Source: Promethearchaeia archaeon (GTDB lineage: Archaea > Asgardarchaeota > Lokiarchaeia > Sigyniarchaeales > SOKP01). From it: 29,370 bases of DNA. Position numbers and translations under genes: made by a program. The stretch's first letter is position 1, and each line of letters begins with the position of its first letter. This document shows, piece after piece, positions 1-29,370 of this stretch. The stretch covers positions 1 to 29,370 of the forward strand of contig JAHQWL010000064.1 of assembly GCA_029856155.1 (NCBI GenBank), given 5' to 3'. The notes beneath the pieces are model-generated. The model was given only the letters and a program-made list of their open reading frames with translations. It searched no databases and was not told where the DNA came from.

Positions 1-1
1 T

Positions 2-94
2 GACATAGAAGAACTTGGGTTTTTGGGAGAACATGTTTCAAGCCTCGCAGAACAGTTAGACTTTGTGTTGCAAGGAAAAAATTTTAGTGATTAG
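2..94 (+). CDS. 3' end of a gene truncated by the window edge (…DIEELGFLGEHVSSLAEQLDFVLQGKNFSD*); possibly a roadblock/LC7-like C-terminal helix
   Basis: Frame 2 is open from base 2 to TAG at 92-94 with protein-like composition, followed by a hairpin and T-tract. The family guess is weak. Confidence 0.55.
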   Translation, partial: DIEELGFLGEHVSSLAEQLDFVLQGKNFSD

Positions 95-96
95 AA

Positions 97-134
97 GCGA
101 ACTTTAGTTCGCAAGGATTTTTTTTCTCTTTTTT
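97..134 (+). terminator. Hairpin GCGAAC-TTTA-GTTCGC followed by a T-rich tract; probable terminator between convergent genes
   Basis: Perfect 6-bp inverted repeat at 97-112, then TTTTTTTTCTCTTTTTT. Confidence 0.45.
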
Positions 135-164
135 ATACTAACTATCTGAAGACAGAATACAGTT

Positions 165-833
165 TTAAATTAAAGATAATATTAAATCATTAGTTAAATC
201 ACTAACTGATTTTATTATTAGTACTTTTCCTTTTTTAATTTCTTTTAATTGCTCGGATGAATGGTGCCCCGTTAAAACCCCAATAAAGGGACAATTTAAA
301 TTATTAGAAAGCATAACATCTTTAGGATGATCCCCAATGATTACAATATTATGTTCAGGGTAGGTTTTTTCTATAAGTTCTTTTAGTTTTGGATCTAATT
401 TTCCCAATTCTTTTGTTTCTTCTGTTTCTCCTATCACATAGTCAAAGTATTTCTGAATTTTTAATATTTCAATGACTCTCTTTGCCATTTCTTGCTTTTT
501 GGATGTTATTATACCCAAGGTATATGATAAATCAAATAATTCTTTTAATTTAGATTTAACACCAGGTAAAAGACTTGCTTGATAAATACCTTTACTCCCA
601 TAATATTCTCTAAAAGCATAAACTAATTTTGAAGAGTCGAAGTTTGAAACACTATCAAACATCTCATTTAAAGGTGTTCCAATCATAAATTCAATTTCTG
701 TTTTCTCCAATATTGGCAAGTTATATTTATTTAACGCATAATTAAATGAAGCAACAATTCCATCCCTGTTATTGATTAAAGTATTATCAAGGTCAAAACT
801 TAGAACGACATTTTTACTTGTCTTATCATTCAT
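165..833 (-). CDS. HAD-superfamily hydrolase (phosphoglycolate phosphatase/5'-nucleotidase-like)
   Basis: Motif I FDLDNTL, motif II ITSK, motif IV IGDHPKD. Confidence 0.9.
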   Translation of the reverse strand: MNDKTSKNVVLSFDLDNTLINNRDGIVASFNYALNKYNLPILEKTEIEFMIGTPLNEMFDSVSNFDSSKLVYAFREYYGSKGIYQASLLPGVKSKLKELFDLSYTLGIITSKKQEMAKRVIEILKIQKYFDYVIGETEETKELGKLDPKLKELIEKTYPEHNIVIIGDHPKDVMLSNNLNCPFIGVLTGHHSSEQLKEIKKGKVLIIKSVSDLTNDLILSLI

Positions 834-928
834 TTTTTTTTAGAACTTTATAATTAATAAAGTGTAAAAAATAAAGAAAAGAAGGTTTATTAAAATTTAT
901 ATTTAAAACTTGCTTTATTTTATAATTT

Positions 929-1177
929 CTAAGTTATATCTATTGTTAATAATGGATCTCCAAAAAATTTCAAACCATATACTTCTTCCCAATGATTAAA
1001 TGTGATAATTTCAGGGTTATTAAACCAATCTTTAAAAGCTTCTCCGAAAATCTTTCCATTTTTTAATGAATCATAGAATGGTTGATAGAGACACATCCCA
1101 CCTGATCTTGAACACCCGATTACATTTAAAGCTTGACCATCAAAAAGGTAGTGTGTAGCGATATTATTTGGTATCAT
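929..1177 (-). pseudogene. Short ORF resembling only the C-terminal part of a C25 (gingipain-like/caspase-fold) peptidase family protein; probable gene fragment
   Basis: Pattern FY..L..G..fGEA…fGDP.L at the C-terminus. The upstream frame closes at TAA 1229-1231, so no catalytic N-terminal region is present. Confidence 0.45.
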
Positions 1178-1286
1178 ATATATTTTAAGATGATTTGAAG
1201 ATAAATTTTTAATATTAACATAGGAGAATTAGATTAAATATTTACGCTTAGTAAATCACCCAATAAAACTATACAAAATTGTAGAT

Positions 1287-2939
1287 TTACGTAATTTTAA
1301 ATCCTTTAAATAATTTCAATAAGAATGTTATTTCTTCAGAGCTTTCTATTAACCTTCTTAAATTATAGGGGAAAACATCTAATGCTACTTCTTTCCCTTC
1401 GGAAACTTGTTCAATCATTATTCTTATAATTTCTTTGTATTTTCTAACTGTGTTTCCTTCAGTTTCAATTTCAGAGATAACTTCCCATGCTTTTTCTAAT
1501 TTTCCGTTTAATATACAGGAGATAGAAGCGAGGACATAGCTTTGAACTATATGAGAATGACCAATTTTTTTAAGGTTAGCAGCTCTATAATAGTAGCGAT
1601 AAAGATTATTAACCATTTCTCTCAAAAGAAAATCCTTGGCTATATCCAATTGTTCATAAAATTTTATGCTTTCTAAAATAAGAGTTGCAGCAGTAAAAAA
1701 TTGCTTATTTTTTAATCCTTCTTTAGCAATTTTATTTAATCCTCTAATTATTTGATTAAAAATCCCAAATCTGTTAAATTCTAATTCACCTTCGATAGCG
1801 ATATCATATGCGTTTAAATAACTCTCTGTGGACTCGTTTATACTCCCAATTTTCCAAAAATTATCTCCTGCTTTAACATAATGTTTATAAGCCATTTCAA
1901 AGTTTTTCAATTCTTTAAATACGTTAGCAGCATCAACAAGATTTATCGCAGCTTGGTTAAAATCCTCAATTTTTTCTGAAAAATTTCCAGCTAATATAAA
2001 ACAAGAAGCACATTCAATTAAATTATTTTGAATGTCTTGATAACATAACCCGGCACCTCGGTAATATCGCGCAATTTTATGATAGTTTTCTTTATTTTTT
2101 TCTATAGTTTCTGCTAAATCTATATATGCTCCAGCTTCTTTCTTGGAGAAAATAGTATATTGATCTGCTTTATCCAAAATGCTATAGAGATTCTTTAATA
2201 TCTGATATATTTGAGCTAAAGTTAAACCATCGCTTTTTTCTTCATATTGAGTTGCTAAATTTGAGAAATGTTCTACACCATCCAAAATAATATCTTGAGA
2301 TTTGTTATAATCATCGATTTCCTCATAACAAGATCCTATTTGTTGATAAGAGAAGGAAAGCATATCAAAATAATTATGAAGTTTTGAAATTTTGATAACT
2401 TTCTCATAGTATTTTATAGCATTCATATAATCTGAAAATTTTAAAAATAATTCTGCTATATTTTGATAATTCTGGGCAAGTTTTCTGGTTTCATTAAATT
2501 CTTTTAAAAGTTTACTTTCTTGTTTTAGAAATTTGATACTGTTTAAAATATTCTTTTTTTCAGCTTGTAAATCTACTATTTTCTCATGATAAATATCTGC
2601 TATTCGTAAGTATAACTCAGCAATTTCATGTAATTTCGCTTGAAGCTTATAATCAATAATTAATTTTTTATAGAGTTCAATAATTTGGTTGTATAATTTG
2701 AGTGCTTCGGCAAAATTTAGGTTTTCCATGATTTCAGCTACAGAAAAAAGAAACTCTCCTGCTTCAAAATATTCTCCAGATTCAGTAATTTCTTTAGAGA
2801 AATTAATCGCTCCTGAAATCATTTCTCGTATTGTCTTTTCTTTCTCTATTGGATCAGTTAATTGCTGAATTTTAGATTCATATTGTCTTATTTTATCTAA
2901 ATACTCTGTATAATCGATGAATTCATCTTCTTCAATAAT
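1287..2939 (-). CDS. Alpha-helical TPR/SNAP (soluble NSF attachment protein)-like repeat protein
   Basis: Repeated helical units such as AELYLRIADIY, ARYYRGAGLCY, ASCFILAG, AYKHYVKAGDNF. The ORF track starts at ATG 2822, but the frame is open to 2951 and a GAGGAG SD precedes ATT at 2939. Confidence 0.7.
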   Translation of the reverse strand: MIEEDEFIDYTEYLDKIRQYESKIQQLTDPIEKEKTIREMISGAINFSKEITESGEYFEAGEFLFSVAEIMENLNFAEALKLYNQIIELYKKLIIDYKLQAKLHEIAELYLRIADIYHEKIVDLQAEKKNILNSIKFLKQESKLLKEFNETRKLAQNYQNIAELFLKFSDYMNAIKYYEKVIKISKLHNYFDMLSFSYQQIGSCYEEIDDYNKSQDIILDGVEHFSNLATQYEEKSDGLTLAQIYQILKNLYSILDKADQYTIFSKKEAGAYIDLAETIEKNKENYHKIARYYRGAGLCYQDIQNNLIECASCFILAGNFSEKIEDFNQAAINLVDAANVFKELKNFEMAYKHYVKAGDNFWKIGSINESTESYLNAYDIAIEGELEFNRFGIFNQIIRGLNKIAKEGLKNKQFFTAATLILESIKFYEQLDIAKDFLLREMVNNLYRYYYRAANLKKIGHSHIVQSYVLASISCILNGKLEKAWEVISEIETEGNTVRKYKEIIRIMIEQVSEGKEVALDVFPYNLRRLIESSEEITFLLKLFKGFKIT

Positions 2940-3190
2940 TTTATAATCTCCTCAAATTAAGTAAAGCCTATTTATAGAAAGTAATGTAAAAATAAAAAAA
3001 ATTGGTTTTTGTTTAAAACCCATACTTTATCTATTCAGTTTTCCTATAAATAAAAAGCTATATAGAAAAACTTAAATTAATGCCATAACTACTTCAAAAA
3101 CAAAAATTCACAGCATTCTGAAACGAATATATCTAAAGAAATAATATTAAATACGATAACGTGTATATTAATAATAATAATAAAATGTAG

Positions 3191-3436
3191 GTGATTGTTA
3201 TAAAACAAGTTTCTGAATTATTAGATACTGGTCTGTATGAAACCTTCAAACCAGAAAAAACAATGACCGTGGCTGACCTATTACAAGAACTCAACTTGGA
3301 AAATAAATATTTTGGAATCTTGGTGAATGGGAAAAAGGCTACACCAGATACAGTTATCACTGAGCAATCAGAAGTGGTTATCCTTCCCCATAGCTTCGCT
3401 TAATTAAAGTGGAGCGGGGAGATCGCTGGAGGATAA
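3191..3436 (+). CDS. ThiS/MoaD/SAMP/Urm1-type ubiquitin-like (beta-grasp) protein, split by a putative 30-nt intron; exons 3191-3391 and 3422-3436; spliced product of 71 aa ends …VVILPHIAGG
   Basis: TVADLLQEL, ILVNGK and D-V-I…V-ILP are ThiS/MoaD hallmarks. The expected IAGG* is encoded in frame at 3422-3436, after the insert. Confidence 0.85.
3392..3421 (+). other. Putative archaeal bulge-helix-bulge/loop (BHB/BHL) mRNA intron, 30 nt
   Basis: CCCC(3386-89) pairs with GGGG(3416-19) as a 4-bp central helix. Bulges are AUA(3390-92) and AGA(3420-22). Intron stem is 9 bp (3393-3401/3407-3415). Outer exon stem is 10 bp (3376-85/3429-38). Confidence 0.8.
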
Positions 3437-3471
3437 CCTCAAATATAGTTTTTTTGATTCTTTTTATTTTT

Positions 3472-3648
3472 CTAATAAAAATCGTCTAAGAAATTTTCTA
3501 GATGTTCCCACCAAGGTCTATATTTAATATTATGTTGGTTCCAGGCATTTGGAGGAAGGTACCGACCAGTAAATATTAACCTAGCTGTTATTTCATCTAT
3601 TCTATTATTATCCCCCCAATCGAATATTTTTTTGATAATTTTTTTCAT
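3472..3648 (-). CDS. Small hypothetical ORF (58 aa, MKKIIKKIFDWGDNN…PWWEHLENFLDDFY) or gene remnant
   Basis: ATG 3648 to TAG 3472, read manually and absent from the ORF track. No family recognised. Confidence 0.3.
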   Translation of the reverse strand: MKKIIKKIFDWGDNNRIDEITARLIFTGRYLPPNAWNQHNIKYRPWWEHLENFLDDFY

Positions 3649-3923
3649 AATATTAATTATGCTCGTTTTACCGCTTCACTTTTATGATACATCCCACCTA
3701 TGTCTTATTATTTGGATTTTATAAAGTATAGGAGAGTCTCTAATTATGAATAGGCTCATATCGGGAAAAATTCTCAAAATCTTGGGTTACAAATCTTTTA
3801 CACTCCTTTTGTATAAATCAGAGTCAACACTTTTTCTTTATATAGATACAATAAGATAAAAATTCATGAGTAATAGTAAGTTGAAGACTCAAATGTCAAA
3901 ATTATATTCTAACCAGTAATAAA

Positions 3924-4634
3924 ATGAAGAAAACACCTAATATAGCGACAATCCTAGTTGGTATAATAATAGTATTATGTTTATGGGCTTATTATCATCC
4001 AAATACAAGAATTATTACTTGCCACAAGAACAGATACATAGAAGAGGAATACCCAGATAGTGTAGTGAAAATGTATTATAACCCTCTAGAGATTAGTGGA
4101 ACCCCAGGAATGATGTGTATCGCATATGTAAGTTTTGAGTTTTCTTGGGTGAGGGCACCTGAGAAGAATTTAAGAGTAGAATTTGGAGGTGTATTTACAA
4201 TTTTGAGGGCATTAACCGAAGATGTCATAATTCAGGTATATAATTGCTCAGAAACAGTATATTGGAGTAACATTACGTGGAATAATGCACCTTGCATAGG
4301 AACTCGAGTTGGTAATATCACTATAACAGTTGATGATCTGAGCAATTCATATTATGTAGTCAAGTATTTAGACGTATCAAATTATAATGTTGATAAACTT
4401 GCGTATGATACAACATTTGTGCTTTTAACAGATCAAGATATTCTAGTATCTCTTGGTTCACTTGATGCAAGCTATTTTACTGAGATTCCTCCACATGTGA
4501 GATATTTTTTCCGAATGGATATACCAATTTACAATCTATTACTTATCATTGGATTAATTAGCATCATATCAATTTTATTAAGCATTCCAGTAAGTTATTT
4601 TAGAAAATTGCGGGAAAATTTTTCTTGTTTGTAA
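3924..4634 (+). CDS. Membrane-anchored/secreted protein with a DNRLRE/CBM96-like beta domain
   Basis: N-terminal and C-terminal hydrophobic helices. The internal ITWNNAP motif is typical of DNRLRE-type domains. Confidence 0.6.
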   Translation: MKKTPNIATILVGIIIVLCLWAYYHPNTRIITCHKNRYIEEEYPDSVVKMYYNPLEISGTPGMMCIAYVSFEFSWVRAPEKNLRVEFGGVFTILRALTEDVIIQVYNCSETVYWSNITWNNAPCIGTRVGNITITVDDLSNSYYVVKYLDVSNYNVDKLAYDTTFVLLTDQDILVSLGSLDASYFTEIPPHVRYFFRMDIPIYNLLLIIGLISIISILLSIPVSYFRKLRENFSCL

Positions 4635-4709
4635 AGAAACAATCTAAATAATTATTTTTCTTTAAATAGATTCGCCTATAAAGTTATTAAAAAACAAGGT
4701 GAAACATAT

Positions 4710-5180
4710 TTGTCAATCGATCTTCATAATGAAGCGAAAAATAAGATGAGAATAATTAAGCAGGAAGAAGGAGATGGTGTTACGCGTGCCTCTCTTAAAT
4801 TCTTTAAGGACCATTTTAAAGAATTAGGAAAGGTAAAATACGTTATACTCTATTATGCAGAGGATGAATGGGTGTTAAATCCTGATCTTATGCATCAATA
4901 TGTTATCATAATTGGAGAGAATTGTCAATTATGGATGTCAGGGTTAGCATGGGGATATTATGGTGAGGGACCTTATGGTTTATTTGAGGTAATGCAAATG
5001 ATTGATCTTAAGATTAGTTATGAGGAAATTGTGAGTCTGGGATGGGAAACTGATGATGTGTATATGTTTGAAAATGTGAATGGAAGGCTTCTATTGAAAA
5101 GTTTTAATGAGAGTGCTCGCTCTTTTCTCTGTGGAGTTGATAATAGGTTGCCTTGGGAGAATCGATTTATTTCCTCTTAA
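4710..5180 (+). CDS. Hypothetical protein with a WGYYGEGPYGL motif
   Basis: 156-aa ORF with TTG start and an upstream AGGTGA SD at about 4698-4703. Confidence 0.75.
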   Translation: MSIDLHNEAKNKMRIIKQEEGDGVTRASLKFFKDHFKELGKVKYVILYYAEDEWVLNPDLMHQYVIIIGENCQLWMSGLAWGYYGEGPYGLFEVMQMIDLKISYEEIVSLGWETDDVYMFENVNGRLLLKSFNESARSFLCGVDNRLPWENRFISS

Positions 5181-5622
5181 AATTTTTTGTAATCCTCTTT
5201 GTAATATGAATACTATAAAGCTAAATTAATATATTTCAATTTTAACTATATCAATCCTTTTCCACGTAAATTTCTTCTAGTTTTGTTCCCAATCGAAATT
5301 TAAAATCAAAATATAGAGTTAATATTTTCACTTTTCCCTTAAAATTCCGATAATTGGTCTATTCTTTCATGTTCTTTCCGATTTATATTGTGATTATTTC
5401 AAATTATTTAGAAAAAACTAAAAAGAAGTAATTATTATCCTATTAAATTATAAAGATATGTTTTAAATTTAACTGAATTTTAAATTTTCAATTCGCATCT
5501 TGCGAGTTTTATGCGAAGCATATTCCGATTTTAACTTCAAATAAAAAGAATAATTCTTTACATTTACAGTAAATCGAATTTATAATATTAACTAGCTAGA
5601 AGAACTAAAGAGTAGAATATAT

Positions 5623-6015
5623 ATGCCTAAGATGAAAAAAAAACAACAAAAAAAAGGACGGAGGAGCTACACTCCCTCTCCAACTCCAGCAGTATCGAGA
5701 GTAAAAATGCCTTATAGAAAGAATGGAGAAATGTTTGCGCGGGTTGTTGAGATATTTGGTCAAGAACGGATGGGTGTTTATTGTGAAGATGGAAAACGCC
5801 GTATTGGAAGAATCCGAGGGAAAATTAAAAAAAGAGTGTGGATAAGAAAAGGGGACTTAATTGTAATTAATCCTTGGGAATTTGAAACAGCTGTTGAGGG
5901 TAAATTAGAGAAATGCGAAATATCTTGGAGATATTTACGACATGAAGTTTCTTATTTAGAACGTAATAGAAGAATTCCTAAAAGTTTGGACATTAATAAC
6001 ATCCCCCTCTTCTAA
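5623..6015 (+). CDS. eif1a: Translation initiation factor aIF-1A
   Basis: GEMFARV…G…CEDGKRRIGRIRGKIKKRVWIRKGDLIVINPW…WRY signature and a basic N-terminal tail. Confidence 0.95.
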   Translation: MPKMKKKQQKKGRRSYTPSPTPAVSRVKMPYRKNGEMFARVVEIFGQERMGVYCEDGKRRIGRIRGKIKKRVWIRKGDLIVINPWEFETAVEGKLEKCEISWRYLRHEVSYLERNRRIPKSLDINNIPLF

Positions 6016-6143
6016 AAAAAATTTTTTTTAAGAAATAAAAAAAAGATAAGATTCGATAACAATCGCAGAACAAGGTCTTACTAATTACTACCTACTACTT
6101 ATTAAATATTATTATATTTTATTGATTTGTAACAAAAAGAAGC

Positions 6144-6398
6144 TTAATATCGAAAATCTCGAATTTGAGGAGGAGCTGCTTCAGTTACCACTACTTTACT
6201 GGCAGCAGGACCTTTATCACCTTGAGTGATCTCAAATTCTACTTTATCATTTTCATTTAGTGAGGCAAATTCATCACTCTTCTTCACAATAGCGCTGTGA
6301 TGAACGAATATGTCTCCTTCTTCTTCAGTTGCTATAAATCCATAACCTTTACGGTTATTAAACCATTTAACTGTACCTTCGGTCAATTTTAAAACCAA
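6144..6398 (-). CDS. Cold-shock domain protein (CspA family)
   Basis: GTVKWFN, RNP1 KGYGFI, RNP2 DIFVHHS, GDKGPAA. Confidence 0.95.
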
Positions 6399-6599
6399 TT
6401 TTTACATAAATTAAATTTTTTTTTCAGTTCAATTGAACTATTTAAAAAAATGAATGATGCTGTAAATATGTTATGCATTTCCGATAATTTATTGAAAAAT
6501 TCACAATGTTTATTTGATTTTAAAAAGTTAATAAAAAAAGAAGTTGTTAATAATCATCATAAAACCAGTAATTTTTAATAATTAAATATTAAAATCAAA

Positions 6600-7580
6600 T
6601 TATTTTAATTCTATTCTTAGTAAATCTTCAGCCATTATGGTATTTGGAAAAATTTCTTTAGCTTCTTCTAGTAATTTTATAGCATCTTCTTGATATCGTG
6701 AAGAAATATGAGTGAGAATCAATTGTTTTGCATTCATTTTTATTGCATCATTTGCTGCGTCAATTGAAGTTGAATGTTTTTTTTCTTCGGCTGTAGCAGC
6801 TAATGCTTTTGCGAAAGTTGCCTCATGAATTAAAATATCAGAATCTTTTCCTAAATCTATCAAAGAATCGCTCGGCTTCATATCTCCAGAGTAAGTTATT
6901 TTTCTTCCCGGTCTTTTTGGGTCGATAATTCCCTCTTTAACGGGATCAATAATTTTCCCATTAATTTCAATAACTTCTCCTTCTTGGAGGGTTTTCCAAA
7001 GATTACCTTCAGGAATGTTTAGATCTTTCGCCCTAATTGGGTTAAATTTACCATAGCGAGGCTTTTCTACAAAAGCATATGCAAATGTAATTATTGAGTG
7101 TTCCACTAAAGCATATTTTATGGAAAAATATCTAGAATCAAATATGATATTATCATTAATCTGAATTGATCTTTTTGGTACTTCTGAATCTAATCCCTCA
7201 AACTCTATTAATTCCTTATTTTGATGGTCAATCTCAAAAATCGTAATTGGATAGTTAGCTTTTAATCCGAGGATTTTTTTATGGAGAAATAAATAGAGAA
7301 AAAGATTTCGAGGCCCAAAAATCATCATTGGTGCAGTTCTATCATTTAAACTCAATCGAAATAAAAATCCGGGGAGTCCAATAATATGGTCTCCATGAAA
7401 ATGAGTAATAAAGATCTTTAATGGCCTATTAAATTTTAGAGAAGCTTCAGCAAATTTGCGTTGGAAGTCTTCCCCGCAGTCAAATATTAAAGTCTGATTT
7501 TTAAATTTAATAGCTATAGAGGATAAGTTGCGGTTTTTAATAGGAATTGCAGCAGCGCTTCCTAAAATAATTAATTCCAT
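6600..7580 (-). CDS. rnz: Ribonuclease Z (tRNA 3' processing)
   Basis: LGSAAAIP…RN, FDCGE, THFHGDH, GP-like exosite region, YSGD, HEAT, LTHISSRY. Confidence 0.95.
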   Translation of the reverse strand: MELIILGSAAAIPIKNRNLSSIAIKFKNQTLIFDCGEDFQRKFAEASLKFNRPLKIFITHFHGDHIIGLPGFLFRLSLNDRTAPMMIFGPRNLFLYLFLHKKILGLKANYPITIFEIDHQNKELIEFEGLDSEVPKRSIQINDNIIFDSRYFSIKYALVEHSIITFAYAFVEKPRYGKFNPIRAKDLNIPEGNLWKTLQEGEVIEINGKIIDPVKEGIIDPKRPGRKITYSGDMKPSDSLIDLGKDSDILIHEATFAKALAATAEEKKHSTSIDAANDAIKMNAKQLILTHISSRYQEDAIKLLEEAKEIFPNTIMAEDLLRIELK

Positions 7581-7587
7581 AATAGAT

Positions 7588-8904
7588 TTAGATTTTTTTT
7601 CTTAACTGAGAAATCTCTAATCTTTGTTCATTATTAAGTTTTCTAAGATTATCAACTTTATTCTTAAGTTCTCTTACTCTCAACGCTATGTCGGGATCCT
7701 CCTTTTTAGGGTGAATTTGAGTTTGAACATTCATACTATCTAACTGACGCTGTAATTCGCTAAGTTTTTGATCTTTTATTCTAGATTGAGTTTCTAATTG
7801 CCTATATTTTGCTTTTATTTGTACAGCTTCATTTTTAATTGTTTCAATTTCTCCTTCTTTTGTTTCTAATTGTTTTTGAAGAAAGATTGCCATCTCTCTT
7901 TGCATTTTTAATTTACCTTCCAAATCCTTTTGAGATTCTCCCGATTCTACCGGTTTTCCAGTCTTAAATTTTTCAAGTTGTTCTTGAAGTGCTTTAATCT
8001 GGATTTTTGACCGGTTTAACTTAGTTTGGAGATCTTCTTTTAATGTTTTGATCATATCATTAGAAGGGCTCCCATTTTGTTCAAACTTTTCAGCAATTTC
8101 AGCTTTTTTTAAAACCACAATTTCTTCTTTTAAAAGTTTATTTTCATTGTTTTTTGCCTCGAGTTTTTCTTTTAATCCATTGATTTCTTTTTTAAAATCT
8201 TGGGTTTCGGGAAAATTTTTCTCTTGTTTTTTATTTTTTTTATCAGATTTTTCAAGTTTTTGTTTTAATTCAACTACTTGTCTTTTAGCCTTCGTTAATT
8301 GATTTTGAAGATCGTCGATTAGTTTTTTAGTTATTGAATCGCTACTCTTTTCAGATGGAGAACTAAGATCTTTTAGTTTTTGATTCAACTCTGCAATTTC
8401 TGATTTTAAAATTACAATTTCTTCGTCTTTTTGAATCAATTTTTCACTGAAATCTTCACCACTAGTAGTATTTTTAGACATTAATCTATTAATTATTGAA
8501 TTTTGTTTATTCACTTTTTCTTGTAAATCTTTTACCAAGACATTTAGTGGCGATTTGACTCTTAAATCTTCAACTCTAATAACAGATGAGTCTGTCTCAG
8601 ATTTCATTTTTTCTACTTCTTGCTGAAATTGTACTTTCTCTTTTCTTAAAAAACCCATACTGTTTTTTAAATCACGTATTTGTCTATCTTTTTCTTCGAG
8701 TTCATATGCAAACCTCGATTCAACAGCTTGTATTTTTTTACTTTTTTTTGTCGCTCCATCTTCTAATTTTTTAAGATCCTCTAATTCCATAATTTTATCT
8801 TGAAGTTCTTCAATAATATCATCAAGATGTTCGATCTCTTGATCTTTTTTCTTTAATTCTAACTCTAATTCTCTGATTTTATTTTTTAAAGCATCTTCAG
8901 TCAT
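7588..8904 (-). CDS. Long coiled-coil protein, function unknown
   Basis: K/E/L/Q-rich heptad pattern across 438 aa with short S/P-rich linkers; 7 nt upstream of rnz. Confidence 0.8.
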   Translation of the reverse strand: MTEDALKNKIRELELELKKKDQEIEHLDDIIEELQDKIMELEDLKKLEDGATKKSKKIQAVESRFAYELEEKDRQIRDLKNSMGFLRKEKVQFQQEVEKMKSETDSSVIRVEDLRVKSPLNVLVKDLQEKVNKQNSIINRLMSKNTTSGEDFSEKLIQKDEEIVILKSEIAELNQKLKDLSSPSEKSSDSITKKLIDDLQNQLTKAKRQVVELKQKLEKSDKKNKKQEKNFPETQDFKKEINGLKEKLEAKNNENKLLKEEIVVLKKAEIAEKFEQNGSPSNDMIKTLKEDLQTKLNRSKIQIKALQEQLEKFKTGKPVESGESQKDLEGKLKMQREMAIFLQKQLETKEGEIETIKNEAVQIKAKYRQLETQSRIKDQKLSELQRQLDSMNVQTQIHPKKEDPDIALRVRELKNKVDNLRKLNNEQRLEISQLRKKI

Positions 8905-9021
8905 AGAGAAGAATCACCATTTTATTAGAAATTAATTTATTAATACAATTTTAGAAATTAAAATTTAACTTATTAATGTCGTATCCATATTATCATTTTC
9001 TAATAATTTAAAAAAAATTCA

Positions 9022-10929
9022 TTAATACATATTAAAATCTTTAATAGAAAAATTGTTAATTTTCTTTATAATCGGAAAAAGGCTTAAAAAATTAAAGATG
9101 ATAAATATAACAAATAAAATCATGAAAACCATGAACGGGATATATAAGGGGGGCAAATAGACTCGGTTAAATAAAAATAAAGAATTTATTATCATTCCTA
9201 TTGCTAAACTTGTAAGTAAAGAGGGTAATAGAATAAATAATGACTCCAAAAAAAGTATTTTTTTTAAGGATCTAGTTTTTGAGCCAACTGCACGCATAAT
9301 TAGAAAATCTTTTGCTTTCTCCATTATCCCTGCTTTCTGATAATTGTATAGTGATAAAATAGTCACTATTGAAATCACTAGAATTAACGAAATCGGGTAG
9401 ATCGATAAATTATTTAAATAATTTAAATTAGTTTGGAACGTTTCATCTAATTTCAAGAAAGTGAAATTTTCACCAATGCTATTAGTTACATTTTCAATTG
9501 TATTTCGTATTATATTATATGTTCCATCTCTTAATTTTAATGCTACAAGATTAATTTCTGTTGATAAATTTAGTGCTGGCTGGATGATATCCAATCCTAC
9601 GTAGCCAGCCCAACCAGAATAAAAGCTATCAATGACAATACCACTAATGTGGAATGTTGATCCAATAGAATTAAGTCTTAAACTTTGATATAATGCATAA
9701 TCAAATAAATTGTAAGCTAAGCTATCTCCAATAGTCATATTATCATAAGCATTCTCTTCAGTAAAAAATGTTCCTTCAATCTCAAAATTTTGAATTACAT
9801 GTTCGGGGTTAACACCTATAATTGGTATATTATCTATTCGATGGTGTCCAATAATTTCATATGAATCATCATCATGAATATAAATCCCGGGAATTTCTTC
9901 TACATCATAAAAGTTAATCAAACGTTCATCAATTCTTTCGATTTCTTCAATTTCATAAAGCTCACTCAAGTCGCTTAAATTAAATAAATAATCTGATGCT
10001 ATAAAGTTAATATTAGCTTCTTCTACTAATAGGGTAGGATCAGAAAACATTCTATACATTAATGAATAATTATAAACTACATCTTCATGTCCGATTATTA
10101 TTATGTTTTCACTTTGTGATTTTTGAATCCACTCTTGAGATGATGTTCTTAGTACAATTGTTCCCAAACCTAAAGTAAAGATTATTAATCCAATTATTGA
10201 GAATAATATTAAATATCTCTTAAATTCCCCTTTTTTCCTCAATGTATTAACTACCGCAATTTTTATATTAAATCCTATTGAAGTTAACCATTTTGGGATA
10301 AGTGTTAATTTTTTAGATGCATCATAATCATGGGGTATATCCTTTGAGAAAGTATAGACTATATTTTGTTTCCCAATTTTCCTAAGAGTATATCCAGTTA
10401 TTAAAAAAATACCTATAATACAACAAAAAAACAAAATTGGAGTGTATATTAAATCAATCTGTAAAACTATAGGAAAATTAAAAAAGGTCATAATTAAAGC
10501 GAATATTCCAAAAGCTATTAATCCCAAAATTAATCCGAATAGAAATCCAATAAAATATAAAATGTAAGTTTCGAGTAAATAAAAACTATATAATTTTCTG
10601 GGAAGTGTACCTAAAGATTTCATAATTGCAATGTCTCTTTTTTTAGATATAACTAATGTAGTTGTAACAGTAATTACAATTGCGACTGTTAGGGATAACA
10701 ACAATATTTGAATTAGAGTATTAAACTGTTTATAGATTAAATTAAGTCCCCCAGAGAAATAATATTTATTCACAAAAGCAGTTTGTATAAATATGCTTAA
10801 ACCTAAAGAGGATGTAAAATATATTAAAAACTCAGTAAGCGCAATAATTATAGTTATAATTAGTAGAAACGGATAATTTGTATGCCTTTTCCGGTAAAGG
10901 TCTTTCAACGCAAAATCTAATGAGGACAT
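9022..10929 (-). CDS. ABC transporter permease, FtsX/MacB/LolE family
   Basis: Two copies of the FtsX motif (KRDIAIMKSLG, KDFLIMRAVGS), multiple TM helices and a large extracytoplasmic domain. Confidence 0.85.
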   Translation of the reverse strand: MSSLDFALKDLYRKRHTNYPFLLIITIIIALTEFLIYFTSSLGLSIFIQTAFVNKYYFSGGLNLIYKQFNTLIQILLLSLTVAIVITVTTTLVISKKRDIAIMKSLGTLPRKLYSFYLLETYILYFIGFLFGLILGLIAFGIFALIMTFFNFPIVLQIDLIYTPILFFCCIIGIFLITGYTLRKIGKQNIVYTFSKDIPHDYDASKKLTLIPKWLTSIGFNIKIAVVNTLRKKGEFKRYLILFSIIGLIIFTLGLGTIVLRTSSQEWIQKSQSENIIIIGHEDVVYNYSLMYRMFSDPTLLVEEANINFIASDYLFNLSDLSELYEIEEIERIDERLINFYDVEEIPGIYIHDDDSYEIIGHHRIDNIPIIGVNPEHVIQNFEIEGTFFTEENAYDNMTIGDSLAYNLFDYALYQSLRLNSIGSTFHISGIVIDSFYSGWAGYVGLDIIQPALNLSTEINLVALKLRDGTYNIIRNTIENVTNSIGENFTFLKLDETFQTNLNYLNNLSIYPISLILVISIVTILSLYNYQKAGIMEKAKDFLIMRAVGSKTRSLKKILFLESLFILLPSLLTSLAIGMIINSLFLFNRVYLPPLYIPFMVFMILFVIFIIFNFLSLFPIIKKINNFSIKDFNMY

Positions 10930-10944
10930 ATTGTTTTCTAATTC

Positions 10945-11742
10945 CTAGTTCTCCTTTTCCGTTATAATTTCTTCTTTAATAATTTTTCCCTCATCAAAAG
11001 TAATAACTCTATCAGCCAAACTTATTAAAAAATCATCATGAGTTGCAACGATAATCGTTCTAATATTATTTTTTAAATCTCTAAAAAGATCTCTAATAAA
11101 CTTGCTAGTGTTTTTATCTAAATTTGCTGTTGGTTCATCAGCAATAATCATAGGGGGATCATTTGCTAATGCTCTTGCTATTGCAACTCTTTGCTGTTCA
11201 CCCGCAGATAATTGAAACGGTAAATGCTCCCTTCGATCATTGAGACTCATTTTTGATAATAATTCTGTTGCACGTTCTCTTTGTTTTTTAAAAGAAACAC
11301 CTGAAAGGCTCATTGGAAACATGACATTTTCCTCAGCAGTAAGAGTGCTAATGAGATTGTAATTTTGAAATATAAATCCGGAATTTAATAATCGCCAAGT
11401 TGCTAATGATTCTTCTTCCATATCTGATATTTTAACACCAAAGTTGTAAATTACGCCTTTATTTGGTGAATCTAATCCACCCAATAAATTTAATAGTGAA
11501 GTTTTACCAGCACCGCTAGGACCTTTAATAACTAAAAATTGTCCATTTTCTATGGATAGAGATATATTATCAACAGCTCGGACAATAAAGTCCCCAATTT
11601 CATAATCTTTAACTAACCCTTCAGAAAAAATGGCGTATTTATTACTAATATTTTTTAAAAGATTATGATCTGCTATATTTTCTAACTCTTCTTTTGAACC
11701 TTGTTGAAATATTTCCTCTGAAGAATTTTCTTTTTCTGGCAC
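10945..11742 (-). CDS. ABC transporter ATP-binding protein, LolD/MacB family
   Basis: Walker A GPSGAGKT, Q-loop FIFQ, signature LSAGEQQRVAIARAL, Walker B/D-loop IIADEPTANLD, ATHD. Confidence 0.95.
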   Translation of the reverse strand: MPEKENSSEEIFQQGSKEELENIADHNLLKNISNKYAIFSEGLVKDYEIGDFIVRAVDNISLSIENGQFLVIKGPSGAGKTSLLNLLGGLDSPNKGVIYNFGVKISDMEEESLATWRLLNSGFIFQNYNLISTLTAEENVMFPMSLSGVSFKKQRERATELLSKMSLNDRREHLPFQLSAGEQQRVAIARALANDPPMIIADEPTANLDKNTSKFIRDLFRDLKNNIRTIIVATHDDFLISLADRVITFDEGKIIKEEIITEKEN

Positions 11743-12298
11743 GATGTTTATAATAATTTTTTATTTATATTTTTAGTGCCAATAATTTTAATTATAGTAA
11801 TATCTTAAAAATTAAGGAATTCAAATCTCAAATATTATAAGTAAAAGTATTTATTTTTATACTAAGAAATATGGTTGTTAGTGCATTACCTACACATTTA
11901 ACCCTAACTCGCTATTAAATAATTTTGTAATGATTATTTTAGAGCGATTTTTGAAGAATTTTTAGAATTATAGTTTAAAATTGAATTAAGTTTAAATATT
12001 AAAGTATCATACTTATACCCTAGAGGGAAGATTGAGAAAATACAAATAATATCCCCTAAAATTACACAATTCGAGTAATTGAGGAAATTTCCTAATTAAA
12101 ATGGTAACTATCTAAATTTTGTAAAATCTTAGACTTTCAAGATTTTAATTTTTCTCATCTCCCTCGCTCTCTTTTTCTGTATTAAAATCCAAAAAATTTC
12201 GATTTAGGTATATTTTTATTAAAATAAGATTTAAAGGATAATTTTAATTTATTTTAATAATTATTACTATTAGATTTTCTTAAAGGAAAGAGATTTTT

Positions 12299-12934
12299 AT
12301 GGATTTTGAAAAATTAACAGAATTAGTAATTGAATTGGAAGTTGATGATATTGCAGGTGCCGTAAAAGAAGCATTAAATGAAGGTAAAGATGCTTTTGAT
12401 ATATTAAACTCTTTAACAAAGGGTATGGATGAAGTAGGACGTCTTTATGAAGAAAAGGAATATTATTTAACTGAACTTGTTCTTGCTGGAGAAACTATGA
12501 AAGAAGCTTTTGCCGTTTTGAAACCCGCATTAGCTGCTTCAGGTAAAGTAGAAGATAAGGTGAAAATAATTCTGGGTACAGTAAAAGGAGATAATCATGA
12601 TATAGGAAAGAATATACTAGGTTCTCTACTCTTAAGTTCTGGTTTTGAACTTATTGATTTAGGGATGGATGTTGATGAGAAAGCTATAATTGAAAAAGTT
12701 AAGGAAACAGGAGCTACCATTATCGCTTTAAGTACTTTATTAACCATGACTGTAGAACATATAAAAGTTGTTCATGAAGCTTTACAAGCAGCAGGAGTTC
12801 GAGATAAAGTTAAACTGATTGTAGGGGGAGCTCCTTTGAATTTGGAACTTGCAAAGAGACTTGGAGCTGATGATTTTGCAGATGATGCTGTGGAGGGAGT
12901 GAAACATATTAAAAGGTTAGCAGGAATTGAATAA
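12299..12934 (+). CDS. Corrinoid (cobalamin-binding) protein of the methyltransferase-system type (MtaC/MtbC/MttC family)
   Basis: Four-helix cap (GMDEVGRLYE…YYLTELVLAGE) plus DxHxxG motif GDNHDIGKN, LSTLLT and VGGAP. Confidence 0.92.
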   Translation: MDFEKLTELVIELEVDDIAGAVKEALNEGKDAFDILNSLTKGMDEVGRLYEEKEYYLTELVLAGETMKEAFAVLKPALAASGKVEDKVKIILGTVKGDNHDIGKNILGSLLLSSGFELIDLGMDVDEKAIIEKVKETGATIIALSTLLTMTVEHIKVVHEALQAAGVRDKVKLIVGGAPLNLELAKRLGADDFADDAVEGVKHIKRLAGIE

Positions 12935-13151
12935 ATGCATATTTTGATTTGATATTTTTAATTTTCTCTTTTTTAGTATATTCTGTTTAAAAACTTATAA
13001 AATATAACTATCTTTTTTTATTGGTTTTATACAATTTTCTCAGTTAGGATTAAAGTTTACTAAATTATAATGAGAAGATTTATACTCTTTTTGAACCGTT
13101 TATATCTCAAGGAATATCTTATTATAGAATCTTTTCAAGAAGGTTTGAAAA

Positions 13152-13406
13152 ATGAATAATGAACAAAGTGAAGGAGTAGAGATTAAAGAGACTTTGGACA
13201 CTAGAGGTCTATATTGCCCCGAACCATTGTTTGAAGTGAGGAATTTAAGTGAAACTCTAAATATGGGACAATGTTTTAAGGTTATTGCTGATGATCCCGC
13301 TGCTGAAGAGGATCTTAAAAGATGGGCAAAAAGAACAGATACAAAAGTAGTAGAATTTAGCAGAGATGGCGATGATTTAATATTTATATTTAAGAAAATG
13401 AAATAA
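13152..13406 (+). CDS. tusA: TusA/SirA family sulfur carrier
   Basis: LDTRGLYCPEP (CPxP) and DDPAAEEDLKRW. Confidence 0.9.
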   Translation: MNNEQSEGVEIKETLDTRGLYCPEPLFEVRNLSETLNMGQCFKVIADDPAAEEDLKRWAKRTDTKVVEFSRDGDDLIFIFKKMK

Positions 13407-13423
13407 TAAAAAAGGTAAATCTA

Positions 13424-14614
13424 TTGAGTGCGTATTTAGATTACCAAGCAGCTAAACCTGTAGATCCTAGAGTATTTGAGGCTATGAAACCATATTTTAA
13501 TGAAGATTTTGGCAATCCATCTTCATTACATAATTATGGATATCGTGCAACAAATACTTTAGAAGAATCTCGGCGTAAAATAGCTGAGTTTATTAATGCT
13601 CCAAGTCCAGACAACATCATCTTTACTTCTGGGGCTACTGAATCAAATAATCTAGGAGTAATTGGAGCAGCTCTCCGAAACAAGAAAAAAGGAAATCATA
13701 TTATAATTTCTGAGATTGAGCATATTTCGATATTAAATATAGGGAAATTTTTAGAGAGACAAGGGTTTATAGTGAGTAAGGTCCCTGTAGACAGATTTGG
13801 TATCATTAATATAAACAAATTGGAGCGTTTAATAACTGACAAGACAATTCTAATCTCCGTTTCTACGGCAAGTAATGAAATTGGGTCGCTTCAACCTGTA
13901 GAAGAAATTGTGGCCATTGCTCAAAAGAAAAAAATCTGGTTTCATTCTGATGCTGTAGCAAGTGAAAGTACCATACCTATTGATGTACAAAAAGTTCCCT
14001 TTGATTTATTGACCTTGTCTTCGAATGATATTTATGGACCGAGGGGGATAGGGGCTTTATACCTTAAAAAAGGTGTGAGAGTAAATCCGATTATTATTGG
14101 GGGTGGTCAGGAAATGGGAATTAGGTCAGGATCTGAAAATATGCCCGGAATAGCCGGTTTTGCAAAAGCAGCAGAAATAATGAAAACAGAAATAAATGAA
14201 GAAGCTACAAGATTAAAAGTACTTAGGGATAAATTAATTAGGGAGATTTTAAAGATACCTAAGTCATACCTTAATGGGCATCCAGAGCAAAGGACGCCTA
14301 ATAATGCTAATTTCCGGTTTGATTATATTGAAGGTGAATCATTACTTCTCTCCTTAAAGGATGAAAAAGTAGAGGTGGCAACAGGTTCTGCTTGCTCTTC
14401 AAAGACTTTAGAGCCATCTCATACGTTAATTTCTTGTGGTTTATTACATGAGGAAGCACATGGTAGTTTACTATTGTCTTTAGGGAGATATACTGAAGAG
14501 AAGGATATTGATAAAATAGTTGAAGTATTACCCGGAATAGTAAGAAGATTAAGAATTTTATCACCGCTTACATCTTCAGATTTATTAAAAAAATTAAAAG
14601 AGGAGGAAAATTAA
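13424..14614 (+). CDS. iscS: IscS/NifS family cysteine desulfurase-like protein; PLP lysine replaced by Asp
   Basis: GNPSS, FTSGATESNN, GGGQE, GSACSS with the catalytic Cys retained; SSNDIYGP where SxHKxYGP is expected. Confidence 0.92.
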   Translation: MSAYLDYQAAKPVDPRVFEAMKPYFNEDFGNPSSLHNYGYRATNTLEESRRKIAEFINAPSPDNIIFTSGATESNNLGVIGAALRNKKKGNHIIISEIEHISILNIGKFLERQGFIVSKVPVDRFGIININKLERLITDKTILISVSTASNEIGSLQPVEEIVAIAQKKKIWFHSDAVASESTIPIDVQKVPFDLLTLSSNDIYGPRGIGALYLKKGVRVNPIIIGGGQEMGIRSGSENMPGIAGFAKAAEIMKTEINEEATRLKVLRDKLIREILKIPKSYLNGHPEQRTPNNANFRFDYIEGESLLLSLKDEKVEVATGSACSSKTLEPSHTLISCGLLHEEAHGSLLLSLGRYTEEKDIDKIVEVLPGIVRRLRILSPLTSSDLLKKLKEEEN

Positions 14615-15415
14615 ATGAGTGTACATAAATATACCGATAAGGTAATGGACCATTTTCGGAATCCACGAAATGTAGGTTCAATTGAAAACCCCGATGGATA
14701 TGGAAAGGTTGGAAACCCAGTATGCGGAGATTTAATGGAGATTTTTCTTAAAATAGGAAAAAACGACAAAGGGGAAGATATCATTGATGATATCAAATTC
14801 AGAACTTTTGGATGTGGATCTGCAGTGTCAACTTCATCAATGGTAACTGAGATGGCGAAAGGAATGACTCTTGACGATGCATATAAAATTACTCGAAGCG
14901 ATGTAGCAGAGGAATTAGATGGTTTACCACCAATCAAAATGCATTGTTCAAATCTAGCCGCAGATGCATTAAAAGCTGCGATAAATAACTATCGTGAGGG
15001 AACAAAGCCAGAAGTAGAAATAGTTACTTCATGTCAGTTGGATGTACGAGTAATACTCGGTGTTGATGAGTTTAAGGGAAAGGGGGTCTATACGGAAGTT
15101 CCTAATCTCGAAGAACTAAGGGAGAAGAGAACTTTGATTGTTGATACAGGGGATGATTCTTTAGAATTGGCCCTCAAATTAACTGAATATACAGGGAGAG
15201 TAATAGTAATTACTTCCGCAAAAGAGATCCCCGGAACTGTGGAAATCGCAAAAAAATTGAAACAATCTGATGTAAAAATCGTGCATCTATCAGATCTTAG
15301 TGAAATTAAAGGGGAGCTAGGTGAAGTTGAAAAGGTTATTATCCATGATTTCGATGAAGATGAGAATTATGAGCTTTTCGTTGATGTAGTAGTCATTTTA
15401 GATTATAGAGGTTAA
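14615..15415 (+). CDS. iscU: IscU/NifU-N Fe-S scaffold fused to a C-terminal thioredoxin-reductase-like Rossmann domain
   Basis: HFRNPRN, GNPVCGD, TFGCGSA, LPPIKMHCS; the C-terminal ~120 aa resemble the TrxB NADPH domain. Confidence 0.9.
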   Translation: MSVHKYTDKVMDHFRNPRNVGSIENPDGYGKVGNPVCGDLMEIFLKIGKNDKGEDIIDDIKFRTFGCGSAVSTSSMVTEMAKGMTLDDAYKITRSDVAEELDGLPPIKMHCSNLAADALKAAINNYREGTKPEVEIVTSCQLDVRVILGVDEFKGKGVYTEVPNLEELREKRTLIVDTGDDSLELALKLTEYTGRVIVITSAKEIPGTVEIAKKLKQSDVKIVHLSDLSEIKGELGEVEKVIIHDFDEDENYELFVDVVVILDYRG

Positions 15416-15945
15416 TTATTTTCTTTTTCCTATTGGGCATCTAATGTAATTTTAATTATTTGATATCTTTTATTATTTTTGTTCAAATTTTCATCTCAAT
15501 TTACTTTCCAGATTTTTTTATTTTTGGAAGGATGTGAAAGACCACTCTACTAGCATATTTTGATTCTCTTGGAGTGTTAATTAACAAAAATCCAAATATT
15601 GCTGAGAGAAAATAGAGTACAATTATCATTAGGGGTTAATAGAAATTATAGACAAGACTTCATTGTAAAAAAAATTTTAGAGTTTTTTCAATATAAACAT
15701 ATTTTAATTGTATCTGGGGGAAAATTTTTAGTAGATTTGGGTACACGTATATAGTTAAAAATTTAAGAAAGAAATGTATTAAATTTGGAAAAAACGACCT
15801 AAGATCGATTAGGAAATTTATCAAAAGAATTATAGGAATTTAAAGATTAACATTTCAAGAAATTATAACGCATTATAATTTTAGTAGAAAACTTAAAGAA
15901 CATTAAACAATTTTTTTATGAAAATACCATAATAATGAATATCAA

Positions 15946-16590
15946 TTGAAAGAAAAAATAGAATGGGATTGGAGAGATGATATTAACACCGATTCCAAAA
16001 AGAAAGTTTCTAAAAAGAAAGACCCGGAAGTTACGTTCAAAAAAGGCGTAATAATCGCGATTTTACTACTTTCTATAGGAATAGCCCAGTTAATATTTGT
16101 CATCTCAGTACGAACAAAATTGATCTGGAGGTATGGAGGTGGACCAACATCTGGTGAAACAGTCATAAATGTACCTCCTACTTATTTATATTCAAATAGA
16201 TATATAATCATGGCTATAGGATATTTTCCAATGATTATAGACGATAATATAGTTGGTAATATTACATTCATACATCAAAATACAGGTAAAACTTACACAT
16301 GTGACTATACGATTATTGGATATTTAATGTATAAGAAAATGATATTCGATACAAAGATATGGATTATGCACCCCGGTAAATATAATGTATCATGGGTTAA
16401 TAATGATAATCGATATGAATACTACTTCACAACTTATGGATTATTTAATTTTTTACCTAATGATGATAAATATCCAACTAATATGGAAACAATTATGTTA
16501 ATCGTTTCAATTTTTGGTTTAGTAGCGTGTTTAATTGCTTCAATTAAAAAATACCTTAGGGCAAAACGAGATATTTCTTACTATAAATAG
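15946..16590 (+). CDS. Hypothetical membrane protein (two TM helices flanking a beta-rich extracellular domain)
   Basis: 214-aa ORF with hydrophobic segments near both ends. Confidence 0.7.
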   Translation: MKEKIEWDWRDDINTDSKKKVSKKKDPEVTFKKGVIIAILLLSIGIAQLIFVISVRTKLIWRYGGGPTSGETVINVPPTYLYSNRYIIMAIGYFPMIIDDNIVGNITFIHQNTGKTYTCDYTIIGYLMYKKMIFDTKIWIMHPGKYNVSWVNNDNRYEYYFTTYGLFNFLPNDDKYPTNMETIMLIVSIFGLVACLIASIKKYLRAKRDISYYK

Positions 16591-16632
16591 GTCTTCTATA
16601 ATTGTTTTAATCATTTAGTAAAAAATAAAATT

Positions 16633-17784
16633 CTATTTTCTTAATGACTCTAAAATATAATCAGTTATATATTTACTTTCTTTATCCATTTGATTCTTAA
16701 AGTTAACATATCTAAAATTAAACACACATAAAGGACAAGAGGTAACTATTTCTTTAGATTCGATATTGTTGAATAATTCTTTACCTATTTTAATACAAAT
16801 ACTACTATCAACACCCCTAATTCCGGAACCTGCTCCACAACAAGGACATTCTTCTGGATTCTCGGATAATTCTTTGATTTCTAATCCACATTTTTTTAAA
16901 AGCTGTCGAGGTTCAGAGTAAAGAGGACTACTTTTATTTTTTCTACCAACTCGACAAGCATCATGGTAGGTGATTATTTTATTCAATGGGTTTAATGTAA
17001 TTTTATTATTTTTTTCCAACTCATAAATAACATCAATTATGTGTCTCACTTTTATATTGAAATCTTTAAAATATTTTCTGTATACATTATCAAAGGCATA
17101 CAAACAACCTCCACATGTAACTATCAAATTTTTTATTCCAATCTTTTTAAAGAGTTCAATGTTTTCTTGAAACATCTTCTTAGCAAGATTAAGATTTCCA
17201 GCGGAATATACATATTCTCCACAACATGGTTCTTCTTCTAAAATTTTAAAATCATAACCTGCAAGTTTTAAAATTTTATAGGGAGCAAGAGCACTTTCCG
17301 TTACACGAAATGAAGACATACATCCAAAAAATAACAGAGTATCTGAGTCTTTCTTTTCAAATAATTCTTTTGCTTTATAACTTTCAGGCAACCAATTTAA
17401 TCTATCTTCTGGATTTCCACCAACAGAATTATCTTTTTCAATAATACCTCTTATAATTTTATTGTGTATTTCTAATGGAGCTTTATTTTCATCCACAAGC
17501 TTAACTTTTGATGAATGAATAATCTCTGATATTTGAATTTCTTGTTGACAAGTTAAATCACACAATCCACATAATGTACAAGTATAGAGCCCCTTACGTT
17601 CTTCTTCTGTTATGGGATTATTAGAAAAAACTTTTTCAGCAATTTTTAATCTTCCGTTAGGTGATTTTAACTCATCGAGAGTAACCTTGTAAGTATCGCA
17701 TACTTCCATACAATCCTTACAGTCTATACATGAATTTATTTCGGTTAATATTTTATTAACATCCATTTCAATATCATTTTTCAT
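16633..17784 (-). CDS. Fe-S oxidoreductase, HdrD/GlcF/GlpC-like (2x[4Fe-4S] plus two CCG domains)
   Basis: CIDCKDCMEVC, CTLCGLCDLTC, EPCCG, VTCGGC, YHDAC, CCGAG, TSCPLC. Confidence 0.9.
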   Translation of the reverse strand: MKNDIEMDVNKILTEINSCIDCKDCMEVCDTYKVTLDELKSPNGRLKIAEKVFSNNPITEEERKGLYTCTLCGLCDLTCQQEIQISEIIHSSKVKLVDENKAPLEIHNKIIRGIIEKDNSVGGNPEDRLNWLPESYKAKELFEKKDSDTLLFFGCMSSFRVTESALAPYKILKLAGYDFKILEEEPCCGEYVYSAGNLNLAKKMFQENIELFKKIGIKNLIVTCGGCLYAFDNVYRKYFKDFNIKVRHIIDVIYELEKNNKITLNPLNKIITYHDACRVGRKNKSSPLYSEPRQLLKKCGLEIKELSENPEECPCCGAGSGIRGVDSSICIKIGKELFNNIESKEIVTSCPLCVFNFRYVNFKNQMDKESKYITDYILESLRK

Positions 17785-17842
17785 AATATTAGATTATATA
17801 CTAATTTTTCTAACTTATAATGACCAAATTTAAATTAATCGC

Positions 17843-17850
17843 TTTATAAA
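17843..17850. promoter_or_regulatory. Palindromic TTTATAAA, candidate TATA box in the divergent Fe-S protein/CoADR intergenic region
   Basis: Matches the archaeal TATA consensus 45 nt upstream of ATG 17896. The AT-rich background weakens this. Confidence 0.3.
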
Positions 17851-17895
17851 AATAGTTTAAGAGATTGTAAACAAATAAAGAATTAGGTTATTTTT

Positions 17896-20280
17896 ATGAA
17901 AAGGGTAGTAATAGTTGGTGGGGTAGCGGGAGGTGCTTCTGCTGCCGCTAGATTAAGACGATTAAGAGAAGACTTCGAAATAATTATGTTAGATCGAGGT
18001 CCATACGTATCATTCGCGAATTGCGGATTACCTTACTATGTAGGGAACATAATAAAAGATCGTGAATCATTAGAATTAGTGACACCAGAAAGATTCCTCG
18101 AGAGATTTAATATTGATGTTCGGGTTAATAATGAGGTAATTTCAATAGATAAAGACAAGAAAAATGTTAAAGTAAAAGATTTAAAGCAATTGAATGAATA
18201 CACTCTTGATTATGACTATTTAATTCTAGCAACCGGCTCAAAACCAATAGTACCTTCATTTAAGGGGCTTGATAATGTTCCTTATTTTACAGTATGGACT
18301 ATTCCAGATGCTATAAAAATACGTGACTATGTTGAAAAATCTTATATAAACAAGGCAGTTATCGTCGGAGGAGGATTTATTGGGTTAGAAATGGCAGAAA
18401 ATTTAGCGGAGAAAGGAGTGAAAGTCAAAATCGTTGAAATGTTAGATCAAGTTATGCCACCAATTGATAAGGAAATAGCGCAATTTATTCATCAAGAACT
18501 AATATTAAATGGAGTTTGTTTGGTTTTAGAAGATCCTATAGATTCTTTCGGTAGAACTGAAAAAGATAAACCATTTGTTAAGACAAAAAGTGGTCGTATA
18601 ATAGAGACTGATTTAATCATTTTATCTATTGGTATTAGCCCCGAAAGTTCATTAGCCAAAGATCTTGGTTTGGAATTGACAGAAAGGGGATACGTTGTTG
18701 TAGACAGAAAAATGCAAACATCTGAACCAAATATTTATGCTGTAGGGGATATTGTTCAAGTTCAGCATTTTCAAACAAAGAATCCAATCTCAATAGCTCT
18801 AGCGGGTCCAGCAAATAAACAAGGAAGAATAGCTGCAGATAATATTGCTGGAAGAGATTCAGAATATAAGGGGGTTTTGGGCGCATCAGTTGTTAAAGTT
18901 TTTGATATAACCGTTGCTTCCGTAGGGTTAACAGAAAAACAATTAAAAAAATTAAGATTCAATTATGATAAGATATATATTCATCCCAATAATCATGCTG
19001 GGTACTATCCCGGAGCTATTCCAATAACTTTTAAATTAATTTTTGAAGTTCCAAGTGGAAAAATTCTTGGAGCTCAAGCTGTTGGAGGTCCAGGAACAGA
19101 AAAAAGAATTGATGTTATCTCAACTGTAATTAAATTTAATGGTACTGTTTATGATTTGGAAGAATTAGAATTAACTTATGCTCCTCCATATGGTTCTGCA
19201 AAGGATCCTATAAATATGGCTGGGTTTGTTGCTGCTAACTATCTTAGAAAAGATATGCCAGTTTGGCATTGGCATGATTTTTATACTATTAATAATAATG
19301 GTGGTATTTTACTAGACGTCAGAACTAAAGAAGAATTTGCGGCTAGAACCATTGAGAGCTCAATAAACATACCAATTGAAGAACTTAGAAGCCGTCTAGA
19401 TGAGATACCTAATAATAAAGCAATCTATGTGTACTGTGAAGTAGGATATAGGAGTTATTTAGCATTAAGAATTCTACTACAAAGTGGGTTTAAAGAAGTG
19501 TATGAATTAACTGGAGGATTCAAAATTTTTGAGATGGCAAATGCTACAACAGAAGAAATCATGGCTGCATGCGGTGGATCTGAAAATGTTATCGAAGAAT
19601 TTGTCCATGAAAAAGCTACTGAAACTGAAGATTATATAACAGTTGATGCTTGTGGGCTCTCATGTCCTGGACCTTTGAATTCATTAATTAAAGGCCTTGA
19701 AACCTTACCAGAAAATAAGAAATTAAAAGTATATGCAACAGATCCTGGATTTAAATCAAGTGTTGAGGCTTATTCTAAATTGCATGAAGCTGTAAATTTA
19801 TTATATCTTGGAAAAGAAGAAGGGAAGTTAATTGCTACATTAGAAAAGGTTCAACCTATTGAAGTTATAACTCCTCTTAAAAAGAAAAGTAGAAAAGAAC
19901 TAAGAGCTCCTGATACACCTCCAGTTTCAGATATCACTGCTGATGAATTATTTGAACGTATTGGTACTGAAGACGAACCACCTCTTATGATTGATGTTCG
20001 AACGCCACAAGAATATCAAGGTCCCGGAGGTTATCTAAAAAATACTAAATTGATTCCTTTAGGAGAGTTATTAAATAATCCAGATATTATCAAGGATTAT
20101 AAAGATGAGGAAATAGTAGCAATCTGTCACTCTGGGTCTCGTTCCATGATGGCAGCTCAAATTCTAGCACAATCTGGGTTTAAAGATATTAGAAATTTAA
20201 CAGGTGGAATGATGATGTGGCATAGGAAAGGTTATCCCATAGAGTTAGAAGAAGAAAGAATGACAGCAACTTTTTATTAA
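17896..20280 (+). CDS. CoA-disulfide/persulfide reductase multidomain protein: CoADR + rhodanese + TusA + rhodanese
   Basis: GGVAGG, SFANCGLPY, GGGFIG, YAPPY; rhodanese YCEVGYRS; TusA DACGLSCPGP; second rhodanese ICHSGSRS. Confidence 0.92.
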   Translation: MKRVVIVGGVAGGASAAARLRRLREDFEIIMLDRGPYVSFANCGLPYYVGNIIKDRESLELVTPERFLERFNIDVRVNNEVISIDKDKKNVKVKDLKQLNEYTLDYDYLILATGSKPIVPSFKGLDNVPYFTVWTIPDAIKIRDYVEKSYINKAVIVGGGFIGLEMAENLAEKGVKVKIVEMLDQVMPPIDKEIAQFIHQELILNGVCLVLEDPIDSFGRTEKDKPFVKTKSGRIIETDLIILSIGISPESSLAKDLGLELTERGYVVVDRKMQTSEPNIYAVGDIVQVQHFQTKNPISIALAGPANKQGRIAADNIAGRDSEYKGVLGASVVKVFDITVASVGLTEKQLKKLRFNYDKIYIHPNNHAGYYPGAIPITFKLIFEVPSGKILGAQAVGGPGTEKRIDVISTVIKFNGTVYDLEELELTYAPPYGSAKDPINMAGFVAANYLRKDMPVWHWHDFYTINNNGGILLDVRTKEEFAARTIESSINIPIEELRSRLDEIPNNKAIYVYCEVGYRSYLALRILLQSGFKEVYELTGGFKIFEMANATTEEIMAACGGSENVIEEFVHEKATETEDYITVDACGLSCPGPLNSLIKGLETLPENKKLKVYATDPGFKSSVEAYSKLHEAVNLLYLGKEEGKLIATLEKVQPIEVITPLKKKSRKELRAPDTPPVSDITADELFERIGTEDEPPLMIDVRTPQEYQGPGGYLKNTKLIPLGELLNNPDIIKDYKDEEIVAICHSGSRSMMAAQILAQSGFKDIRNLTGGMMMWHRKGYPIELEEERMTATFY

Positions 20281-20358
20281 TCTAATAATCTTCAGATTTT
20301 TCTCTAAATTATACGTAAAAAAGGTTAGAAAAACACGAAATAACATTTTTTTTATCAA

Positions 20359-21123
20359 TTAAATAAAAGGTAATAACCCGGGATTTCCAAATGCAGCTAA
20401 AGTTATCTCAATTCCGATATATAACAAAATAATTGCAAATATTTTTTGGAGTTTGGAACCAATCTTAATTAATTTAACAAAAAATATTTGTTTAATTTTA
20501 CCTATTAAGGTTCCAATAAGTAGGTAAGGAATTATAATTCCTAAAGCATAACACATAAATAAAATAATCCCGATACTAAAATTAGCTTGATCAGTCACTA
20601 TTAAAACAATGGATAGATAAATTGGGGTAATACAACCAATCCATGAAAATCCCATCGAAAATCCAAGCATGAATGAGCCACCATACCCTTCATACTTCAT
20701 TAATTCATTGTCAATAGTATTCGCATCGATTGTTTTTGAATTGCTTTCTTTTTCATTGTATTCTAATTCGTTTTGATTGTTGTTAGTATTCTGGGATGAA
20801 CTTAAAATCTGTTTGGTTCTTGTAAACTGTTTTGCAAAATAAATGTAAATTGATAAAATGATTATTGTCAAACCAGAGAACAGCTTTAACCAAAAGGTAA
20901 ATCTTATGAATCCTGAGATAATAATATATAAGGTAGCAATTAATGAAAACATTAAAATAAATCCTAACGAAAAAAATAAACTCATTAATAAAGCCTTTTT
21001 TGGAGTATTGGTTTGACTTGCTAAATAAAGCATAAAGGTTGGGAGTGTAACTACATTACATGGTGTTAAAAAAGATATTAAACCTCCAATAATAGCTAAA
21101 AAAAAGAGAAATATATCGATCAT
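20359..21123 (-). CDS. ccdA: CcdA/DsbD-type transmembrane electron transporter
   Basis: SFLTPCNVVTLP and WIGCITPIY Cys motifs in a ~6-TM protein. Confidence 0.85.
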   Translation of the reverse strand: MIDIFLFFLAIIGGLISFLTPCNVVTLPTFMLYLASQTNTPKKALLMSLFFSLGFILMFSLIATLYIIISGFIRFTFWLKLFSGLTIIILSIYIYFAKQFTRTKQILSSSQNTNNNQNELEYNEKESNSKTIDANTIDNELMKYEGYGGSFMLGFSMGFSWIGCITPIYLSIVLIVTDQANFSIGIILFMCYALGIIIPYLLIGTLIGKIKQIFFVKLIKIGSKLQKIFAIILLYIGIEITLAAFGNPGLLPFI

Positions 21124-21180
21124 ATTTTAGAAAATTGTTTTCTTTATGTTGTTAATTAAATATTATTTTTTATTTTTATT

Positions 21181-21852
21181 TTACAAAGCATCAATAACAT
21201 CCTTTATTTGATTATAATGATTAGGAACATTACCAAAGAACCTTTCAACCTCACCACCATCCTTATCTAATATTATAGTTGTTGGAGTATATGCAATATT
21301 AAAAGATGAAGCATATATATTAGAAATATCATCACGAACTATCGATCGATCTAAATTATGATCATTTGCAAATTGGTTTAAACCATCATTTGAATCCCAT
21401 GAATGTACTGTTATAAGAAGTATAAATACTTGACTGTTTGAATAATCATCATCAATATCACTTATAATATCTGCCTCAGGTCCACAAGGGGGACAGTCTA
21501 AATCAAAGAAAAATAAAAGAATAATTTTCCCTTGATGATCTGCTAATTCAATCGTACCACCATTAATAGTGTTAAAGATTATATCGGTTTTATAGGGATT
21601 TGAATTATCTCCCGTTCCCACCCTATTATCAAGGGAAGTTATCATGAAAATTATTATAACTACAAAAACTGCCCCAATTATAATTAAATAGGGAACAAAA
21701 GTTTCAGTAAACTTTTTTTTAGGTGTAGAATCGTATCTCTTTGATTTAATACTTGAAGGAGTATATTTATTCTTTTTTTTTCTTTTTCTTTTTGATTTTT
21801 TTATAGTTAATTTTTGTTTTTTCTTTGCTTTCAATTCTTTAGGCAATTTCAT
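21181..21852 (-). CDS. Membrane-anchored TlpA/ResA-like thioredoxin-fold protein
   Basis: TM helix, then GKIILLFFFDLDCPPC and the cis-Pro motif YTPTTIILDKDG. Confidence 0.88.
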   Translation of the reverse strand: MKLPKELKAKKKQKLTIKKSKRKRKKKNKYTPSSIKSKRYDSTPKKKFTETFVPYLIIIGAVFVVIIIFMITSLDNRVGTGDNSNPYKTDIIFNTINGGTIELADHQGKIILLFFFDLDCPPCGPEADIISDIDDDYSNSQVFILLITVHSWDSNDGLNQFANDHNLDRSIVRDDISNIYASSFNIAYTPTTIILDKDGGEVERFFGNVPNHYNQIKDVIDAL

Positions 21853-21894
21853 AAATTTTACCTACATTTCGCATAAATTATACAATTCTGTTTT

Positions 21895-22221
21895 TTAATC
21901 AACCTTACATGTGTTTTTAATAATTGGATTAATATTTTTAATAATTAATCTTTTTTTTAAAATTCCATTTATATCTAATTGGAATTCCTCTAATTTTCCA
22001 TAAATTTTAATAAACCAATCAGATAAATATAATATCAAATTATCTTTAGACACTTTTTCAAAATCTTTATATTTATCTAAATCAACATCTTTAATTTTTT
22101 CTACTGTTGGGTTGTATATTTGAGTACATGGCTCCTCAATAAAGATAATATCAACTAAGAAGTTCAATGTGTTACTTTTTTTTAGAAATTCTTTAGATTT
22201 ATTTGATAGCGAGATTGACAT
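21895..22221 (-). CDS. Hypothetical protein, possibly HesB-like fold
   Basis: 108-aa ORF co-oriented with tlpA/ccdA. The N-terminal ISLSNKSKEFL resembles HesB-type starts; two Cys. Confidence 0.6.
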   Translation of the reverse strand: MSISLSNKSKEFLKKSNTLNFLVDIIFIEEPCTQIYNPTVEKIKDVDLDKYKDFEKVSKDNLILYLSDWFIKIYGKLEEFQLDINGILKKRLIIKNINPIIKNTCKVD

Positions 22222-22470
22222 AAGGACAAATAATAATTCTATTCTATTGAAACTAATCTTCTACATAAACAGTTATCTTTATGGTTTAAATATTTTTCCG
22301 TAAGTTGCTTCATAAAAAAGAAGAATAAACGAATTATATAACTAATTTAATCTTGTTAATTTCTGCTTTTAAAAAATAAGTAAAAATATTAAAAAAAAGG
22401 GGAAATAATATAAATTCAAATATGTTCATATATTACGAATTTCCAATTTAAAAAATTGAGGTGTAAAACT

Positions 22471-23061
22471 ATGAAAGAAACTGCTAAAAAATTATATACC
22501 GCATACGTTGGCGAATCTCAAGCACGTAATAGATATAACTATTTTTCTAAAGTCGCGAAAAAAGAAGGATTTGTGTTAGTATCAAAAATCTTTGATGAAA
22601 CATCAGATCAAGAAAAGGAGCATGGTAGTTGGTTCTATAAAATGCTCCAACAGTTTAAGAAGGAAGAAAGATTTGATGAAATGAAAGTTATTCCGGATGC
22701 AGAATTCCCAACTACTCTCGGGACTACAATAGAAAATCTGAAATCCGCAATAGCCGGAGAAAATATGGAATGGCAAACACTTTACCCTGACATTGTTAAG
22801 ACCGCTGAAAAAGAAGGATATCCTGACGTTGCCAAAAGAGTTCTTGCAATTATGAAGGCTGAAAAACACCATTCCGAGAGATATGGTAAACTCTTAAAGT
22901 TAGTTGGTGATGATGCTTTCTTCAAACGTGGTAAAAAAGTCGTCTGGGTATGCATGGAGTGCGGTTATGAAGTTGAAATGGATGAATTACCCAAAGACTT
23001 TAAATGTCCATCTTGTGACCATCCTCGAGAGTACTATAGAAAGAAATGCGAAGATTTCTAA
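22471..23061 (+). CDS. rbr: Rubrerythrin
   Basis: GESQARNRY, QEKEH, GENME, AEKHH, C-terminal CMEC…CPSCDHP. SD GAGGTG precedes ATG 22471. Confidence 0.95.
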   Translation: MKETAKKLYTAYVGESQARNRYNYFSKVAKKEGFVLVSKIFDETSDQEKEHGSWFYKMLQQFKKEERFDEMKVIPDAEFPTTLGTTIENLKSAIAGENMEWQTLYPDIVKTAEKEGYPDVAKRVLAIMKAEKHHSERYGKLLKLVGDDAFFKRGKKVVWVCMECGYEVEMDELPKDFKCPSCDHPREYYRKKCEDF

Positions 23062-23152
23062 AAAAATTAAATTAAGTTTTAATTTAAAATCAAAATCATT
23101 AAATATTAAATTAAATGATTTAACAAACAAAAGGTTAAAAGTGAGAAGAAAA

Positions 23153-23539
23153 ATGAAGCAAAAAGAAATCTATAGATGCTCTATATGCGGAAAAGTAATC
23201 GAGATTTTAAACCCCGCTTCTCCCGAGACAATCTGCTGTGGAAAACCAATGATATTAATGGAGGAACAAACTAAAGACTGGAAAACAGAGAAGCACGTTC
23301 CTAAAATCACGATTGAGGGTAATAAGGTCACTGTTGACGTAGGGATTTCAATGGGAACTCCTCATCCTATGACTAACGAGCACTATATTATGTGGATTGA
23401 AATAATTTGTAAAGATGGATGCTACGAAAGAAGATTCTTGAAACCTGGTATGGAACCTAAAGCAACTTTTACTGTTGCTAAACCAGAAGGTCTCTGGGCT
23501 CGAGAATTTTGTAATATACACTTTTTATGGAAAAATTAA
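23153..23539 (+). CDS. dfx: Desulfoferrodoxin (2Fe superoxide reductase)
   Basis: YRCSICG…CCGKPM, EKHVP, HPM…HYI, FCNIH. The true start is taken as ATG 23153. Confidence 0.95.
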   Translation: MKQKEIYRCSICGKVIEILNPASPETICCGKPMILMEEQTKDWKTEKHVPKITIEGNKVTVDVGISMGTPHPMTNEHYIMWIEIICKDGCYERRFLKPGMEPKATFTVAKPEGLWAREFCNIHFLWKN

Positions 23540-23665
23540 ATTTTAAATTAATTAAATATTTTTTTTTTATTTCTTATATAATGTAAAATAATGATGCTTT
23601 TAGCTTTTAGAACACTATTTTTATTATCCAAATCAATTTACCTTATTATAAACTGAAGAGAGAGA

Positions 23666-25021
23666 ATGATAATATTATTACAGCTATTTGTAATTTTCTG
23701 TTTTAGTATAGTAATTATAGCACTTTTTCGTGAAAAAACAGATTTTTTAACCTATAGTGTGTTAGCTATGTTAGCTGCTGCAACAGTTACATATCTTTTT
23801 TCTCCAACTCTAGTTCCAATTGAAGGTTTTTTTCTAGCAATTGATTGGCAAGTAGTCTTCTTTTTAATCTCAATGTTTACAATTGTCGAAGTACTAAAAG
23901 ATAAACGTATTTTTAATGAAATCGCATTAAGAATTACTAAAAAATTTAGTACTAATACACGTCAATTTTTTTGGGTAATATGTTTAATTTCAACTATTAG
24001 TGCGGCTTTTATAGAAGATATTTCAGTTGCAATTATTTTTCTTCCAATGATAATTAGTACAGGTAAAAAAATACGAATCAATCCTACTCCCATTTTATTA
24101 GGTATGACTATTTGTATCAATCTTGCGTCAACCTTAACTCCTTTTGGTTCGGCTGAGAATATTTTAATTGCAAATAAATTTAATCTCTCCACAGATTGGT
24201 TTTTTATTAGTTTAGGGATTTATTTTGTAATTGGAGTATTATTAACTTTATTATTATTAGACCAATTCTATCTTAAAAAACATTTTAAAGATATTTGGGT
24301 ACCCCATTGTGTTGAATACGAAGAGCCTGTGGAGAAAGAACATATAGAAGAACATGAATTAATTATAATGGAAGAACACATCAATCCAAAATTATTTTAC
24401 AAAAACTTAATTACTTTACTCATTTTTTTTGTTTTGTTAATTTTAATACCAAATATACTTTTTGTTGGATTATTTGGAATGTTATTATTTGTATTTATTA
24501 ATCCACGTAGACAAGAATCTGGTAAAAAAAAACCAGATATTTCATATTATTTTAAAGAAGTAGATTATAAACTAATTTTTTTCTTTATTTGTCTTTTTGT
24601 TTTGGTATATTGTTTTGAAGTTGTAGGTATTATTAGTATAATTGAAGATTTCATAAATCTTATTTCTCCAGAAGATATTTTCCTATTATCAATCTTTATT
24701 TTGATATTAACATCTATTCTTTCAGGCTTTCTCGATAATCTTCCAGTAACAGTCATTTTAATTCCAGTTTTACAATCATTTATTTCTTCGGGATTTTCCT
24801 CTATTCCTCTTTTAATTGCATTCATTTTGGGAATCAATTTGGGAGGAAACTTTTTACCACAAGGTTCTGCTGTTGACATGATAACTTTGGAGCATTCTAA
24901 GAAACATTGTGTGGATGGTATGAATTATAAGAAATTGTTTAAAGTCGGCGGTCTTTTTGCGTTGTTTCATATTATTTTAGGAATTGGATATCTTGCGATC
25001 ATTACGTGCTTATTTTTTTGA
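23666..25021 (+). CDS. ArsB/NhaD/SLC13 (IT superfamily) transporter
   Basis: IDWQVVFFLISM, SAAFIED, TPFGSAENIL, SGFLDNLP, GINLGGNFLPQGS; about 12 TM helices. Confidence 0.88.
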   Translation: MIILLQLFVIFCFSIVIIALFREKTDFLTYSVLAMLAAATVTYLFSPTLVPIEGFFLAIDWQVVFFLISMFTIVEVLKDKRIFNEIALRITKKFSTNTRQFFWVICLISTISAAFIEDISVAIIFLPMIISTGKKIRINPTPILLGMTICINLASTLTPFGSAENILIANKFNLSTDWFFISLGIYFVIGVLLTLLLLDQFYLKKHFKDIWVPHCVEYEEPVEKEHIEEHELIIMEEHINPKLFYKNLITLLIFFVLLILIPNILFVGLFGMLLFVFINPRRQESGKKKPDISYYFKEVDYKLIFFFICLFVLVYCFEVVGIISIIEDFINLISPEDIFLLSIFILILTSILSGFLDNLPVTVILIPVLQSFISSGFSSIPLLIAFILGINLGGNFLPQGSAVDMITLEHSKKHCVDGMNYKKLFKVGGLFALFHIILGIGYLAIITCLFF

Positions 25022-25051
25022 TAATTTTATTGACTAAAAATTAGATTAAAA

Positions 25052-25609
25052 GTGGAAAAAATAGAAAAAGAAAAGGCAATTATTTTAGATCGAGATGGCA
25101 CCTTAATTGAGGACAAGAATTATGCTTATAAAATAGAAGACTTTGAACTATTGCCTGGTGTTATTGAGGGATTAAAATTACTCCAGAATGAGTTCCTATT
25201 TTTTATAGTAACAAATCAGTCAGGAATAGGTCGAGGATATTACACAGTTAAAGATTTTCATAAATTCAATAATCTTTTAATAGAAACCTTGAAGGAACAA
25301 AATATTATAATTACAAAAACCTATTTTTGTCCACATTTAAAAGAGGACAAATGTGATTGTAGGAAGCCTAAAACAAAGTTTATTGATATGATTAATGAGG
25401 AATTTATTATTGATTTAAATGAATCTTTTGTTATTGGTGATCATCCTTCTGATATTGAGTTTGGAATAAATGCGGGTTGTAAAACAATTTTTCTCACTAC
25501 GGGACATGGTTATAAACATTTAGATGATCTTAAATCCCTAGGGATAAAACCGACGATTATAAGTGATAATTTCTTTGGAGTCGCAAAAGAAATTTTGAAG
25601 TTTCTGTAA
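25052..25609 (+). CDS. HAD-IIIA phosphatase, GmhB/HisB-N-like
   Basis: LDRDGTL, VTNQSGIGRG, CPH…CDCRKP, IGD. Confidence 0.9.
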   Translation: MEKIEKEKAIILDRDGTLIEDKNYAYKIEDFELLPGVIEGLKLLQNEFLFFIVTNQSGIGRGYYTVKDFHKFNNLLIETLKEQNIIITKTYFCPHLKEDKCDCRKPKTKFIDMINEEFIIDLNESFVIGDHPSDIEFGINAGCKTIFLTTGHGYKHLDDLKSLGIKPTIISDNFFGVAKEILKFL

Positions 25610-25692
25610 TCCTTAACTCTTATAAGCGATCATTATAAAAGTGTATAATGCTAATAATCTATTATAATTTGATATAAGATTATTTTTAAAAC

Positions 25693-26142
25693 ATGTCCTT
25701 ATTCTTTAAAAAGTTAAACAATGCAGGTCTGTGGGATAAAATTCAAAAATTAAGAGAACTTATTAAAGCTGAAATATATTTTAAGAAAAGAACATGCTGG
25801 AATTGTGATAAAGATCTGAATATTTACGATTTTTTAAATGATAACGTTGATTTTTCTCCCGAATACATTTTGAAATTATGGCAAACTTCAATATTAGAAT
25901 TTCATTGTTGTGAATGTTTTAGATATCTTAAAATCCATGAATTAAAGAATATTGAAAAAGTGGTAAAAGAAAGAAAATGTTTATTCTGTGAAACTCCGAT
26001 AGATATATACAAATTTAGCAAATTTCATAATTATCTAAAAATTTTTGAACTAAGAAATCTCTGGTTAGATACAAATTTTCAAGTTTTCTGTGATAACTTG
26101 TGCCAACGTAAATATTATAACGATTTACTACGATTTTCTTAA
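25693..26142 (+). CDS. Hypothetical Cys-rich protein with two tandem putative zinc-binding modules
   Basis: CWNC…CCEC and CLFC…CDNLC in two similar halves. Confidence 0.7.
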   Translation: MSLFFKKLNNAGLWDKIQKLRELIKAEIYFKKRTCWNCDKDLNIYDFLNDNVDFSPEYILKLWQTSILEFHCCECFRYLKIHELKNIEKVVKERKCLFCETPIDIYKFSKFHNYLKIFELRNLWLDTNFQVFCDNLCQRKYYNDLLRFS

Positions 26143-26220
26143 TAAAAAGAAATTGAAAAAACAGAATCAGCTAAAATATAAGAATTAATAATAAAAAATA
26201 TAAATTTTTAATATTTATTT

Positions 26221-27399
26221 TTAGTTTCTCTTTTTTCCGAGAAAAGGCATTGCGTGCTCGTATCCTTTCATTACAAAACGCGAGATAACAATTCTCTGAA
26301 TCTCACTGGTACCTTCATAGATTTGGTATAATTTTGCATCCCTAAATAATTTTTCAACGGGGTATGTTCTCAAGTAACCATAACCTCCAAAAATTTGAAT
26401 TGCTTCTGTCGTTACATTCATAGCAACATCTGAGGCGAAAGCTTTGGCAATAGAAGAACTTAAATTATTGTCCATTCCTTGATCAGCTTCCCAAGCGGCT
26501 TTATATGTTAATAAACGTGCAGCTTCAATATCTTTATACATGTTAGCTATCTTTTCTTGAATTACTTGATAATTTCCAATTAACCTTCCAAAAGCTTCTC
26601 TTTTTTGAGCATAATCAATAGAGTATTCCATTGCAGAACGAGCACATCCAATTGCAAATGCACCAATGGCGGGACGAGTATGAGCAAATGTTTGCATAGC
26701 TAAAACAAACCCTCTTCCAGGTTTGGCTAGAACATTTTCTTTAGGTATCCTAACATCTTTTAAACCAACTGATACTGTATTTGATGACCTTTGACCTAAT
26801 TTAGGGATATGTTTGCCTAATTTAACTCCTTCAGTTTTTGTATCTACAATAAATGCTGCTATCCCTTTATGCTTTTGCTCAGGATCTATCGTAGCAAATA
26901 CAGTAATATAATCAGCATATCCTCCATTAGTAATCCAAAACTTATTTCCATTTAAAATATATTCGTCTCCATCTTTTTCTGCTTTGCATTTCATTCCAGC
27001 GACGTCAGAACCCATCATTGGTTCAGAGGTTGCAAAAGCAATCAATTTGAACTCATTAACTAATTCACTCAAAATTCTTTGCTTTTGTTCTTCGTTACCA
27101 CCAATTACAATTGGTTCAGCACCAAGGTTATTATCAAAGATTGAAGTTGCAATTCCTGGACATGCAGATGATATTTCTTCAACAACAATACAGGAACTTA
27201 ATAAACCAAAACTTGGGCCTCCATATTTCTTAGGGATTCCTAAGTTTAATAATCCTTCTTCCCAAGCTTTTTTAATAACTGGCAAAGGAAATTCTTCAGA
27301 TTCATCGTATTTTCCTGCAACTGGTAAAACTTCACGAATTGCAAATTCTCTCGCTTTTTTTTGGAGAGCTTTTTGTTCCTCAGTTAGTATAAAATCCAT
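26221..27399 (-). CDS. Acyl-CoA dehydrogenase (butyryl-CoA/MCAD-like)
   Basis: FATSEPMMGSD, LNGNKFWITNG, KLGQRSS, QIFGGYGY, IYEGTSEIQR. Confidence 0.95.
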   Translation of the reverse strand: MDFILTEEQKALQKKAREFAIREVLPVAGKYDESEEFPLPVIKKAWEEGLLNLGIPKKYGGPSFGLLSSCIVVEEISSACPGIATSIFDNNLGAEPIVIGGNEEQKQRILSELVNEFKLIAFATSEPMMGSDVAGMKCKAEKDGDEYILNGNKFWITNGGYADYITVFATIDPEQKHKGIAAFIVDTKTEGVKLGKHIPKLGQRSSNTVSVGLKDVRIPKENVLAKPGRGFVLAMQTFAHTRPAIGAFAIGCARSAMEYSIDYAQKREAFGRLIGNYQVIQEKIANMYKDIEAARLLTYKAAWEADQGMDNNLSSSIAKAFASDVAMNVTTEAIQIFGGYGYLRTYPVEKLFRDAKLYQIYEGTSEIQRIVISRFVMKGYEHAMPFLGKKRN

Positions 27400-27412
27400 T
27401 TTTTTGCCTCTT

Positions 27413-28600
27413 TTACCCCATTTTTTCTATTAATTTGTCTACAATTTCTTTAAAATCTAAATCTTCTGGTCTTGGAACAAACTTAATTTCTATTGTATCT
27501 TCCATTACATCAATTTTAGCAGCGTTCATCAATTCCACGATTTCTTTTACAGCACCTCCGCCCCAACCGAATGAGCCAAAAGCTAATCCAACCTTATTCA
27601 AAGGCTTTAAACCCTTTTGATAAGATAAATATTCTGCTACAGTTGGATATAGTCCATTATTTAGAGTAGGGCTCCCAACTAAGATTGCTTTTGCTTTCAT
27701 AGCTTCGGTTATCACATCTGAATAATCGGCATTAGTCAATCTATACCTTTTTACTGGAATTCCTCGATGCTTAATTTCATTGGTTAATGCTTTTGCAATT
27801 TTTGCGGTACTTTCCCACATTGTGTCGTATACGATAAGGACACTTTTTTCATCAATTTCGCCTTTACTCCATTTAGTATATCTTTCTAAGATTTCAGGAA
27901 TATGGTTCCTCCAGCAGATCCCGTGAGAAGGACATATAATTTCGATCGGCAATGCTCCAACCTTTGGTATTGTCTTTGCTATCAACCCAGAAAGATGAAG
28001 TAAAATGTTCGCATAATATTTTTCTGCTTCTTGAAATACTTCAGCAAGATCATTTTCATCATCCCAACGCTTGGATGTTGCATAATGTTGTCCAAAAGCA
28101 TCATTTGAAAATAATACATTTTTCCCATTCTCGTCAGTCATAAAAGAAACCATAGAATCGGGCCAATGAATCATTGGAATAGGCACAAATGTAAACTTTT
28201 TACCGTTTCCAATATCTAAAGTATCCCCTTCCTCGACAGCTCTAATTTTATTGAATATATCCTCAGCAATTTCCTCATGAAAATGAGCTTTTAAAATTTC
28301 AACCCCCCTCTTTGAAGCAATTAATTCAGCATTAGGAAGATATTTGAGGATTAATGGAAAAGAGCCAGAATGATCCATCTCAACATGATTTGTAATATAG
28401 TAATCAATTTCGGAAGGATCGCAGACATCCTTAATATTCCCCAAAAAGTAGTCAAAATAAGGACGTTTAACAGTATCAATAAGTACAGTTTTCTCTCCTT
28501 TAACTATATATGAATTATAACTACTCCCTCGGTTAGTAGAATATCCATGAAAATTCCGTACCTCCCAATCTACATAACCAACATAATAGATATCTTTCAT
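27413..28600 (-). CDS. fprA: Flavodiiron protein (FprA, class A; O2/NO reductase)
   Basis: NHVEMDHSG, HWPDSM, SNDAFGQH, PSHG, YDTMWEST, GSPTLN, FGSFGWGG. Confidence 0.95.
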   Translation of the reverse strand: MKDIYYVGYVDWEVRNFHGYSTNRGSSYNSYIVKGEKTVLIDTVKRPYFDYFLGNIKDVCDPSEIDYYITNHVEMDHSGSFPLILKYLPNAELIASKRGVEILKAHFHEEIAEDIFNKIRAVEEGDTLDIGNGKKFTFVPIPMIHWPDSMVSFMTDENGKNVLFSNDAFGQHYATSKRWDDENDLAEVFQEAEKYYANILLHLSGLIAKTIPKVGALPIEIICPSHGICWRNHIPEILERYTKWSKGEIDEKSVLIVYDTMWESTAKIAKALTNEIKHRGIPVKRYRLTNADYSDVITEAMKAKAILVGSPTLNNGLYPTVAEYLSYQKGLKPLNKVGLAFGSFGWGGGAVKEIVELMNAAKIDVMEDTIEIKFVPRPEDLDFKEIVDKLIEKMG

Positions 28601-28764
28601 TAATTCTAAATGTGTAATTTCAATTTCACCTTCATTAACTAGGATTTATAATTTATTTTTTAATAGTAATTCAAATCAAGTTAAAAACTTATATTCTATT
28701 TATTATAAAATTTTATAGAAATTAAGCAATAAAAAAAAATTAAAGAAGAAAATTGATTTATTGG

Positions 28765-28902
28765 TTATTCAATTTTTTCAAACATGTCTTTTCCTACACC
28801 ACAAACGGGGCAAGTCCAATCGTCTGATAGATCTTCAAATTTAGTACCTTCAGCTTCTTCATCATAAACATAGCCACATGCCTGGCATTCCCATTTTCCC
28901 AT
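28765..28902 (-). CDS. Rubredoxin (45 aa; missing from the ORF track)
   Basis: Manual translation: [45 protein letters not shown]; two CxxCG knuckles. Confidence 0.95.
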
Positions 28903-29370
28903 ACTATACACATCTTTTTAATTTTAAGTAGTAATACTTTCTATTATGGATTACAATTGAATGTATAATAAAAATATTAATTTAATAATTTATAAATAAA
29001 CTTCTTCTTCGTTTGCGTTTTTATTGCTTTAATTTTTGAATTTAGATGAAAAGACTAACTATATTCAGAAGATCATTAAGTCCTCGTATTAATAGGGAAA
29101 GAAAGATTGATTAAAACGAGGATTATTTCCTCAAGAATCTCCAAAAACTCTCTATTAATCCCAAATTTATGAAGAAATAAGACATAAGGATGAATAAGAG
29201 TTTTTTTAACATAAATTTAATTTTTACGTAAATAATTCAAACTAAAAATTACTAAGTTTGAAAGAAAATTAACTAATTTTTCATTGGTATCAAAAAATTC
29301 CATTATAGATAAATGATGATATAAAATCGCATTGATAAGATTATAAATAATAATAAACATTTCAACCAAT

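What the first reader, a model, noticed from the sequence alone, without database searches (positions are those of the whole stretch)
3376..3438. Putative BHB/BHL mRNA intron gating the C-terminal diglycine of a ubiquitin-like (ThiS/MoaD/SAMP/Urm1) protein
Seen in sequence: the beta-grasp ORF appears to end abnormally (…ILPH-SFA*), but the missing family terminus ATC GCT GGA GGA TAA (IAGG*) lies in the same frame exactly 30 nt later. The insert AGCTTCGCTTAATTAAAGTGGAGCGGGGAG (3392-3421, 15/30 GC) folds as a 9-bp intron hairpin (3393-3401/3407-3415) with the premature UAA at its apex. It is flanked by a 3-nt bulge AUA (3390-92), a 4-bp helix CCCC/GGGG (3386-89/3416-19), AGA (3420-22) opening a larger loop, and a 10-bp exon-exon stem GGUUAUCCUU/GAGGAUAACC (3376-85/3429-38) that extends past the real stop. 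Established: archaeal EndA cuts after the second nucleotide of each bulge in BHB motifs; relaxed BHL motifs are cut by broader-specificity EndA types; cbf5 mRNA introns in crenarchaea are the classic protein-gene example. Applying that rule gives cuts after 3391 and 3421, the exact junction yielding …LPH|IAGG. Inference: this is an endonuclease/ligase-spliced mRNA intron in an Asgard-type archaeon that ordinary gene callers would miss or call a pseudogene.
Basis: partly seen in the sequence, partly recalled or inferred. Interest (0 to 1): 0.95.

Follow-up and report, generated by a model that had tools for sequence, protein, structure and literature searches.

The report
tRNA-type mini-intron in Asgard ubiquitin-like gene
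A small ubiquitin-like gene of an Asgard (Promethearchaeota) archaeon is interrupted, four codons before its end, by a 30-base insert shaped like the introns archaea cut out of tRNAs, so its mRNA very probably has to be cut and rejoined before the protein gets the two final glycines it needs to work.

Summary
The ThiS/SAMP-type ORF (3191-3403) ends ...ILPHSFA*, and IAGG* lies in the same frame exactly 30 nt later.

Comparative evidence strongly supports the intron reading:
- About 115 orthologues in the same family and 20 outside it read ...P-x|IAGG with no insert, at exactly the junction the cleavage rule predicts.
- Eight genomes and one metagenome contig carry a 30-nt insert at that codon boundary.
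- Their helices co-vary: 11 of 23 pairs changed on both sides, 90% paired against about 50% in slid controls.
- The four codons after the insert change only synonymously.
- The insert is single-copy in this genome.
- The host has a crenarchaeal-type alpha/beta splicing endonuclease and RtcB.

The motif is relaxed: the 5' bulge is 3 nt, but the 3' site sits in a 9-nt loop.

No RNA data exist, so splicing is inferred, and the proposed "gating" role is untested.

In print, such introns in coding sequence are known only for cbf5. This scan has already reported similar mini-introns in other Asgard genomes and in this one; I verified two here. Presence is patchy (at least 6 gains or losses). One allele shows the intron arriving as a 52-nt cassette.

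The parts
3191..3391 (+). Exon 1 of the ThiS/SAMP-type ubiquitin-like gene (67 codons from GTG 3191; translation may really start at ATA 3200 behind the GGTGAT at 3190-3195)
   Evidence: Pfam ThiS 32 bits, above the 22.5 cut-off, matching profile positions 12-71 of 76 only; orthologues in 124 of 135 family genomes
3392..3421 (+). 30-nt BHB-type mini-intron (third bulge base + 9-bp stem + 5-nt loop + 9-bp stem + 4-nt helix strand + 2 bases of the 3' loop)
   Evidence: Absent at exactly this boundary in about 135 orthologues; present with co-varying helices in 8 alleles; single copy in the genome
3422..3436 (+). Exon 2: ATC GCT GGA GGA TAA = IAGG + stop
   Evidence: among the 8 intron alleles these four codons differ only at synonymous third positions; the intron-less orthologue matches the ThiS profile to its last position, 76/76
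3376..3385 (+). Outer exon-exon helix, 5' strand (codons V-I-L)
   Evidence: pairs with 3429-3438; 85% of cells paired over 8 alleles, 3 pairs changed on both sides
3429..3438 (+). Outer exon-exon helix, 3' strand (GG codons, stop codon, first 2 bases of the 3' UTR)
   Evidence: in G068, G009 and G095 the bases after the GG codons differ and restore pairing with their own exon 1
3386..3389 (+). Central 4-bp helix, exon strand CCCC (Pro codon + first base of His codon)
   Evidence: pairs with GGGG 3416-3419; CCUC/GAGG in G009 and the metagenome allele (pair 17/46)
3390..3392 (+). 5' bulge AUA; predicted cut between 3391 and 3392
   Evidence: rule 'between second and third bulge residue' from PMC2738675; the junction matches intron-less alleles
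3393..3415 (+). Intron hairpin: 9-bp stem (3393-3401/3407-3415) and loop AAUUA (3402-3406); in-frame TAA at 3401-3403
   Evidence: 7 of 9 stem pairs changed on both sides among 8 alleles, 93% of cells paired
3416..3419 (+). Central 4-bp helix, intron strand GGGG
3420..3428 (+). 3' loop of 9 unpaired nt (AGAUCGCUG) in place of a 3-nt bulge; predicted cut between 3421 and 3422
   Evidence: unpaired in every allele folded; the coding of I-A-G leaves these bases unable to pair with exon 1
3449..3455 (+). Run of 7 T shortly after the stop, a likely transcript end
   Evidence: sequence only; similar T runs follow the stop in intron-less orthologues; inference

Best explanation
The 30 nt at 3392-3421 are an archaeal bulge-helix-bulge-type intron in the mRNA of a ThiS/SAMP-family ubiquitin-like protein.

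The fold:
- The transcript forms an exon-exon stem and a 4-bp helix between the Pro/His codons and the intron's 3' end.
- It has a 3-nt 5' bulge, a 9-bp intron hairpin and a widened 3' loop.

The proposed reaction:
- The host's heterotetrameric alpha/beta splicing endonuclease cuts after the second base of the bulge (3391|3392) and at the symmetric place four base pairs away (3421|3422).
- RtcB joins the exons, giving ...ILPH-IAGG-stop.
- Unspliced mRNA can give only ...ILPHSFA, which lacks the diglycine that E1-type enzymes adenylate.

Shown here: the structure, its conservation by covariation, the exact junction, purifying selection on both exons, and the presence of the enzymes.

Inferred: the cleavage and ligation themselves, and which enzyme performs them.

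The intron is one of a set of stereotyped mini-introns of about 30 nt in protein genes of this genome. Within the family it has been gained or lost at least six times, and at least once it arrived as a DNA cassette with its exon flanks.
For: 1. Exact junction.
- 44 distinct intron-less alleles in the genus, about 70 more in the family and 20 in other families all read ...P-x|AT(C/T/A) GCN GGN GG with nothing in between.
- The BHB rule predicts just this junction.

2. Covariation over 8 alleles (7 species of the genus, one of another genus, one metagenome contig).
- 90.2% of cells are paired, against 46-57% when the partners are slid.
- 11 of 23 pairs changed on both sides (0 of 500 shuffles reach this).
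- The hairpin has 7 of 9 pairs co-varying.
- The central helix is CCCC/GGGG or CCUC/GAGG.
- Each allele folds on its own to the same topology.

3. Selection on the exons.
- Exon 2 (4 codons) shows only synonymous differences: ATC/ATA/ATT, GCT/GCA/GCG, GGA/GGT, GGA/GGG/GGC.
- Exon 1 differences between intron-bearing alleles are concentrated at third codon positions, for example 17 of 24 between G000 and G005.
- The peptide the insert would encode is not conserved.

4. Family fit. The ThiS profile is matched to its last position only in the insert-free form.

5. Copy number.
- The covariance model finds one copy only in the genome.
- The intron-bearing gene is the only copy in 7 of the 8 genomes that carry it.

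6. Enzymes.
- There are two EndA paralogues.
- The alpha one is closest to crenarchaeal heterotetramer catalytic subunits 3p1z_B, 3ajv_B and 2cv8, and aligns without a gap through the N-terminal loop region.
- PMC5829648 states that Asgard EndAs are (alpha-beta)2 with the L1 loop that gives broad specificity.
- RtcB is present.

7. Other examples in the same genome. Inserts of the same design restore long ORFs and family motifs: C44:81452-81481, and C98:57026-57055, which restores DKHSTGGVPGNK.
Against: - There is no RNA evidence of any kind.
- The 3' cleavage site lies in a 9-nt loop rather than a 3-nt bulge, so the motif is relaxed. It depends on the broad specificity that has been shown for crenarchaeal enzymes, not for this one.
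- In the G095 allele the central helix has a U-U mismatch, or folds in a shifted register with a 1-nt bulge.
- All inserts are exactly 30 nt and in frame with a single stop, which also leaves read-through formally possible.
- Translation is coupled to transcription in archaea, and ribosomes would melt the exon-exon stem, so the efficiency of splicing is unknown.
Confidence: 0.82

Rival explanations
1. The insert is a structured RNA element that is mostly not spliced. The gene's normal product would be the truncated ...ILPHSFA protein, or the element would act on mRNA stability or termination, and IAGG would be only a remnant.
For: No RNA data show splicing. The stem is followed by a T run. The truncated ORF is what gene callers report.
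Against: Exon 2 is kept in frame, exactly 30 nt away, with only synonymous changes in 8 diverged alleles. The C-terminal diglycine is invariant in about 135 orthologues. The geometry and cut rule of BHB introns fit to the base.
Confidence: 0.07
2. Translational recoding: the ribosome reads through the TAA, or hops over the 30 nt as in phage T4 gene 60, giving a protein that ends in IAGG without RNA splicing.
For: The insert is always 30 nt and in frame, with one stop inside a hairpin.
Against: There are no matching take-off and landing codons: CAU before the insert, GAG or GAA at its end. The stop is 3 codons after the would-be take-off in most alleles and 1 codon after in G095. The insert's peptide is not conserved (SFA*LKWSGE, RFF*FRKNEE, S*FYLKIGVE), while its RNA pairs co-vary. 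A read-through product would carry 10 extra residues that no orthologue has.
Confidence: 0.04
3. A dead or dying gene: an insertion scar (small palindromic element or duplication) has made a pseudogene.
For: There is a premature stop. The insert is patchily distributed, and one allele carries a duplicated C-terminal relic.
Against: The element is single-copy per genome. It has been retained across species whose third codon positions differ at 27-53% of sites, with exon 1 differences concentrated at third codon positions, exon 2 changing only synonymously, and compensatory changes in three helices. It is the only copy of a gene otherwise present in 124 of 135 genomes.
Confidence: 0.04

Closest known systems
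BHB intron of the cbf5 (pseudouridine synthase) pre-mRNA in Crenarchaeota (Watanabe 2002; Yoshinari 2006; Yokobori 2009, PMC2738675)
   Same: A short intron in a protein-coding mRNA. It often has a relaxed bulge-helix-bulge motif and is cut between the second and third bulge residues by a heterotetrameric EndA. Its distribution is patchy, with proposed gains and precise losses, and it encodes no homing endonuclease.
   Different: Different phylum (Asgard/Promethearchaeota) and different gene. This intron is only 30 nt, of a stereotyped design (9-bp stem, 5-nt loop), and lies 4 codons from the stop, so that it removes the functional C-terminus. The 3' site sits in a 9-nt loop. Splicing of cbf5 was shown by cDNA and in vitro cleavage; here it is not shown.
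BHB intron in the 5' UTR of Haloferax volcanii HVO_1309 mRNA (PMC7714728)
   Same: An EndA substrate in an mRNA outside tRNA and rRNA. That paper states that cbf5 was the only other mRNA case known in 2020.
   Different: That intron lies in the untranslated leader and does not change the protein. The enzyme is the homodimeric euryarchaeal type, and cleavage was shown in vitro.
Archaeal pre-tRNA introns at 37/38
   Same: Same geometry: the 5' exon strand of the 4-bp helix pairs with the 3' end of the intron, with a 3-nt bulge and cuts 4 bp apart. Presumably the same enzymes, EndA and RtcB. ARAGORN reports introns in 13 of the 27 tRNA genes it finds in this genome.
   Different: The substrate is an mRNA. 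There is no tRNA body, and the outer helix is made of coding sequence, the stop codon and 3' UTR.
HAC1/XBP1 unconventional cytoplasmic splicing in eukaryotes (IRE1 cut, tRNA ligase or RtcB join); from my own knowledge
   Same: A tiny intron near the 3' end of an ORF, defined by RNA hairpins, is removed by an endonuclease plus a tRNA-type ligase and swaps the protein's C-terminus.
   Different: The nuclease is IRE1, not the tRNA splicing endonuclease. That splicing is a proven stress-regulated switch; regulation here is only a conjecture.

Membership tests
Archaeal BHB/BHL intron (EndA substrate) | 4-bp central helix flanked by two 3-nt bulges on opposite strands, with flanking helices | tested here: inconclusive
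   The central 4-bp helix, the 3-nt 5' bulge, the inner hairpin and the outer helix are all present. The 3' bulge is 9 nt, not 3. This is a relaxed form, of the kind shown to be cut by crenarchaeal heterotetrameric EndA.
Archaeal BHB/BHL intron (EndA substrate) | Cuts between the second and third bulge residue give a functional joined RNA | tested here: met
   The predicted junction CAU|AUC equals the sequence of about 135 intron-less orthologues. It restores the ThiS profile to position 76/76.
Archaeal BHB/BHL intron (EndA substrate) | Helices maintained in evolution by compensatory change | tested here: met
   8 alleles, 11 of 23 pairs changed on both sides, 90% paired against about 50% in slid controls.
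Archaeal BHB/BHL intron (EndA substrate) | Host has a splicing endonuclease able to cut relaxed motifs, and an RNA ligase | tested here: met
   Alpha and beta EndA paralogues are present. Alpha is closest to A. pernix and S. tokodaii catalytic subunits, aligned without a gap through the loop region. RtcB is present. Broad specificity of this particular enzyme is inferred from PMC5829648, not tested.
Archaeal BHB/BHL intron (EndA substrate) | Spliced RNA and excised intron exist in the cell | not testable with these tools
   No listed sequencing run holding the locus is RNA.
ThiS/MoaD/SAMP/Urm1 ubiquitin-like proteins | Beta-grasp domain recognised by the family profile | tested here: met
   Pfam ThiS 32.1 bits (own ORF) and 38.2 bits (intron-less orthologue), cut-off 22.5. 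SAMP2 scores 21.5 and 18.5 bits, below its cut-off of 27. No sequence match to any solved structure.
ThiS/MoaD/SAMP/Urm1 ubiquitin-like proteins | C-terminal Gly-Gly | tested here: met
   Met only after removal of 3392-3421; the ORF as it stands ends in SFA. Four ThiF-family E1-like genes are in the genome; which one pairs with this protein is unknown.
Programmed translational bypass (T4 gene 60 type) | Matching take-off and landing codons around a hairpin, with a stop directly after take-off | tested here: not met
   CAU before the insert and GAG/GAA at its end. The stop is 3 codons later in most alleles and 1 codon later in G095.
Repeated small mobile element (MITE-like) | Many copies per genome | tested here: not met
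   The covariance model R1 finds only the UBL locus in G000; the next hit has E 9.8.

The most novel reading that the evidence does not exclude
The intron is not just tolerated. Because it masks the diglycine, splicing by the tRNA-splicing machinery would set how much conjugation- or sulfur-transfer-competent modifier the cell makes, a prokaryotic counterpart of XBP1/HAC1-type C-terminus switching. In a sister family the orthologous modifier is fused, like eukaryotic ubiquitin, to ribosomal protein S27a, so there the diglycine lies inside the fused reading frame.

In addition, these 30-nt introns would spread between species as DNA cassettes. Asgard archaea would then have a dynamic population of mRNA introns handled by enzymes that eukaryotes inherited.
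Probability: 0.15. Interest if true: 0.9.

Novelty: new member of a known kind. Interest (0 to 1): 0.72.

Why it matters
In the papers I could search, endonuclease-spliced introns inside archaeal coding sequence are reported for one gene only, cbf5 in Crenarchaeota. My searches combining Asgard or Lokiarchaeota terms with mRNA-intron terms found no report of such an intron.

This case has several implications:
- It places such an intron in the closest archaeal relatives of eukaryotes, in a ubiquitin-like modifier, at the one spot where it decides whether the protein has its reactive end.
- The gene as annotated (70 aa ending in SFA) is wrong, and gene callers will systematically truncate or split such genes.
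- Taken with the other mini-introns of the same design in this genome, it suggests that mRNA splicing by the tRNA machinery is routine in this lineage. That bears on how intron handling and RtcB-type mRNA ligation arose before eukaryotes.
- The cassette-insertion allele gives a rare direct view of how such an intron enters a gene.

Tried and rejected
- **RNA evidence.** The look-up of sequencing runs listed 20 holders, none on record as RNA, so expression and splicing could not be examined. The DNA contigs laid on the locus showed only that X1 covers the insert unchanged and that two other runs hold an intron-less relative.
- **Genome-wide structural scan of my own** for BHB-like inserts that join ORFs. 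It was not discriminating: 6356 structural hits against 4996 in shuffled sequence, and 53 ORF-joining hits against 50-64 with the 3' boundary shifted. It also missed a verified case with a weak outer helix, so I give no count of introns per genome.
- **cbf5 of this genome.** It is uninterrupted at 343 aa, so the classic intron is not present here.
- **Covariance-model hits.** The hit in G063 (E 0.06) is an AT-rich chance match. The hits in G012 and G074 are intron-less alleles matched on their exon parts.
- **'1 TAA inside' in G112 and G082.** This stop lies upstream of the real start and is not a second intron.
- **Homing endonuclease.** Nothing pointed to one: the 58-aa ORF downstream in the window matches no Pfam family, and the sequence downstream of the stop differs between intron-bearing alleles. 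I did not annotate the neighbouring genes at the other loci.
- **Solved structures.** No sequence match for the modifier.
- **Not used.** Structure prediction, complex prediction and the large protein searches were not needed.

Full report
**1. The observation**

The sequence is as described. The ORF from 3191 ends ...SEVVILPH-SFA-TAA at 3401-3403. Read on in the same frame, the sequence gives LKWSGE-IAGG-TAA. Deleting 3392-3421 therefore gives ...ILPHIAGG*.

- a 10-bp stem, 3376-85 with 3429-38;
- CCCC/GGGG, 3386-89 with 3416-19;
- a 3-nt bulge AUA;
- a 9-bp hairpin with loop AAUUA;
- 9 unpaired bases at 3420-28.

The energy is -31.5 kcal/mol, against -17.6 ± 3.1 for shuffles (z -4.46; no shuffle folds as well). 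The insert is 50% G+C in a genome of about 28%.

**2. What the gene is**

- The ORF matches Pfam ThiS (32 bits, cut-off 22.5), but only to profile position 71 of 76.
- An insert-free orthologue matches to 76/76, including the diglycine.
- SAMP2 is a weaker, sub-threshold match.
- The gene is alone between a TPR/SNAP-like gene on the other strand and a small unknown ORF.
- The genome has four ThiF-family E1-like genes.

**3. Relatives**

The window is contig 64 of a 4.1-Mb, 97%-complete MAG. Its relatives are named Promethearchaeota, that is Asgard.

The gene is found in 124 of 135 genomes of the family. I read the 3' end of every one I could fetch:
- About 115 alleles read ...P-(H/N/Y/F) | AT(C/T/A) GCN GGN GGN with nothing between.
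- So do 20 orthologues from other families of the order and class, as ...ILP(K/R/L/M)IAGG.
- Eight genomes carry a 30-nt insert at exactly the same codon boundary: G000, G005, G027, G023, G018, G009 and G068 in the genus, and G095 in another genus.
- So do two metagenome contigs.

[quoted passage not shown] It is therefore exactly the junction of the natural insert-free genes.

**4. Structure is what is conserved**

- 90.2% of cells are standard pairs, against 46-57% when the 3' partners are slid by 1-3 columns.
- 11 of 23 pairs changed on both sides, which no shuffle out of 500 reaches.
- The hairpin has 7 of 9 co-varying pairs. For example, GCUUCGCUU/AAGUGGAGC becomes GCUUAUCUU/AAGAUAAGC, GAUUUUUCU/AGAAAAAAC or GCUAAUUUU/AAAAUUGGC.
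- The central helix is CCCC/GGGG, or CCUC/GAGG. So the third base of the proline codon co-varies with an intron base.
- The outer helix co-varies too. In G068, G009 and G095 the bases after the GG codons (GGGUAAUAA; GGAUCAUAA, adding a Ser codon; GGCGAUUUC, adding Asp-Phe) differ so as to pair with that allele's own exon 1.

Each allele, folded alone, gives the same topology.

The peptide the insert would encode is not conserved. By contrast, the four codons after it differ only synonymously (ATC/ATA/ATT, GCT/GCA/GCG, GGA/GGT, GGA/GGG/GGC). This shows that exon 2 is translated in that frame. Exon 1 differences are also concentrated at third codon positions; for example, G000 and G005 differ at 24 of 192 sites, 17 of them third positions.

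**5. Not a repeat, not an artefact, not a spare copy**

- The covariance model built from the alleles finds only this locus in the genome.
- The insert is present unchanged in independent contigs and in MAGs from several projects.
- In seven of the eight intron-bearing genomes the interrupted gene is the only copy. G027, a fragmented bin, has one copy of each kind.

**6. The machinery**

- The genome has two EndA paralogues of about 200 aa. One keeps the Tyr/His/Lys catalytic residues by eye; the other lacks the His.
- The catalytic one is closest to the catalytic subunits of the crenarchaeal heterotetramers (3p1z_B, 3ajv_B, 2cv8_A) and aligns without a gap through the N-terminal loop region.
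- Kaneta et al. 2018 report that Asgard archaea have (alpha-beta)2 EndA with the L1 loop. They also report that only loop-bearing enzymes cut relaxed motifs.
- RtcB is present.
- ARAGORN finds only 27 tRNA genes and reports introns in 13 of them. This is consistent with heavy use of this pathway.

**7. How relaxed the motif is**

The 5' half is canonical. The 3' site lies after the second base of a 9-nt loop, four base pairs from the 5' site.

The loop cannot be closed to 3 nt. The bases that follow must encode Ile-Ala-Gly, so they cannot pair with the Ile-Leu codons opposite. The outer helix is made instead from the GG codons, the stop and the 3' UTR.

In G095 the central helix has a U-U mismatch or a shifted register. 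That allele may be a poorer substrate.

**8. Part of a larger set**

Notes from this scan list many candidate BHB introns in protein genes of this same genome, and checked cases in other Asgard genomes.
- C44:81452-81481 is a fully canonical hBHBh' (11-bp outer stem, ACGU/GCGU, 3-nt bulges, 9-bp stem, 5-nt loop). It joins open frames of 166 and 303 codons.
- C98:57026-57055 has the same 30-nt design and restores DKHSTGGVPGNK in an AMP-phosphorylase-like gene, joining 178 and 337 codons.
- C29:23943-23973 separates GKTILFGE from HFVVYG.

The UBL intron therefore shares its build (1 + 9 + 5 + 9 + 4 + 2 nt) with others in the genome. My own attempt at a genome-wide count failed (see Tried and rejected).

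**9. History**

On a maximum-likelihood tree of exon 1 (51 in-genus alleles, 4 outgroups), the intron needs at least 6 changes. Well-supported branches force at least 4. Each intron allele sits beside intron-less sisters.

Intron divergence is decoupled from exon divergence:
- G068 against the metagenome allele: 12% at third positions, 33% in the intron.
- G000 against G023: 34% at third positions, 10% in the intron.

The metagenome allele L104 shows one route of gain. It equals an intron-less allele plus 52 nt inserted, made up of ACCTCAT, the intron, and ATTGCGGGAGGATAA. The old end of the gene (TCCCCAC ATA GCA GGC GGA TTT TAG) is left as a relic after the new stop. The intron thus arrived as DNA together with its exon flanks. 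This points to recombination with another species' allele rather than reverse splicing. Precise losses are also likely, as proposed for cbf5.

**10. Comparison with what is known**

The mechanism proposed is that of the cbf5 mRNA intron. Haloferax HVO_1309 has one in its 5' UTR, and that paper states cbf5 was the only other case. Searches for Asgard or Lokiarchaeota mRNA introns, or for introns in ubiquitin-like genes, returned nothing relevant.

This is therefore a new member of a known kind, in a new phylum and a new gene, not a new mechanism. This scan has found the kind before on other Asgard DNA.

**11. What remains open**

- Whether and how efficiently the RNA is spliced.
- Whether the truncated protein is made.
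- Whether splicing is regulated.

The 'gate' idea rests only on the position of the intron. It also rests on a parallel in a sister family, where the orthologous modifier is fused after IAGG to ribosomal protein S27a. There the diglycine lies inside the fused reading frame.

**Verdict**

Direct RNA proof is missing.

Noticed in passing
L044 130-531 (+) = G037:C14:45499-45900; also G040:C284:6077-6256 and G044:C1:1867993-1868172: In a sister family of the order, the orthologous ubiquitin-like gene runs on in frame after ...ILPRIAGG into a ribosomal protein S27a/eS31 zinc ribbon (Pfam PF01599, 66 bits). This is the same arrangement as eukaryotic ubiquitin-S27a. Only one review in the library mentions Asgard together with S27a fusion, and I did not read it.
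   Followed up: partly
G000 C44:81452-81481, C98:57026-57055, C29:23943-23973: Other 30-31-nt BHB-type inserts occur in protein genes of the same genome. One is a fully canonical hBHBh' joining 166 and 303 codons. One is in an AMP-phosphorylase-like gene and restores DKHSTGGVPGNK. One is in mevalonate kinase between GKTILFGE and HFVVYG. The first two share the build of 9-bp stem plus 5-nt loop.
   Followed up: partly
L104 6325-6400 (Ga0114925_10000256): This intron-bearing allele equals an intron-less allele plus a 52-nt cassette (7 nt of exon, the intron, 15 nt of exon with stop). The old C-terminal coding end is left as a relic after the new stop, a footprint of intron gain at the DNA level.
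   Followed up: yes
G000, whole genome: ARAGORN finds only 27 tRNA genes in a 97%-complete genome and reports anticodon-loop introns in 13 of them. Many tRNAs are probably interrupted at non-canonical positions and escape detection.
   Followed up: no
window 3190-3202; L143 and L153 (G112, G082): The modifier gene may start at ATA (3200) behind a GGTGAT Shine-Dalgarno-like site rather than at GTG 3191. In two relatives a TAA lies directly upstream of the conserved ATA-AAA-CAA, and G095 has ATG at that codon.
   Followed up: no
window 1287-2822 (-): A 511-aa TPR protein matches the eukaryotic-type SNAP (soluble NSF attachment protein) family, PF14938, at 50 bits.
   Followed up: no
G027 C140:60-257 and C603:1708-1905: One fragmented MAG (820 contigs, 5% contamination) holds both an intron-bearing and an intron-less copy of the gene. 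This is probably two strains binned together.
   Followed up: no

What the first reader, a model, noticed from the sequence alone, without database searches (positions are those of the whole stretch)
3191..3436. Possible splicing-controlled switch linking tRNA-splicing capacity to sulfur relay or protein conjugation
Established: ThiS/MoaD/SAMP/Urm1 proteins need the terminal GG for E1 adenylation, thiocarboxylation (tRNA thiolation, Moco, thiamine) or conjugation. Seen in sequence: the intron sits four codons from the end, so unspliced mRNA encodes an almost complete domain ending SFA (70 aa) and spliced mRNA encodes the GG form (71 aa). Inference: the two isoforms could be a folded but non-activatable decoy versus an active modifier. 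Their ratio would be set by endonuclease/ligase activity, conceptually like non-spliceosomal HAC1/XBP1 splicing in eukaryotes. The non-canonical loop on the 3' side could make splicing tunable. The intron could also simply be neutral and constitutively removed.
Basis: inference. Interest (0 to 1): 0.75.

Follow-up and report, generated by a model that had tools for sequence, protein, structure and literature searches.

The report
tRNA-type intron before ubiquitin-like Gly-Gly end
A 30-base intron of the kind archaea normally cut out of tRNAs interrupts a small ubiquitin-like gene of an Asgard archaeon four codons before its essential Gly-Gly end; the intron is real by comparative evidence and is one of many such mRNA introns in this genome, and nothing supports the proposed regulatory switch.

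Summary
Window 3191-3436 (+) encodes a ThiS/MoaD/SAMP2-like beta-grasp protein. Bases 3392-3421 are an extra 30 nt. They sit in a bulge-helix-bulge (BHB)-type fold: a 10-bp exon helix, a 4-bp CCCC:GGGG helix, a 3-nt 5' bulge, a 9-bp intron hairpin and a 9-nt 3' bulge.

Cutting by the BHB rule gives ...ILPH|IAGG*. Eighteen of 23 same-genus orthologues read exactly this with no insert. Fourteen insert-bearing alleles (30 or 32 nt) keep the fold through many compensatory changes. All 14 keep exon 2 as Ile-Ala-Gly-Gly, with only synonymous variation in the 13 aligned. Exon 1 is under purifying selection (dN/dS about 0.1).

The genome has RtcB and two EndA paralogues. One paralogue carries the crenarchaeal broad-specificity loop (K-P-R).

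The switch idea gains no support:
- The intron is patchy (7 of 54 genus genomes, at least 6 gains or losses).
- The unspliced tail is not conserved.
- The odd 3' bulge lies in the Ile-Ala-Gly codons.
- The same mini-introns split unrelated genes here (AMP phosphorylase, an AIR-synthase-like gene, uL11, dodecin).

No RNA data could be obtained, so splicing is inferred. This scan has noted similar mRNA introns in other Asgard and DPANN genomes. In print, an intron inside a coding sequence is reported only for cbf5.

The parts
3191..3391 (+). Exon 1 of the ThiS/SAMP2-like ubiquitin-fold gene (codons 1-67, GTG start, ends ...VVILPH)
   Evidence: ORF list. Pfam ThiS 32.1 bits, SAMP2 21.5 bits, which is below its cut-off. 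Orthologues found in 37 of 41 related genomes. dN/dS median 0.10 among intron-bearing alleles.
3392..3421 (+). 30-nt BHB-type mini-intron. It contains the in-frame TAA (3401-3403) that ends the unspliced ORF.
   Evidence: Absent exactly at this point in 18 of 23 genus orthologues. Present as 30 or 32 nt at the same site in 14 alleles. Covariation measured.
3422..3436 (+). Exon 2: ATC GCT GGA GGA TAA = Ile-Ala-Gly-Gly-stop
   Evidence: All 13 aligned intron-bearing alleles encode IAGG, varying only at third codon positions. Three of them have exon 2 out of frame on the DNA because the intron is 32 nt.
3376..3385 (+). Outer helix h, 5' strand (GGUUAUCCUU, the Val-Val-Ile-Leu codons)
   Evidence: Fold. 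Helix 1 is 88.5% paired, and 3 of its pairs change on both sides.
3386..3389 (+). Central 4-bp helix H, 5' strand (CCCC)
   Evidence: 100% paired in 13 alleles, with CG to UA compensation at one pair.
3390..3392 (+). Canonical 3-nt 5' bulge (AUA). The inferred cut is after 3391.
   Evidence: Fold. This cut position reproduces the intron-less junction CAT|AT..
3393..3415 (+). Intron hairpin h': 9-bp stem and 5-nt loop
   Evidence: 7 of 9 pairs show changes on both sides; 93.2% paired.
3416..3419 (+). Central helix H, 3' strand (GGGG)
3420..3428 (+). Non-canonical 9-nt 3' bulge (AGAUCGCUG). The inferred cut is after 3421, two nt past H.
   Evidence: Fold. The same 9-nt bulge is present in all 13 aligned alleles, and positions 3-9 are Ile-Ala-Gly codon bases.
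3429..3438 (+). Outer helix h, 3' strand (GAGGAUAACC: Gly codon bases, the stop codon and 2 nt of 3' UTR)
   Evidence: In G009 both strands changed together (GUGAUC with GAUCAU), which changes the C-terminus to GGS*.
3449..3472 (+). T-rich tract after the stop, a likely archaeal transcription termination signal
   Evidence: Read directly from the sequence; not tested.

Best explanation
Bases 3392-3421 are an archaeal endonuclease-type (bulge-helix-bulge) intron in the pre-mRNA of a small ThiS/MoaD/SAMP2-like ubiquitin-fold protein of an Asgard (Promethearchaeota) archaeon.

Proposed mechanism:
1. The transcript folds so that exon codons and the stop codon form an outer helix.
2. CCCC:GGGG forms the 4-bp central helix, and the intron forms a 9-bp hairpin.
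3. The heteromeric tRNA-splicing endonuclease EndA cuts after the second base of the canonical 3-nt 5' bulge and two bases past the central helix in a relaxed 9-nt 3' bulge.
4. RtcB joins the exons.

Only the spliced mRNA encodes the Gly-Gly C-terminus (...ILPHIAGG) that E1-type activation needs, so splicing is obligatory for function.

The intron is most likely removed by default, like the other mini-introns of this genome. It is an evolutionarily mobile or losable passenger rather than a dedicated regulator.

Shown here: the insert, its conserved fold, its precise absence in orthologues, selection on both exons, and the presence of the enzymes. Inferred: cleavage and ligation in vivo, and their efficiency.
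For: 1. The insert is precise. Eighteen of 23 genus orthologues read ...ILPH|IAGG(x)* with no insert at exactly the predicted junction.

2. The fold is conserved. Across 13 alleles, 92.3% of cells pair, against 45-51% when partners are slid. Eleven of 23 pairs change on both sides. None of 500 shuffles reaches any of the measures.

3. Exon 2 is read in the spliced frame. All 13 alleles encode IAGG, using ATC/ATA/ATT and GCT/GCA/GCG. This includes three alleles with 32-nt introns, where exon 2 is out of frame on the DNA.

4. The gene is alive. dN/dS among intron-bearing alleles has a median of 0.10 and a maximum of 0.31. It is the only copy of this subfamily in the genome. The four other ThiS-family genes end in uninterrupted GG.

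5. The machinery is present.
- Two full-length EndA paralogues.
- One of them aligns to the A. pernix EndA alpha subunit, including K-P-R opposite K44/R46 of the crenarchaeal loop. PMC3241643 shows that loop gives broad, bulge-helix-loop specificity.
- RtcB is present.
- Half of the tRNA genes ARAGORN finds carry introns.

6. It is not unique. In the same genome, 30-nt introns of the same build (1 + 9 bp + 5 + 9 bp + 4 + 2) split AMP phosphorylase (restoring DKHS|TGGVPGNK) and an AIR-synthase-like gene. Both are precisely absent in most orthologues and show compensatory changes. Inserts in uL11 and dodecin restore the family motifs.

7. It is the top-scoring BHB-like site in the genome.
Against: There is no RNA or protein evidence. 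No spliced-form contig turned up in JGI contigs with the pattern used. No spliced-form protein is among the listed best 120 database hits.

The 3' cut site lies in a 9-nt bulge, not the canonical 3-nt bulge, so efficient cleavage is assumed from the type of EndA, not shown.

BHB-like motifs as a class are not enriched over a mirror-image control in this AT-rich genome. The motif alone would therefore prove nothing; the case rests on the comparative data.

'Constitutive' is a default assumption, not a measurement.
Confidence: 0.75

Rival explanations
1. Regulated switch. Splicing is incomplete and tunable. The cell makes a mix of an activatable Gly-Gly form and a folded Gly-Gly-less decoy ending in SFA. 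This would couple sulfur-relay or conjugation capacity to EndA/RtcB activity, in the manner of HAC1/XBP1.
For: The truncated product keeps every secondary-structure element: the last strand is residues 62-66 and the tail is disordered. The 3' site is non-canonical in all alleles. The ORF is very short and the intron lies at its 3' end, so ribosomes coupled to transcription could reach the intron before it is removed (inference). All 14 alleles stop translation within 2-5 codons of the 5' splice site.
Against: The intron is missing from 47 of 54 genus genomes, and its presence is scattered on the tree of the neighbouring gene. The intron-less alleles encode the Gly-Gly form directly from an uninterrupted gene. 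The unspliced tail is not conserved in sequence or length. The 9-nt bulge is made of Ile-Ala-Gly codons, so coding accounts for it. Identical mini-introns sit inside catalytic motifs of unrelated enzymes, where the unspliced product is simply truncated. An in-frame stop in a 30-nt AT-rich insert is expected by chance about 57% of the time (my estimate from the 30% G+C measured).
Confidence: 0.1
2. Not an intron. A hairpin insertion (a terminator-like or miniature mobile element) has cut off the C-terminus. The 70-aa protein without Gly-Gly is the real product, or the gene is dying.
For: The element is a strong hairpin near the 3' end, followed by a T-rich tract. Gene callers annotate the 70-aa form. 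There is no RNA evidence for splicing.
Against: Exon 2 stays IAGG-stop in all 14 alleles, with only synonymous variation in the 13 aligned. Exon 1 has dN/dS of about 0.1. The geometry obeys the BHB cut rule to the base and reproduces the intron-less junction. The exon helices co-vary with the insert. A plain terminator needs none of this.
Confidence: 0.07
3. Translational recoding: either stop-codon read-through of TAA 3401-3403 or ribosomal bypass of the hairpin (as in T4 gene 60) produces the Gly-Gly form from unspliced mRNA.
For: In the 30-nt alleles exon 2 is in frame with exon 1, and a stable hairpin follows the stop.
Against: The 32-nt alleles break the frame. The residues that read-through would insert are not conserved. 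There are no matching take-off and landing codons. The bulge and helix spacing matches EndA rules instead.
Confidence: 0.02

Closest known systems
BHB intron of the cbf5 pre-mRNA in Crenarchaeota (Watanabe 2002; Yoshinari 2006; Yokobori 2009, PMC2738675)
   Same: Both are short endonuclease-type introns inside a protein-coding sequence. Both often have a relaxed cleavage motif. Both occur in organisms with a hetero-oligomeric, broad-specificity EndA, and both are gained and lost among close relatives.
   Different: The phylum (Asgard) and the gene (a ubiquitin-fold protein) differ. This intron sits four codons from the stop, so it removes only the Gly-Gly tail. It is one of several to many mRNA introns per genome, not a single case. 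Splicing is not experimentally shown here. As of 2020, cbf5 was described in print as the only mRNA coding-sequence case (PMC7714728).
Non-canonical (relaxed HBh' / bulge-helix-loop) tRNA introns of Thermoproteales and Asgard archaea, cut by (alpha-beta)2 EndA
   Same: A 4-bp central helix, one canonical 3-nt bulge and an intron hairpin, with the second cut site in a larger loop. The EndA alpha-like paralogue here has the K-P-R loop. Asgard tRNA genes are heavily interrupted (bioRxiv 10.64898/2026.10.13.758758).
   Different: The host RNA is an mRNA. The exon halves of the motif are codons and a stop codon, so protein coding limits how canonical the motif can be.
IRE1-dependent HAC1/XBP1 unconventional mRNA splicing
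   Same: Non-spliceosomal removal of a short intron that changes the protein's C-terminus. RtcB-family ligation operates in metazoa, and an RtcB is present here.
   Different: The nuclease is different (an IRE1 kinase-RNase) and so is the motif (two 7-nt loops). HAC1/XBP1 splicing is stress-induced by a dedicated sensor. No sensor and no conservation pointing to regulation were found here. The resemblance is conceptual only.
BHB intron in the 5' UTR of Haloferax volcanii HVO_1309 (PMC7714728)
   Same: EndA processes an mRNA, and a regulatory role has been discussed.
   Different: That intron lies in the untranslated leader, is 46 nt long, and does not alter the protein.

Membership tests
Archaeal BHB (endonuclease-type) intron | 4-bp central helix between the two cut sites | tested here: met
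   CCCC with GGGG; 100% of cells paired in 13 alleles, with CG to UA compensation. A 14th allele, from another genus (G094), has 3 of 4 pairs.
Archaeal BHB (endonuclease-type) intron | Two 3-nt bulges on opposite strands | tested here: not met
   The 5' bulge is 3 nt (AUA), but the 3' bulge is 9 nt in all 13 aligned alleles. It therefore belongs to the relaxed class (HBh' or bulge-helix-loop-like), not the strict hBHBh' class.
Archaeal BHB (endonuclease-type) intron | Flanking helices h (exon) and h' (intron) | tested here: met
   A 10-bp exon helix and a 9-bp intron hairpin, both supported by covariation.
Archaeal BHB (endonuclease-type) intron | Cutting after the second bulge base restores a continuous, conserved product | tested here: met
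   It gives ...ILPH|IAGG*, identical to 18 intron-less orthologues.
Archaeal BHB (endonuclease-type) intron | Cleaved by EndA and ligated by RtcB in vivo or in vitro | not testable with these tools
   The genes are present.
ThiS/MoaD/SAMP/Urm1 beta-grasp sulfur carriers and modifiers | Sequence-family membership | tested here: met
   Pfam ThiS 32.1 bits against a cut-off of 22.5.
ThiS/MoaD/SAMP/Urm1 beta-grasp sulfur carriers and modifiers | Beta-grasp fold | tested here: inconclusive
   The AlphaFold model of an intron-less orthologue has mean pLDDT 78. The best PDB matches are MoaD, TtuB, ThiS and SAMP2, but no match reaches the tool's E <= 0.001 cut: the best is MoaD at E = 4e-3, the others 0.2 or worse, with TM 0.5-0.68.
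ThiS/MoaD/SAMP/Urm1 beta-grasp sulfur carriers and modifiers | C-terminal Gly-Gly | tested here: met
   Met only after the intron is removed. The unspliced ORF ends in SFA.
SAMP2 (NCBIfam NF041919 / Pfam PF21965) | Score above the curated cut-off | tested here: not met
   21.5 bits against 27 (Pfam) and 24.2 against 70 (NCBIfam). It is SAMP2-like, not a SAMP2 equivalog.
HAC1/XBP1-type regulated splicing | Condition-dependent splicing set by a sensor nuclease | not testable with these tools
   No expression data. The comparative pattern gives no hint of regulation.

The most novel reading that the evidence does not exclude
The intron is a true gate. The 3' site is relaxed, and the 213-nt ORF is translated while it is still being transcribed. 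A substantial and variable share of transcripts therefore yields a folded Gly-Gly-less protein that competes for the E1. Production of activatable modifier would then track the cell's EndA/RtcB capacity, giving an archaeal counterpart of HAC1/XBP1 logic in the closest relatives of eukaryotes.
Probability: 0.08. Interest if true: 0.8.

Novelty: new member of a known kind. Interest (0 to 1): 0.6.

Why it matters
In print, endonuclease-type splicing of an archaeal coding sequence is reported for one gene only, cbf5 in Crenarchaeota. Here an Asgard archaeon carries such an intron in a ubiquitin-like gene, with strong comparative support, and the same genome carries several more in unrelated genes.

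If RNA data confirm splicing, routine mRNA splicing by the tRNA-splicing machinery would be a feature of the archaeal lineage nearest to eukaryotes.

There is also a practical consequence. Gene callers annotate these genes as truncated or split. About 18% of this protein family's database representatives lack their Gly-Gly end for this reason.

Tried and rejected

2. Search for spliced forms. A scan of JGI contigs for the spliced or unspliced junction with exon 2 GGAGGATAA found four intron-bearing contigs, one unrelated hit and no spliced form.

3. Genome-wide motif counts.
- Relaxed BHB-like motifs: 37,615 real against 36,970 in the mirror control.
- Strict motifs: about 48,000 in each.
- Neither class is enriched over the mirror-image control.
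- ORF-merging tests are not enriched over shifted-cut controls.
- Motif scans alone therefore cannot count mRNA introns in this 30% G+C genome. They also missed the uL11 and dodecin inserts.

4. Candidate at contig C17:8161. It is an in-frame 30-nt hairpin with a similar loop, but its fold has z = -0.64, so I treat it as chance. The candidate at C102:41383 was not followed up.

5. Possible within-species polymorphism. Intron-less proteins 99% identical to exon 1 (P0003, P0005) looked like this, but their DNA is only 86-89% identical. They come from other species.

6. Translational bypass, read-through and pseudogene readings: see the rival explanations.

7. Profile search of the PDB by sequence gave only weak SAMP2 and MoaD hits, E 0.5-0.7.

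Full report
**What is there.**

Window 3191-3403 (+) is a 70-aa ORF ending ...ILPHSFA*. It matches Pfam ThiS above the cut-off and SAMP2 below it. In the same frame after the TAA come ten more codons ending IAGG*.

The minimum-energy fold of 3370-3442 is -31.5 kcal/mol, z = -4.17. It consists of:
- a 10-bp outer helix made of the Val-Val-Ile-Leu codons and of Gly codons, the stop and 2 nt of UTR;
- a 4-bp CCCC:GGGG helix;
- a 3-nt bulge, AUA;
- a 9-bp hairpin with a 5-nt loop;
- a 9-nt bulge on the 3' side.

On each strand a bulge follows the 4-bp helix, which is the handedness of the archaeal bulge-helix-bulge motif. Cutting after the second base of the 5' bulge and two bases past the central helix removes 3392-3421. 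The join reads ...CCC CAT | ATC GCT GGA GGA TAA, that is ...ILPHIAGG*, 71 aa.

**Is it more than chance?**

I laid the organism's 4.1-Mb, 30% G+C genome in the script box and scanned both strands for BHB-like geometry. This site scored highest of all (53.2). No site in a mirror-image control, with the bulge on the wrong side, reached 50. As a class, though, such motifs are no commoner than in the control. The motif alone is therefore weak evidence and the case has to rest on comparison.

**Comparative evidence.**

The exon-1 protein finds one orthologue in 22 of 24 sampled genomes of the same genus, besides the window's own.

- In 18 of the 23 loci the DNA reads ...ILPH|IAGG(x)* with nothing between CAY and ATH. 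That is exactly the predicted junction.
- Five loci carry a 30-nt insert at that point.
- Among the 120 best database cluster representatives, 21 (18%) end two to five residues after ILPH without Gly-Gly.
- All eight of those that I fetched carry a 30- or 32-nt insert at the same site.
- A covariance model found the element in 7 of 54 genus genomes and in one genome of a second genus of the family. It found none in the other families sampled, out of 151 genomes of the class.

On an alignment of 13 alleles:
- 92.3% of cells form pairs, against 45-51% when partners are slid by one to three columns;
- 11 of 23 pairs change on both sides, including 7 of 9 in the intron hairpin;
- the central helix shows CG to UA compensation;
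- no shuffle in 500 reaches the observed values.

In G009 both strands of the outer helix changed together, which altered the C-terminus to GGS*.

**The spliced frame is the one under selection.**

All 13 aligned alleles encode Ile-Ala-Gly-Gly in exon 2, using three Ile and three Ala codons. Three of them have 32-nt introns, so exon 2 is out of frame with exon 1 on the DNA and only precise excision yields IAGG.

Exon 1 has dN/dS of about 0.10 among intron-bearing alleles. This is the only gene of its subfamily in the genome. The four other ThiS-family genes end in uninterrupted Gly-Gly.

**The machinery.**

The genome encodes two full-length EndA paralogues.
- One aligns best to the catalytic alpha subunit of the Aeropyrum pernix (alpha-beta)2 enzyme.
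- It keeps K-P-R opposite K44/R46 of the Crenarchaea-specific loop.
- That loop was shown to confer cleavage of non-standard and bulge-helix-loop substrates (PMC3241643).

RtcB is present. ARAGORN recognises only 28 tRNA genes, and half of them have introns. This fits the heavily interrupted tRNA genes reported for Asgard archaea, in which most genomes carry two EndA paralogues (bioRxiv 10.64898/2026.10.13.758758). Protein names place the organism in the Promethearchaeota (Asgard).

**It is one of a set.**

The second-best BHB site in the genome, C44:81452, is a strict hBHBh' motif that splits an AIR-synthase-like gene (restoring ...CGFHV|TRAALRDLYVKGAKP). A third, C98:57026, splits AMP phosphorylase inside DKHS|TGGVPGNK.

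- Both are 30 nt and have the same build as the ThiS intron: 1 + 9 bp + 5-nt loop + 9 bp + 4 + 2.
- The AIR-synthase-like insert is precisely absent in the roughly 27 other orthologues examined and present in one congener, G024, where it is 29 nt.
- The AMP phosphorylase insert is absent in 16 of the 23 genus orthologues and in all eight loci examined from other genera. It is present in six congeners.
- Its carriers show compensatory changes, including the central helix going from TAGC:GTTA to CAGT:GCTG.

First-stage notes on this genome list many more candidates. I checked two of them, and the inserts in uL11 and dodecin do restore the family motifs.

The hosts are a ribosomal protein, a flavin-binding protein, nucleotide metabolism, an AIR-synthase-like enzyme and a ubiquitin-like protein. 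There is no visible bias towards tRNA modification.

**The switch hypothesis.**

The premise is sound. An AlphaFold model of an intron-less orthologue puts the last strand at residues 62-66 and leaves the tail disordered. Its nearest solved folds are MoaD, TtuB, ThiS and SAMP2, though all are weak matches. The SFA-ended product would therefore be a complete fold lacking only the activatable end.

Four things speak against a dedicated switch.
1. The intron is dispensable. Forty-seven of 54 genus genomes lack it. On a tree of the neighbouring gene its presence needs at least six changes, four of them forced by well-supported branches, which is no more clustered than shuffled labels.
2. The unspliced tails share neither sequence nor length.
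3. The 9-nt 3' bulge is two intron bases plus the Ile-Ala-Gly codons. A canonical 3-nt bulge would require codons this protein cannot have, so coding explains the irregularity.
4. The sister introns sit in catalytic motifs, where non-splicing can only give dead fragments.

An early in-frame stop is expected by chance in more than half of such AT-rich inserts. I conclude that the intron must be removed to make a working protein and is probably removed by default. A regulatory by-product remains possible (about 0.1) but has no positive support.

**Evolution.**

Intron-bearing alleles mostly end exactly at GG-stop, because TAA is part of the outer helix. By contrast, 86 of 98 intron-less representatives carry one extra residue after GG.

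Two independent metagenome contigs (ENA and JGI) carry the intron and exon 2, followed by a decayed second copy of an intron-less 3' end. This suggests that the intron-plus-exon-2 cassette recombined into a formerly intron-less allele.

**Limits.**

Splicing is inferred, not observed. No spliced-form contig or protein was found. Motif scans could not give a count of mRNA introns.

**Relation to what is known.**

The mechanism matches the cbf5 pre-mRNA intron of Crenarchaeota (PMC2738675). In 2020 that was still described as the only BHB intron in an archaeal coding sequence, besides a 5'-UTR intron in Haloferax (PMC7714728). Searches of the held literature found no report of such introns in Asgard protein genes.

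This scan has already noted similar introns on other Asgard and DPANN DNA, one of them with metatranscriptome support. The present case is therefore a new member of that kind. What sets it apart is its position at the Gly-Gly end.

Noticed in passing
L025:1480-1932 (also L027, L028; sister family f2): The closest relative of this ubiquitin-like protein in a sister family is fused in frame, directly after IAGG, to ribosomal protein eS31/S27ae (Pfam PF01599, 7.7e-20). It sits just downstream of eS24. This mirrors the eukaryotic ubiquitin-eS31 precursor. In the window's own genome eS31 is a stand-alone 73-aa ORF (C72:115292). The scan has already noted this fusion on other DNA (e1-5448676).
   Followed up: partly
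L108:578-700 and L131:6316-6420: Two independent metagenome contigs carry the intron and exon 2 (IAGG*), followed immediately by a decayed second copy of an intron-less 3' end (PH-IAGGF*-like, with a 1-nt deletion). It looks as if an intron-plus-exon-2 cassette recombined into an intron-less allele.
   Followed up: partly
L043:1953-1982 (genome contig C44:81452-81481): A strict hBHBh' 30-nt intron splits an AIR-synthase-like (ThiL/SelD/HypE-related) gene next to a PP-loop ATPase. It is present only here and, as 29 nt, in one congener (G024). It is precisely absent in about 27 orthologues.
   Followed up: yes
L044:1527-1556 (genome contig C98:57026-57055): A 30-nt intron sits inside the DKHS|TGGVPGNK active-site motif of AMP phosphorylase. 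It is present in 7 of 23 genus genomes, with compensatory changes that include the central helix.
   Followed up: yes
L132:1400-1490 (C44:~135950-136040) and L133:1485-1520 (C71:~27606-27636): The ribosomal protein uL11 gene has two short inserts and the dodecin gene has one 31-nt insert. Removing them restores the family motifs (VTGGSA|SGGPPIA|PSVGPTG and QLVG|TSDKNW). My strict motif scan missed all of them.
   Followed up: partly
window 3422-3438 compared with the intron-less orthologues L003-L024: Intron-bearing alleles nearly always end exactly at GG-stop, because TAA pairs in the outer helix. Most intron-less alleles carry one extra residue after GG, which implies proteolytic maturation. 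RNA structure thus shapes the protein's C-terminus.
   Followed up: partly
window 1287-2822 (-): A 511-aa TPR protein with a SNAP-like (soluble NSF attachment protein) Pfam hit lies divergently upstream. This arrangement is conserved in 23 of the 25 related loci tested.
   Followed up: no
whole genome (G000): ARAGORN finds only 28 tRNA genes in a genome that is 97% complete, and 14 of them have introns. Many tRNA genes are probably too interrupted to be recognised.
   Followed up: no
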